Shown in pieces: positions 1 through 53,409 of a stretch of DNA of 53,409 bases (positions are counted from its first letter, which is position 1; every line of letters starts with the position of its first letter). Location of the stretch: contig JAFMJP010000001.1 of the NCBI GenBank assembly GCA_017853375.1, forward strand, positions 1 to 53,409. Reading direction: 5' to 3'. This stretch comes from Actinomycetota bacterium. Its GTDB lineage: Bacteria > Actinomycetota > Acidimicrobiia > Acidimicrobiales > Ilumatobacteraceae. Both the position numbers and the translations under genes were made by a program. The notes under the pieces were generated by a model. That model was not told the DNA's origin and searched no databases. It saw nothing but the letters and a program-made list of their open reading frames with translations.

Positions 1-2279
1 TCGTTGATTGCAGCGACGGTGCTCGCGATCGATTCCGGTGGTACGGGATGACTGATGAGGTAGCCCTGCGCCTTTGCGCAACGCAATTCGCCCAGGGTCT
101 GCAACTGACGGACGCTTTCCACGCCTTCTGCGACCATGTCCAAGCCCATCGATTCGCACATGGCGATGATCGTGCGCACCAGGGCGCGTGCGTCGTCGTT
201 GTCGGCGACTCCGTTGATGAAGGTGCGGTCGATCTTCAGTCGTTGAATGGGGAATTTCTGCAGGAGTGAGAGCGACGAGTATCCGGTGCCGAAATCGTCG
301 ATCGCCACTCGAACGCCGAGCTCGCAGAGTTTGGTGAGTGCAACCAAAGCCTGGTCGGGCTGCGAAATCATCACGCCTTCCGTCACTTCCAGCCAGAGCT
401 GCTTTGCCGGAATGTGGGCGCGAGTGAGGGCTTCGCTCACCACATTGACGAAGTTCGGATCGCTCAACTGCCGTGGCGAGACGTTCACCGCCATGGTTGC
501 GTCGCGCGGACATACGCCGCTTGCGATCCACTCGCTCAGGTGCGTGAGAGCCTCGAGCAGCGCCCAAGATCCAATCGGCACGATGGTGCCGGTTTCTTCG
601 GCGATGGGAATGAACTCGGCAGGGGAGATGGTGGAGCCATCCTCGCGATCCCAGCGCATGAGTGCCTCGAATCCGACGACCTCACCCAAGCCAATGTCGA
701 TGATGGGTTGATGCACCAGCCGCAATTCGCGACGTTCGAGTGCGCGGTAGAGAGCGGTCTCCACCGCCAAGCGTTGTGTGACGCTCTCCAGCATGGATTC
801 ATCGAAGATCGCAACACAGTTGCGTCCCGATTCCTTGGCGCGATACATCGCGGTATCGGCGTGCCGCAGCAAGTCGTCGGCAGAATTGGTGACCGACGGC
901 CGATAGGTGGAGACGCCGATGCTCGCCGAGACGAACACATCCCCCTGCCGGAGGGCCAACGGCTCGTGGAATGACTCGAGGACCCGGTCGGCGAGCACCA
1001 TGGCTTCGCTTGGCCCTGCAGTGTGTGGGTCGAGCACGACGAACTCGTCACCGGCGATGCGCCCGACGACGCACCTCGTGGGGAGCACGACGCGCAAGCG
1101 TTCTGCCACGGCAATGAGGACGTCGTCTCCGGCGGCGTGACCGAGGCTGTCGTTGATGTTCTTGAAACGATCGACGTCGATGAACAGCACGGTTGGTTGG
1201 CGGCCATCGCGCCACGCAGTACGCAGGGCTGTGTCGACGTGCTGCAGCATGAGGGATCGATTGGGTAGGCCGGTCAACGCATCCGTTTGCGCACTTGCCA
1301 CGAGTTTTGCCTGCAACATGGCATTGGCGCGAACCGCGAGCACGACTCGCACCAACACCACTGCCGACAACACGAGCACCGACACGGTTCGCACGACGCG
1401 ATCCCGGGTGTCTTGTGCGTCGGTCAGGGCAAAGATGAAGATTGGTGCGACCAATCCGGAGATCACCACCACGAGGCGTCCGGCGAGTGGTCGGGTGGAT
1501 CGGTAGGCACCCTGTGCGGTGAGAAACCGAATCTCGGGATGCAACAACGTTGCCGCTGCCGCAAAGAGCGCGAGTACGTATGGGGCATTCAGTACTGACT
1601 GCGAGATGTCGGTGAGTCGCGCATCCGACACGGCCCACAGCAAGTCGCCGATGAGCGACGCAATGATCGCACAGGTTGCCAGCCACACCACGGTGTTGTT
1701 TTCCGAGTCGCCGAGCAGCAAGGTCGCTAGCAGGAAGAGCACCACCGCAGAGAGGGAAAACGTGACGCCGCGAAGTGCGACGACCGCGGGTTCGTCGGTG
1801 ATGGTGTCGAAGAGAGGTCGCAACACGGTGATCCACAGCACCAGCCACGTGCCGAGTGAGAGGATCGAGGCATCGGCGAGCACCCCGACCGGCTCCCTTC
1901 CAATGCGACGTTGAACGACCACCAACAAACCGAAGATGAGGGTGGCCTGCACGATGAGAAAGAAGAACTCTCCAACGAAGTGGGCGGTAACGCCGAGCGA
2001 GTCCCGTGAGAGGACTTGTCCGCTGGTGACGGAACACGTGATGACGGCAAATCCGAGGAGAATGCGCCGGTCGAGTCGGTGGCTACGAGCGGAGGCACCC
2101 GCGGAGAGCGCAACGCTGGCGACTGCAAGTGCATAGACGACGTTGCCGAACGTCTCGGACCGAATCACCAGATGCGCAAACGACGTTGCAGCGCCCGTCC
2201 CCAAACAGAGCCACGAAGCGCGCTCGAGCGTGCGTTCTGTCACGCGAACACCACCGAAACCACGGTAGTAAATCCCCAT
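1..2279 (-). CDS. Membrane-anchored GGDEF/EAL cyclic-di-GMP signalling protein (3' end runs off the left edge)
   Basis: Absent from the ORF track because no stop lies in the window. My reverse-strand translation from ATG (2279..2277) gives MGIYYRGFGGV..., then several hydrophobic helices. A GGDEF domain follows (DALTGLPNRS...FIDVDRFKNINDSLGHAAGDDVL...RIAGDEFVVLD; AGDEF variant). An EAL domain follows that (GFEALMRWDREDG...LKIDRTFINGV...AEGVES...AQGYLISHP). The frame stays open to base 1. Confidence 0.85.
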   Translation of the reverse strand, partial: MGIYYRGFGGVRVTERTLERASWLCLGTGAATSFAHLVIRSETFGNVVYALAVASVALSAGASARSHRLDRRILLGFAVITCSVTSGQVLSRDSLGVTAHFVGEFFFLIVQATLIFGLLVVVQRRIGREPVGVLADASILSLGTWLVLWITVLRPLFDTITDEPAVVALRGVTFSLSAVVLFLLATLLLGDSENNTVVWLATCAIIASLIGDLLWAVSDARLTDISQSVLNAPYVLALFAAAATLLHPEIRFLTAQGAYRSTRPLAGRLVVVISGLVAPIFIFALTDAQDTRDRVVRTVSVLVLSAVVLVRVVLAVRANAMLQAKLVASAQTDALTGLPNRSLMLQHVDTALRTAWRDGRQPTVLFIDVDRFKNINDSLGHAAGDDVLIAVAERLRVVLPTRCVVGRIAGDEFVVLDPHTAGPSEAMVLADRVLESFHEPLALRQGDVFVSASIGVSTYRPSVTNSADDLLRHADTAMYRAKESGRNCVAIFDESMLESVTQRLAVETALYRALERRELRLVHQPIIDIGLGEVVGFEALMRWDREDGSTISPAEFIPIAEETGTIVPIGSWALLEALTHLSEWIASGVCPRDATMAVNVSPRQLSDPNFVNVVSEALTRAHIPAKQLWLEVTEGVMISQPDQALVALTKLCELGVRVAIDDFGTGYSSLSLLQKFPIQRLKIDRTFINGVADNDDARALVRTIIAMCESMGLDMVAEGVESVRQLQTLGELRCAKAQGYLISHPVPPESIASTVAAIN

Positions 2280-2315
2280 GTAACAACGCGTGATTCGTTA
2301 GCCTGAAAGCGGGCG

Positions 2316-2330
2316 GAGGTCAGTGACCTC
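2316..2330. promoter_or_regulatory. Perfect 7-1-7 palindrome GAGGTCA-G-TGACCTC in the divergent gap; candidate operator or RNA hairpin
   Basis: Read directly from the sequence. It lies between the GGDEF/EAL start (2279, minus) and the unknown-gene/phoH operon (GTG 2337 or ATG 2358, plus). No cognate regulator is identified. Confidence 0.3.
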
Positions 2331-2357
2331 GGGCGCGTGAGCGCTCATCGGAGACCC

Positions 2358-2966
2358 ATGTTCATTACCCGTCATACGCGCCTTGGCGATGTGGATTTGC
2401 GCGATCGTTTGTGGGAGTTTTATCGGCGTGCCTATGCCAACAATCCGGTGTTGCCGTTCACCGAGTTGGTGAATCGCTCCGAATTCGACGAGGCCTTGCT
2501 CAATTCCACCAACCGTGTATGGGTGGTGTGGGACGACAACCGTCCGATGGTGATGACGTTGATCGCAACCGACATCACGTCGACTCGTTGGTTGAATCCC
2601 GACTATTTTCGAAAACATCACGCGGATCGCATGCGAAAGGGACTGGTGCACTACGTGATGTGGGTCGTGGTGGACTCGGATGTCGAAGTTCGAGGAGCCA
2701 ACATTGCCCTGGCCAAAGAGGCACTCGCGGCAGAAGCACGCGACGGTGCGCTTCTCGTCTTCGATTTGCCCGACACCACACAACCCGGCAACGACGGCGG
2801 TGCAGCAGAGTTGATGTTGCGAATGGGACGAATGGTTGGCGAAGTGGAATTGGTACCGCTTGCTGCTCAACGGTTTTTCGCCCTCGATTTCGCGGCAGTT
2901 GGCGGGGAAGTTGCCAAGCAGAACGGGGCTAACATGAAGGAGGCCATGGGCACCCCCGCGACATGA
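2358..2966 (+). CDS. Hypothetical protein (possible acyl-CoA N-acyltransferase/GNAT-like fold), translationally coupled to phoH
   Basis: ORF 2337..2966 has non-shadow-like composition. The ATG at 2358 is preceded by GGAG 5-6 nt upstream, so I prefer it over GTG 2337. Its stop overlaps the phoH ATG (ATGA at 2963-2966). The strand/helix pattern (VWVVWDDNRPMVMTLIATD ... HYVMWVVVDSDVEVRGANIALAKEALAAEA) is GNAT-like only by eye. Confidence 0.6.
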   Translation: MFITRHTRLGDVDLRDRLWEFYRRAYANNPVLPFTELVNRSEFDEALLNSTNRVWVVWDDNRPMVMTLIATDITSTRWLNPDYFRKHHADRMRKGLVHYVMWVVVDSDVEVRGANIALAKEALAAEARDGALLVFDLPDTTQPGNDGGAAELMLRMGRMVGEVELVPLAAQRFFALDFAAVGGEVAKQNGANMKEAMGTPAT

Positions 2967-3952
2967 CCGTCGCCTCATCTGCCACCACGGTGGTCATTCC
3001 CGGAACCCATTTGATGGCGGCTCTCCTCGGTGAACGTGACGAACTGTTGCGTCATGTTGAACGTGCATTTCCGCATTGCTCCATCGTGGTTCGCGGCAAC
3101 GAAGTGAGTAGCTCTGGTCCGGAGGCCGAGGTCGTGGGTCGGCTGTTCGAAGAACTTGCCGAGCTCCTGCAACGCGGGGAGTCCCTGGATCTCGTGATTC
3201 TTGGACGTGTGATCGACATGGTGAAATCGGACGTGAGTCCGAGCAGCGTGCTCACCTCCGACATCGTGCGAGTGGGCCAGAGCCGACCAGTACGTGCCAA
3301 GACCGCCGGCCAGCGTCGCTACGTGGATGCAATTGCCGAACATGTCATTACCTTCGCACTCGGTCCAGCGGGTACGGGCAAGAGCTGGCTGGCAGTTGCC
3401 ATGGCGGTCCAGGCATTGCACTCCAAGTCGGTGCAAAGAATCATCCTCACTCGACCCGCAGTCGAAGCTGGCGAACGGCTGGGCTTCCTGCCGGGTGACT
3501 TGATGGCCAAGATCGACCCGTACCTGCGCCCGCTCTACGACGCATTGCATGACATGGTTGGTGCCGAGCACGCACAGAAGTATCTCGAGCGCGGGGTGGT
3601 GGAAGTTGCGCCGCTGGCGTTCATGCGCGGACGAACCCTGAACAACTCGTTCATCATTCTCGACGAGGCGCAGAACACCACGCCCGAGCAGATGAAGATG
3701 TTCCTCACGCGTATCGGGTTTGGTTCCAAAGTCGTGGTCACCGGCGACACGACGCAAGTCGACATCCCGGACGGGCGCAGTGGCTTGGCCGGCCTGGAGC
3801 GAGTGTTGACCGGTATCGAGGGTCTCACGTTCGTGCACCTCGAGTATTCCGACGTGGTGCGCCACAAAATCGTCGCAGACATCGTCGCCGCCTACGAGAA
3901 GTCGGGAGAGAAGGCTGCTTCACGAGTTCGGAGCGCCAGGCGCCGTGATTGA
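2963..3952 (+). CDS. phoH: PhoH-like ATPase
   Basis: Walker A GPAGTGKSW, ILTRPAVEAGERLGFLPGDL, KIDPYLRPLYDAL, FIILDEAQN; upstream of ybeY as in most bacteria. Confidence 0.95.
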   Translation: MTVASSATTVVIPGTHLMAALLGERDELLRHVERAFPHCSIVVRGNEVSSSGPEAEVVGRLFEELAELLQRGESLDLVILGRVIDMVKSDVSPSSVLTSDIVRVGQSRPVRAKTAGQRRYVDAIAEHVITFALGPAGTGKSWLAVAMAVQALHSKSVQRIILTRPAVEAGERLGFLPGDLMAKIDPYLRPLYDALHDMVGAEHAQKYLERGVVEVAPLAFMRGRTLNNSFIILDEAQNTTPEQMKMFLTRIGFGSKVVVTGDTTQVDIPDGRSGLAGLERVLTGIEGLTFVHLEYSDVVRHKIVADIVAAYEKSGEKAASRVRSARRRD

Positions 3953-4529
3953 CCGGCCGCGATCCAACACCCCACGACGAGTTGGTGGCGACGGGAACGT
4001 GGAGGTGTTCGTCTCCGATGAGCAAACCGACGTCGACGTCGAGTCCGTGCGATGGCAGACACTCGCCAGTCGCGTGCTGGAGGCCGAAGGCGTGAGGGGT
4101 CAGGCGGAGATGGCGCTGTTGTTCGTGTCGCGCGAGACGATGCACGAGATGAACCGAGTGCACATGGGTGTGGATGCCCCCACCGACGTGTTGGCGTTCC
4201 CCATCGACCTGGTCGACAATTCGCGAGCCACCGGGCCGACGGCCCGCTCGGCAACGCCGGTGTTGGCCAGGGTGGATACGGGGGAGTTGCCGCTCCTCGT
4301 CGGTGACGTGGTGGTGTGCCCTGATGTTGCACGCGATCAGGCACCGACTCACGCTGGAACGCTCGAGGATGAGCTTGCGCTGCTGGTCACGCACGGCGTA
4401 TTGCACGTGCTCGGTTACGACCACGACACGGAGACGAACGCCGGCAGGATGCGGAGCCGTGAGCGAGCGCTCCTGGAACAGCTTCATTGGAGTGGCGCTG
4501 CACCAGCCGCCTTTTCGCAGGGGTATTGA
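3945..4529 (+). CDS. ybeY: rRNA maturation endoribonuclease YbeY
   Basis: HGVLHVLGYDH zinc motif and PTDVLAFP. The GTG at 3945 overlaps the phoH stop. A GTG at 3999 (VEVFVSDEQ...) fits homolog N-termini better and is an alternative start. Confidence 0.9.
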   Translation: MIDRPRSNTPRRVGGDGNVEVFVSDEQTDVDVESVRWQTLASRVLEAEGVRGQAEMALLFVSRETMHEMNRVHMGVDAPTDVLAFPIDLVDNSRATGPTARSATPVLARVDTGELPLLVGDVVVCPDVARDQAPTHAGTLEDELALLVTHGVLHVLGYDHDTETNAGRMRSRERALLEQLHWSGAAPAAFSQGY

Positions 4530-5827
4530 TGTTGTTGTCGGCCACGTTCACCAACAGCGATGCATGGGTGCTCGTCACCGTGGGAATCCTGCTCGTGATC
4601 TTGACGCTGCTCGCATTGGCGGAGATGTCACTTTCGCGAATCACCAAGCAGAAGGCAGAAGCCCTGCTTGCCGATGGCCACAAGCGCGGCAACATCCTGG
4701 TTCGGTTGGCCAGCGATCCCACTCGATGGGTGAATCCGCTGTTGCTCACGGTGAACATCCTCCAAACACTGCAAGCAACGCTCACCGGAGTGGTGGCGAA
4801 TCGCGTGTTCGGCGCCCCGGGAGTGGTGATCGGCGTTGCGCTCAACGTCGTGGTGTTCTTCGTGCTGGCAGAGGCAGTGCCAAAGACCTACGCGGTGCTC
4901 TATTCGGTGCGGGGCGCAACTGCAACTGCGCCGTTGGTTTCTGCGTTGGCGGCATTCTGGCCGCTACGCGTGGCGTCGAACCTGCTGATTCGCGTCACGA
5001 ACCTCATCGTGAAGGGAAAGGATCTGGAGCAGGGTCCGTTCATCAGCGAAACCGAGTTCCTCGGCATCGTCGAGGCAGCCGCAAAGGATTCCGTGATCGA
5101 GGCCGAGGAACAGGAGCTCATCGAATCCGTGATCGAGTTCGGTGACACCAAGGTGCGCGAAATCATGAAGCCTCGACAGGACATCGTGACCGTTGACGAG
5201 TCGGCGACGGTGTCCTCGGCGCTGGGTGTGGCAATCGAACATCAATTCAGTCGCATGCCCGTCATTCGAATCGACGACGATGACATCGACGACGTCGCGG
5301 GAACGGTGAATACCAAGGACCTCATGCGACTCGAACGTGACGGACGTGGCGGGGAGTCGGTGAAGCTCCACATGCGTGAGGCGCACGTCGTTCCCGAAGG
5401 CAAGCCGGTCGCAGAACTGATGCGTGAAATGCAACGAACACAGAATCACCTCACGGTGGTGGCGGACGAATACGGGGCTTTCAGCGGCATCGTCACCCTG
5501 GAGGATTGCCTCGAGGAGTTGGTCGGCGAAATCGTCGACGAGCACGACGACGTTGATGCCAGGTTCCGTACCCAGCCGGGCGGTGACGTGTTGGTGGAAG
5601 GAGCGGTTGGCGTGGACGACGTCAATGAGCGTCTGGGAATCGAGATCAGCAATGCCGAGTACGACACCATAGGTGGCTATGTCTTCGGCATGATCGGAAG
5701 AGTGCCCCGAATCGGTGATGGCGTCGAAGCGGATGGATATCGACTCTGCGTCGAGGAGCTCGATGGGCGGCGTGTCACCATGGTTCGCTACGTACCTCGG
5801 GCGGGAAACGGTCCGACTCCGCAGTAG
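4529..5827 (+). CDS. DUF21/CBS-pair/CorC_HlyC family membrane protein (hemolysin-like, CorC/TlyC type)
   Basis: N-terminal TM helices, a CBS pair (VREIMKPRQDIVTV...; HLTVVADEYGAFSGIVTLEDCLEELVGEI) and a C-terminal transporter-associated domain. The ATG at 4529 overlaps the ybeY stop (TGATG); the ORF track start at 4487 is probably an over-extension. Confidence 0.9.
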   Translation: MLLSATFTNSDAWVLVTVGILLVILTLLALAEMSLSRITKQKAEALLADGHKRGNILVRLASDPTRWVNPLLLTVNILQTLQATLTGVVANRVFGAPGVVIGVALNVVVFFVLAEAVPKTYAVLYSVRGATATAPLVSALAAFWPLRVASNLLIRVTNLIVKGKDLEQGPFISETEFLGIVEAAAKDSVIEAEEQELIESVIEFGDTKVREIMKPRQDIVTVDESATVSSALGVAIEHQFSRMPVIRIDDDDIDDVAGTVNTKDLMRLERDGRGGESVKLHMREAHVVPEGKPVAELMREMQRTQNHLTVVADEYGAFSGIVTLEDCLEELVGEIVDEHDDVDARFRTQPGGDVLVEGAVGVDDVNERLGIEISNAEYDTIGGYVFGMIGRVPRIGDGVEADGYRLCVEELDGRRVTMVRYVPRAGNGPTPQ

Positions 5828-5863
5828 GGCTCGTCGGGCGGCGTGCGAAGTAGGGTCACGGTC

Positions 5864-6613
5864 ATGGAAGTTTCACTCGCTGGCAAGGTTGCACTCGTCA
5901 CCGGCGCATCACGGGGTATCGGCAAGGCGATTGCTGCACAGTTCGCGGCTGCAGGCGCCAAGGTGATGATCACGTCGCGCAAGGAGGATGCGCTGCGCGA
6001 GGCCCGCGCAGACATGAAGGGTGACGTGGAGATCTTCGCCGCCAATGCGGGCGATGTCGAGGCAGGCAAGGCATGTGTCTCGGCCACCATCGAGCGGTTC
6101 GGTGCTCTGGACATCCTCGTGAACAACGCCGCGACGAATCCCTACATGGGCCCCACCCTCGAAGTGGACGAGTCTCGATACGACAAGACATTCCAGGTGA
6201 ATCTTCGTGGTCCATTGTTCTGGTGCAAAGCTGCGTGGGAAGCGCATTTGAAGTCGCATCCCGGGGTCATCATCAACATCGCATCGGTGGGTGGACTGCG
6301 CGCCGAGGGATTTCTGGGTGTCTACAACCTCACGAAGGCGGCCCTCATCCACATGACGCGTCAGTTGGCCGGAGAACTCGGACCAACTCGCGTGGTGGGA
6401 ATCGCGCCCGGTTTGGTGAAGACGGATTTCGCATCGGTCTTGGTGGAGAACTTCGGTGAGCGACTCGCTGGTCAATTGCCGACGAAACGTCTGGGTGAGC
6501 CGGAGGACATCGCGAATCTTGCGTTGTTCCTCGCCTCCGACAAGGCCAGTTGGATAACGGGTGAAACCTACGTGATCGATGGCGGCGCAGGAGTTCGTTC
6601 GGGCGCCATATAA
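5864..6613 (+). CDS. Short-chain dehydrogenase/reductase (SDR) family oxidoreductase
   Basis: LAGKVALVTGASRGIGKAIA Rossmann motif, NNAA, Y-x3-K region (VYNLTKAAL) and a C-terminal ITGETYVIDGG. The ATG at 5864 gives the canonical N-terminus. Confidence 0.9.
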   Translation: MEVSLAGKVALVTGASRGIGKAIAAQFAAAGAKVMITSRKEDALREARADMKGDVEIFAANAGDVEAGKACVSATIERFGALDILVNNAATNPYMGPTLEVDESRYDKTFQVNLRGPLFWCKAAWEAHLKSHPGVIINIASVGGLRAEGFLGVYNLTKAALIHMTRQLAGELGPTRVVGIAPGLVKTDFASVLVENFGERLAGQLPTKRLGEPEDIANLALFLASDKASWITGETYVIDGGAGVRSGAI

Positions 6614-7830
6614 CGACGGGCATGTCGCAGTAACGGCGGCGCGCCGACGAGGAGAACGATGCCGAGCAGCACCGCTGATGCTGCATAGGTGGCGCGCAGA
6701 CCGAAGTAGTACGCGATTTGTCCGCCGAGAACTGCGCCGAGGGCGGAAGTGCCCGTGCCGATGAAGCGGTACACACTGTTGACGCGACCGAACAGTTCTT
6801 GGGGAATCAACCGTTGACGCAAACTCACGGTGATGACGTTCCACACCGTGCCGAACACCGCCATGAGCGTTCCGGCCACGACCACGGCCCAGACTTCGGG
6901 GACCGCTGCCGGGATGACTTCCAGCGCGGCGAACATGGTGTACGACACCACGATGGCGACCGATGGGCCGAGCCAGCGGGCCACGCGTGCTCCGATCAGG
7001 CCGCCGAGGATGGATCCGACGGCTGCAGTGGCCAACAGCAGACCAAACCCACGGGGTCCCAAACCGAGTTCGTCGCGCACGTATTTTGCAAAGATCGATT
7101 GCGCAAACATGTGGCACATGTTCGCCGCACCGAGCATCAGTGCAAGCGTGCGCAACAGGGGATGATGCCAAAGCCAACGAAATCCGGTCGTGAAACTCTC
7201 GCGGTAGCTGCCCGACACCGGACTTCCGGCGAAGGGACGTGCAATCTTGATCGACGAGAGGAGCAGTGCGGCAATCGCCAGTGCCACGGCTTGGAGTCCG
7301 AAGGGTGCCGATGCGGCGATGACGAACAACCACGCACCGATGGGCAGACCCACGAAGGAATTCGCCGCAACTTCGGCGGCGTAGAGCCGACCGTTGGCTT
7401 TCTCCAGAAGATGATCGTCGACGATTGCGGGAAGGAACGCCTGGGCGGACATGTCGAAGAGAACTTCGCACACGGCGAGCAGGAGGACGAGCAGCAGGAG
7501 CAGCCAGATGTTCACTACTTCGGTCACGATGGCCACTGCGAGCACTCCGAACAGGGCGGCACGAATCAGGTTTGCCGAAGTCATGATGCGTTGTCGGTCA
7601 TGGCGGTCGATGAAGACACCGGCGGGAAGTGACAATACGAGCCACGGAAGCATTGCGGCGAAGCTGACTGCACTGATCATGCGGGAGTCGTTCGTGAGAC
7701 TCAGCGCCAGAAGCGGTGCGGCAGCACCAACGAGGCCGTCTCCGAGATTGGAGGTGGTGGACGCGGCAAACTGTCGCCAGAACGCCGGAGGAAGGCGAGT
7801 GGTTGTCGCTGGCGGTTGCTCCGCGCTCAT
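6568..7830 (-). CDS. MFS transporter
   Basis: 420 aa, about 12 hydrophobic helices, typical MFS loops. Its ATG overlaps the menE stop (ATGA at 7827-7830). Confidence 0.85.
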   Translation of the reverse strand: MSAEQPPATTTRLPPAFWRQFAASTTSNLGDGLVGAAAPLLALSLTNDSRMISAVSFAAMLPWLVLSLPAGVFIDRHDRQRIMTSANLIRAALFGVLAVAIVTEVVNIWLLLLLVLLLAVCEVLFDMSAQAFLPAIVDDHLLEKANGRLYAAEVAANSFVGLPIGAWLFVIAASAPFGLQAVALAIAALLLSSIKIARPFAGSPVSGSYRESFTTGFRWLWHHPLLRTLALMLGAANMCHMFAQSIFAKYVRDELGLGPRGFGLLLATAAVGSILGGLIGARVARWLGPSVAIVVSYTMFAALEVIPAAVPEVWAVVVAGTLMAVFGTVWNVITVSLRQRLIPQELFGRVNSVYRFIGTGTSALGAVLGGQIAYYFGLRATYAASAVLLGIVLLVGAPPLLRHARRYMAPERTPAPPSIT

Positions 7831-8966
7831 CGGATCAATTCTGACATCAATGGCTTTCCGAGCGCAGAGCGGGGAATCGATTCAACGAGGGAGATGCGAC
7901 GAGGCGCAGAGTAGGCAGCCAGCGTTTCTTTGACGTGGCTTCGTAGTGCGTCAAGCGTTGGCGGTCGATCCTTCGTGGTCGGCACGATCCATGCGCACAC
8001 CACGGTGCCCCACTCGGGGTCGGGAACACCACGGACCACCACCTCGGCAACGAGTGGATGTTCGCGCAATCGCTGCTCGACGATGTGGGGCCACACCTTG
8101 TTGCCGCCCGTGATGATGAGATCGTCGCTGCGTCCCTCGATACGGAGAATCCCCGAATCGAGCGTGCCATTGCGTTGGTCGCCGTTCAGCGTGCCAACGT
8201 CGCCAGTGTCCAGCCATCCATCCACGAGAGGCATGGCCGCGTGCCGGTAGGTCCGCGCCATGCTGGGCGTGCGCAAGTAGACGCGGCCATTGGTGAGTCG
8301 GATGTCAACGTCGCGCAGTGCGGTGCCGTTGTACACGACGCCGCCGCAGGTCTCGGTGAGTCCATAGGTGGAGATTGCATTCGATGGCAGCACTTCGCTA
8401 CGTGCAGCACCAACCAACACGAGTTTCCAGTCTGCAAATGAGTGTCGTGCGAGAAGGGTGGGCACCACGGACGTATGGGAAGCCCCGCGCGCAAGGGCCT
8501 CTGTGAGGGTTGCGTCGTCCACGTGATTGGCAAATGAGATCCGGGAGCCAAGTCGAATCGCTCGACTGAGTACGCCGAAGCCACCGATGTGCGCAGTGGG
8601 AAGGCACAGCCACCAATGATCGGCTGCGCTGAGAGCGAGGCGTTCGGTCACCATCCGCGCATGCGCAGCGATGCCGTCGTGCGTGTGCACCACACCTTTG
8701 GGCGCCCCCGTAGAGCCACTCGTGGCGATGACGAGTGCGTCACCGTCCCGTAAGGCGACCAATTCCACATCCGGGGATTCGAGGATCTCTGTTCCGTGTT
8801 CGCTGACGAGTTCGTTCGCGCCGAGCGACACCGCAAGTTTGCGCCGAATTGCTGGATTCATTCGTTGGTCGAGTGGCAGCACGGCGTGACCCGATTCCCA
8901 CGCGACCTCCACCTCGGCACGTAGCCGATCGGATGCCGGGAAGTCGACGGCAATGAGACGCGTCAC
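7827..8966 (-). CDS. menE: o-Succinylbenzoate-CoA ligase (AMP-binding enzyme)
   Basis: TSGSTGAPKGV, YGLTET, DTGD and GGNKVWP adenylate-forming motifs. Short (379 aa) actinobacterial MenE-type length, within a men gene cluster. GTG start. Confidence 0.8.
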   Translation of the reverse strand: MTRLIAVDFPASDRLRAEVEVAWESGHAVLPLDQRMNPAIRRKLAVSLGANELVSEHGTEILESPDVELVALRDGDALVIATSGSTGAPKGVVHTHDGIAAHARMVTERLALSAADHWWLCLPTAHIGGFGVLSRAIRLGSRISFANHVDDATLTEALARGASHTSVVPTLLARHSFADWKLVLVGAARSEVLPSNAISTYGLTETCGGVVYNGTALRDVDIRLTNGRVYLRTPSMARTYRHAAMPLVDGWLDTGDVGTLNGDQRNGTLDSGILRIEGRSDDLIITGGNKVWPHIVEQRLREHPLVAEVVVRGVPDPEWGTVVCAWIVPTTKDRPPTLDALRSHVKETLAAYSAPRRISLVESIPRSALGKPLMSELIR

Positions 8967-8985
8967 ATCGTCACGCTAGGAGAAT

Positions 8986-9897
8986 GTGGCGAGAACGCAC
9001 TATCGTGCCCTCGTGGAGACGAGTGCCCGAACCTGGGTGGCGGGAGCTCGACCACGCACGCTTCCTGCTGCGGTGGTGCCAGTAGTGATTGGTGCCGCGG
9101 TGGCAAGCACCGTTGCGGGAATCGACGCGATTCGCTTCGCGGTGCATGGCGGGTTGGCGTTGGTGGTGAGTTTGGCACTGCAGATTGCCGTGAATTACGC
9201 CAACGATTACTCCGATGGTGTGCGTGGCACCGATGCCGTTCGCCAGGGCCCCATGCGTTTGGTGGGCTCCGGGGCTGCGAGCGCCTCGGCGGTGAAGCGC
9301 GCTGCATTGCTTGCGTTCGCCGTTGCCGGAACCGCCGGATTGTGTTTGGCGGTGCTTACCTCGTGGTGGTTGATTCCCGTCGGTGCAGTGTCGATGCTCG
9401 CCGGCTGGACCTACACCGGAGGACCAAAGCCGTACGGTTATGTCGGACTGGGCGAGCTCTTCGTATTCGTCTTCTTCGGGCTCGTAGCCACGGTCGGCAC
9501 GACGTTCGTCATTGCAGAGACGGTCAATCGACTGAGCTGGGTGTCTGGTGCTCTGGCGGGATTCTTGGCGGTTGCGCTGTTGTTGGTGAACAACCTTCGT
9601 GACATCGATACCGACCGGGCGAGCAACAAACGAACTCTCGCCGTTCGCCTCGGTGCATCACGAACTCGTTGGTTGTACGGCGCGATGTACGCCCTCGCAA
9701 CGGCGTCGATGCTGTTGGCGATCATCGACGTTCGCACGGCGGCGATCGGCGTCGTGGGGGTGCTGGCTGCCTTTCCTGCCATCGCCACCGTGCGAGCGGC
9801 GCGAACGGCGCCCGAGCTCGTCGAGGCGTTGGGAATGACTGCCCGTGCTCAGCTGGTGATTGGCGTGCTGTTTTCTTTGGGGTTGTTGATCCAATAG
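8986..9897 (+). CDS. menA: 1,4-dihydroxy-2-naphthoate polyprenyltransferase
   Basis: UbiA-family membrane protein with WVAGARPRTLPAAVVPV and NDYSDGVRGTD motifs. GTG start. Confidence 0.9.
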   Translation: MARTHYRALVETSARTWVAGARPRTLPAAVVPVVIGAAVASTVAGIDAIRFAVHGGLALVVSLALQIAVNYANDYSDGVRGTDAVRQGPMRLVGSGAASASAVKRAALLAFAVAGTAGLCLAVLTSWWLIPVGAVSMLAGWTYTGGPKPYGYVGLGELFVFVFFGLVATVGTTFVIAETVNRLSWVSGALAGFLAVALLLVNNLRDIDTDRASNKRTLAVRLGASRTRWLYGAMYALATASMLLAIIDVRTAAIGVVGVLAAFPAIATVRAARTAPELVEALGMTARAQLVIGVLFSLGLLIQ

Positions 9898-10640
9898 GCG
9901 ATCTCCTGCGCGACCACGTCGGGATGCTGCAGGTGCGCACTGTGTCCCGCGTTGGCAACGAGTGCCAGTCGCCCATTGTTCGCAGCCACTGCAATGCGAC
10001 GTGCGAGAGCGACGAATTTTTCATCGCGTGAGCCCGCGATGGCAAGGATCGGCACCGCGCACTTGGCGATCGAATCCCACATGGGTGCGGTGGCTCCCTG
10101 ACCGCACGAACGAAGGCTCGAAGCCAATCCCTCCGGAGTATTGCCCAACCGTTCCGTTACTTGGGCGTCCGTTGGTGAGAGATCGGCAAAGAGCGGCTGG
10201 GCGAGCCACTCGTTGAGAAAGGCTTCCACTCCGATGTCGATGATGCGCTTGGCAAGCAGCTCGTCGGAGCGTCTCCGTGCCTCTCGTTCCTGTCGATCCT
10301 CGATACCTGCCGTGCCGCTGAGGACGACGGCGGATATCACATTCTCGGGATGTTGCAGCACGGCTCCCAGGACCGCTCTCGCTCCGAGCGAATACCCGAC
10401 GTAGTGCGCTGATCGACCGATGGCGCAGAGCAACGACGCTGTCTCGTACACGTCGGCGACGATGTCGTGCGCCTGTCCGTGCCCCGGGAGATCAACCAAG
10501 ATGCACCGCAGATTCGGGGCGTGGATGCGCAAACGTGTCGCGACGGGCAGCCAGGACGTTCGTGTTTGTGTGAAGCCATGGGCAAACACCACCGTGGTGG
10601 GTCCGTCTCCAAGCACGGTGTGGGGCAACACCGAAGTCAT
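9849..10640 (-). CDS. menH: Alpha/beta hydrolase, probable SHCHC synthase
   Basis: The true start is the internal ATG (MTSVLPHTV...) of ORF 9849..11258; the upstream part is Arg-rich shadow. VVFAHGF, GYSLGA nucleophile elbow, AGHSAHLQHP. The MenH call rests on men context. Confidence 0.75.
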   Translation of the reverse strand: MTSVLPHTVLGDGPTTVVFAHGFTQTRTSWLPVATRLRIHAPNLRCILVDLPGHGQAHDIVADVYETASLLCAIGRSAHYVGYSLGARAVLGAVLQHPENVISAVVLSGTAGIEDRQEREARRRSDELLAKRIIDIGVEAFLNEWLAQPLFADLSPTDAQVTERLGNTPEGLASSLRSCGQGATAPMWDSIAKCAVPILAIAGSRDEKFVALARRIAVAANNGRLALVANAGHSAHLQHPDVVAQEIAYWINNPKENSTPITS

Positions 10641-11287
10641 CGCGCGATCATCTTTTTCATCAGTCGTGCGAACGTCGGTGCATCTTGGGCTCCGGGAACT
10701 GCGAGCGAATCGTTGACGACGAACGTTGGTACTGCCGTAATGTCCCGAGCTGCAGCCCACGCAACATCGTCTCGCACCGCCCGTTCGATTTCGTCGTTTT
10801 CTCCGGTAACCACAGTCGTCAACGTTGAATGGTCCAGCATCGTGCACGACGCACATTCCACGAGTGTTGCGGGATCTGCGATGTCCTTGCCTTCGGTGAA
10901 GTACGCACGCATGATCGCTTCGTTGACCGCACCCTGGCTGGATGGTTGCACACGTCCGATATACGAGAGCAGGCGGTGGGCTCGCAGGGTGTTGGCTCGA
11001 AGTGCAACGTCCATGCGGAACTCCAAGCCTTCTGCTGCTGCGGCATTCGTCACCGTCGCAAGAATGTGGTCTGCTCGATCGACACCGCCGAACTTCTTGG
11101 CGTAGGCGTCCCGGACGGGGGTGGGCGGTCCCAGCGGCGCGGTGGGGTCGAGTTGAAAGGCGCGATACGTCATCGTGAGGTCGGTGGTTATGCCCTCCTG
11201 GGCAAGGAGGGCCAGGGCGGCCTCGAATCGTCGCTTCCCGATGTAGCACCAGGGGCACACCACGTCGGAGACAATTTCCACTCGCAT
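10637..11287 (-). CDS. DsbA-family / 2-hydroxychromene-2-carboxylate isomerase-like thioredoxin-fold protein (FrnE-like), no signal peptide
   Basis: MRVEIVSDVVCPWCYIGKRRF carries a CPWC motif at the N-terminus. Its stop overlaps the menH ATG (ATGA). The track start 11311 is TTG; I prefer ATG 11287. Confidence 0.8.
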   Translation of the reverse strand: MRVEIVSDVVCPWCYIGKRRFEAALALLAQEGITTDLTMTYRAFQLDPTAPLGPPTPVRDAYAKKFGGVDRADHILATVTNAAAAEGLEFRMDVALRANTLRAHRLLSYIGRVQPSSQGAVNEAIMRAYFTEGKDIADPATLVECASCTMLDHSTLTTVVTGENDEIERAVRDDVAWAAARDITAVPTFVVNDSLAVPGAQDAPTFARLMKKMIAR

Positions 11288-11305
11288 TGCTGCCACGATA
11301 GAGGC

Positions 11306-13036
11306 ATGCAATCGGCCGACGTTACCGCCACCTTCTGTGCCACGTTGGTGGACGAGTGGTGCCAGGCCGGTGTTCGTTGTGCGGTGATCGCCCCGGGCTC
11401 AAGGTCCACCCCGATGGCACTCGCCTTGGTTGCGAACCCCTTGCTCAACGTGCAGGTGTTCCACGATGAACGCAGTGCGGCGTTTACCGCGCTCGGGGTT
11501 GCGAAATTCACGGGGATGCCGACGCTCCTGTTGTGCACCTCCGGCACTGCGACGGCCAACTTTCATCCGGCCGTCATGGAGGCATCCCACGCCGAAGTGC
11601 CGCTCATCGTGTTGACCGCAGATCGGCCACCTGAATTGCAGGGGGTTGGAGCCCCGCAAACCACCGACCAACAACGTTTGTACGGTTCGTCGGTGCGTCT
11701 GTTCCTCGATGCGGGTGTTCCCAACGACGAGCAACGCGACGATTGGCGAAGGATCGCGCAACGTGTGTTCGTGGCGGCAACGTTCGAGCGACCTGGTCCC
11801 GTGCAGTTGAATCTGCCGTTTCGTGAACCGCTGGTGGGGCTCACCGGCACTCTGCCACCACGCACCGATCGTGACGCCGGGAGAAGTCGGTTACGAACCG
11901 CGTGGAATGCTCCGCGGATGCTGAGGGGGACTGCGACGACTCCGGTAGGTACCGAGATGTTGTCGAAACTTTCGACGCGACTGAGCGGCAAACGTGGCGT
12001 CATCGTGGCCGGCGCTCGGGGCGGAACGCCATCGAAGATTGCCGCGCTTGCCCGTCAACTTGGTTGGCCCGTCCTCGCCGACCCGCTGGGTGGTTGTCGT
12101 ACCGAGAGCGACACGGCCGTTCGTCACGCCGACGGTTGGTTGCGCGACCACACGCTGGCTCAGCGTTTCGCACCGGACGTGGTGTTGAGGTTCGGTGCTC
12201 TTCCGGCCTCGAAGGTGGTCAACACCTGGCTGCGCGATTGCGGGGCTGAGATCGTGGCCGTCAGCGCATCGCCGTTCCTCATCGATCCCGACCGAAGGGT
12301 TTCGCTCCATGTGGTGTCCGATCCCGACGCGTTGTGCGACGATGTGTGCGGCATCGTCCGTGCGGCGGATTCCGAATGGACACAGCTGTGGAGGGCCGCA
12401 GAAGCCAGGGCTCGAACCGCCCTCTCCACGTTGCTGGAGGACGGTTCGTCGCTGAACGAGCCTCGTATCGCGCGCATCGTGGCCGAAGGAATACCGCGCG
12501 ACGGCAACCTGGTGGTGTCATCGTCGATGCCGATTCGCGATCTGGAGTGGTATGCGGGCTCAACGGGACATCTGCGGGTGTTTGCGAATCGCGGGGTGAA
12601 CGGCATCGATGGAGTGGTCTCGACGGCGGTTGGAATAGCGATCGGGTCGCGCGCACCGACGACGTTGCTCATCGGGGATGTGGCATTTCTCCACGATGTC
12701 AACGGCTTGCTGGGTGTGGCGAGTCGGGGCGTGGATCTTCGCATCGTCGTGGTGGACAACCGCGGGGGAGGAATCTTTTCCTTCCTGCCCCAGCGCAGCA
12801 GTTTGCCGGAGCAACAGTTCGAAACGCTCTTTGGTACGCCGCATGACGTCGATTTGGACGGATTGGCGGCCGCACACCGTGTTCCATGTCGAGTCGTCGA
12901 ATCGGCAACCGAACTCCGCGCGGCACTGGTGACACAGGGTCCTCACGTGGTGCTGGCCCGCACGGATCGAATGGCAAACGTGACGGAACACGAGCGACTG
13001 AATCAGGCGATCATCGACGCCGTGGCGACCGTCTAG
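11306..13036 (+). CDS. menD: SEPHCHC synthase (2-succinyl-5-enolpyruvyl-6-hydroxy-3-cyclohexene-1-carboxylate synthase)
   Basis: Internal ATG (residue 160 of ORF 10829..13036): MQSADVTATFCATLVDEWCQAGV...APGSRSTP. ThDP motif GDVAFLHDVNGL...VVVDNRGGGIF. Confidence 0.9.
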   Translation: MQSADVTATFCATLVDEWCQAGVRCAVIAPGSRSTPMALALVANPLLNVQVFHDERSAAFTALGVAKFTGMPTLLLCTSGTATANFHPAVMEASHAEVPLIVLTADRPPELQGVGAPQTTDQQRLYGSSVRLFLDAGVPNDEQRDDWRRIAQRVFVAATFERPGPVQLNLPFREPLVGLTGTLPPRTDRDAGRSRLRTAWNAPRMLRGTATTPVGTEMLSKLSTRLSGKRGVIVAGARGGTPSKIAALARQLGWPVLADPLGGCRTESDTAVRHADGWLRDHTLAQRFAPDVVLRFGALPASKVVNTWLRDCGAEIVAVSASPFLIDPDRRVSLHVVSDPDALCDDVCGIVRAADSEWTQLWRAAEARARTALSTLLEDGSSLNEPRIARIVAEGIPRDGNLVVSSSMPIRDLEWYAGSTGHLRVFANRGVNGIDGVVSTAVGIAIGSRAPTTLLIGDVAFLHDVNGLLGVASRGVDLRIVVVDNRGGGIFSFLPQRSSLPEQQFETLFGTPHDVDLDGLAAAHRVPCRVVESATELRAALVTQGPHVVLARTDRMANVTEHERLNQAIIDAVATV

Positions 13037-13064
13037 CGGAGAAGATCGATATCGAAAGGCGGAC

Positions 13065-14270
13065 CTAGGGGCGGATGATCGCGGCCAACATGGCCTGAAA
13101 CTTCGCTTGAGTTTCTGCCAGCTCTGCAGCCGGTTCGCTTTCGGCAACGATGCCGCCACCCGCGAAGAGACGTGCCGATCGTCGGTCGGCACTGAGTTCG
13201 GCACAACGAATGGCCACGGCCCAAGTGCCGTTGCCCTCGGCGTCGCACCAACCAACGGCACCGCCATAGCGGCCGCGCTGAATGCCCTCGTGTTCTGCGA
13301 TCAATCGAAGGGCGGCCGCGCGCGGATGGCCGCCGAGTGCCGGTGTTGGTGAGAGCGCCCCGACAAGGTCAAGGACGTGGGGATACGGATCCGACAGCAT
13401 GCCCTCCACCCGAGTGCCGAGATGCTGCACGTTGGCAACTGCGATCACTTCGGGTTCCGGTTGCCAATCGAGATAGGAACACCATGGCAGCAGGGTGTCG
13501 TGCACCATGTCGATGACCACGCGGTGTTCCACCTGATTCTTCGTGCTGGCACGCAGCTCTTTGGCGAGCTGTGCGTCCACGGTGGGATCTCCCGTGCGTG
13601 CCGTTGTTCCAGCAAGTGGGTGACTGGCAACGTGGCCTTCCCGTCGCTCGATCAAGAGCTCGGGCGAGGCGCCGATGAATCCATCGATGCTGAAGCGATA
13701 GCTCGACCCGAACGACGTCCTGAGTCGGCGCAGCAACGCGTGAACGTCGATCGCCGACGAACTCTCCACGATGATGTCGCGTGCGATGACGGCCTTGGTG
13801 ATTTCGCCGCTGCGTACCGCATTCCGAACGGCCGTCACCGCGTTGAGGTACGTTTCCATGCTGACGCCCGGTCGGATGGAGAACGAGGATCCTGTTGGTG
13901 CGCTGGGGCGTTGCGCGATGAGTGCCTCGGAGATTTCGCGTTCGGCCCCGGTCACGTACGTGACCCACGGGTCGGTGCCCTCCGCCTTTCCGATGACGAC
14001 ACGAGGAACGATGAGCTCGCTCGAGTCGCCCGAGAAGGAATGCCACCCGAGGGCCACGGCTGCACTTCCTGTGAGGTTCACGGCGTCGTCAGTCGATGCG
14101 CCAATCAGCGCCTTTCGCACCTCGGAAGCCTTTCCGCGTAACGCGATGCCTCGACCTGCAAATCCGACACCGTTTCGAACGAACAGCACGCCATCGCTGG
14201 CGGCAACGTCATTGAGATCGCAGGGTTCGTCCGTGAAGTCGCGAAGTGGACGAGTGGTGAACTTCAGCAC
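13065..14270 (-). CDS. menF: Isochorismate synthase
   Basis: Chorismate-binding domain: GASPELLIERR, PLAGT, SPTPALGGHPR, RGRYGGAVGW, AIRCA, GGGIVAES. I chose the GTG at 14270 (residue 232 of ORF 13065..14963), which overlaps the menG stop by 7 nt; the upstream part of the ORF is shadow. Confidence 0.85.
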   Translation of the reverse strand: MLKFTTRPLRDFTDEPCDLNDVAASDGVLFVRNGVGFAGRGIALRGKASEVRKALIGASTDDAVNLTGSAAVALGWHSFSGDSSELIVPRVVIGKAEGTDPWVTYVTGAEREISEALIAQRPSAPTGSSFSIRPGVSMETYLNAVTAVRNAVRSGEITKAVIARDIIVESSSAIDVHALLRRLRTSFGSSYRFSIDGFIGASPELLIERREGHVASHPLAGTTARTGDPTVDAQLAKELRASTKNQVEHRVVIDMVHDTLLPWCSYLDWQPEPEVIAVANVQHLGTRVEGMLSDPYPHVLDLVGALSPTPALGGHPRAAALRLIAEHEGIQRGRYGGAVGWCDAEGNGTWAVAIRCAELSADRRSARLFAGGGIVAESEPAAELAETQAKFQAMLAAIIRP

Positions 14271-14986
14271 GAGGACGTCCGGGTGGCAGTGAGGAGTTGC
14301 ACCAGTCCACCCGAAAGTTGTCGATGCGTCACATCGGCGAATCCGGCGGAACGGAGCATGGTGCACATCTCTTCCGACGAGGGAAGATAGGAAACGCTGC
14401 GGGGGAGGTAGCTGTACGCGGCACGGTCGGACAGCAATGCGCCGATCCTTGGCACGATACGTCCGAAGTAGATGGAGTTTCCGAATCGAACGACCGGATT
14501 GCGGGGAACGGAAACGTCGAGGAGCGAAATCCTGCCGTGCGGGCGAGTCACGCGCGCAAGTTCTGCAAAGAACGACGGGAGATCGACGAAATTCCTCAGC
14601 GCAAAGCCGCAGGTGACACCGTCCACCGAAGCGGTACGAACGGGCAGGGACAACGCATCGGCCTGGGTGCGCGGTGCAGCGCTGGTGTCGGCGGCCAACA
14701 TTCCGTACGAGAAGTCGAACGAGAGTGGTCGCAAGTCCTGTCGCGCAAGTTCGCGGCAGAAGTCCCCGGTGCCACTGGCCAGGTCGAGCACGAGCGAGCC
14801 CTCCGGCAGCCCGAGCGAGGCAACCGTCCGGCGGCGCCAGCGCACATCGAGTCGAAACGTCATGATGCGATTCACGAGGTCGTATCGCGGGGCGATGGTG
14901 TCGAACATCTGGCGCACGGCCGCCGCTTTGCGTTCCCCGGTGGGCAGGGTGTCGGAATCCCACGCACGACGTGTGGGTTCGCTCAT
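14264..14986 (-). CDS. menG: Demethylmenaquinone methyltransferase (UbiE/MenG family)
   Basis: MFDTIAPRYDLVNRIMTF and SAM motif VLDLASGTGD; position in the men cluster. Confidence 0.9.
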   Translation of the reverse strand: MSEPTRRAWDSDTLPTGERKAAAVRQMFDTIAPRYDLVNRIMTFRLDVRWRRRTVASLGLPEGSLVLDLASGTGDFCRELARQDLRPLSFDFSYGMLAADTSAAPRTQADALSLPVRTASVDGVTCGFALRNFVDLPSFFAELARVTRPHGRISLLDVSVPRNPVVRFGNSIYFGRIVPRIGALLSDRAAYSYLPRSVSYLPSSEEMCTMLRSAGFADVTHRQLSGGLVQLLTATRTSSC

Positions 14987-15048
14987 CTCCGCAAGGCTAC
15001 GGTGACCTTGCTTCGTGATTGCTGGTCCTCATGAGGCACACTGGTCAC

Positions 15049-16269
15049 ATGATCGATTTCTCCTTCCCGCCCGAGGTCGAGGATGTCCGCTTGCGAGTTC
15101 GCAGGTTCATGGACGACACCGTTCGTCCGCGCTGGGAGGCGACCAATCAATCGGAACGCAAGGAAGTGGTCAAAGCCATCGTCGAATTGCGTGCGGTTGC
15201 CCGTCGTGACGAGAAACTCTGGTTGCCGCACATGCCGAGCGAGTGGGGTGGGATGGGCTTGGGGCCGACGGCGATGGCCGCCGTCTCTGCAGAAGCAGCC
15301 AAGGTGAGCATCGGGCCCTTCGTTCTGAACGCTCAAGCTCCGGACGAAGGCAATCAGCACACGCTGTTGCATTGGGCCACCCCCGAGCAAAAGGAAAAGT
15401 ACTTGCGGCCCCTCTGTGAGGGCACGGCGCGATCATGCTTTGCGATGACGGAGCCCGAAGTGGCGGGCAGCGATCCGACGCTCATTCGTACGCATGCCTA
15501 TCAAGACGGTGACGAATGGGTCATCAATGGCCACAAGTGGTTCATCTCCGGTGCTCGTGGTGCCCAGTTTGCACTGCTGGTCGCCCGAACCGAAGATGAT
15601 CCCGAGATTCCGCAAGCGGCAAACTCCTGTTTCATCGTCGACATCCCCAGTGAGGGTTTCAACATCGTTCGCGACGTGGAGACGATGTCCGGTGGGCACA
15701 ATCACTGCGAGATCGAAATCAAGGATCTTCGCGTGCACAAGTCCCAGATGCTCGGAGGACGCGGTCAGGGTCATCTTCTCGGCCAGTATCGACTGGGGCC
15801 GGCACGTTTGGCACATTGCATGCGCTGGATCGGCCAGGCAGAGACTGCCCTCGACATGATGGTTGATCGCTCGTTGAATCGTTTCTCGCACGGATCGCTG
15901 CTGGCGGAGAAGCAGGGAATCCAGTGGTTGATCGCCGATTCGGCGATGGAGCTGTACCAATGCAAATTGATGGTGCTCCATGCTGCCTACAAGATCGAGA
16001 ACGGTCTGCCGTTCACTTCGGAAGTATCGATGGCCAAGCACTTCGTGGCGAACAGTTTGTGGCAGATCGTCGACCGCGCAATACAGGTTCACGGTGCCTT
16101 GGGTTACTCCACCGACACGCCCTTGGCTCACATGCTGCAACAAGCGCGCTGGAGTCGATTCGCGGATGGTGCCGACGAGATTCATCAAATGCGAATCGCG
16201 CAGCGCACCATCGCGGCATACAAGGATCACGGAACAACGAAAGCAGCGACAGGAGACCTACCACTATGA
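15049..16269 (+). CDS. Acyl-CoA dehydrogenase
   Basis: MIDFSFPPEVEDVR N-terminus, CFAMTEPEVAGSDP, C-terminal GYSTDTPLAHMLQQARWSRFADGADEIHQMRIA. Its stop overlaps the next ATG (ATGA). Confidence 0.9.
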   Translation: MIDFSFPPEVEDVRLRVRRFMDDTVRPRWEATNQSERKEVVKAIVELRAVARRDEKLWLPHMPSEWGGMGLGPTAMAAVSAEAAKVSIGPFVLNAQAPDEGNQHTLLHWATPEQKEKYLRPLCEGTARSCFAMTEPEVAGSDPTLIRTHAYQDGDEWVINGHKWFISGARGAQFALLVARTEDDPEIPQAANSCFIVDIPSEGFNIVRDVETMSGGHNHCEIEIKDLRVHKSQMLGGRGQGHLLGQYRLGPARLAHCMRWIGQAETALDMMVDRSLNRFSHGSLLAEKQGIQWLIADSAMELYQCKLMVLHAAYKIENGLPFTSEVSMAKHFVANSLWQIVDRAIQVHGALGYSTDTPLAHMLQQARWSRFADGADEIHQMRIAQRTIAAYKDHGTTKAATGDLPL

Positions 16270-17225
16270 ACGCTTTGCAATTCGGCGTATTCATGCCCCA
16301 GGGCTGGAAAATGGAACTCCAGGGCATTCCGGACGATCAAGCGAAATGGGCGAAGGCAGTGGAGATTGCGGTTCGTGCCGAGCAGCTTGGCTACGACTCC
16401 ATCTGGGTGTACGACCATTTTCACAACGTTCCCAAGCCGGCACACGAGGCAGTGTTCGAATGCTGGACGACCATCGCGGCGATCAGTCAACGTACGTCGC
16501 GCATTCGGCTGGGTCAGATGGTGGGCTGCAATTTGTACCGCGAGCCCGCCCTTTTGGCGAAGATCACCTCCACGGTGGATGTCATCAGTGGCGGTCGTTT
16601 GGATTGGGGGATTGGTGCGGGCTGGTACGAAAACGAGTGCCTGGGATATGGTTACGACTTCCCGGCCCCCAAGGAGCGAATCGCCATGCTGCGGGAATGT
16701 GTGGAGATCGTGAAGTCGATGTGGTCGGAAGCAGAGACCACCTACAACGGCAAGTACTACACGCTGGTACGCGGCAACTGCGATCCGAAGCCGGTGCAAA
16801 AGCCCAGACCACCGATCTGGATTGGTGGTGGTGGCGAGCAACTCACTTTGCGCGTCGTCGCGCGGCATGCCGACTACGCAAACTTCGGCGGAACCGTCGA
16901 AGACTTCCTGCGCAAGAAGAACATCCTTGCCGAGCATTGCAAAGCGGTCGGTCGCAACATGGACGAAATCGGACTCACGTGGTCTCCGGAGGTGTTCATG
17001 CGGGAAACCGTGAAGGAAGTCGAACAAGCCGGCTCACGGAGTTTGTGGGGTCACCCCCTCGAGCAGTGGAAGGCGACGTCGCTGGTGGGAACTCCCGAGC
17101 AGGTCAGCGAGAAAGTGGCCCAGTACGTGAAGATGGGTTGCGTCGGTTTCGTGCCGTGGTGCGCGGACTACCCGGACACCACGACCTTGGATTTGTTCGC
17201 CGGCGTCGCCAAGCAGTTCCGCTAA
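16266..17225 (+). CDS. Luciferase-like monooxygenase (LLM) class, probably F420-dependent oxidoreductase
   Basis: Internal ATG of ORF 15924..17225: MNALQFGVFMPQGW...LGYDSIWVYDHFH...RIRLGQMVGCNLYREPALLAK...GRLDWGIGAGWYENE...PPIWIGGGGEQ. Confidence 0.85.
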   Translation: MNALQFGVFMPQGWKMELQGIPDDQAKWAKAVEIAVRAEQLGYDSIWVYDHFHNVPKPAHEAVFECWTTIAAISQRTSRIRLGQMVGCNLYREPALLAKITSTVDVISGGRLDWGIGAGWYENECLGYGYDFPAPKERIAMLRECVEIVKSMWSEAETTYNGKYYTLVRGNCDPKPVQKPRPPIWIGGGGEQLTLRVVARHADYANFGGTVEDFLRKKNILAEHCKAVGRNMDEIGLTWSPEVFMRETVKEVEQAGSRSLWGHPLEQWKATSLVGTPEQVSEKVAQYVKMGCVGFVPWCADYPDTTTLDLFAGVAKQFR

Positions 17226-17683
17226 GCGAAGTACGTTCGGAACACGAGTTCCGCGACACAGCTCGGCTTGCTGGCTCCCTCGATTTCGAACGTCGCTTCC
17301 AGCGTCATCTGCACGCCACCTGTCACGTCGTCAGCGGCGAGCAGTTTTGCGCCGACTCGGAGACGTGATCCAACCGGCACGGGAGACGGAAATCGAACTT
17401 TGTTGGTGCCGTAGTTGACACCCATGACTGCTCCCTCCACTCCGTAAATCTGCGGCAGCAGCGATGGCCCGAGCGACAACGTGAGATACCCGTGGGCGAT
17501 CGGCGCACCGAACGGACCTTTCTTTGCCTTCTCCACGTCGATGTGAATCCACTGGTGGTCGCCCGTTGCGTCCGCAAACGTGTTCACCATCTCTTGTGTG
17601 ACGGTGATGTACTCGCTGTAGCCGAGGTGCTGCCCGACGTGAGCCTTGACTCCGTCGGCACCCTTCATGATGGTTTTTGTCAT
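17222..17683 (-). CDS. MaoC-like (R)-hydratase/dehydratase, hotdog fold
   Basis: FADATGDHQWIHIDVEKAKKGPFGAPIAHGYLTLSL. Its stop overlaps the LLM stop on the opposite strand (CTAA). Confidence 0.85.
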   Translation of the reverse strand: MTKTIMKGADGVKAHVGQHLGYSEYITVTQEMVNTFADATGDHQWIHIDVEKAKKGPFGAPIAHGYLTLSLGPSLLPQIYGVEGAVMGVNYGTNKVRFPSPVPVGSRLRVGAKLLAADDVTGGVQMTLEATFEIEGASKPSCVAELVFRTYFA

Positions 17684-17686
17684 GCT

Positions 17687-18103
17687 CTAGTGATACCAGA
17701 TTCGCTGGTGCTCTCTGCTCTGTGGGTGGAGCAACAAGGCCAGAAGTGCGGCGTCGAAGGCGAACGACAGGAAACTGGCACCGAACAAGCGGTACCGCCA
17801 CGGTGCATCGAGTTGGGTGTAGGCAACGAAGGTGAGGACGAACGGGGAGGCGGCCGCGCCGAGGGAGATCTTCCAACCGAGGCGTCGTTCGTTGGCCATG
17901 AGGTAAGACCCGACACCGTAGGCCGCCACCACGACCAGTCCGAAGAAGAATCCCAGGGAGTAGCGCTGACGGAAGTAGTGCAGTACGTCACCTCCATCGA
18001 TCAATTCGACGAGTGCAAAGAAACCGTTGATGTAGAGCAACCAACTGGCAATCTGCAACGTTTGTGGTTGCATGCGATCGAACCACTTGCGACCTTCGGG
18101 CAT
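17687..18103 (-). CDS. Hypothetical integral membrane protein (about 4 TM helices)
   Basis: 138-aa ORF with four hydrophobic segments, 3 nt upstream of the MaoC gene on the same strand. I recognise no family. Confidence 0.6.
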   Translation of the reverse strand: MPEGRKWFDRMQPQTLQIASWLLYINGFFALVELIDGGDVLHYFRQRYSLGFFFGLVVVAAYGVGSYLMANERRLGWKISLGAAASPFVLTFVAYTQLDAPWRYRLFGASFLSFAFDAALLALLLHPQSREHQRIWYH

Positions 18104-18140
18104 GGCAGAGAGTCTGGCAGATGGATAGCGTCAACGGCAG

Positions 18141-18980
18141 ATGCGCAGCGGGTTCGTGAGCCTGGTCGGCCGGCCCAACGTCGGAAAATCCAGCATCCTC
18201 AATGCCGCATGCGGTCGCAAGGTGTCGATCGTGTCGGACAAACCTCAAACGACGCGTACTCGAGTGCGTGCGATCGTTCATCGCACGGATTCCCAGATCG
18301 TGTTCGTGGACACTCCTGGCATCCACAAACCCGTGAGCGAACTGGGAAAACGTGTGAATGCCACGGCACTCGATGCCAGTCGTGAAGTCGACATCACCTG
18401 CCTCGTGGTCGATGCAACCATGCCGTTTGGTCGCGGTGATCAGTTCGTTGCCGAACGAATGAACTTGACCACCGGCGCGGTCATCGTCAACAAGATCGAC
18501 CGCGCGCCCCGCGCAAAAGTCATGAAGCAACTCTCGGCCGTGGCGTCCCTCGATGCGGCGGCGTATTTTCCGATGTCAGCCAAGACGGGTGAGGGAGTGG
18601 GTGTTTTCCTCGACTGGCTGGCGGCAAGGTTGCCGGAAGGCGACCAGTTGTATCCCGCTGAAGTGGTTCGTGAAACACCGGACACGTTGTGGGTGGCCGA
18701 TTTGGTGCGCGAGGAGCTACTGGCTCGCGTGCGCGAGGAGCTTCCGTACTCCATCGCTACTCGCGTGACCGAATACGAATGGCCTCGAATTCGATGCGAG
18801 ATCGTGGTGGAACGCGAAAGTCAGAAGGGAATGGTGATTGGCAAGGGTGGGCAGGTGCTGAAGGAAGTTGGAACCGCAGTTCGCTTGCAGTTGGCGCAGG
18901 GTGCACACATCGAACTCTTCGTGATGGTCGACGAAGGTTGGCAACAACGTCCGGATCGCATCGAACGCCTGGGTTACTGA
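18141..18980 (+). CDS. era: GTPase Era
   Basis: GRPNVGKSS (G1), DTPG (G3), NKID (G4), C-terminal KH domain (VVERESQKGMVIGKGG). Confidence 0.95.
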   Translation: MRSGFVSLVGRPNVGKSSILNAACGRKVSIVSDKPQTTRTRVRAIVHRTDSQIVFVDTPGIHKPVSELGKRVNATALDASREVDITCLVVDATMPFGRGDQFVAERMNLTTGAVIVNKIDRAPRAKVMKQLSAVASLDAAAYFPMSAKTGEGVGVFLDWLAARLPEGDQLYPAEVVRETPDTLWVADLVREELLARVREELPYSIATRVTEYEWPRIRCEIVVERESQKGMVIGKGGQVLKEVGTAVRLQLAQGAHIELFVMVDEGWQQRPDRIERLGY

Positions 18981-18988
18981 GGCGCCCG

Positions 18989-19639
18989 TCAGTCGCGGGT
19001 GGACAACACGTTCAGATAATCGTCGTAGGTGACGGCCACACCCTTGGCAGTGAGATCACCGGCACCTCGCGGTACCTGGATCTCCACGTCATCCACCACG
19101 AACAACACCTGACCAATGCCCGGACGACGGGTGAGGGTCAGCACGATTTGCGCGATGGCCAATCGTTGGTCGAGCGGTTCAAGTTCGGAGAGAAATGGTG
19201 CGGTCGACGTCACTCGCGCCACACCCCGGCGGACGTCGATCGTGGCGGTAAGTCCGCGCGGAAGTGCCGATCGTAGGCCGGCGGTTTGTGCGGTTGCATC
19301 CAGACCCTCGAGCAGTGTGTCCAACACCTGGGTCGGGGTTGCCGGACTCACGATCAGGCGTTCGGAACGCACGACGCGGTTGGCGCTCACGAAGTAGAAC
19401 TCCACGGAGTCGTACAGCACTTCGGTGACGGTCGTTGGTGGGGATTCGGTTTCCTGTGGCGTGGTCGTGGTGGTGGCAATGGTGCTGGTGGTGACGGTCA
19501 GCGCATCGGGTATCTCGTTGGCCGGAAGTGCAACGAATCGTCCATCTTCGGGAACCCCGCAACCGCTCAGGATGATGGAGACGATCAGCCCGCACGACGA
19601 CCACCGGCGGGCCGACCAAGTACCGCGGCGCCGAGTCAT
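18989..19639 (-). CDS. GerMN-domain lipoprotein (miniature LpqB-like), coupled to the sensor kinase
   Basis: Lipobox ILSGC, a Thr/Pro-rich linker, then a GerMN-like pattern (VEFYFVS...PTQVLDTLLEGL...GLRSALPRGL...AIAQIVLTLT...VLFVVDD). Its ATG overlaps the kinase stop (ATGA). Confidence 0.7.
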   Translation of the reverse strand: MTRRRGTWSARRWSSCGLIVSIILSGCGVPEDGRFVALPANEIPDALTVTTSTIATTTTTPQETESPPTTVTEVLYDSVEFYFVSANRVVRSERLIVSPATPTQVLDTLLEGLDATAQTAGLRSALPRGLTATIDVRRGVARVTSTAPFLSELEPLDQRLAIAQIVLTLTRRPGIGQVLFVVDDVEIQVPRGAGDLTAKGVAVTYDDYLNVLSTRD

Positions 19640-21099
19640 GACGACGGATCCATGCGGGGAATCGTGACGACGAATCGCGCTCCGCCACTCGGAGACGTAT
19701 CGACGAATGCCCGACCGCCGATTGCGCGCGCATGTTCGGAGACGATGGCGAGACCCAATCCACTGCCGACGCTGTTTCGTGACGCCGTTCCGCGGGCGAA
19801 GCGTTCGAAAATTCGCAGTCGCTCACTGACTCCGATGCCGGGCCCGTTGTCGTCGACGATGAGGAGCAGATGATCGTCGTTGCTGCTCAACAGGATGTCG
19901 GATGCTCCACCTGCGTGATCCCTGGCATTGTCGAGAAGGTTGACGAGTATTCGCTCGACGCGTCGTTTGTCGACGAGGACGACGTCGTCGTTGCCGAGGT
20001 CGGATACGACCAACACTTTTTCGTACCCGTGTCGTGCAGCGATCCGTTCCACCAATGATGCGAGGTGGAGCTCCTCGAGTTGGTCTTGGCCCGCCCTTGC
20101 ATCGAGCCTGCTGAGTTCGAGCAGGTCCAACACGGTGCGATCGAAGCGTCGAACCTGGGCGGCAATGATGTCAATCGCCTGTCGATTTCGATCGGAGAAG
20201 TCGTCGGCACGAGCCTGCAGCACACCGACGGCGGCTCCGAGGGAGGTGATCGGGGATCGGAGTTCGTGGCTGACGTCACTGGCGAAACGCTCTTCACGCT
20301 CGATGCGTTCCTGCACCGCATCGGCCATGCCGTTGAAACTTTCCACGAGGCGTTGAAGGTCGGGGTCGTGTTCGGAGTCCAGGCGGGTTTCCAGTGCGCC
20401 TTCGGCGATGGTCTTTGCTGCAGCGGTCACTCGCCTCAGTGGGAGCAGCACGTTTCCGCTCAACAGAAAACCGATGAGCCCTGCAGCGATGGTGATGCCG
20501 ACGACTGCAGCAATGAGCGTGCTGCGAATGGTGCCAAGCGTGTCCGCCACGTCGCTGATGGGAAACACCTCGAAGTACGTTGCATCGATGGCCGAGATCG
20601 ACACCGCAACTGCTTCGAATGGTCGGCCGTTGAAGTCGACCCGTTGAACTCCGCTGGTTCCGCTGATTGCGTTGCGAACGAACGAAGGCGGCAGATTCGA
20701 TTGTGTGAATCGGAGGGGTGCTTGCGCGTAGAAGAGATCCTCGGAGCCGAGGTGCAACACTGCGTATCCGCCGGTTTCTGTGCGCAGATTGGTGACCACT
20801 TCGCCGGCATCACTTCGCGACGAGCCGACCAGCGAACGAACGAGTTGGGCATTGGCAATGGCTTGCGATCGTGCGGAAGCAGTTGCCTTGTCGAGGAGGT
20901 AATTGCGGGTCGCGGCGAACGTGACGACGCTCAGAATGACCACACCGATGAATGTCGCAAGGGAGAAGTACGCGACGATGCGCGCTCGCAGTCCGGGCCG
21001 CAGCGACTGCAAGCGCAATCGCAGGGGTGGAGTGCGACTCGTTTCGGGCACCCTTCCAGCATGGCGCACCATTGAGCCGGCGGGGTCAAGGGGGAGCAT
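19636..21099 (-). CDS. mtrB: Sensor histidine kinase, MtrB-like
   Basis: Two TM helices flank an extracytoplasmic domain, then HAMP. H-box FASDVSHELRSPITSL, N/G boxes LLDNARDHA, VDDNGPGI, GSGLGLAIV. The start is uncertain: TTG 21177 (track), ATG 21099 (chosen) or ATG 21072. Confidence 0.9.
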   Translation of the reverse strand: MLPLDPAGSMVRHAGRVPETSRTPPLRLRLQSLRPGLRARIVAYFSLATFIGVVILSVVTFAATRNYLLDKATASARSQAIANAQLVRSLVGSSRSDAGEVVTNLRTETGGYAVLHLGSEDLFYAQAPLRFTQSNLPPSFVRNAISGTSGVQRVDFNGRPFEAVAVSISAIDATYFEVFPISDVADTLGTIRSTLIAAVVGITIAAGLIGFLLSGNVLLPLRRVTAAAKTIAEGALETRLDSEHDPDLQRLVESFNGMADAVQERIEREERFASDVSHELRSPITSLGAAVGVLQARADDFSDRNRQAIDIIAAQVRRFDRTVLDLLELSRLDARAGQDQLEELHLASLVERIAARHGYEKVLVVSDLGNDDVVLVDKRRVERILVNLLDNARDHAGGASDILLSSNDDHLLLIVDDNGPGIGVSERLRIFERFARGTASRNSVGSGLGLAIVSEHARAIGGRAFVDTSPSGGARFVVTIPRMDPSS

Positions 21100-21164
21100 G
21101 ACCCTCGCCGGCTCGGGCTCAAGAATGCTCGGTGGAGATGACGGCGGGGTGCTGGAAGTGTGCG

Positions 21165-21179
21165 TTTTGTGTAACAAAA
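21165..21179. promoter_or_regulatory. AT-rich perfect palindrome TTTTGT-gta-ACAAAA in the mtrA/mtrB divergent region; candidate operator/promoter element
   Basis: Read directly, and coordinates cross-checked against both ORF frames. It sits in a locally AT-rich stretch (gttttgtgtaacaaaaggtgtttctttgacag) that contrasts with the GC-rich surroundings. A TTGACA hexamer follows at about 21189-21194. Confidence 0.3.
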
Positions 21180-21206
21180 GGTGTTTCTTTGACAGAATGC
21201 CTCCCC

Positions 21207-21896
21207 ATGGCCACGATTCTCCTGGTTGAGGATGACGCAGGGATACGCGCAGCCCTCAGCCTTGCGCTGGAGGACGAGGGATACCACATGTTGCAGGCAC
21301 CAAACGGGAAAACGGGTTTGGCGATGACGGTTTCCGAACGTCCCGATCTGGTGTTGTTGGATCTCCGCTTGCCGGATGTCTCGGGCTTTGAGGTCTGCCG
21401 AGAAATACGCACGAAGAGCAATCTCCCCATCATCATGGTGACCGCCCAAACGGATACGCATGATTTGGTGGCAGGTTTGGAGGCCGGGGCCGACGACTAC
21501 GTCACGAAACCGGTGAACTCCAAGGAGCTTGCGGCGCGAATTCGTGCCGCACTCCGTCGCATCGTCCGCGAGTCATCCGGCCGTACGCCTGATGTGAGCC
21601 GTTTCGGTGACATTGAGTTGCATCGTGATGCCGGCATCGTGACGAAGGGTGGCGTGGAGATCGCTCTTACGAAGACGGAGCTGCGACTGCTGATCGAGTT
21701 CGTCGATCATCCCAACAGCGTCCTCAGCCGGGACCAGTTGTTGGAGCGTGTATGGGGGTATGAGTACCTCGGTGACAGTCGCTTGGTCGACGCCCACATT
21801 CGGCGTTTGCGTGTGAAGATCGAGGATTCGCCGAATGAGCCCCGGTTCATCACCACGGCTCGAGGTATGGGTTACCGATTCAAGTCCGGCGACTAG
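21207..21896 (+). CDS. mtrA: OmpR-family response regulator, MtrA-like
   Basis: MATILLVEDD..., PDLVLLDLRLPDVSG, IIMVTAQTD, GADDYVTKP, winged helix LVDAHIRRLRVKIE...ITTARGMGYRF. The internal ATG at 21207 gives the canonical N-terminus. Confidence 0.95.
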   Translation: MATILLVEDDAGIRAALSLALEDEGYHMLQAPNGKTGLAMTVSERPDLVLLDLRLPDVSGFEVCREIRTKSNLPIIMVTAQTDTHDLVAGLEAGADDYVTKPVNSKELAARIRAALRRIVRESSGRTPDVSRFGDIELHRDAGIVTKGGVEIALTKTELRLLIEFVDHPNSVLSRDQLLERVWGYEYLGDSRLVDAHIRRLRVKIEDSPNEPRFITTARGMGYRFKSGD

Positions 21897-23763
21897 CGAA
21901 AAACTCCTGCACTTGCGACAACTGGTTGGTTTCCGGCATGTGGGATACGCCGTACAACACCGCGCTCTTGTATCGCTTGGTGGACAGTCGCGGATCGAGG
22001 ATTGCCACGACGCCGTGATCAGTGGCCGTACGGATGAGGCGGCCGGCAGCTTGGGCGAGTGAGGCGGCTGCGATAGGGACGTCCACGGTCATGAATGCGG
22101 AGCTGCCGGCTTCGTCGCGTCGTGCATCGAGCAACGGATCATTCATTGCCGGAAAGGGAACCTTGTCGAGAATCACCAATCGAAGCGCATCTCCCGGCAC
22201 GTCGACACCCTGGAAGAAACCGCGTGTCGCAAAGAGGCAGGAAGCGTGGTCCTGTCGGAAGGCGTCCAGGAGTGCCTTCTTGGGCATGTCGTCTTGTCGG
22301 TACAAGTTGACTCCTTTGCCGAGCTTTCCGTCGAGTGCATCGGCGGTATCGCGGAGAACGCTCCAACTCGTGAAGAGCACCAACGCCGACCCTCCCGACA
22401 AGCTGATGAGCTCCCGGATGCGTGATTGCAACTTGGCGGAGCGTTGCGCATCGTTCGGCACTGGCAGGTCATCTGCGAGGTACAAGAGTGATTGCTTCTC
22501 GTAGTCGAACGGACTCGCCACACGCACGATGTCGTCATCGTCGAATGCCAATCCGAGTCGACGCGGCAAGCCCGGCGGAATCGTCGCGCTGGTCAAGATT
22601 GCCGTGGTGTCGTCCCACAGTTGGCCGAGTACGCGGTCGACTCGCTTCGGGGCGGCGGTAAGACGAGCTGCGCCTCGCACGTCGGTGACGAACACCACCA
22701 TGTTGCTTCCACCAGTCAGCACTTTGTCGAGCGACTCGTTCATGCGCGTGATGGTGGAGACGGCTCGAAGGAGTTCGGGTGTTTCATTGATGGTGGCGCG
22801 AAGTTCGTCGGAAATCAATCCGCATTGCTGCGCAGCATTGCCGATGGTGCCCTCTACGTCGGGTGGTAGCGGCTGGGGGAGTCGTTGACCGACGTAGCGC
22901 TGGAGAACCTCGTCGAGTTCCTTGCCTGTTTTGGCCAGGGCGTTCGGAAGCTTTTGCCTGGCGAGTGCCACACGCGCGGTTTCGGCTGCGGTTGCAATCA
23001 TTCGCCCAGTGAGTGAAACCGAGGCCGTTTCGCTGATGACGTCCTCGAGTTCGTGAACTTCGTCGAATACCACGACGTCATGGTCGGGCAGAAACTCACG
23101 GTCCTGTTCGAGATCGAGGCCGTACAACGTGAAGTTCACCACGATGACGTTGGCGTTCTTGGCCCGTTCGCGTGCGCGCTCGGTGAAGCACGTTTCACCA
23201 AAGGAGCATTTGGCTGCACCCGGACACTCGTCGGATCCAAGACTGACCTTTCGCCAAGCGGAATCGCCGACGGTGAATGGAACGTCGGAAATCTCCCCGG
23301 TTTCCGTTTCGTCGGCCCAGGCAACGAGATCACGTATCTCGCGCACCACGTCGGCGGGGGTGTCGTTGAGTTGCAATTGATCCTGTCCGGTTTCGATCTC
23401 CGAAACTCGTTGACGGCAGAGGTAGTTGTTTCGTCCCTTGAGAATCGCCCAGGAAAACGAGAGATCGGGTCTGTCGGCGCATGCGGCCTCGAGTAAGGGA
23501 AGGTCGACGCTCGCCAGCTGATCCTGGAGCGCCTTGGTGTAGGTGGCAATCACCGCAGTGCGGCCGGCTGCCAGGATGGGCACCAGGTATCCCAACGTCT
23601 TGCCAGTGCCGGTGCCCGCCTGCACCACCAACGTCGTTCCGGTGTCGATGGCATCGGCGACGTGGCGCACCATGTCCGCTTGTCCATCTCGTTGTTCGGC
23701 GTGTGAGAGCCGCCCGATCACCGTGTCGAGAAGCTCGATGGCTGATGCTGCGGCGGGTGTCAT
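21880..23763 (-). CDS. dinG: ATP-dependent DinG/XPD-family helicase
   Basis: Internal ATG (residue 125 of ORF 21880..24135). Walker A VQAGTGTGKTL, VVFDEVHELED box, Cys cluster (NYLCRQRV...ECPGAAKCSFGETCF) typical of the Fe-S domain, C-terminal helicase motifs (FFQGVDVPG, QAAGRLIR). Confidence 0.85.
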   Translation of the reverse strand: MTPAAASAIELLDTVIGRLSHAEQRDGQADMVRHVADAIDTGTTLVVQAGTGTGKTLGYLVPILAAGRTAVIATYTKALQDQLASVDLPLLEAACADRPDLSFSWAILKGRNNYLCRQRVSEIETGQDQLQLNDTPADVVREIRDLVAWADETETGEISDVPFTVGDSAWRKVSLGSDECPGAAKCSFGETCFTERARERAKNANVIVVNFTLYGLDLEQDREFLPDHDVVVFDEVHELEDVISETASVSLTGRMIATAAETARVALARQKLPNALAKTGKELDEVLQRYVGQRLPQPLPPDVEGTIGNAAQQCGLISDELRATINETPELLRAVSTITRMNESLDKVLTGGSNMVVFVTDVRGAARLTAAPKRVDRVLGQLWDDTTAILTSATIPPGLPRRLGLAFDDDDIVRVASPFDYEKQSLLYLADDLPVPNDAQRSAKLQSRIRELISLSGGSALVLFTSWSVLRDTADALDGKLGKGVNLYRQDDMPKKALLDAFRQDHASCLFATRGFFQGVDVPGDALRLVILDKVPFPAMNDPLLDARRDEAGSSAFMTVDVPIAAASLAQAAGRLIRTATDHGVVAILDPRLSTKRYKSAVLYGVSHMPETNQLSQVQEFFASRRT

Positions 23764-24434
23764 GTGGACACGAGAGCGAGGGCGTCGTCGAGTTGGGCGG
23801 CGCCGAAGTCGGGCCACGAACAATCGGTGAAATAGACCCTCGCATTGGCCGCCTGCCACAGCAAGAAATTGGAGACCCTGGATTCGCCCGATGTGCGAAC
23901 GAGCAAATCCACCGGCGGAAGTGTCGGGTCGTAGAGTTCGGCGTTGATCGCAGAAATCGACGTGTGGTGGGCTCGAGTCACTGCTCGTACGATCTCGGCC
24001 CGACTCCCGTAGTCGAACGCGACGGTCAACACCATTCCTGTGTTGTGTTTCGTGTCGTCGATGGCTTGGACGATGGCCCGTTGCACCGACTTGGGGGTTC
24101 GTGCGTACGGCTCGTCGAAAGGGCGACCAATCCAATTCACGCGAACGTTGTTGGCGTTGAGTTCATCGATTCGCCCAAAGAGCTTGCGGTGCAATCCCAG
24201 AATGTGACGAATCTCCGAAGGTGGGCGAACCCAATTTTCGGTGCTGAAACCAAAAACGGTCAGCCATCCGACGTTCCGTTGAGCGGCGGCACGTACCACT
24301 CCGGCAAGTGCCTCCTCGCCGGCGGTGTGTCCCGCGGTACGCGGGAGCCCCCGACGTTTGGCCCAACGACCATTGCCGTCCATGATGCAGGCAACGTGCA
24401 GACGGCGGGACGACGCTCTGGCGGGACTGGTCAT
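23760..24434 (-). CDS. uppS: Undecaprenyl-diphosphate synthase (cis-prenyltransferase), C-terminally short form
   Basis: Internal ATG (residue 115 of ORF 23760..24776). IMDGNGRWA, FSTENWVRP and RTSGESRVSNFLLWQ are present. It ends ...WPDFGAAQLDDALALVST without the usual R-x-R-R-F-G tail. Its stop overlaps the dinG ATG (ATGA). Confidence 0.9.
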   Translation of the reverse strand: MTSPARASSRRLHVACIMDGNGRWAKRRGLPRTAGHTAGEEALAGVVRAAAQRNVGWLTVFGFSTENWVRPPSEIRHILGLHRKLFGRIDELNANNVRVNWIGRPFDEPYARTPKSVQRAIVQAIDDTKHNTGMVLTVAFDYGSRAEIVRAVTRAHHTSISAINAELYDPTLPPVDLLVRTSGESRVSNFLLWQAANARVYFTDCSWPDFGAAQLDDALALVST

Positions 24435-24476
24435 GGTGTGCCGTATGAAACTAGTTCCTAGTGCGAGGATGTAGCA

Positions 24477-25052
24477 GTGGTTTCTGAAGCATCGTTGTCC
24501 CACCTGCTGCTCTGTGCGGGTTCGGTGACTGATTGGAAGAACACGTCGGCCGAGCAATGGCGTACGCGGCTCGATCTCGTAGCGCGCGCAGCACAAGGAG
24601 GGGGAGCGGAGTGGGCCACCATCGTCCCTGTAATGCCCGGACACTCGCAGGATGTCGAAGCAGTACGTGCTCTGCTGCAGGACGCTTGTGGTGGGGTGCG
24701 ATATGCGCACCGCATGGTGATGCTCAGTGAAGGTGGTGTGACGGTCATCGTGGATCCCATCGCAGATGGCAAGCAACGTATTGCCGATGCGGCGAGCCGA
24801 ATCGCGTCATCCGGTGAACTCACAGAAGAGCGTTTGTCGGCTGCCATCACTGCGCCGGCCCCGAACGAACCCGACCTGGTGATCGTGTTGGGGGATGCCA
24901 CCACCATGCCTTCGGCGCTGGTGTGGGAGCTTGCGTACGCAGAGCTCGTGTTCTTGGACGTTCCGTGGTCGGGGCTCGACGCAGAACACGTGGAGATGGC
25001 GATCAACGACTACACGCGACGCGATCGCCGGTTTGGTGGCGTGGATTCCTGA
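24477..25052 (+). CDS. Degenerate UppS-like (cis-prenyltransferase fold) protein retaining the C-terminal RRFGG tail; probably non-catalytic
   Basis: 191 aa, GTG start. It aligns by eye with UppS end to end (HLLLCAGSVTDWKN; PDLVIVLGDATTMPSALVWELAYAELVFLDVPWSGL...DYTRRDRRFGG), but the DGNGRW, ENW and RTxGExRxSNF catalytic blocks are substituted. Its stop overlaps the recO ATG (TGATG). Confidence 0.7.
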   Translation: MVSEASLSHLLLCAGSVTDWKNTSAEQWRTRLDLVARAAQGGGAEWATIVPVMPGHSQDVEAVRALLQDACGGVRYAHRMVMLSEGGVTVIVDPIADGKQRIADAASRIASSGELTEERLSAAITAPAPNEPDLVIVLGDATTMPSALVWELAYAELVFLDVPWSGLDAEHVEMAINDYTRRDRRFGGVDS

Positions 25053-25780
25053 TGCCGGTGTATCGCGACGTCGGTGTCGTATTGCGTACGCACAAACTCG
25101 GTGAATCCGACAGGATCATCACGTTGATCACCCAGGATTCGGGCAGGGTACGAGCCGTTGCGAAAGGGATTCGAAAGACCACCTCCAAGTTCGGCTCACG
25201 ACTCGAACCAATGAGTCATGTGCAAGTGCAGTTGTATCGGGGGCGGGAACTCGACATCGTCAATCAAGTTGAGTTGGTTGAGGTGGCATCGTCGACTCGG
25301 GCACATCTCGAAGCCACCACCGACGGATTGGCGATGTGCGAGGTCGTGGAACAGCTTTCACACGACCGATCTCCCACCCCGCACTTGTATCGGATGTTGG
25401 TTGGGGCATTGCGTCAGCTCAACACTTCGTATTCCGCATTGCTGTTGCCTGCACTGCAACTTCGGCTCTTGGAGGAAGAGGGTGTTGGGCCGCGCGTGGA
25501 TCGTTGCGTCGTGTGTGACGCTGCCGATGGTCTCGTGGCCATCGACGTACAGGCAGGCGGTGTGCAATGTCGCCAGCATCGGCGCGGAATGTCGATGTCG
25601 CCGCAGGCTCTCTCGATTCTGCAGGATGTGCTCAATGGCCGAATCGCGTCGGTGTTGCATCGCCAGGATGTGCCCAAGGACGTGGTGCGAGAGGTGGTGT
25701 CGTACGGACGAAGTGCCATGGAGCACCATCTCGAACGTCGCATCCGTTCGTCATCGTTGTTCGAGGCACCGCGTACGTAA
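25052..25780 (+). CDS. recO: DNA repair protein RecO
   Basis: MPVYRDVGVVLRTHKLGESDRIITLITQDSGRVRAVAKGIRKTTSKFGSRLEP... and a Cys-containing zinc region (CVVCD...QCRQH). Confidence 0.9.
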   Translation: MPVYRDVGVVLRTHKLGESDRIITLITQDSGRVRAVAKGIRKTTSKFGSRLEPMSHVQVQLYRGRELDIVNQVELVEVASSTRAHLEATTDGLAMCEVVEQLSHDRSPTPHLYRMLVGALRQLNTSYSALLLPALQLRLLEEEGVGPRVDRCVVCDAADGLVAIDVQAGGVQCRQHRRGMSMSPQALSILQDVLNGRIASVLHRQDVPKDVVREVVSYGRSAMEHHLERRIRSSSLFEAPRT

Positions 25781-25806
25781 GCACGCCGACTACTAGCCTC
25801 AATCCA

Positions 25807-27114
25807 ATGCCCGCCAAGGATCTCGAACAAATCGTCAACTTGGCCAAACGACGCGGCTTCGCGTTTCCGAGTGCAGAGATCTACGGCGGCTTTCGTTCTT
25901 CGTACGACTACGGCCCCCTCGGGGCGCTCATGCTGCGCAACGTGAAGGATGCATGGATTCGATCGATGGTGCAAACGCGCAACGACGTGGTGTTGATCGA
26001 TGCGGCAATTCTGAACCCACCGCAAACCTTCGAAGCCAGTGGTCACTTGGCGAACTTCAGTGATCCACTCGTGGATTGCACGGTGTGCAAACGTCGTTTC
26101 CGACAGGATCAACTCGAGACACGTGACTGCCCCCAGAAGATGAAGGGCTGCTCATTCACCGAAGCTCGCGCGTTCAACCTCATGTTCAAGACACATGCCG
26201 GTCCGATCGAAGGGGCAGGCACGGAGGTGTACCTCCGGCCCGAAACCGCCCAAGGAATGTTCGTGAATTTCGCCAACGTGCTCTCCACCAGCCGCAAGAA
26301 ACCACCGTTTGGTATCGCACAGGTCGGCAAGAGTTTCCGCAACGAGATAACTCCCGGCAACTTCATCTTCCGAACTCGCGAGTTCGAGCAAATGGAGCTC
26401 GAGTTCTTCGTTCCGCCAGCTGACAGCCCCAAGTGGTACGACTACTGGAAGCACGAGCGCATGGAGTGGTACGTCGCGCACGGAATTCCCCGCGAAATGT
26501 TGCGTCTCCGCGAGCACGACAAGGACGAGCTGTCGCACTACTCGGCCGGGACGTGCGACATCGAGTTCCTGTTTCCATGGGGCTGGGGTGAGTTGGAGGG
26601 CATCGCCCAGCGGACCGACTACGACCTGACTCAGCACTCCCAGCACTCCGGACAACGTCTCGATTACTTCGATCCCGCCACCAATGAGCGTTACGTTCCA
26701 TACGTAGTGGAGCCGGCGGCCGGCGTGAACCGAACGATGGCTGCGTTCTTGCTCGCGGCATACGACGAAGACGTGGTGAACGACGAGCCGCGATCGGTCC
26801 TGCGTTTGCACCCACGAATAGCGCCGTACCAAGTTGCCGTGCTTCCGTTGTCGAAGAAGGACACGCTGTCGCCAGTGGCCGAAGGCGTTTTTGCGACCTT
26901 GTCGGCTCGGTACATGTGCGACTACGACGAGACCCAAGCGATTGGTCGTAGGTACCGACGTCAGGATGAGATCGGCACTCCATGCTGTGTGACGGTGGAT
27001 TTCGAGACTCTCGATGACAATGCGGTGACCGTTCGCGATCGCGACACCACGGAACAGGTTCGAGTGCCCATTGCCGAACTCATGACACATTTCGGCGAAC
27101 GTTTCGGTTTTTGA
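25807..27114 (+). CDS. glyQS: Glycine-tRNA ligase (alpha2 type)
   Basis: Internal ATG (residue 81 of ORF 25567..27114). FPSAEIYGGFRSSYDYGPLG, FRNEITPGNFIFRTREFEQMELEFF (class II motif 2), anticodon-binding C-terminus. Confidence 0.95.
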   Translation: MPAKDLEQIVNLAKRRGFAFPSAEIYGGFRSSYDYGPLGALMLRNVKDAWIRSMVQTRNDVVLIDAAILNPPQTFEASGHLANFSDPLVDCTVCKRRFRQDQLETRDCPQKMKGCSFTEARAFNLMFKTHAGPIEGAGTEVYLRPETAQGMFVNFANVLSTSRKKPPFGIAQVGKSFRNEITPGNFIFRTREFEQMELEFFVPPADSPKWYDYWKHERMEWYVAHGIPREMLRLREHDKDELSHYSAGTCDIEFLFPWGWGELEGIAQRTDYDLTQHSQHSGQRLDYFDPATNERYVPYVVEPAAGVNRTMAAFLLAAYDEDVVNDEPRSVLRLHPRIAPYQVAVLPLSKKDTLSPVAEGVFATLSARYMCDYDETQAIGRRYRRQDEIGTPCCVTVDFETLDDNAVTVRDRDTTEQVRVPIAELMTHFGERFGF

Positions 27115-27899
27115 CGGCGTTGACGTACCTCGACGGCATCGTTGCGCATCATCGCCGAAGGGCGGCGATGGATCCCAGAAATCCCGAAGAGGTTCGCCGT
27201 TCGTTGTCGAAGTCACCCACTCGCGGGTTCGCTCGCGCCATTGCTGACTCGACGGAACTCGCGGTGATCGCCGAGATCAAGCGAAAATCTCCATCAAAGG
27301 GTGACATCAACCCGGACCTGGTTCCCGAACGGCTGGCGCGCGAGTACGAACGTGGGGGAGCGAGTTGCTTGTCGGTGCTCACTGATGGACCACATTTCTC
27401 CGGAAGTGTCGCCGATCTCACGGCGGCGCGCGACGCGGTGGCCATCCCGGTGTTGAGGAAGGACTTCACGGTGTGCGCCCTCGACGTTCTGGATGCAAGG
27501 TTGATGGGAGCCGATGCCGTGCTGCTGATCGTTGCGGCACTCACCGATCACGAGCTGCGGACGTTGCACGAACTGGCAAGAGAGGTGGGTCTCGATGCCC
27601 TCGTGGAGGTGCACGACGAGGTCGAATTGGAGCGAGCTCTCAGCGTCAACGCATCGTGTATCGGGGTCAATCAGCGCGATCTCCATACCTTTCACGTGGA
27701 TCCGCAACGTGCCGTTCGATTGGCCGAGCGAATTCCGAGCGGTGTACTCGCCGTAGCCGAGTCGGGGATCACCGGTGCAGACGATGCACGGCGCTGTGCC
27801 GATGCCGGTTATCGCGCGGTGCTCGTGGGCGAGCATCTCGTGCGAAGTGCCGATCCGGCCATTGCGCTCGAGGATCTGCGGGTGGCACTACCTTCGTAA
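27111..27899 (+). CDS. trpC: Indole-3-glycerol phosphate synthase
   Basis: AVIAEIKRKSPSKG, CLSVLTD, VLRKDF, EVH. The TTG start overlaps the glyQS stop. Confidence 0.9.
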   Translation: MTALTYLDGIVAHHRRRAAMDPRNPEEVRRSLSKSPTRGFARAIADSTELAVIAEIKRKSPSKGDINPDLVPERLAREYERGGASCLSVLTDGPHFSGSVADLTAARDAVAIPVLRKDFTVCALDVLDARLMGADAVLLIVAALTDHELRTLHELAREVGLDALVEVHDEVELERALSVNASCIGVNQRDLHTFHVDPQRAVRLAERIPSGVLAVAESGITGADDARRCADAGYRAVLVGEHLVRSADPAIALEDLRVALPS

Positions 27900-27904
27900 G
27901 CATC

Positions 27905-28522
27905 ATGTTCGTGAAGATCTGTGGGATCACGAATGAGGAAGACGCACTCCTGAGCGTGGCCATGGGAGCTACGGCTCTCGGATTCATCTTTGCGCCATCG
28001 AAGCGACAGGTGACTGCAGGAAAAGTTTCCGACATCGTGAAGCGACTCCCACCCGGTGTGCTCACCGTAGGGGTGTTTCGAGATCATGACCCCAAGACGG
28101 TGGTACGCATCGTTCGCGAAGCCGGATTGCGCGGAGCACAGTTGCACGGACGCGAGACGGTATCTATGGTGGACGAGCTCACGGCCGAGGTGGGCTGGGT
28201 GATGAAGGCAGTCGTTGCGGGAAGTCCGGAAGCAGAAAAGAGTGATCGATACCGCACCGACATGGTGCTGTTCGATTCGGCGTCGCCCGGATCGGGTGAA
28301 ACCTACGATTGGAGTCTGCTGTCGAACGTTCCCAAGGGCGTGCGATGTGTCATGTCGGGTGGACTGACGCCCGACAACGTCGCCGACGCAATCGCCATGG
28401 TGCGTCCGTACGGCGTCGACGTGTGCAGCGGCGTGGAGCGCGAGCCGGGTCGCAAGGACGCCACCAAGGTTCGGCGCTTCGTGCAGCGTTCGTTGCTTGC
28501 CTTCGACTCACTTGTACAGTGA
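27905..28522 (+). CDS. trpF: Phosphoribosylanthranilate isomerase
   Basis: Internal ATG (residue 145 of ORF 27473..28522): [14 protein letters not shown]...GFIF...AQLHG...GGLTPDNV...GVDVCSGVE. Confidence 0.85.
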
Positions 28523-28526
28523 TTCG

Positions 28527-29702
28527 GTGACCGCACTCGCCGACCCAAACGCAGAAGGTCGTTTCGGCGAGTTCGGTGGTCGATTCGTGCCTGAAACCCT
28601 GGTTCCTGCGTGCCAGGAGCTCGAGCGTGCATTTCATGAAGCGTGGAATGATGCAGAGTTCCGTGCCGAGTTGAGCCGGTTGCAACGTGAATATGCCGGG
28701 CGCCCGTCGATCCTCACGGAGTGCCACAATCTGGGACGGCGGCTGGGGATACGACTGATCCTCAAACGTGAAGATTTGAACCACACTGGTTCGCACAAGA
28801 TCAACAACGTGCTCGGTCAGGCGCTCCTTGCCAAACGTATGGGCAAGAAACGATTCATTGCGGAGACCGGAGCAGGGCAGCATGGTGTCGCATCGGCCAC
28901 GGCAGCCGCGCTGTTGGGATTGGACTGCAAGGTCTACATGGGTGCAGTCGATGTGGAGCGTCAAGCCTTGAACGTGTTCCGGATGCGCTTGTTGGGAGCC
29001 GAAGTCGAGGCTGCGCAGTCCGGCAGCCGAACACTCAAGGATGCAGTGAACGAGGCGATGCGTGATTGGGTCGCGAGTGTCGAACATTCCTATTACTGCA
29101 TTGGTTCGGTGATGGGTCCGCATCCGTATCCGTTCATGGTGCGCCAATTCCAGAGCATCATCGGCGACGAAGCGCGGGTGCAAATGCGTGAACTGACGGG
29201 CCGGGATCCCGACGTGGTAACCGCGTGCGTTGGTGGTGGCTCGAACGCGATGGGGATCTTCAGTGGATTCGTGGACACCCCCGCACGGTTGGTGGGCGTC
29301 GAACCTGCCGGTGGCGCCGCCGTGGGTCGCGGAGTTCCTGGTGTCGTTCACGGGATGAAGAGTTTTCTCATGCAGGACGAAGAAGGTCAGGTGCAGGAAG
29401 CGCACTCGATCTCGGCGGGGTTGGATTATCCGGGGGTTGGTCCCGAGCACTCCTACTTGGCGTCGATTGGACGGGCGGAGTATCCGAGCGTGACGGACGC
29501 AGAGGTCATCGAGGGATTCCAATTGATGTCCCGCACGGAGGGGATCATTCCGGCATTGGAGTGTGCGCACGTCGTGGCGTGGATCGCGAGGGAGGCCCCC
29601 AACATGCAGGGTGCCACCGTGTTGATGAACCTGTCGGGTCGCGGCGACAAGGACGTCGCCCAGATGATGCAGATTCTCGGACCCAGTATGGACGTTGCGT
29701 GA
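28527..29702 (+). CDS. trpB: Tryptophan synthase beta chain
   Basis: [26 protein letters not shown] (PLP lysine), GGGSNAMG. The GTG at 28527 is 5 nt after the trpF stop; the track start TTG 28497 is an alternative. Confidence 0.95.
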
Positions 29703-30466
29703 GCAACCTGGAGTCACATCTCCGTACCGTTCGTCGTGGTGGTCGGAAAATCTTGATTCCGTACATCACTGGCTATGCAGCTCGTTGGGAGGAAGCCGTT
29801 CGCGCTGCCGCAGCTCACGGTGCGGATGCGATCGAGATCGGAATTCCTTTTTCCGATCCGGTCATGGACGGACCCGTCATCCAGCGCGCCTCACGGGAGG
29901 CCTTGAATCGGGGTGCGACGCTCCACAAGATCCTCGATGGAGTGCGATTGCTCGACGTCGGAGTGCCGCTCGTGGTGATGTGCTATTACAACACGGTGTA
30001 CCGGTGTGGTCACGAACGTTTTTCTCGGATGCTTGCTGCAGCGGGAGTGTCGGGCGCCATCGTGCCCGATTTGCCGCTCGAAGAGTCGACGGAATGGTGT
30101 GCGGCGGCCGATGCAGCCAACGTTGCCACGGTGATGTTGGCCGCGCCGACTGCACCCGATGATCGTTTGCCGAAGATTGCAGAGCGTTCGCGTGGATTCG
30201 TGTATGCAGTCGGCTTGCTGGGCGTCACCGGGGAGCGCGAAACTTTGTCATCCAGTGCAACCACCATCGCTCGGCGCGTCAAACAAGTGACCGATCTCCC
30301 GGTGTTGGTCGGCGTGGGAATTTCCGATGCGAAACAGGCGCAGGAAGCGTGCGTGGAAGCCGATGGAGTGATTCAGGGTGCGTCGGTGATGCGGCGACTG
30401 CTGGATGAGGGAGTGGACTCCGTCGGAGAATACGTCGCACAGGTACGCCGTGCCATCGACGAGTAG
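29699..30466 (+). CDS. trpA: Tryptophan synthase alpha chain
   Basis: The GTG overlaps the trpB stop (GTGA; residue 159 of ORF 29225..30466). [40 protein letters not shown]. Confidence 0.9.
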
Positions 30467-30475
30467 TTTCGTGTC

Positions 30476-30928
30476 ATGTTGAAATCCGGGGACAAGGCTC
30501 CTGCATTCGCACTCGTCGACCAGCACGGCAAGAAACGAACGCTGAAAGAATTCGCCAAGCGCAAGGTGCTGGTGTACTTTTACCCCAAAGCTGACACGCC
30601 TGGTTGCACCCAGCAGTCGTGCCTGCTGAGTGGGATCAAATCCGACATCGGACGAACCGTCATCATCGGCATCAGCCCCGATGCTCCGGCAAAACAATTG
30701 AAGTTCGATGCCAAGTACGACCTGGGATTCCCTCTGCTTGCAGACGAATCCCACGAGATCGCGAAGGCGTACAAGGTGTGGAAGAAGAAGTCGATGTACG
30801 GTCGCGAGTACATGGGTATCGAACGTTCCGCATTTCTCATTGGCGGTGACGGCAAGATTCTCCATGCGTGGTACAAAATTTCACCCAAGGACACACCGGT
30901 GTTCCTGCTTGAGGCACTGGGCAAATGA
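30476..30928 (+). CDS. bcp: Thiol peroxidase / peroxiredoxin Bcp
   Basis: VLVYFYPKADTPGCTQQSC peroxiredoxin active site. 150 aa. Confidence 0.9.
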   Translation: MLKSGDKAPAFALVDQHGKKRTLKEFAKRKVLVYFYPKADTPGCTQQSCLLSGIKSDIGRTVIIGISPDAPAKQLKFDAKYDLGFPLLADESHEIAKAYKVWKKKSMYGREYMGIERSAFLIGGDGKILHAWYKISPKDTPVFLLEALGK

Positions 30929-31356
30929 CGGGATCATTCGCCCTTCCCGATTCGGTGCTCCCGCACCGTCCTCCATTCCTCTTTGTCGATGCCATTGATG
31001 CGTTGGAGGTTGGCGTCAGTGCGACGGGACGATGGCGTCTGCAAGGGGATGAGTGGTTCTTTTCCGGGCACTTCCCGGGGCGTCCGACGCTCCCTGGAGT
31101 ACTGATGTGCGAGTCGATTGCGCAAGTGGGTGCCTATGCGCTGCTCAGTGATCCTCTTCGCGCCGCGAAATTGCCGTTGTTCGGTGGTTTGGATTCCGCT
31201 CGTTTCCGTCGTCAGGTTGTGCCGGGAGATGAGCTCGTTGTTTCCGTGCAGCTAGGACGAATGAGTGCACGTGCCGGCAAGGGTTCTGGAACCGCGAGTG
31301 TGAACGGCGAAGTTGCGTGCGAGTGCGAGTTGATGTTCGTGTTGGTTGATCGCTAG
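30925..31356 (+). CDS. fabZ: 3-hydroxyacyl-ACP dehydratase FabZ
   Basis: LPHRPPFLFVD and FFSGHFPGRPTLPGVLMCESIAQVG. Its ATG overlaps the bcp stop (ATGA). Confidence 0.85.
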   Translation: MTGSFALPDSVLPHRPPFLFVDAIDALEVGVSATGRWRLQGDEWFFSGHFPGRPTLPGVLMCESIAQVGAYALLSDPLRAAKLPLFGGLDSARFRRQVVPGDELVVSVQLGRMSARAGKGSGTASVNGEVACECELMFVLVDR

Positions 31357-31377
31357 CGGCGGGAAACCCAACCGCCG
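31357..31377. terminator. Candidate bidirectional terminator hairpin between convergent fabZ and fabF
   Basis: CGGCGG-gaaacccaa-CCGCCG: a 6-bp GC stem with a 9-nt loop, occupying most of the 28-nt convergent gap. No clear U-tract. Confidence 0.35.
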
Positions 31378-31384
31378 AGGTGCG

Positions 31385-32569
31385 CTAGTTGGCTGGCGCG
31401 AGGATGATCGATCCGTTGTGTCCACCGAAACCGAAATTGTTGGAGATCGTGGGCCCGGGAGTCCATGGTCGCGGAGCTCCAACGACAACGTCGCACGCAA
31501 TGTCTTCTCCGAGCGTCGTGGTGTTGGCCGTTGGTGGGATGAGGCGGTGCTCGAACGACAACAGCACGGCTGCAGCTTCGAGTGCGCCAGCGGCACCCAA
31601 TGGATGTCCGGTAACGCCCTTGATGGAGGTGACCGGGGGAGTCGGAGTGCCGAAGACCGAGGCAACCGCCTGTGATTCGGCTTGATCATTGAGTGGTGTC
31701 GAGGTTCCGTGTGCATTCACCTGTTTGATGTCGCTGGGTGCGAGACCGGCGTCTTCCAAAGCTTGCTGCATGCAGGCAATTGCACCTACGCCACCCGGTG
31801 AAGGTGCGGTGATGTGATGAGCGTCGGCATTGCTCGCGGCCCCGAGGACCTCGGCGATGATTGTGGCTCCACGTGCAACGGCAAGGTCGTATCGCTCAAG
31901 TACGAATACGGCTGCACCCTCGCCAAAGACAAAGCCGTCCCGCGTTGCGTCGAAAGGTTTGCTCGTACCGCTGCTGGAAAGTGCGGTCATGTTGGCAAAA
32001 CCGGCGACAGCGGTAATGGTGGCAGCCGATTCCGCACCACCGCTGACAACTGCATCGCAGCGACCCCACGCAATCAAACGCGCCGCATACCCGAGTGCGT
32101 GAGTTGCAGCTGCGCAAGCGGTGCAAATGGTTTCAGCGGGTCCTTGGAGGTGATAGCGCATCGATATTGCGGCACCGCACGCATTCGACATCATCATCGG
32201 CACGAGAAACGGCGAGACACGACGTTCGCCTTTCTCCACGCGGGTAATGACTTGGTCCTCCAGGGTTCTCAGACCACCGATACCCGTCCCGAAGATGCTT
32301 CCCATTCGTGACGACGCGTAGGGCAATTGACCCGATTGGGTGATGGCCTCGTGTGCGGCTGCGAGAGCGAACTGTTCGACCCGATCCGCCCGTCGAGCCT
32401 CCTTGGGGTTGGAGAAATATGGCTGAGGATCCCAGTCGGCGAGTTCGACCGTTTTTGCGTTGGTGATGCCGGGACCAAGCAAGCCCTTCCAGAACGCGTC
32501 CTTGCCGATGCCGCACGGGGCGACGACTCCGTAACCCGTAATCGCAACGCGATAACCCGCTCCCTGCAT
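31385..32569 (-). CDS. fabF: Beta-ketoacyl-ACP synthase II
   Basis: 394 aa. Active-site Cys context (ICTACAAATHALG), HGTSTPLND, GHPLGAAGALE, NNFGFGGHN. Confidence 0.95.
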   Translation of the reverse strand: MQGAGYRVAITGYGVVAPCGIGKDAFWKGLLGPGITNAKTVELADWDPQPYFSNPKEARRADRVEQFALAAAHEAITQSGQLPYASSRMGSIFGTGIGGLRTLEDQVITRVEKGERRVSPFLVPMMMSNACGAAISMRYHLQGPAETICTACAAATHALGYAARLIAWGRCDAVVSGGAESAATITAVAGFANMTALSSSGTSKPFDATRDGFVFGEGAAVFVLERYDLAVARGATIIAEVLGAASNADAHHITAPSPGGVGAIACMQQALEDAGLAPSDIKQVNAHGTSTPLNDQAESQAVASVFGTPTPPVTSIKGVTGHPLGAAGALEAAAVLLSFEHRLIPPTANTTTLGEDIACDVVVGAPRPWTPGPTISNNFGFGGHNGSIILAPAN

Positions 32570-32577
32570 GGGGAGAC

Positions 32578-32817
32578 TTACTTCGTTTTGGCGACGATGA
32601 GGTCGAAAGCTTGACCGACTGTCGTGATGCCTTCCAATTCCTTCTCGGGAACTTCCACGCCGAACTCGCTCTCGAGTTCCATGACGAATTCGACGAGGTC
32701 GAGGCTGTCGGCTTCGAGATCTTCCTTGAAGCGGGCTTCTCGGGTGACTTTCGATGCGTCAACCGCCAGCAGGTTGACTGCGCACTTCGTAAATCGTTCG
32801 AACAATTCTTGGCTCAC
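32578..32817 (-). CDS. acpP: Acyl carrier protein
   Basis: 79 aa from the GTG (residue 47 of ORF 32578..32955), preceded by GAGGAGG. DLEADSLDLVEFVMELE phosphopantetheine (DSL) motif. Confidence 0.9.
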   Translation of the reverse strand: MSQELFERFTKCAVNLLAVDASKVTREARFKEDLEADSLDLVEFVMELESEFGVEVPEKELEGITTVGQAFDLIVAKTK

Positions 32818-32842
32818 GTGGGGCCTCCTCGTGCAGGACAGC

Positions 32843-33547
32843 CTAGTGTCCCATGCCCAGTCCGCCGTCGACAGGCAACACGGCGCCGGTGATGTATGCG
32901 GCATCGTGCGAGGCCAAGAAAGCAATCGCACCAGCAATCTCATCGGCAGTAGCAATACGGGCGAGTGGCACGAGGTCGGCGATTGCCTGCAATTTGTCGT
33001 CGCCCAGTGTGCGTGTCATATCGGTATCGACCGGTCCCGGCGCAACCACGTTCACCGTGATGTTGCGACTTCCGAACTCGCGTGCGAGCGATCTTGCGAA
33101 CCCAACGAGACCAGCCTTGGACGCCGCATAGTTTGCTTGACCGGCTTGCCCAAGCAAACCAACGACACTGGAGACAAGAATGATGCGGCCTTTGCGGGCC
33201 CGCAACATCGACTGTGTCGCGCGCTTGCACACCCGGAAGGCTCCGGTCAGATTGGTGTCGATGACGCTGGTGAAGTCGTCGTCTTTCATCCGAAGGAGCA
33301 ATCCATCCTTGGTGATGCCTGCATTCGACACCAGTACTTCCACGGGGCCGAGCGCAGCTTCCACTTCCGCGAACGTGCGCTCCACGTCCGACTCGATGGT
33401 TACGTCGCACTTGATGGCGAGAAAATCCCCGGACGGGGGAGTGGAGTTGTAAGTGACGGCAACCTTGTCGCCGAGGGCGGCAAAGCGTTTCGCTGTAGCC
33501 AATCCAATGCCTCGACTACCTCCGGTGATCAAGACGACTCGACTCAT
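32843..33547 (-). CDS. fabG: 3-oxoacyl-ACP reductase
   Basis: VVLITGGSRGIG, NAGI, YAASKAG, PGPVDTDM. The ATG at 33547 overlaps the fabH stop (ATGA). Confidence 0.9.
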   Translation of the reverse strand: MSRVVLITGGSRGIGLATAKRFAALGDKVAVTYNSTPPSGDFLAIKCDVTIESDVERTFAEVEAALGPVEVLVSNAGITKDGLLLRMKDDDFTSVIDTNLTGAFRVCKRATQSMLRARKGRIILVSSVVGLLGQAGQANYAASKAGLVGFARSLAREFGSRNITVNVVAPGPVDTDMTRTLGDDKLQAIADLVPLARIATADEIAGAIAFLASHDAAYITGAVLPVDGGLGMGH

Positions 33548-34473
33548 GGCTTCCTCCATTCAATGACCGCACTGGCAGCGGTCATCCCTGCACCGAACCC
33601 CACCATCAAGACGATGTCACCATCACTGATGCGCCCTTTGTCGGCTGCATCAAAGAGCGCCAACGGAATCGACGCCGAGGATGTGTTGCCGGTTTCCTGA
33701 AGTACCACTGCAGTACGTTCCATTGGGATGCCGAGCTGACGACACGCGGCATCGATGATTCGTACGTTTGCTTGGTGGGGCACGCACAACGCGACGTCAT
33801 CAATTCCAAGGCCTGCTTTGGCGAGCGATTTGTGGGCGGAGTCCACCATGATTCGGACAGCGCGCCGGAATACCTCCTTGCCGTCCATGTGGATGTAGCC
33901 GCCGATGTCGGCGTACAGCAGATGTTCGAGGGAGCCGTCGGCATCGAGATCCCATCCGAGCAACTGTCCTCCATCGGAAACGGCATCGATCACGCAGGCA
34001 CCGGAACCGTCGGCGAACAATATCGCCGTACCGCGATCACTCCAGTCGGTGATTCGTGACAAGGTGTCAGTTCCGATCACCAGGAGTCGTTTCGCGCCGA
34101 TGGAAATGAGGCCGTGTGCCACGACGTATGCGTAGACGAAGCCCGAACACGCGGCATTGAGGTCGAAAGCGCCGCAACGCAGACCGAGCGCGTTCTGTAC
34201 CGTTGCCGAAGTTGCCGGCACGGTGCGATCCGGAGTCGTGGTGGAGAGTACGACTCCATCGATGGAACTTGGATCGATTCCGGACATCGTGATCGCACGT
34301 TGTGCCGACTCGATGGAGAGTGTTGCCGTACTTCCACCGATGTGGCGACGTTTGATCCCGGTTCGTTCGGTGATCCATTCGTCATTCGTCTCCATCATCT
34401 CCGAGAGATCCGCATTCGAGACGACCTTTTGGGGCAGGGCGGTGCCCCAACCGATGATTCGTGCGCCCACCAT
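33544..34473 (-). CDS. fabH: Beta-ketoacyl-ACP synthase III
   Basis: DLNAACSGFVYA (active Cys), HQANVRI, GNTSSASIP, GFGAGMT. Its ATG overlaps the fabD stop (TGATG). Confidence 0.9.
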   Translation of the reverse strand: MVGARIIGWGTALPQKVVSNADLSEMMETNDEWITERTGIKRRHIGGSTATLSIESAQRAITMSGIDPSSIDGVVLSTTTPDRTVPATSATVQNALGLRCGAFDLNAACSGFVYAYVVAHGLISIGAKRLLVIGTDTLSRITDWSDRGTAILFADGSGACVIDAVSDGGQLLGWDLDADGSLEHLLYADIGGYIHMDGKEVFRRAVRIMVDSAHKSLAKAGLGIDDVALCVPHQANVRIIDAACRQLGIPMERTAVVLQETGNTSSASIPLALFDAADKGRISDGDIVLMVGFGAGMTAASAVIEWRKP

Positions 34474-35648
34474 CAGTGAGTCCTCAGCCAGGCGACCGGT
34501 TCGCGCATCGCCAAACGCTCTCCCTCGTGTGCGATGAAGCTCTGGAGAATCCCGGCAAAGGCGGAACGAACCTCGACGTCACCAACATGGCCGAGCAGGG
34601 TTCCAACGTCGATGCGGGAGCCGTCGGAGATTTCTTTGCGTTGCACGAACACGCCGGCTGCCGGGCTCACGACCAAACGTTCGACAACGAAGAGATGCTC
34701 GCCGTCGTGATCGCTGGATTTCGGCGGTGTCACTTGGCTGACCCATTCCAACAATTTGTCGAGTTCTTCGGGTGTGGCCACACTGATCGCCCGTGCTCCG
34801 TCCAGGGTTCGCTTGACCATGCCGCTCAGGACTCCGCCAGGTCCGAGTTCGACGTAGCCGGCCACCGACTGTTTCTGCAGTTCCAGCAGCACTTGCTTCC
34901 AGCGGACCGGAGAGCAAAGTTGTGCCGACAACAGCGAGACCCACTCGTCGCCGCGTTGGTGCAACAGGGCATCCACGTTGGACACGATCGGTACGTCCGC
35001 ATCGCGGGGTTTGGCGGCTGCGAGTGCCACTCTCAGACGGTCGCGAGCGGGATTCATCAGCGGAGTATGGAAGGCTCCCGACACGGGCAACGGCATGACC
35101 TTCTTGGCGCCCAGTTCCTTTGCGTGGTGTGTTGCCTTTTCGATTCCACTCGGAGATCCGGCGATCACGACCTGGCCGGGGGCATTGAAGTTGGCCACCC
35201 ACACGCTGTCGTCGGCTCGGCGACAGGCAACTTCCACGAGATCGTCGTCGAGACCGAGTACTGCCGACATGGCTCCCGGGGAACTCTCACCGGCCTCGTG
35301 CATTGCGTCTCCGCGTTCGACCACCAGGCGTACTCCGTCGTCGAAGCCCAATGCACCGTTGGCGGTGAGGGCGGTGTATTCACCGAGGCTGTGACCTGCG
35401 CAGATGCTGGGCTCCACGCCGAGGCGCTCCACTGCATCCAACACCATCAGGCTGCTGACGAACGTGGTCAGTTGGGCATTGCGGGTGTCCTTCAATTCGT
35501 CGGCGTCTGCATCGAGCAACAGCCGACCAACGTCGCGCTGTGCGATCTCCGACGCTTCGTCGACCAATTCCCAACTCTCGTGGTTGCGCCAAGGACGACC
35601 CATGCCGGGCCGCTGCGATCCCTGTCCGGGAAACAAAAACGCGAGCAA
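34473..35648 (-). CDS. fabD: Malonyl-CoA:ACP transacylase fused to a C-terminal lysine-less biotinyl/lipoyl-like domain
   Basis: FLFPGQGSQRPGMG and GHSLGEY (active Ser); the FabD fold ends near residue 300. An additional ~86 aa (34473..34733) resemble a BCCP barrel without the MKM lysine. TTG start preceded by GGGAGG. Confidence 0.9.
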   Translation of the reverse strand: MLAFLFPGQGSQRPGMGRPWRNHESWELVDEASEIAQRDVGRLLLDADADELKDTRNAQLTTFVSSLMVLDAVERLGVEPSICAGHSLGEYTALTANGALGFDDGVRLVVERGDAMHEAGESSPGAMSAVLGLDDDLVEVACRRADDSVWVANFNAPGQVVIAGSPSGIEKATHHAKELGAKKVMPLPVSGAFHTPLMNPARDRLRVALAAAKPRDADVPIVSNVDALLHQRGDEWVSLLSAQLCSPVRWKQVLLELQKQSVAGYVELGPGGVLSGMVKRTLDGARAISVATPEELDKLLEWVSQVTPPKSSDHDGEHLFVVERLVVSPAAGVFVQRKEISDGSRIDVGTLLGHVGDVEVRSAFAGILQSFIAHEGERLAMREPVAWLRTH

Positions 35649-35733
35649 CCGACCTCCCTGTCTGACGCAAGCTTCTGGGTAGAGGTTACGAGAGTTTGTG
35701 CATGTGGATGCGCCACTAGCCTTGCTGGGCGTT

Positions 35734-35819
35734 GCCCGAGTGGCGAAATGGCAGACGCGACGGACTCAAAATCCGTTGCCTGAAAGGGTGTGTGGGTTCG
35801 ACTCCCACCTCGGGCACCA
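35734..35819 (+). tRNA. tRNA-Leu (anticodon CAA), class II with long variable arm, CCA encoded
   Basis: Acceptor GCCCGAG/CUCGGGC, anticodon stem ACGGA/UCCGU with loop CU-CAA-AA, variable arm UGCCUGAAAGGGUGU, T arm GUGGG-UUCGACU-CCCAC, discriminator A then CCA. Confidence 0.9.
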
Positions 35820-35832
35820 CAGCACTCGTAGA

Positions 35833-36150
35833 ATGAGCCGTCCCATGAGTCTGCAGTTACCGGCTGGTATCGAGCAGCGTTTGGTACGTCACCGTTTGGC
35901 GCGGTGCTCGGCCAGCATGCGGGAGTTGCAGGAAGAGTTGCGAGTCAGCCGTGAGCAGGCCGAAGTGTTGCGGGACGAAGCGGCCGATGATGAGTTGCGG
36001 GCAATCGTGTCGGAAACCCCCAGCGCCCTTGCCGACCACCGCGATTCTCGGCAGCACTATCTGGCGATTTCGCGACATCTCGAACACCTGGAGCATGCGA
36101 TCGCCGCTCTTGAACACGAACAAAACGAACTGCTCGATCGCCTCGCGTAA
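35833..36150 (+). CDS. Hypothetical small coiled-coil protein (105 aa)
   Basis: Internal ATG of ORF 35698..36150; the upstream part of that ORF overlaps the tRNA and is rejected. Heptad-like, charged sequence (...MRELQEELRVSREQAEVLRDEAADDELRAI...HLEHLEHAIAALEHEQNELLDRLA). I recognise no family, and the coding status is moderate. Confidence 0.45.
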   Translation: MSRPMSLQLPAGIEQRLVRHRLARCSASMRELQEELRVSREQAEVLRDEAADDELRAIVSETPSALADHRDSRQHYLAISRHLEHLEHAIAALEHEQNELLDRLA

Positions 36151-36187
36151 CCCGGTACTGCGTGAGTACGGCACTTCGTCGTAGAGT

Positions 36188-36772
36188 TTGTCCGTGACCA
36201 CCATCGTCATTGCCGAAGACGAGGCCATCATTCGCCTCGATCTCCGGGAGTTACTCGAAGAAGAGGGGTATGTGGTGGTGGGTGAGGCTGGAAGGGGCGA
36301 CCAAGCCGTCGATTTGGTGAGGCAACTCACACCCGACCTGGTGATCCTGGATGTGAAAATGCCCGGGATGGACGGCATCGAAGCCGCCCGTCGGATCACG
36401 GCAGAGGGAATCTGTGCGGTGTTGATGCTCACCGCATTCAGCCAACGCGAGATAGTTGAACAAGCGCGCGATGCGGGTGCTGTTGCCTATCTTGTGAAGC
36501 CCTTTCAAAAGACCGAACTGGTGCCGGCAATCGAACTCGCAACGGCGCGGTACGCAGAGACCAAGGCGCTCGTGTCCGAAGTGTCCGAGCTGACCGAGCG
36601 GTTGGAAGTTCGAAAACTGCTCGACCGCGCAAAGGGGCGCCTCATCGATGTGCACGGAATGAAGGAGGCCGACGCTTTCAGTTTCATTCAGAAGTCGGCG
36701 ATGACCAAACGCGCGACCATGCGTTCCGTGGCGGAAGCCGTGGTGAAGGGTGAGCTCGTTCCACCTGCATGA
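36188..36772 (+). CDS. pdtaR: ANTAR-domain response regulator (PdtaR-like)
   Basis: REC domain (IVIAEDE..., DLVILDVKMPGMDG, AYLVKPF) plus ANTAR (RKLLDRAKGRLIDVHGMKEADAFSFIQKSAMTKRATMRSVAEAVV). Located upstream of polA, as I recall for mycobacteria. TTG 36188 or GTG 36194 start. Confidence 0.9.
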   Translation: MSVTTIVIAEDEAIIRLDLRELLEEEGYVVVGEAGRGDQAVDLVRQLTPDLVILDVKMPGMDGIEAARRITAEGICAVLMLTAFSQREIVEQARDAGAVAYLVKPFQKTELVPAIELATARYAETKALVSEVSELTERLEVRKLLDRAKGRLIDVHGMKEADAFSFIQKSAMTKRATMRSVAEAVVKGELVPPA

Positions 36773-36788
36773 AGTGGGTCGCCATCGT

Positions 36789-39494
36789 ATGAAAGTCATG
36801 GCCCTCGACGGGAATTCGCTGGTGTACAGGGCGTTCTTTGCCCTACCCGACACCATGGCCACCGCGAGCGGTGAGGTGACGAACGCCGTGTTCGGATTTT
36901 GCTCGATGTTCGTGACGTTGGTGAAGGACCACACTCCCGATGCGATCGTCGTGGTGTTCGATCGTAAAGAGAAGACGTTCCGACACGAGGCTGCTCCCGA
37001 GTACAAGGCGCAGCGAGAAAAGCAACCGGACTCGCTGTATGCCCAACTCGAGTTGGTCAAGAGCGAGCTGTTGGCAGCTGCAGGTGTGACGACGCTCGAT
37101 TGCGCGGGTTTCGAGGGTGACGACATCATCGCGACGATCGCTCATGCCATGAACGCCGACGACGAGTTGCTCATCGTCACCGGTGATCGTGATTCGTATC
37201 AATTGGTTCGCGACCCACACGTTCGGGTGCTGTACAACAAGCGTGGAGTGTCGGATTATGCCCTCTATGACGAGGCCGGCATTCGGGAACGAACCGGCGT
37301 TTCGCCGACGCAATATGCGGATTATGCGGCGTTGCGCGGAGATCCCAGTGACAATCTCGAAGGCGTGCCGGGAGTGGGCGAGAAGACGGCTGCAAAATTG
37401 ATCAACCAGTACGGGAATCTCCACTCCGTGTTCGATCATGCCGACGAACAAACTCCGAAGTTGAAGGCAGCGTTGCATGGAGCGCGCGAGCGCGTATTGC
37501 GCAACGCAGAGCTGATGAGACTGCGCAACGACGTACCGATTGCTGCACGTGCCAGCGCATGGAAGCCGAAACCCGACTACGCGGCGCTGCAGAAGTTGTT
37601 CGCGAGGCTGGAGTTCTCCACGATGGCTTCCCGATGGAAGCCGTTCGTGGGACGTTTCGGCAGCACCGACGTGTCGAACGAGGAAGAAGATCGCGACAAC
37701 CTCGGGGTAACGGGCGATATCGACGTGTCGGTGACCGAGGCGACACTCGACCAAGCCCTCGACATGTTGCGGGCAAAGCACCCCATCGGTCTTGCGGTGG
37801 TGTGGGAGGGTGAACCAGGACGCAGCGTCATTCGGGCCGTCATCGTGTCCGATGGAACCTCGGGATCCGTTGCAGATCCGATCGTGTGCTGGTCGATTGG
37901 TGCCGCACTGCTCTCGGAGGACTCCGTCGTCGAGGCCTTGCGTGGATCCACGCATCTCGTCATGCACGACGCTCGCAACGCCATGCGTGGTTTGCTCGCC
38001 TTGGGTATCGACATCAGGAATCTGTCGTACGACACCGCCATCGCCGCCTATCTTGCCGACTCGGCAGCCGGCGCATACGACATCGGCGCCGTTGCGGAAC
38101 GTTGGCTACACCGGCGAATTGGCGGCGACGGAACCACGGCAACGGGACAGTTGGACTTCGATTCTCCCTTGCTTGATTCCGCGGAGCGGGCTGCAGCATG
38201 CGAGTCGGCCGTAGCCGTGCTCGTTCGGCCATTGCTCGAAGGTGAATTGCGGCGAGTGAAGCTGAATGAACTGTATTTCGGTACCGAGCTGCCATTGGTT
38301 CGCGTGTTGGCAAAGATGGAGCACGCCGGTATCGCGGTTGATCGTGGCGCGCTCGAAGCCCTGGAGGCTTCGCTCGGTTCGCGGAGTTCGGCGTTGGTGA
38401 AGGTACTGCACTCGTTGGCTGGCAGGGAATTCAACGTGAACTCCACGAAACAGCTGAAGGAAATCTTGTTCGAGGAACGTGGGCTCACCGGGGGACGCAA
38501 GACCAAGGCGACGAAGGGGTACAGCACCGATGCTGCGTCGCTCGAGAAGATTCGCGATGAGTGGCCCGAGTTCATCGATGCGCTGATGGAATATCGCGAG
38601 ATCGAGAAGTTGCGTGCGACCTATGCACTGGGCCTCTTGCACAGCATCGCGGTGGATGGCCGAATCCACGCCAGCTTCAATCAGACCGTTGCGCGTACGG
38701 GGAGACTCTCCAGCGACCAACCAAATCTCCACAACATTCCCATTCGCAACGAATCCGGCAAGGTGTTTCGTGAGGTGTTCGTGCCGGCGCCGAAGTGCGA
38801 ATTCATGGTCGCCGACTACAACCAGATCGAATTGCGTTGCATCGCACATCTCGCGCAGGATCCAGGTCTGTTGTCTGCATTCAATGCAGGGGTGGACATT
38901 CATCGCGCAACTGCAGCGCAGGTTTTCGGTGTAGCTCTCGAAGACGTGAGTGGTGAGCAACGCAGCAAAGCCAAGATGGTGTCCTATGGCCTGGCGTACG
39001 GCATGGAGGCCTATGGACTCGGCCAGCGATTGGGAATCGACGTAGGGGAAGCAAAGGTCATCCTCGACGCCTATTTCGCGGCCTTCCCGCGGGTAAAGCA
39101 GTACATGGACAATGCGGTGGCGATTGCATCGCGTGATGGATACACCACGACGCTGTTCGGTCGACGTCGTCAAATCGAGGGAATCCACAGCCCGATACGT
39201 CAGGTGCAGGCTGCTGCCGCGCGAATGGCAATGAATGCCGGCATCCAAGGTTTGGCCGCCGACATTTTCAAGATCGCCCTCGTCACCATCGATCAGAATC
39301 TGGAAGCCGAAGGCCTCGCCAGTCGACTCGTGTTGCAGGTTCACGACGAAGTGATCGTGGAGGTAGCGGAAGGGGAGCATGACCGCGTGGAAGCCCTCGT
39401 GTTGCGGGCCATGCAGAACGCCGCGCACCTCGACGTGCCCCTGGTGGTGAATGCTGCATGGGGTGCGAGTTGGGCGGCAGCGAAGGTAGCCTGA
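36789..39494 (+). CDS. polA: DNA polymerase I
   Basis: 5' nuclease (DGNSLVYRAFFALP, GDRDSYQL, GVPGVGEKTAAKL), a central exo-like domain, and the polymerase domain (RIHASFNQTVARTGRLSS, ADYNQIELR, QVHDE). ATG 36789 follows the pdtaR stop by 16 nt; the track start 36750 overlaps pdtaR. Confidence 0.95.
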   Translation: MKVMALDGNSLVYRAFFALPDTMATASGEVTNAVFGFCSMFVTLVKDHTPDAIVVVFDRKEKTFRHEAAPEYKAQREKQPDSLYAQLELVKSELLAAAGVTTLDCAGFEGDDIIATIAHAMNADDELLIVTGDRDSYQLVRDPHVRVLYNKRGVSDYALYDEAGIRERTGVSPTQYADYAALRGDPSDNLEGVPGVGEKTAAKLINQYGNLHSVFDHADEQTPKLKAALHGARERVLRNAELMRLRNDVPIAARASAWKPKPDYAALQKLFARLEFSTMASRWKPFVGRFGSTDVSNEEEDRDNLGVTGDIDVSVTEATLDQALDMLRAKHPIGLAVVWEGEPGRSVIRAVIVSDGTSGSVADPIVCWSIGAALLSEDSVVEALRGSTHLVMHDARNAMRGLLALGIDIRNLSYDTAIAAYLADSAAGAYDIGAVAERWLHRRIGGDGTTATGQLDFDSPLLDSAERAAACESAVAVLVRPLLEGELRRVKLNELYFGTELPLVRVLAKMEHAGIAVDRGALEALEASLGSRSSALVKVLHSLAGREFNVNSTKQLKEILFEERGLTGGRKTKATKGYSTDAASLEKIRDEWPEFIDALMEYREIEKLRATYALGLLHSIAVDGRIHASFNQTVARTGRLSSDQPNLHNIPIRNESGKVFREVFVPAPKCEFMVADYNQIELRCIAHLAQDPGLLSAFNAGVDIHRATAAQVFGVALEDVSGEQRSKAKMVSYGLAYGMEAYGLGQRLGIDVGEAKVILDAYFAAFPRVKQYMDNAVAIASRDGYTTTLFGRRRQIEGIHSPIRQVQAAAARMAMNAGIQGLAADIFKIALVTIDQNLEAEGLASRLVLQVHDEVIVEVAEGEHDRVEALVLRAMQNAAHLDVPLVVNAAWGASWAAAKVA

Positions 39495-39516
39495 CCTATC
39501 CGCCGCAAGGCGGGAA

Positions 39517-40821
39517 ATGTCCTACTCCTTCTCTTCCATCCACCGAAAGCAACCAGTGACCGATACAACTCTCAGCCCAGCCGCCATGGGCACATTCGAC
39601 CAGAGCGGAAATTACATTCCTCGCAAGATCACCGAGCGAGATGCGTCATTCGCAGACGAGATCAACAACACGTTCGTTGAAATCAAGGAAGGCAAACTCG
39701 TTGCCGGGACCGTGGTGCGAATCACCCGGGAAGAAGTGCTTCTCGAAATCGGTTACAAGACCGAGGGCGTCATCCTTGCTCGCGAGTTGGCAATTCGTCA
39801 GGACATCGATCCGAACACCGTGGTGAAGCTCGGAGAGAAGATTGAAGCCCTCGTCCTCACTTTGGAGGACAAGGAAGGACGCCTCTTGCTCTCCAAGAAG
39901 CGCGCACAGTACGAACGCGCATGGGGCGACGTCGAGCGAATCAAGAACGAAGACGGCACCGTCGAGGGTCACGTCATCGAGGAGGTCAAGGGTGGCCTCA
40001 TCGTGGACATCGGTCTTCGTGGTTTCTTGCCGGCATCGTTGGTGGAGTTGCGTCGCGTGAAGGACCTCGCGCCGTACGTCGGACAGAAGATCCAGGCGAA
40101 GATTCTCGAGCTCGATCGTCAACGCAACAACGTGGTGTTGTCGCGTCGCGCAGTGCTCGAGGCCACACAGCGTGAGAGTCGCGACGGTTTCTTGGTCAAC
40201 CTCAAGGTTGGCGAGACCCGCAAGGGACGAGTTTCGTCGATCGTCGCCTTCGGCGTGTTCGTCGATCTTGGTGGCATGGACGGTCTCATCCACGTTTCGG
40301 AACTCTCGTGGAAGCACGTCGACAACCCGAACGACATCGTCAAGATCGGTGACGAGGTGGAAGTCAAGGTTCTCGAGATCGACGGTGACCGTGAACGCAT
40401 CAGCCTGTCGCTCAAGGCAACCCAACAGGACCCTTGGCAAGCATTCGCACAGGGTCATGCAGTCAATCAGCTGGTGTACGGCCGTGTCACCAAGATCGTT
40501 CCGTTCGGAGCATTCGTGCAGGTTGGCGATGGCATCGAGGGATTGGTGCACATCTCCGAGATGTCGTCGCACCATGTCGAAGCTCCCGAGCAGGTGGTCA
40601 CGCCGGGCGAGGAGCTGTGGGTCAAGATCATCGATCTCGATTTGGCTCGACGTCGTATCAGCTTGAGCATCAAACAAGCTGCCGAAGGCGGCGAATTGGC
40701 TCCCGAATATCGGGACCAGTTCAAGGCCGATGAACAGGGCAATTGGGTCGGTACCGATGATGCAACGCGCGAGGCAGCGTGGGGCGACATGTTCCAGGCC
40801 GAAGGTCAACCAAACACCTGA
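39517..40821 (+). CDS. rpsA: 30S ribosomal protein S1
   Basis: Four S1 repeats (GTVVRITREEVLLEIGYK..., VEGHVIEEVKGGLIVDIG, RKGRVSSIVAFGVFVDLG, VYGRVTKIVPFGAFVQVG). The start could also be ATG 39586. Confidence 0.95.
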   Translation: MSYSFSSIHRKQPVTDTTLSPAAMGTFDQSGNYIPRKITERDASFADEINNTFVEIKEGKLVAGTVVRITREEVLLEIGYKTEGVILARELAIRQDIDPNTVVKLGEKIEALVLTLEDKEGRLLLSKKRAQYERAWGDVERIKNEDGTVEGHVIEEVKGGLIVDIGLRGFLPASLVELRRVKDLAPYVGQKIQAKILELDRQRNNVVLSRRAVLEATQRESRDGFLVNLKVGETRKGRVSSIVAFGVFVDLGGMDGLIHVSELSWKHVDNPNDIVKIGDEVEVKVLEIDGDRERISLSLKATQQDPWQAFAQGHAVNQLVYGRVTKIVPFGAFVQVGDGIEGLVHISEMSSHHVEAPEQVVTPGEELWVKIIDLDLARRRISLSIKQAAEGGELAPEYRDQFKADEQGNWVGTDDATREAAWGDMFQAEGQPNT

Positions 40822-40844
40822 GTGGCGGTTGGTGAGGTGGCGGG

Positions 40845-41483
40845 ATGATCCTCGTCGGACTCACGGGCGGAATCGGGTCGGGTAAATCGGTCGTCTCGTC
40901 GCAGCTTGCGTCACATGGTGCGGTGATCGTCGACGCCGACGTAATCGTGCGAGAACTCCAGTTGCCGGGTCAACGAGTGTTCGACGACATCGTCGCGCGA
41001 TTCGGTGAATCAGTGCTGTCGTCGAGTGGTCATCTGGATCGTGCCGCGTTGGCATCGTTGGTGTTCGGAGACACCGAAGCTCTCGGTGACCTCAATCGAA
41101 TCGTGCATCCCGCCGTCGGACGGGAGATGATGCGTCGAATCGATGACCAGCGTGCCACCAAGAATGTCGTGGTTCTCGACGTTCCACTTCTCGTTGAGAA
41201 TCCACGCACGGGTTTGTCGGGAACCCTGGTGGTGGATCTCGACCCTGAAATCGCAGTGGAACGGTTGGTGGCCCAGCGTGGGTTCACGGAGACGGAAGCC
41301 CGCGCAAGGATCTCGCGTCAGGCATCCCGTACCGCGAGGCGTGCGGTGGCCGACTGGATCATCGACAACTCCGGTTCCAGATTGGACTTGGCACGCCAAG
41401 TGGGACTCGCGTGGCGATGGATGTGCTCCTTGCCACCAGCGGATGCCGACGCGGGTCGGGTAGTGGGGGCTTCGGACTCGTAG
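40845..41483 (+). CDS. coaE: Dephospho-CoA kinase
   Basis: MILVGLTGGIGSGKS P-loop, VIVDADV, VLDVPLL. No fused C-terminal extra domain. Confidence 0.9.
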   Translation: MILVGLTGGIGSGKSVVSSQLASHGAVIVDADVIVRELQLPGQRVFDDIVARFGESVLSSSGHLDRAALASLVFGDTEALGDLNRIVHPAVGREMMRRIDDQRATKNVVVLDVPLLVENPRTGLSGTLVVDLDPEIAVERLVAQRGFTETEARARISRQASRTARRAVADWIIDNSGSRLDLARQVGLAWRWMCSLPPADADAGRVVGASDS

Positions 41484-41492
41484 GCTCGCCGC

Positions 41493-43538
41493 GTGGTGGA
41501 TACACGTGCCAAGCACGAGTTCAGGGTGGTATCGGAGTACCAGCCCGCAGGTGATCAGCCCCAGGCCATCGCGAAACTTGCGGAGGGCATCGAACGCGGT
41601 GATCGTTTTCAAACGTTGCTCGGCATTACTGGATCCGGGAAGTCGGCCACCATCGCGTGGACCATCGAACGCGTTCAACGTCCAACCTTGATTCTCGCCC
41701 CGAACAAGAGCCTTGCTGCACAGCTGGCACAAGAGATGCGGGAGTTCTTCCCGAACAATCGAGTGGAGTACTTCGTCAGCTACTACGACTATTACCAGCC
41801 CGAGGCCTACATTCCGTCGAGCGATACCTTCATCGAGAAGGACTCGTCCATCAACGACGAGATCGACCGGTTGCGCCATTCGGCGACCGCTGCGTTGCTC
41901 ACCCGGCGTGATGTCATCGTGGTGGCGTCGGTGAGCTGCATCTACGGCATGGGCGACCCCGACGAATACAAGGGACACCTGCTCGAACTGCACCAAGGAG
42001 TGGATTACGACCAGCAAAGCATCCTCCGTCGGTTGGTGGATCTGCAATACGAGCGAAACGACACGGCCTTGGGGAGGGGGAATTTTCGCGTTCGTGGCGA
42101 CACGATCGAGCTCCACCCTGCTTACGACGAGAGCGTGACGAGAATCGAGATGTTTGGTGACACCGTGGATCGAATCAGCGTCGTGGATCCCGTGACGGGC
42201 GAGACGCTTGCGACACCGAGCGAGATCGTGGTGTTTCCGGCCACCCACTACGTGGCCGGCGAGGATCGGATGCGCAAGGCGATCGAGAAGATCGAAGAGG
42301 AGCTCGCAGATCGATTGGCGTGGTTCAATTCGAACGGAAAATTGCTGGAAGCCCAACGACTGGGAATGCGAACCCGCTACGACATCGAGATGATGCAGGA
42401 GATGGGATATTGCAACGGAATCGAGAATTACTCGATGCACATCGATGGCCGGTCTCCCGGTGATCCACCGTTTACATTGCTCGATTATTTCCCGGATGAT
42501 TTCTTGTTGGTAGTCGACGAGAGTCACGTGGCCGTGCCCCAGTTGTACGGTCAATTCGCCGGGGATCGCGCCCGCAAAAACACGCTCGTGGAGCACGGGT
42601 TCCGCTTGCCGAGCGCATGCGAGAACCGCCCTTTGCGTTTCGAAGAGGCGTTGGAGCGCGTCAATCAGTGCATCTTCATGTCGGCAACACCGGCGAAATT
42701 CGAGAAGGCGAACTCCGTCCAGATCGTCGAGCAGGTAGTGCGACCGACGGGTCTCATCGATCCGGAGGTGATCGTGAAGCCAACCAAGGGTCAGATCGAC
42801 GACATCATCGTGAACGTACAGCTACGGGTCGAGAAGGGTGATCGCGTCCTCATCACCACATTGACCAAGAAGATGGCTGAAGACCTCACCGAATACTTGT
42901 TGGAGCAGGGTTTGAGGGTGCGATATCTGCACTCCAATATCGACACCATCGAACGAATCGAGATTCTCCGAGCGCTTCGGTTGGGGGAATTCGATGTTTT
43001 GGTCGGAATCAACCTTCTGCGGGAGGGTTTGGATCTTCCCGAGGTGTCCCTGGTGGCGATTTTGGATGCCGACAAGGAAGGGTTTTTGCGAAGTGAAACA
43101 TCGCTCATTCAAACCATTGGTCGGGCGGCCCGCAACGTCGATGGCCAAGTCATCATGTATGCGGACAACCGGACCGAGGCGATGGAATCAGCCATCTCCC
43201 TCACCAACGCCCGACGAGAGAAACAACGGGCCTACAACTTGGAACACGGCATCGAGCCCAAGACCATCCGCAAGGCCGTTGGCGACATACTTTCCATCCT
43301 GCGTCCCGACGAGACGGCGCCATACCCCGGAAAAGGCCGTCGGGCTTCGCGCGAGCGCGACAAGGTGATCCGGGATTTGCAGGCCTTGGGAGCGAGCGAA
43401 ATGGAGCGACTGATTCAAACCCTCGAAGAAGAAATGCACCAGGCCGCCGCAGACCTGCATTTCGAGCAAGCTGCACGTTTGCGCGATGAAGTTCGGGAAT
43501 TGCGACGCGAACTCCGTGATGTCGGACCCAAGAAATAG
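41493..43538 (+). CDS. uvrB: Excinuclease ABC subunit B
   Basis: [25 protein letters not shown]-terminal UVR domain ([17 protein letters not shown]). Confidence 0.97.
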
Positions 43539-43547
43539 TCTGTCGCT

Positions 43548-46391
43548 GTGACCGATCAGATCGTCATTCGAGGTGCTCGCGAGCACAACCTGAAGAACAT
43601 CAACGTGGAGCTTCCGCGCGATCGTCTCATCGTCTTGACCGGTCTCTCGGGGAGCGGAAAGAGCAGCCTGGCATTCGACACCATCTATGCGGAAGGCCAA
43701 CGACGGTATGTGGAGAGTTTGAGCGCCTATGCCCGTCAATTCCTCGGACAAATGGACAAGCCGGATGTCGATGTCATCGAGGGGTTGTCACCGGCGATTT
43801 CCATCGACCAAAAATCAGCCTCCCGTAACCCACGATCCACCGTCGGCACCATTACGGAGGTGTACGACTATCTGCGTCTTCTGTACGCGAGAATCGGCAT
43901 CCAGCACTGCGTCAATGACGGGGCACGTCTCACGAAGCAAACTCCCGAGCAAATCGTCGACCAAGTCATGGAACTGAAGGATGGCACGAGATTCCAGGTG
44001 TTGGCGCCGGTAGTGCGGGGGCGTAAAGGCGAATACGAGTCGCTGCTGACCGACTTCTTGAGTCAGGGATTTACGCGTGCGCGAGTCGACGGTCGTGTCG
44101 TCGACATCGCAGACTTCCAGAAGTCGGGCACGAAGCTGGCCCGCTATGAGCAGCACACCATCGACGTAGTGGTCGATCGCTTGGTGCGCAAGGCAGGAAT
44201 CAATCGTCGTCTCACCGACAGCATGGAAACGGCACTGCGATTGGCAAACGGTGTTGCAACAGTCGAGGTAATGGGCAAGGGTGACGAGGTGGGCGAGGTG
44301 CTCAACTTCAGTCAGCAATTGGTGTGTCCCAAGTGCAGCACCTCGTACGACGAACTCGCACCACGAAATTTTTCCTTCAATACCCCGTACGGAGCTTGCG
44401 AGAAGTGTTTGGGGTTGGGAACCACGTACGAAGTCGATGCCGAATTGGTGGTGCCGGATGCGGATTTGAGCATCTCGGAGGGGGCGATTGCTCCTTGGCG
44501 GAGTGCCCACACCATGTACTTCACCAGGATGCTCGAGTCCGTTGCCAAGGACGAAGGGATCGACATCAAGCGACCGTGGCACAAGTTGACTGCCAAGCAA
44601 CACAAGGTCATCATGCACGGTTTGGGCGACAACGTGTTGGTGAAGTACCGGAACCGTTACGGCAAGGTGCGGGAGTACAGCACCACGTTCGAGGGTGTGA
44701 TTCCATGGTTGAAGCGACGTCACGAGACTGCCGAGAGCGACCACCAGCGGGAGCAGTACGAGAGTTACATGCGCGAGAAGCCCTGCTCTGCATGCAAAGG
44801 TGCACGTTTGAAGCCGGAATCCCTTGCAGTGAAGGTGAATGACGAGACCATCTCTGGTGTGTGCGACATGTCGATTCGGGAGTCAGCAAAGTTTCTGGCT
44901 GGTTTGAAGCTCAACAAACGCGAGAAAATCATCGCAGAGCGAATCACAAAGGAAATCAATGCGCGCCTCGGCTTCTTGTTGGACGTGGGTTTGGACTATC
45001 TGACGCTCAGTCGTTCTGCCAGCACGCTGGCCGGTGGAGAGGCCCAGCGGATTCGGCTTGCAAGTCAAATTGGATCGGGGTTGGTCGGCACGCTGTATGT
45101 ATTGGATGAACCTTCGATTGGTTTGCATCAACGAGACAATCATCGATTGATCGACACGTTGCATCGTTTGCGCGATCTCGGCAACACGGTGTTGGTGGTG
45201 GAACACGACGAAGAGACCATTCGGGCCAGCGACTGGATCGTCGACATAGGTCCTGGCGCAGGTGAGCACGGCGGATCGGTCGTGTACAGCGGGGTAGTGA
45301 AAGGGATCGAGAAGGTTGCGGATTCGATGACGGGTCAGTACCTGTCCGGAAAACGCTCCATCGAGGTGCCTCAGAAGCGTCGTGTGATCGGATCGGAGGC
45401 GCTCATCGTCCGGGGAGCCCGCGAACACAATCTGAAACAACTGGATGTTCGCATTCCCTTGGGCTGTTTCGTCGCCGTTACCGGCGTATCCGGCAGTGGA
45501 AAGAGCACTCTCGTTCGTGACATCCTGCTTCCGGCGTTGATGCAAAAGATCTACAAGACGAAGGAGTCGCCCGGTCGGCACAAGAGCGTGGCCGGAATCG
45601 AGCTTCTCGACAAAGTGATCGACATGGATCAATCGCCCATTGGTCGGACGCCGCGATCGAACCCTGCAACCTACACCGGTGTGTTCGACGACATTCGCAA
45701 GCTGTTCGCGAATACGCCCGACGCGAAGGTGCGCGGCTACCAGCCCGGTCGATTTTCGTTCAACGTGCCCGGTGGTCGATGCGAAGCGTGTTCGGGGGAC
45801 GGAACGATTCGTATCGAGATGCAGTTCCTTCCCGATGTGTACGTGCCGTGTGAGGTATGCAAAGGTGCGCGCTACAACCGTGACACATTGGAGATTCGTT
45901 TCAAATCCAAGAACATCGCCGAAGTCCTCGATATGCCGATCAGCGAGGCGGTGACGTTCTTTTCCAACCAGCCCCGTATAGCTCGGCATCTGCAGACGCT
46001 GATGGATGTGGGTCTGGGGTACGTACGTCTCGGACAGTCGGCACCGACATTGTCGGGAGGCGAGGCACAACGAGTCAAGCTGGCCAGTGAACTGGCTCGT
46101 CGCAGTACCGGACACACCATTTATCTCCTCGATGAACCAACGACGGGGTTGCACTTCGAGGATGTGCGTCGTCTCCTCGTCGTGCTCGCCCGATTGGTCG
46201 ACCAGGGCAACACCGTGCTGGTGATCGAACACAATCTGGATGTGATCAAAACCGCGGATTGGATCATCGATTTGGGTCCGGAAGGCGGGGACGGGGGTGG
46301 CAACATCGTCGCCGAGGGAACCCCGGAACAGGTTGCGAAGGTGAAAGGGAGTCACACGGCCCGATTCCTGGCCGACGTCTTGCGCGGCTGA
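43548..46391 (+). CDS. uvrA: Excinuclease ABC subunit A
   Basis: [33 protein letters not shown], zinc modules (CPKC...CEKC; CEAC...CEVC), a second ABC cassette ([18 protein letters not shown] twice). Confidence 0.97.
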
Positions 46392-46420
46392 GCAATGTCC
46401 GAATGGTACGTGGATAGACG

Positions 46421-48289
46421 ATGTTGAAACCGAAACTGACCGAGATTCCCGTCGGACCGGGTTCGTACCAGTTCAAGGATGAACATGGTCGAATCATCTA
46501 CGTAGGTAAGGCGGCCAATCTGCGCTCACGAATTGCGAGCTATTTCGTGGATCCCGCGTTGTTGCACACCCGCACCTCGACGATGGTTGCAGCCGCACAT
46601 GACGTGACGTGGATCGAAGTGGACAATGAGGTTGCCGCGTTGCTGCTGGAATACAACTTGATCAAGCAGCACCGACCGCGATTCAACGTTCGACTTCGCG
46701 ATGACAAGAGCTACCCGTTCCTAGCCGTCACATTGGACGATGAGTGGCCGCGGGCCGTGGTCATGCGGGGACGCAAACGCAAGGGAACCAAATACTTCGG
46801 TCCGTTCGCCCATGCGTGGGCGATTCGCGACACCCTTGACGCACTCCTGCGTACGTTCCCGGTTCGTACGTGCTCACCGGCAAAATTCCGTCAGCATGAA
46901 CGTCTCGGTCGCCCGTGTTTGTTGTTCCACATCGAGAAGTGTTCGGGCCCATGTGTCAAAGAGGTCGCCGCGGATACCTATGCAGGACACGTGCAGGGCT
47001 TGGTTCGATTCCTTGGCGGCGACACCGACGGAATTCGAGAAGATCTGGAACGGCTGATGACGGATGCTGCGAGGCACGAACGTTTCGAGGATGCCGCCCG
47101 TCTGCGTGACCGAATCGGCGCGATCGATCGTGCGCTGGAGCACCAGGTGATGGTGGGTGAACGGGGCGACGACTTCGACGTGGTTGCATTGTGCGATTCG
47201 GACCTCGAAGCGAGCGTGCACGTGTTCTACGCACGGAAAGGTCGTGTGCTCGGCAACAACGGTTACGTCATCGACAAGTCGGAGCCTCTCGACTCCGGCG
47301 AACTCATGCGACGTGTCTTGGTGGATCTGTATGCGGATGAGCCGGCTCTTGGCTGGCCGAAGGAAGTCATGGTAAGTGTCGAGCCCGACGAACTCGCGGT
47401 GTGCGAGGCGCTGCTCAGTGAGCACCGAGGTTCGCGTGTGGAGATTCGGGTTCCGCAACGCGGAGATCGACGGGACCTCCTCGCGACGGTGACCAAGAAT
47501 GCGAACGATGCACTCATCAGGCACAAGATGCGTCGGGCGAGTGATCACAACTCACGCAGCCGTGCCCTCTCGGAATTGCAGGATGTATTGGGTCTCAGCC
47601 AGGCACCATTGCGCATCGAGTGTTTCGACATGGCGCATCTCCATGGGACCGATTACGTGGGTTCCATGGTGGTGTTGGAGGACGGTTTGCCGCTCAAGCG
47701 CGAGTATCGAAAATTCAACGTGGTTTCCGTTGCGGGCAACGATGACTACGCGGCAATGCGCGAAGTGTTGACCAGGCGCCTGTCTGCCTACGTTGCCGAG
47801 CGCGACGTACCCGTAGGCGAACGAAGTGCCAAGCCGAGCAAATTCGCGTATCCGCCCCAGTTGCTGTTGGTGGACGGAGGAAAAGGGCAACTCGGCGTTG
47901 CCGTGGATGTGGTGCGCGAGCTTGGATTGGAAGATGAGATCAACGTGGCTTCGATAGCAAAGCGGTTCGAAGAGGTCTATGTGCCGGGTTCGAGTGAGCC
48001 GCTACGGATTCCGCGCGGAAGTGATGCCTTGTACATGCTGCAGCTGATTCGGGACGAAGCGCACCGTTTTGCGAATACCTTCCATCGGGAGCGTCGTTCC
48101 AAGCGGATGAAGTCGAGCGAATTGGATGGCATCAAGGGTCTGGGACCCGCCCGCCGGGAAAGGCTGCTGAAGGAACTCGGCGGAATGTCCGGAGTACGTA
48201 GCGCTTCGATCGATCGCCTTCAATCCGTGAGTTGGTTGCCTGACGAGGTTGCGGCTGCCGTTCACCAGCGGTTTCACCCCCATCGGTAG
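46421..48289 (+). CDS. uvrC: Excinuclease ABC subunit C
   Basis: GIY-YIG (GSYQFKDEHGRIIYVGKAANLRSR), UVR domain (ERFEDAARLRDRI), endonuclease domain and C-terminal HhH (IKGLGPARRERLL). Confidence 0.95.
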   Translation: MLKPKLTEIPVGPGSYQFKDEHGRIIYVGKAANLRSRIASYFVDPALLHTRTSTMVAAAHDVTWIEVDNEVAALLLEYNLIKQHRPRFNVRLRDDKSYPFLAVTLDDEWPRAVVMRGRKRKGTKYFGPFAHAWAIRDTLDALLRTFPVRTCSPAKFRQHERLGRPCLLFHIEKCSGPCVKEVAADTYAGHVQGLVRFLGGDTDGIREDLERLMTDAARHERFEDAARLRDRIGAIDRALEHQVMVGERGDDFDVVALCDSDLEASVHVFYARKGRVLGNNGYVIDKSEPLDSGELMRRVLVDLYADEPALGWPKEVMVSVEPDELAVCEALLSEHRGSRVEIRVPQRGDRRDLLATVTKNANDALIRHKMRRASDHNSRSRALSELQDVLGLSQAPLRIECFDMAHLHGTDYVGSMVVLEDGLPLKREYRKFNVVSVAGNDDYAAMREVLTRRLSAYVAERDVPVGERSAKPSKFAYPPQLLLVDGGKGQLGVAVDVVRELGLEDEINVASIAKRFEEVYVPGSSEPLRIPRGSDALYMLQLIRDEAHRFANTFHRERRSKRMKSSELDGIKGLGPARRERLLKELGGMSGVRSASIDRLQSVSWLPDEVAAAVHQRFHPHR

Positions 48290-48299
48290 CCTTCGCATC

Positions 48300-49157
48300 G
48301 TGGCGGAGATTCTGCTCATCACGGGATTGTCGGGAGCAGGTCGTTCGCAGGCTGCCGACACCCTGGAAGACCTTGGTTGGTTCGTCGTCGACAACATGCC
48401 GGTGGAGTTGGTCGACAAGTTCGTCGAACTTGCGGGTGTTTCTACCGACACACCGTCCCGATTGGCATTGGTGATCGGGGTCGCGTCCCAGCAAATTGAT
48501 GCCGTCAAGTTGGTGCCGCGTTTGAAGAGTGCAGGTCACGAGGTTCGAATTCTCTTTCTGGAAGCATCGACGCAGTCGTTGGTGAAGCGCTACACGGAGT
48601 CGCGTCGGAAGCATCCGCTTCGCTCGGAGACAGGTACGGTCTCCGAAGCCATCGAACACGAGCGTGACGTCTTGGAGACCGTGCGTGAAGTGGCCGACAA
48701 GGTGATCGACACCACGTCTCTGCAGTTGGCGCAATTCAAAACACAGATGACGGACCTCTTCGCGTTCGAGGATCTGCCCGACACGCTCCAGGTGTCCGTG
48801 ATGTCGTTTGGATTCAAGCATGGTTTGCCACTGGACGTGGACTCGGTGTTCGACGTGCGTTTCATACCCAATCCGCACTACGACGAAGCACTCCGACCTC
48901 TCAGCGGTCTCGATGAAGCCGTACGTCGATTCGTCCTCGATCAACCCGCCACGCGGGATTTCCTCGATCGTGTGGAGTCGCTGTTCGAATCCCTCATTCC
49001 GGCCTACAGAAACGAGGGAAAGAGTTACCTCACCATCGCCGTTGGATGTACCGGTGGTCGACATCGTTCGGTGGCCATCGCCGAGGCCCTGAGCCTTCGG
49101 TTGGCAAATCGCGGTGTCCAAGCCCGAGTGGCGCACCGCGACATCGAAAAAAACTAG
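48300..49157 (+). CDS. rapZ: RNase adapter / nucleotide-binding protein RapZ (YvcJ family)
   Basis: [29 protein letters not shown]-loop and [14 protein letters not shown] near the C-terminus. GTG 48300 is 10 nt after the uvrC stop; the track start 48249 overlaps uvrC. Confidence 0.9.
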
Positions 49158-49167
49158 GCTCTCCCGC

Positions 49168-50178
49168 ATGACTGTACGAGTGGGCATCAACGGTTTCGGC
49201 CGTATCGGGAGAAGTTTCTGGCGCGCGGTAGCGAAGGCCGGTGCCGACATCGAGGTTGTTGCAGTGAATGACCTGGGTGACAAGAAGACCATGGCCCATC
49301 TGCTCAAGTACGACTCGGTCATGGGAGTGCTCCCGGATGCGGTGACGTCCACCGATGACGGTCTCGTCATCAACGGCAAGCCACTGAAGGTGTTGTCGGA
49401 GCGTGATCCCAAGAACTTGCCCTGGAAATCCCTCGGCGTCGACGTGGTGGTGGAGTCCACGGGGTTCTTCACCGATCGCGACAAAGCTTCGGCTCACCTG
49501 GAGGCAGGAGCCAAGGTGGTCGTCATTTCTGCTCCGGCCACCGGTGCCGATGCGACGTTCGTGTACGGCGTGAATCATCACGACTTCGACGTCGCCAAGC
49601 ATCACGTGGTGTCGAATGCAAGTTGTACGACGAACTGTTTCGTCCCATTGGTCAAGGTGTTGGATGATGCCTTCGGCGTAGAGACCGGAATGATGACCAC
49701 CGTGCATGCTTACACGGGGGATCAGATGTTGGTGGATGGTCCCCACAAGGATTTGCGTCGTGCACGTGGGGCTGCGATCAACATCACGCCAACGTCAACG
49801 GGTGCTGCTCGCGCCACCAGTTTGGTGATGGCCGCGATGAAGGGCAAGCTCGACGGAACCTCGCTCAGAGTGCCGGTTCCAACCGGTTCCATCACGGATT
49901 TCGTGGCAAATCTGAAGAGGCCGGCCACGACGGATGAAATCAACGCGGCGTTCCAGTCGGCGGCCAACGGACCACTCAAAGGTGTATTGGAATACTGCAC
50001 GGCACCGATCGTGTCGAGCGACATCGTCGGCAATCCGCATAGTTGTGTGTTCGACGCCGAATTGACCATGAGTATGGGCAGCATGGTGAAAGTGTTCGGG
50101 TGGTACGACAACGAGTGGGGTTACTCCAACCGGTTGGTCGATCTCACACGTCATATCGGTTCGATCGTCGCAAAGTAA
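49168..50178 (+). CDS. gap: Glyceraldehyde-3-phosphate dehydrogenase
   Basis: [24 protein letters not shown] (catalytic Cys), WYDNEWGYS. Internal ATG (residue 19 of ORF 49114..50178). Confidence 0.95.
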
Positions 50179-50195
50179 CGACCGAGAATTCGTCC

Positions 50196-51308
50196 GTGAA
50201 ACTTCCTCTTCTGGAAGACCTCGGTGACGTACGGGGTCGCAACGTTCTGCTTCGTGCCGACTTCAATGTGCCGATGAGCGGCGCGGATGATGCCCGCGTC
50301 ATCTCCGATGATTTTCGCATTCGTGCTGCGCTGCCGACGATCAACTGGTTGACGGAGCGTGGAGCAAAGGTCGTTTGTGTGAGTCATCTCGGACGTCCCA
50401 AGGGACGTCCGACGACCAAGTATTCGATGGGTCCCGTCCGGGATCGTTTGGCCGAACTGGCGCCAGGTGTAGAGCTTCGTGAGAACCTGCGTTTCTCGCC
50501 GGGTGAGGAAGGCAACGATCCGGCATTCGTCACGGAACTCATCCGGGGTATGGATCTGTACGTCAACGATGCCTTCGGCGCTGCTCACCGAGCGCACGCA
50601 TCCGTCGTGGGACCACCCCAATTCTTGCCTTCTGCAGCAGGGCGTTTGATCGAGCGTGAGGTGGCGGTGCTCGACCGGATGCGAACGTCGCCGAAACGAC
50701 CGTTCGTGGCGGTCCTCGGCGGCGCAAAGGTCAGCGACAAACTCGGTGTGATCGAGGCGTTGGTCGGTGTGGTTGACCGTCTCTTGATCGGTGGGGGGAT
50801 GTGTTTTACGTTCTTGGCGGCCAAAGGCCACTCCATCGGAGATTCGCTGTGCGAGCGCGACCAAGTGGACCACTGCAAGCGACTGTTGCAGCAACATCCG
50901 TCGATCATGCTGCCCGAAGACATCATCGGTCTCGATGCCGATGGGGTCTACGCAACGTTCGGTACGCATTTGCCCGCGGGGGCAAAAGGATTGGACATCG
51001 GTCCCGGGAGTGCGGCTGCATTCGGTGATGCGATCATGGATGCACGTTCCGTGTTTTGGAATGGCCCGATGGGCGTGTTCGAGGATGCTCGATTCGCAAA
51101 AGGTACTCGGACCGTAGCCCAGGCGATGGCCGACACCAAGGCTTTCACCGTGGTTGGTGGCGGAGACTCGGCTGCCGCACTGGCGCAGTTCGGTCTCGAG
51201 AACGACGTTGATCACGTATCGACCGGCGGTGGAGCATCGCTGGAGTTTCTCGAGTTCGGGGATCTCCCGGGTTTGGAAGCACTACGAAAGGCACCTCATG
51301 TCAGTTGA
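50196..51308 (+). CDS. pgk: Phosphoglycerate kinase
   Basis: GTG start (residue 52 of ORF 50043..51308). LLRADFNVP, SHLGRPKG, WNGPMGVFE, STGGGASLEFLE. Confidence 0.95.
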   Translation: MKLPLLEDLGDVRGRNVLLRADFNVPMSGADDARVISDDFRIRAALPTINWLTERGAKVVCVSHLGRPKGRPTTKYSMGPVRDRLAELAPGVELRENLRFSPGEEGNDPAFVTELIRGMDLYVNDAFGAAHRAHASVVGPPQFLPSAAGRLIEREVAVLDRMRTSPKRPFVAVLGGAKVSDKLGVIEALVGVVDRLLIGGGMCFTFLAAKGHSIGDSLCERDQVDHCKRLLQQHPSIMLPEDIIGLDADGVYATFGTHLPAGAKGLDIGPGSAAAFGDAIMDARSVFWNGPMGVFEDARFAKGTRTVAQAMADTKAFTVVGGGDSAAALAQFGLENDVDHVSTGGGASLEFLEFGDLPGLEALRKAPHVS

Positions 51309-52083
51309 TCGTCAGCCCATCGTCAGCGGCAATTGGAAAATGAACAACAACCACTACGAAGCGATTCAGTGTGTTCAGAAGTTGGCGTATCTCCTCCAGA
51401 AGGAGGATTTTGACGCAGTGGAAGTCACGATCCATCCGCCATTCACCGATCTGCGGAGCATGCAGACGTTGATCGACGCAGATCAACTCCGTATGAAGTT
51501 GGGGGCACAGAACTGTCATTCAGAGGACAAAGGCGCATTCACCGGCGAAGTGTCGCCGGTATTCCTCAACAAGCTCGGTGTGCAGTACGTCATCGTCGGC
51601 CACAGCGAACGCCGCGAGCTGTTCGGAGAATCCGATGAATTCGTGTCCGCGAAAGTTGCAGCGGTCCTGAAACACGGAATGACGCCGATTCTGTGCGTGG
51701 GGGAGACGTTGGCCGAGCGGGATTCCGGAATGACGCTCGACAAAGTAAGGCGACAGGTTCGCACTGCGTTGGAAAAGCGCAGCAACGAGCAGGTGAAGTC
51801 GATGGTGATTGCGTACGAACCAATCTGGGCAATCGGCACGGGCAGGACTGCCTCGCCTGCCGATGCTCAACACGTCATCGCTGCCATCCGCGAAGAAGTG
51901 GCTTCGGTGGCGTCGGGTCCTGCTGCGCAAGCCGTACGACTTCAATATGGAGGCAGTGTCAAGGCGGGAACTATCGCCGAACTCATGCGGCAGCCCGATA
52001 TCGACGGAGTGCTCGTCGGTGGCGCCAGCTTGGATCCGACCGAGTTCGCACGAATCGTGCAGTACCGACGCCACGCCTTCTAG
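51298..52083 (+). CDS. tpiA: Triosephosphate isomerase
   Basis: Internal ATG (residue 49 of ORF 51154..52083). SGNWKMN, VGHSERR, AYEPIWAIGTG, YGGSV. Overlaps the pgk end by 11 nt. Confidence 0.95.
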   Translation: MSVDRQPIVSGNWKMNNNHYEAIQCVQKLAYLLQKEDFDAVEVTIHPPFTDLRSMQTLIDADQLRMKLGAQNCHSEDKGAFTGEVSPVFLNKLGVQYVIVGHSERRELFGESDEFVSAKVAAVLKHGMTPILCVGETLAERDSGMTLDKVRRQVRTALEKRSNEQVKSMVIAYEPIWAIGTGRTASPADAQHVIAAIREEVASVASGPAAQAVRLQYGGSVKAGTIAELMRQPDIDGVLVGGASLDPTEFARIVQYRRHAF

Positions 52084-52097
52084 CAGGGTTTTCCCTG
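52084..52097 (+). terminator. Weak terminator-like hairpin immediately after the tpiA stop
   Basis: CAGGG-tttt-CCCTG (5-bp stem) directly following TAG. It is the only stem-loop at the end of the 16-kb co-directional run. The stem is weak and has no 3' U-tract. Confidence 0.25.
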
Positions 52098-52196
52098 GAC
52101 GCATTCCGAGCGAACTTGCTCACAAGGGTGGGGTAGGGTGGAAGAGTCAATCACTGGGGGTGACGCCCCACCTCATTCGACGGGGAGGTCGAATAC

Positions 52197-53409
52197 ATGA
52201 AGAAACACAACAAGGCGATTCGTTTCGCCGCGTCGCTGTTTGCGGTCTCATTGATCGTGTCAGCGTGCGGTGGCGATGATGCCGCAACGGAGGACACCGC
52301 AGCAACGGAGGAGCCAGCCGCAGAGCCGGTCTCCTACCCGACGCTGGCCGAGTGCGCCGACGTTTCCTATGACTACACCTTCACTGCACCAGCATCGGCT
52401 GGCATGACGGTGACCTACGACATTGCTCCAGAAGCCGTGTGGGAAGATGGCTCGGCCATCACCGCAGCCGACTTCAAGGCAACGTGGGAAGCAGCATTGA
52501 ACACACCAGGCTCCATCTCGACGGTGGGCTACGACCAGATTGAGTCGGTCGAGGCTGGTTCCAGCGACAAGCAAGTCGTCGTGAACTTCAAGTCGGTGTA
52601 CGGACCGTACAAGGGTCTGTTCGGTGGTTTGATCAAGGCTGCGTCGGTCGACAATACGTCCGACATCTCGGCAGACTTCGCTGATTTCCTCTCCTTCTCG
52701 GGTCGCCCGTGGAAGATGAAGTCGTGGAGCCCAAGCCAGGTCGTCTATGTACCAAACGACAAGTACTGGGGTGACGACAAAGCCGTCGCCAAAGAACTGG
52801 TCATGGTGCCATTGGCAGATGCCGATACCGAGGCAGCAGCCTTGAAGGCCGGCGAAGTCGACTTCGTGTACCCACAGTATTTCGGTGGTATCGAAGAGTC
52901 ATTCTCCGATCCGAACATCACGCTGAAGAAGGAACTCGGCGGTGACTACGAAGGTTTCTACTTCCAACAGAAGTGCGGACCGTTCGCGAACCCGATTTTC
53001 CGTGAAGCCTTCTCCAAGTCGATTGACCGCGACGCGCTCTTCCAGCAGATCTATGTCCCACTGGGCGGCGAATCGCCGTTGCAGTGTGGTCCGATCGTGC
53101 CTGGCCCGTACTGCAATGGCGACGAGTTCGCCAATTCGTACGACCCGGCAGCTGCAGAAGCCCTGCTGACCGAAAACGGTTGGACCAAGGGTGCCGACGG
53201 CTACTGGATCGACCCGGCAACGGGCGAAGCACCAGACGTGCGTTGGATCATCAACACGGGCAACACCCGTCGCGAGAACACCCAGGCATACCTGATTCCG
53301 TTGCTGAACGCAGCGGGTTTCAAGGTGCGCGCAGACAACTGCGATGCAGCCTGTTACTTCCAGCAGCGTCTCCCAGCCCTCGACTACGACATGGCGATGT
53401 ACATCTCGA
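52197..53409 (+). CDS. ABC transporter substrate-binding lipoprotein, family 5 (peptide/nickel type); 3' end runs off the right edge
   Basis: Absent from the ORF track because there is no stop in the window. ATG 52197 is preceded by GGGGAGG. MKKHNKAIRFAASLFAVSLIVSACGG has a lipobox. Then DppA/OppA-like blocks (ADFKATWEA..., VPNDKYWGD, AALKAGEVDFVYP, FREAFSKSIDRDAL, AEALLTENGW). The frame is open to 53409. Confidence 0.85.
   Translation, partial: MKKHNKAIRFAASLFAVSLIVSACGGDDAATEDTAATEEPAAEPVSYPTLAECADVSYDYTFTAPASAGMTVTYDIAPEAVWEDGSAITAADFKATWEAALNTPGSISTVGYDQIESVEAGSSDKQVVVNFKSVYGPYKGLFGGLIKAASVDNTSDISADFADFLSFSGRPWKMKSWSPSQVVYVPNDKYWGDDKAVAKELVMVPLADADTEAAALKAGEVDFVYPQYFGGIEESFSDPNITLKKELGGDYEGFYFQQKCGPFANPIFREAFSKSIDRDALFQQIYVPLGGESPLQCGPIVPGPYCNGDEFANSYDPAAAEALLTENGWTKGADGYWIDPATGEAPDVRWIINTGNTRRENTQAYLIPLLNAAGFKVRADNCDAACYFQQRLPALDYDMAMYIS

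What the first reader, a model, noticed from the sequence alone, without database searches (positions are those of the whole stretch)
23760..25052. Candidate split (heteromeric) cis-prenyltransferase: tail-less catalytic UppS head-to-head with a degenerate UppS paralog that keeps the RXG tail
SEEN, catalytic gene: 23760..24434(-) encodes a 224-aa UppS with all catalytic blocks (IMDGNGRWA, FSTENWVRP, RTSGESRVSNFLLWQ). It terminates at ...CSWPDFGAAQLDDALALVST. That is exactly before the position where bacterial UppS carries ...R-x-R-R-F-G-G (E. coli, from memory, continues ...[25 protein letters not shown]). Its TGA overlaps the dinG ATG, so no frameshifted tail is hiding downstream. SEEN, partner gene: 42 bp away and divergent, 24477..25052(+) encodes a 191-aa protein that is colinear with UppS. 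For example PDLVIVLGDATTMPSALVWELAYAELVFLDVPWSGLDAEHVEMAINDYTRRDRRFGG aligns with [56 protein letters not shown]. The Asp/Asn/Arg of DGNGRW (here CAGSVTDW), the ENW block and the RTxGExRxSNF block are all substituted, while AYAEL and the RRFGG tail are retained. The catalytic copy conversely reads AANARV where AYAEL is expected. ESTABLISHED: eukaryotic cis-prenyltransferases (DHDDS with NgBR/Nus1) are heteromers in which a catalytically dead cis-PT-fold partner donates its C-terminal RXG motif to the active site. I recall one archaeal example and am not aware of a bacterial one, but I cannot check this. INFERENCE: this locus divides the labour the same way, giving a two-subunit UPP synthase for cell-wall carrier lipid. 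The partner is additionally translationally coupled to recO.
Basis: partly seen in the sequence, partly recalled or inferred. Interest (0 to 1): 0.75.

Follow-up and report, generated by a model that had tools for sequence, protein, structure and literature searches.

The report
Two-gene bacterial undecaprenyl-type prenyltransferase candidate
In a group of uncultured aquatic Actinobacteria, the enzyme that makes the cell-wall lipid carrier appears to be split into an active subunit lacking an essential tail and an adjacent dead copy that keeps the tail, a two-subunit design so far shown only in eukaryotes and some archaea.

Summary
23760..24434(-) encodes a 224-aa cis-prenyltransferase with every catalytic block, and it ends four residues before the essential C-terminal RXG motif. 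Divergent and 42 bp away, 24477..25052(+) encodes a 191-aa protein with the same fold. It has lost the catalytic Asp and the FPP- and IPP-binding residues but ends in RRDRRFGGVDS.

The pair is not a one-off. All 25 non-redundant related loci with usable sequence show the same head-to-head arrangement. None of the 120 closest catalytic orthologues has an RXG, and all 240 partner relatives listed end in RRFGG. The partner is under purifying selection (dN/dS about 0.1), and its tail is its most conserved segment. The Glu213-equivalent also segregates reciprocally, as in human DHDDS/NgBR. The partner resembles bacterial UppS far more than NgBR, so the split arose independently.

Best reading (about 0.7): an obligate heterodimeric cis-prenyltransferase in Ilumatobacteraceae-type Acidimicrobiia. 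The papers I could search describe no heteromeric bacterial cis-prenyltransferase.

Three things were not shown:
- physical interaction or activity;
- absence of a second, complete UppS elsewhere in these genomes.

I rate it a new variant of a known kind.

The parts
23760..24434 (-). Catalytic subunit: a 224-aa cis-prenyltransferase (UppS family) that is complete except for the C-terminal RXG tail.
   Evidence: PF01255 E 9e-64 over profile 1-208/219; TIGR00055 over 4-217/228. Best solved relative is T. fusca dodecaprenyl-PP synthase 7cpn, E 6e-53. The AF2 model's last helix, 212-223, reaches the C-terminus. 0 of 120 orthologues have an RXG.
24363..24380 (-). DGNGRW codons (D19 = E. coli D26, R23 = R30): catalytic Asp and FPP-diphosphate-binding loop, intact.
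   Evidence: Direct reading. Alignment to solved UppS structures. Invariant in 22 orthologues.
23865..23897 (-). RTSGESRVSNF (R180, R186, S188 = E. coli R194, R200, S202): IPP-binding block, intact.
   Evidence: RTSGE.R.SN is invariant in 22 orthologues.
23838..23840 (-). Codon AGG for R199, the equivalent of E. coli Glu213 (AYAEL reads AANARV here). The Glu is lost in the catalytic copy.
   Evidence: Direct reading. In the orthologues this position is R, K, A or Y, never E. Human DHDDS has Cys here.
24435..24476 (.). 42-bp divergent intergenic region shared by the two genes. It holds GAGGA 7 nt before the partner's GTG and the palindrome ACTAGTTCCTAGT.
   Evidence: The sigma-70 consensus scan finds nothing.
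24477..25052 (+). Accessory (pseudo-enzyme) subunit: 191 aa with the cis-prenyltransferase fold. Catalytic and substrate-binding residues are replaced; the dimer-interface half and the RXG tail are kept.
   Evidence: PF01255 E 1.3e-12 over profile 124-219 only. AF2 pLDDT 83, pTM 0.82. Foldseek hits are all cis-prenyltransferases, including NgBR chains. dN/dS 0.10-0.11.
24513..24536 (+). CAGSVTDW, the degenerate counterpart of MDGNGRW. G15 replaces the catalytic Asp and D19 replaces the diphosphate-binding Arg.
   Evidence: Direct reading. C13 and G15 are invariant in the 44-sequence alignment A1; in the more distant branch C13 becomes Ala, Val or Ser, while G15 stays invariant in the 22 pairs. 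W20 is invariant in both sets.
24942..24944 (+). Codon GAG for E156, the equivalent of E. coli Glu213, kept in the partner (WELAYAELVF).
   Evidence: Gap-free alignment to E. coli UPPS. Invariant in the family. NgBR also keeps this Glu.
25017..25049 (+). C-terminal tail RRDRRFGGVDS. R185-F186-G187 (25029-25037) is the RXG motif, the equivalent of E. coli R242-F243-G244.
   Evidence: It is the most conserved segment of the protein (0.96). RRFGG is present in all 240 family members listed. It is disordered in the monomer model.
25052..25780 (+). recO. Its start overlaps the partner's stop (TGATG). The neighbourhood is conserved.
   Evidence: RecO_N and RecO_C hits. recO follows the partner directly in every locus that has downstream DNA.
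21880..23763 (-). DinG-like helicase. Its start overlaps the catalytic gene's stop (ATGA). The neighbourhood is conserved.
   Evidence: Helicase_C_2, DEAD and DEAD_2 hits. Conserved position.

Best explanation
The two divergent genes encode the two subunits of an obligate heterodimeric cis-prenyltransferase.

The 224-aa protein has the only working active site: the catalytic Asp, the FPP-binding and IPP-binding arginines, and the Ser. It ends right after helix alpha-7, so it cannot supply the RXG tail. In every cis-prenyltransferase examined, that tail crosses the dimer interface and closes the neighbouring subunit's active site over Mg2+ and IPP.

The 191-aa protein is a dead paralogue. It keeps the dimerisation half of the fold, the Glu213-equivalent and the RRFGG tail, and it is proposed to insert that tail into the catalytic subunit's active site.

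Each heterodimer would therefore have one active site. The product is most likely the C50-C55-class polyprenyl diphosphate used as the cell-envelope glycan carrier. The pair most likely arose by duplication of a bacterial uppS followed by complementary loss, independently of the eukaryotic and archaeal heteromers.

Shown here: the sequence and fold features, their reciprocal distribution, conservation, adjacency and selection. Inferred: heterodimer formation, tail insertion in trans, dependence of activity on the partner, and the product and its physiological role.
For: 1. Complementary anatomy.
- The catalytic copy has all the catalytic blocks but stops at the E. coli N238 equivalent.
- The partner has V, T and P at the R194, R200 and S202 positions, and G and D at the D26 and R30 positions, yet keeps R242-F-G244 and E213.

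2. The whole partner adopts the cis-prenyltransferase fold: pLDDT 83, and Foldseek TM 0.54-0.66 to UPPS and 0.55-0.59 to NgBR chains.

3. The split is fixed in a clade.
- 0 of 120 catalytic orthologues have an RXG.
- All 240 partner relatives listed end in RRFGG.
- All 25 non-redundant loci with usable sequence show the tail-less gene head-to-head with the partner.

4. The partner is maintained by selection.
- dN/dS is 0.10-0.11, against 0.07-0.09 for the catalytic gene.
- Its tail (0.96) and the betaE-betaF interface segment (0.80) are far more conserved than its N-terminal half (0.52).
- A protein without an active site of its own has no evident reason to keep an invariant substrate-binding tail unless the tail works in trans.

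5. The pattern matches the proven human heteromer down to the Glu213 position. DHDDS reads LLWQTSHSCLVF (Glu replaced by Cys) and NgBR reads LPWHIRLTEIVS with an ...RLGK tail.

6. Literature.
- The NgBR tail crosses the interface into the DHDDS active site.
- The same transverse contact occurs in homodimeric enzymes.
- The DHDDS homodimer is about 400-fold less active (PMC7573591).
- The RXG Arg coordinates Mg2+ through water, and the Gly backbone contacts the acceptor's beta-phosphate (PMC8131916).

7. The catalytic gene is very conserved (mean 71% pairwise identity, against 48% for the partner). Like uppS in other Actinobacteria, it lies beside recO in the era-recO region, though not in the usual slot downstream of recO.
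Against: - No interaction or activity data exist.
The pair could therefore be a second, specialised system.
- At least one RXG-less cis-prenyltransferase, M. mazei MM_0014, is active as a homodimer. It does, however, keep a C-terminal tail (TLGG) that covers the neighbouring cavity (PMC8131916).
- The DHDDS homodimer retains weak activity.
- The product chain length is unknown.
Confidence: 0.7

Rival explanations
1. The pair is a true heteromer but not the housekeeping enzyme. These genomes would also carry an ordinary full-length UppS elsewhere, and the split enzyme would make a different product. Examples are a longer polyprenyl phosphate, or one built on a Z,E-FPP primer as with mycobacterial Rv2361c, for a specialised glycoconjugate.
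For: - The closest solved relative of the catalytic subunit is the (2Z,6E)-FPP-specific dodecaprenyl-PP synthase of T. fusca.
- From established knowledge, many Actinobacteria have two cis-prenyltransferases (M. tuberculosis Rv1086 and Rv2361c).
- Heteromers in eukaryotes tend to make long chains (PMC7573591).
- I could not survey whole genomes.
Against: - The pair lies beside recO in the era-recO region, the neighbourhood where ordinary Actinobacteria keep uppS (loci L040, L057, L058). In this clade no uppS follows recO; glyS follows directly.
- The catalytic gene is under very strong constraint (dN/dS 0.07; 92 of 224 residues invariant).
- There is no other UppS-like ORF in the 53-kb window.
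- The archaeal heteromers make C45-C55 carrier lipids, so a heteromer does not imply a long chain.
Confidence: 0.2
2. The 224-aa enzyme works alone as an RXG-less homodimer. The 191-aa protein would be a pseudo-enzyme with an unrelated role, such as regulation, scaffolding or lipid binding, perhaps linked to recO.
For: - RXG-less MM_0014 is an active homodimer.
- The partner is translationally coupled to recO, not to the catalytic gene.
- The partner's N-terminal half has its own invariant residues (G15, W20, W28, W46 and, in most members, C13) of unknown role.
Against: - The most conserved part of the partner is precisely the substrate- and Mg2+-binding tail and the dimer-interface segment.
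- The tail and the Glu213 equivalent were lost in one copy and kept in the other in every genome examined.
- The catalytic protein ends 1-10 residues after alpha-7 with variable sequence. Unlike MM_0014, it has no tail long enough to reach a neighbouring active site.
- recO adjacency is an inherited feature of actinobacterial uppS loci.
Confidence: 0.08
3. The partner is a decaying duplicate (a pseudogene in the making) or an annotation artefact, and the truncated UppS is an assembly or frameshift error.
For: Only the C-terminal half of the partner reaches Pfam significance. One metagenomic locus (L014) has a broken catalytic ORF.
Against: - The partner ORF is intact, at about 190-210 aa, in hundreds of 90%-identity clusters down to 35% pairwise identity, with dN/dS about 0.1 and a confident fold.
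- The truncation is identical in position in 120 of 120 orthologues, and the stop overlaps the next gene's start.
- The two genes lie on opposite strands, so they cannot be one gene split by a frameshift.
Confidence: 0.02

Closest known systems
Eukaryotic heteromeric cis-prenyltransferase: human DHDDS/NgBR (NUS1); yeast Rer2 or Srt1 with Nus1; Paramecium CPT1/POC1
   Same: - A catalytic subunit with all the catalytic residues but no RXG.
- An inactive subunit with the cis-prenyltransferase fold that keeps the C-terminal RXG.
- The same reciprocal fate of the Glu213-equivalent.
- The accessory subunit evolves much faster than the catalytic one (PMC12998183).
- The partner model superposes on NgBR chains.
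   Different: - It is not orthologous. The partner profile matches bacterial UPPS at E 2.7e-17 and NUS1 only at 2e-4, so the origin is independent.
- There is no N-terminal membrane domain on the partner, and no C-terminal helix-turn-helix tetramerisation domain on the catalytic subunit, which simply stops after alpha-7.
- The two genes are adjacent and divergent.
- The host is a bacterium that presumably needs a peptidoglycan carrier, not dolichol.
Archaeal heteromeric cis-prenyltransferases: M. mazei MM_1083/MM_0618, M. acetivorans MA3723/MA4402, A. fulgidus Af1219/Af0707
   Same: A prokaryotic, soluble, two-subunit enzyme in which the RXG is supplied by a degenerate paralogue. It makes a C45-C55 glycosyl carrier lipid.
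   Different: A different domain of life, and by similarity a separate duplication.
Homodimeric bacterial UppS / decaprenyl-PP synthases (E. coli UPPS 1jp3, T. fusca 7cpn, M. tuberculosis Rv2361c 2vg2)
   Same: Both proteins derive from this family. The catalytic subunit is 40-50% identical to it and carries its full active site. The partner's C-terminal 100 residues are about 40% identical to it. Both kinds of locus are linked to recO.
   Different: In the homodimer every chain has both an active site and a tail. Here the two functions sit in different chains, so a homodimer of either protein would be incomplete.
M. mazei MM_0014, an RXG-less homodimeric cis-prenyltransferase
   Same: A cis-prenyltransferase with an intact catalytic core and no RXG.
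   Different: MM_0014 keeps a C-terminal extension (TLGG) that still covers the neighbour's cavity, and it has relaxed acceptor specificity. The protein here has no extension, and it always comes with a tail-bearing paralogue.

Membership tests
cis-prenyltransferase / UppS family (Pfam PF01255) - catalytic protein | Significant match to the family profile | tested here: met
   PF01255 E 9e-64; TIGR00055 196 bits against a cut-off of 109.55.
cis-prenyltransferase / UppS family (Pfam PF01255) - catalytic protein | Catalytic Asp and substrate-binding residues (E. coli D26, R30, R39, H43, S71, N74, R77, R194, R200, S202) | tested here: met
   D19, R23, R32, H36, S64, N67, R70, R180, R186 and S188 by alignment. 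All are invariant in 22 orthologues.
Canonical homodimeric bacterial UppS - catalytic protein | C-terminal RXG motif on the same chain | tested here: not met
   The protein ends at the E. coli N238 equivalent. The profile tail is unmatched, and 0 of 120 orthologues have an RXG.
cis-prenyltransferase fold - partner protein | Family profile match and fold | tested here: met
   PF01255 E 1.3e-12 on the C-terminal half. hhalign to the catalytic family gives 92% probability over residues 30-177. AF2 model plus Foldseek: all top hits are cis-prenyltransferases.
Active cis-prenyltransferase - partner protein | Catalytic Asp and IPP/FPP-binding residues | tested here: not met
   G15 replaces D26, D19 replaces R30, P51 replaces F70, and V137, T143 and P145 replace R194, R200 and S202.
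Heteromeric cis-prenyltransferase (functional class) | Catalytic subunit lacks RXG; accessory subunit is inactive but has a C-terminal RXG | tested here: met
Heteromeric cis-prenyltransferase (functional class) | The two subunits form a physical complex, and activity depends on both and on the RXG | not testable with these tools
   This needs co-expression, pull-down and enzyme assays.
Heteromeric cis-prenyltransferase (functional class) | Strict co-occurrence of the two genes | tested here: met
   All 25 non-redundant loci with usable sequence carry both genes, always adjacent. This is locus-level evidence, not a whole-genome census.
NgBR/Nus1 orthologous group - partner protein | Closest sequence relatives are NgBR/Nus1-type accessory subunits | tested here: not met
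   The partner profile scores E 2.7e-17 against E. coli UPPS and 2e-4 against NUS1. blastp against ordinary actinobacterial UppS gives E 5e-19.
NgBR/Nus1 orthologous group - partner protein | N-terminal transmembrane extension (present in the animal, fungal and plant members) | tested here: not met
   Beta-strand A starts at residue 9 of 191, so there is no room for a membrane segment. No formal transmembrane predictor was run.

The most novel reading that the evidence does not exclude
A major lineage of uncultured freshwater and marine Acidimicrobiia (Ilumatobacteraceae and relatives) has replaced the universal homodimeric bacterial UppS with an independently evolved, obligate heterodimer as its only carrier-lipid synthase. 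It would have arisen by local duplication and complementary degeneration. One copy kept the active site, and the other kept a trans-acting module made of the Glu213-equivalent and the RXG tail. If so, the same two-piece solution was reached separately in this bacterial lineage and in the eukaryotic/archaeal heteromers. It would also show that heteromerisation is not tied to long-chain products or to membrane anchoring.
Probability: 0.45. Interest if true: 0.78.

Novelty: new variant of a known kind. Interest (0 to 1): 0.7.

Why it matters
UppS is essential in bacteria, is a validated antibiotic target, and is the textbook homodimeric cis-prenyltransferase. A 2026 review still states that all characterised bacterial enzymes are homomeric (PMC13586052).

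A bacterial heteromer would matter in four ways.
1. It would break that rule.
2. It would give a small, soluble, membrane-anchor-free model of the DHDDS/NgBR architecture whose mutations cause human glycosylation disorders. Each subunit is about 200 residues, with no transmembrane or tetramerisation domain.
3. It would be a clean natural case of complementary degeneration producing an obligate pseudo-enzyme partner.
4. It would show that the Glu213-plus-RXG half-site is a separable, trans-acting module.

The finding also flags an annotation problem. The partner is currently named 'undecaprenyl diphosphate synthase family protein' or 'hypothetical protein' in MAG records.

Tried and rejected
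- Heterodimer modelling. A first MAFFT alignment of the fusion with unpaired homologues put the partner sequences onto the catalytic half (A2). I then built 22 true catalytic+partner pairs from loci and submitted 17 of them as an alignment of catalytic-(GGGGS)7-partner fusions (A4). The tail-docking question is therefore untested.
- Genome-collection scan. A whole-genome census of PF01255 genes in this clade was then impossible.
- Other tail-less UppS representatives that also lack AYAE. I looked up P0247 (next to a trans-polyprenyl synthase, L009) and P0334 (2.7-kb contig, L010). No partner was visible in the short flanks, so the result is inconclusive.
- Literature on E. coli Glu213. The search returned nothing relevant. 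I replaced it with a direct check of the DHDDS and NgBR sequences in the PDB. What Glu213 does mechanistically remains my recollection only.
- Sigma-70 promoter scan of the intergenic region: no hit. This is uninformative for Actinobacteria.
- Grabinska et al. 2017 (PMC5655512) is not held. I used its bioRxiv version instead.
- Pseudogene, frameshift and artefact readings were rejected on dN/dS, clade-wide conservation and the opposite-strand arrangement.

Full report
**1. What is in the sequence**

The ORF listing and the raw sequence confirm two divergent ORFs whose start codons are 42 bp apart.

The first is 23760..24434(-), 224 aa.
- It matches Pfam PF01255 (Prenyltransf) at E 9e-64, but only over profile positions 1-208 of 219. 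It matches NCBIfam TIGR00055 (uppS) at 196 bits over positions 4-217 of 228.
- It contains IMDGNGRWA, FSTENWVRP and RTSGESRVSNFLLWQ and ends ...WPDFGAAQLDDALALVST.
- Its stop (TGA, 23760-23762) overlaps the ATG of the downstream DinG-like helicase as ATGA.

The second is 24477..25052(+), 191 aa, with a GTG start preceded by GAGGA.
- It matches PF01255 at E 1.3e-12, but only over profile positions 124-219.
- Its stop overlaps the recO ATG as TGATG.
- No other UppS-like sequence exists in the 53-kb window.

**2. Residue-level anatomy**

The phmmer alignment of the partner to E. coli UPPS is gap-free over partner residues 111-190, which correspond to E. coli 168-247. Partner residue n therefore corresponds to E. 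coli n+57.
- The IPP-binding residues R194, R200 and S202 are V137, T143 and P145 in the partner.
- W207, Y211, E213, R242, F243 and G244 are retained as W150, Y154, E156, R185, F186 and G187.
- At the N-terminus, HLLLCAGSVTDW stands where UppS has HVAIIMDGNGRW. The catalytic Asp is Gly, and the diphosphate-binding Arg is Asp.

In the catalytic protein (alignments):
- D19, R23, R32, H36, S64, N67, R70, R180, R186 and S188 correspond to E. coli D26, R30, R39, H43, S71, N74, R77, R194, R200 and S202.
- The last residue, T224, corresponds to N238, four residues short of R242.
- The Glu213-equivalent is Arg199 (AANARV).

The two proteins are therefore complementary. Each lacks what the other keeps.

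**3. Fold**

AlphaFold2 with a 44-sequence family alignment gives a confident model of the partner (pLDDT 83, pTM 0.82). The last ten residues are disordered, as expected for a tail that needs a partner.

Foldseek against the PDB returns only cis-prenyltransferases. They include bacterial UPPS and decaprenyl synthases (TM 0.54-0.66 on the query) and the NgBR chains of the human complex (6z1n_B, 6w2l_B, 7pax_B and others; TM 0.55-0.59).

Profile-profile comparison of the partner family with the catalytic family (92% probability) aligns partner 30-177 with catalytic 41-220. The partner has a deletion of about 25 residues covering the catalytic betaC-alpha4 region.

The catalytic model (pLDDT 80.5) has the full fold, and its last helix (212-223) runs to the C-terminus.

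**4. Is it a one-off?**

It is not.

The partner has hundreds of relatives of about 190-210 aa in metagenomes and MAGs. The source names include Ilumatobacteraceae, Acidimicrobiia, 'Acidimicrobiaceae' and Actinomycetota, and no cultured organism appears among them. All 240 proteins listed in the two searches end in ...RRFGG(V/I/L)D(S/A/P).

The 120 closest relatives of the catalytic protein (76-99% identical) all stop 1-10 residues after alpha-7, and none has an RXG. In an exhaustive search of 1.8 billion cluster representatives, the tail-less clade collapses into essentially one 50%-identity cluster (P0241 plus fragments). Nearly all of the next relatives, at 51% identity or less, are ordinary tail-bearing UppS.

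**5. Adjacency**

I retrieved loci through the genome collection (L001), exact-protein look-ups (L002-L008, L091-L093) and a metagenome scan with the family alignment (L011-L034).

- The complete tail-less catalytic gene lies head-to-head with the complete partner in all 25 non-redundant loci where both could be read: the 22 pairs (which include this window) plus L091-L093.
- Three further loci are consistent but incomplete. L025 and L034 run off the contig, and L014 has a broken catalytic ORF.
- Every locus with downstream DNA has recO starting at the partner's stop.
- Partner identities to the window protein run from 80% down to 38%.
- The wider order is also conserved: era, helicase and catalytic gene on one side, then partner, recO, glyS and trpC-F-B-A on the other. 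Some lineages have a Germane/histidine-kinase/response-regulator insertion.
- The ordinary UppS genes picked up by the same scan (L035-L090) all carry RRFGG- or RRYGG-type tails. Three of them (L040, L057, L058) show the usual actinobacterial order, recO followed by uppS on the same strand. In the split clade, glyS follows recO directly.

**6. Selection**

Across 22 non-redundant true pairs:
- the catalytic proteins average 71% pairwise identity (minimum 61%);
- the partners average 48% (minimum 35%);
- the two sets of distances correlate at r = 0.89, which mostly reflects shared phylogeny.

For the two closest comparisons (dS about 1.1-1.8), dN/dS is 0.07-0.09 for the catalytic gene and 0.10-0.11 for the partner. 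The partner is therefore a functional gene.

Conservation is uneven along the partner:

| Segment | Mean top-residue frequency |
|---|---|
| Tail, 181-191 | 0.96 |
| betaE to betaF, 132-160 | 0.80 |
| N-terminal half | 0.52 |

According to the human structure paper, the betaE-betaF linker, together with alpha5 and alpha6, forms the dimer interface (PMC7573591).

**7. Comparison with proven heteromers**

The literature available to me gives the following.
- Eukaryotic DHDDS/NgBR-type enzymes, M. acetivorans MA3723/MA4402, M. mazei MM_1083/MM_0618, A. fulgidus Af1219/Af0707 and Paramecium CPT1/POC1 are heteromers. In each, the catalytic subunit lacks the RXG and an inactive paralogue supplies it.
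- The NgBR tail crosses the interface into the DHDDS active site. The same transverse contact exists in homodimers. The DHDDS homodimer is about 400-fold less active.
- The RXG Arg binds Mg2+ through water, and the Gly backbone contacts the acceptor's beta-phosphate.

I checked the human sequences directly in the PDB. DHDDS reads LLWQTSHSCLVF, with Cys at the Glu213 position. NgBR reads LPWHIRLTEIVS, keeping the Glu, and ends ...CEQRLGK. The bacterial pair shows the same reciprocal distribution of this Glu. This is an independent point of resemblance beyond the RXG.

**8. Orthologue or convergence?**

The partner-family profile scores E 2.7e-17 against E. coli UPPS but only 2e-4 against NUS1 and 0.07 against DHDDS.

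By blastp, the partner matches ordinary actinobacterial UppS at E 5e-19 to 2e-17, with about 40% identity over its last 100 residues in the three local matches. It matches its own neighbour only at E 0.002. The catalytic protein is closest to the T. fusca dodecaprenyl-PP synthase (E 6e-53) and scores 2e-26 against DHDDS.

Both genes therefore derive from bacterial UppS. The resemblance to DHDDS/NgBR is functional convergence, not membership of the NgBR/Nus1 group.

**9. Mechanism proposed**

I propose a 1:1 heterodimer built on the usual cis-prenyltransferase interface. It would have one active site, in the 224-aa chain, completed in trans by R185-F186-G187 of the 191-aa chain.

The steps that are shown are the residue inventory, the fold, the reciprocal losses, conservation, adjacency and selection. 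The steps that are inferred are complex formation, tail insertion, dependence of activity on the partner, the product (probably a C50-C55-class polyprenyl diphosphate) and its housekeeping role. I put this reading at 0.7.

**10. Rivals**

- (a) A true heteromer, but a second, specialised system alongside an ordinary UppS elsewhere in the genome: 0.2.
- (b) The catalytic protein works alone, and the partner has an unrelated role: 0.08. The precedent is RXG-less MM_0014. Against it, the partner's most conserved part is exactly the trans-acting tail, and the catalytic protein has no tail at all.
- (c) A pseudogene or an artefact: 0.02. This is refuted.

**11. Novelty**

Full-text searches for heteromeric cis-prenyltransferases in bacteria found no such report. 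[quoted passage not shown] The library does not cover most subscription journals, so a prior mention cannot be excluded.

I classify the finding as a new variant of a known kind. The architecture is known. Its occurrence in Bacteria, its independent origin, its minimal soluble form and its adjacent divergent gene arrangement are new.

**12. Limits**

There is no biochemistry, no multimer model and no whole-genome census. All relatives come from uncultured organisms. The role of E. coli Glu213 is quoted from memory only.

Noticed in passing
window 24448-24476; same place in L001, L006, L011, L012, L013: The short divergent intergenic region carries a palindrome (ACTAGTTCCTAGT) followed by GCGAGGATG. 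In L006 and L015 both arms differ in a matching way (CTAC..GTAG instead of CTAG..CTAG), so the symmetry is kept. More distant loci share a CCCTAGTGA(G/C) or GCGACAATAGAG motif instead. It could be a shared operator or the -10 region of the two divergent genes.
   Followed up: partly
P0247 (locus L009 4248-4994) and P0334 (locus L010 1574-2236): Two further UppS-like representatives, 50% and 44% identical to the catalytic protein, also lack both the RXG tail and the AYAE motif (CADSYF and AARSRF). P0247 sits directly after a trans-polyprenyl synthase gene. No partner gene is visible, but the contigs are short. They may be independent tail-less lineages.
   Followed up: partly
window 19636-21896; L002, L005, L006 positions ~350-3350: A histidine kinase (HAMP/HisKA/HATPase) and a Germane-domain protein lie on the minus strand, next to a divergent OmpR-type response regulator. 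They sit between era and the helicase in some lineages and are absent in L091-L093. This looks like an insertion into the era-recO region.
   Followed up: no
L014 439-1038: In one metagenomic contig the catalytic ORF matches only residues 13-151 and then continues in unrelated sequence. This is probably a frameshift or an assembly error, not a natural loss.
   Followed up: no
partner residues 13-51 (window 24513-24629): The inactive N-terminal half of the partner still has invariant residues (G15, W20, W28, W46, P51, and C13 in most members; Ala, Val or Ser in the distant branch). The tail-donor model does not explain them. They could be structural core or a ligand or regulatory pocket.
   Followed up: no
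window 25052-25780 and L040, L057, L058: Ordinary Actinobacteria have recO followed by uppS on the same strand. In this clade recO is followed directly by glyS, and the two uppS-derived genes lie upstream of recO. The split therefore went with a local rearrangement, possibly an inverted duplication.
   Followed up: partly
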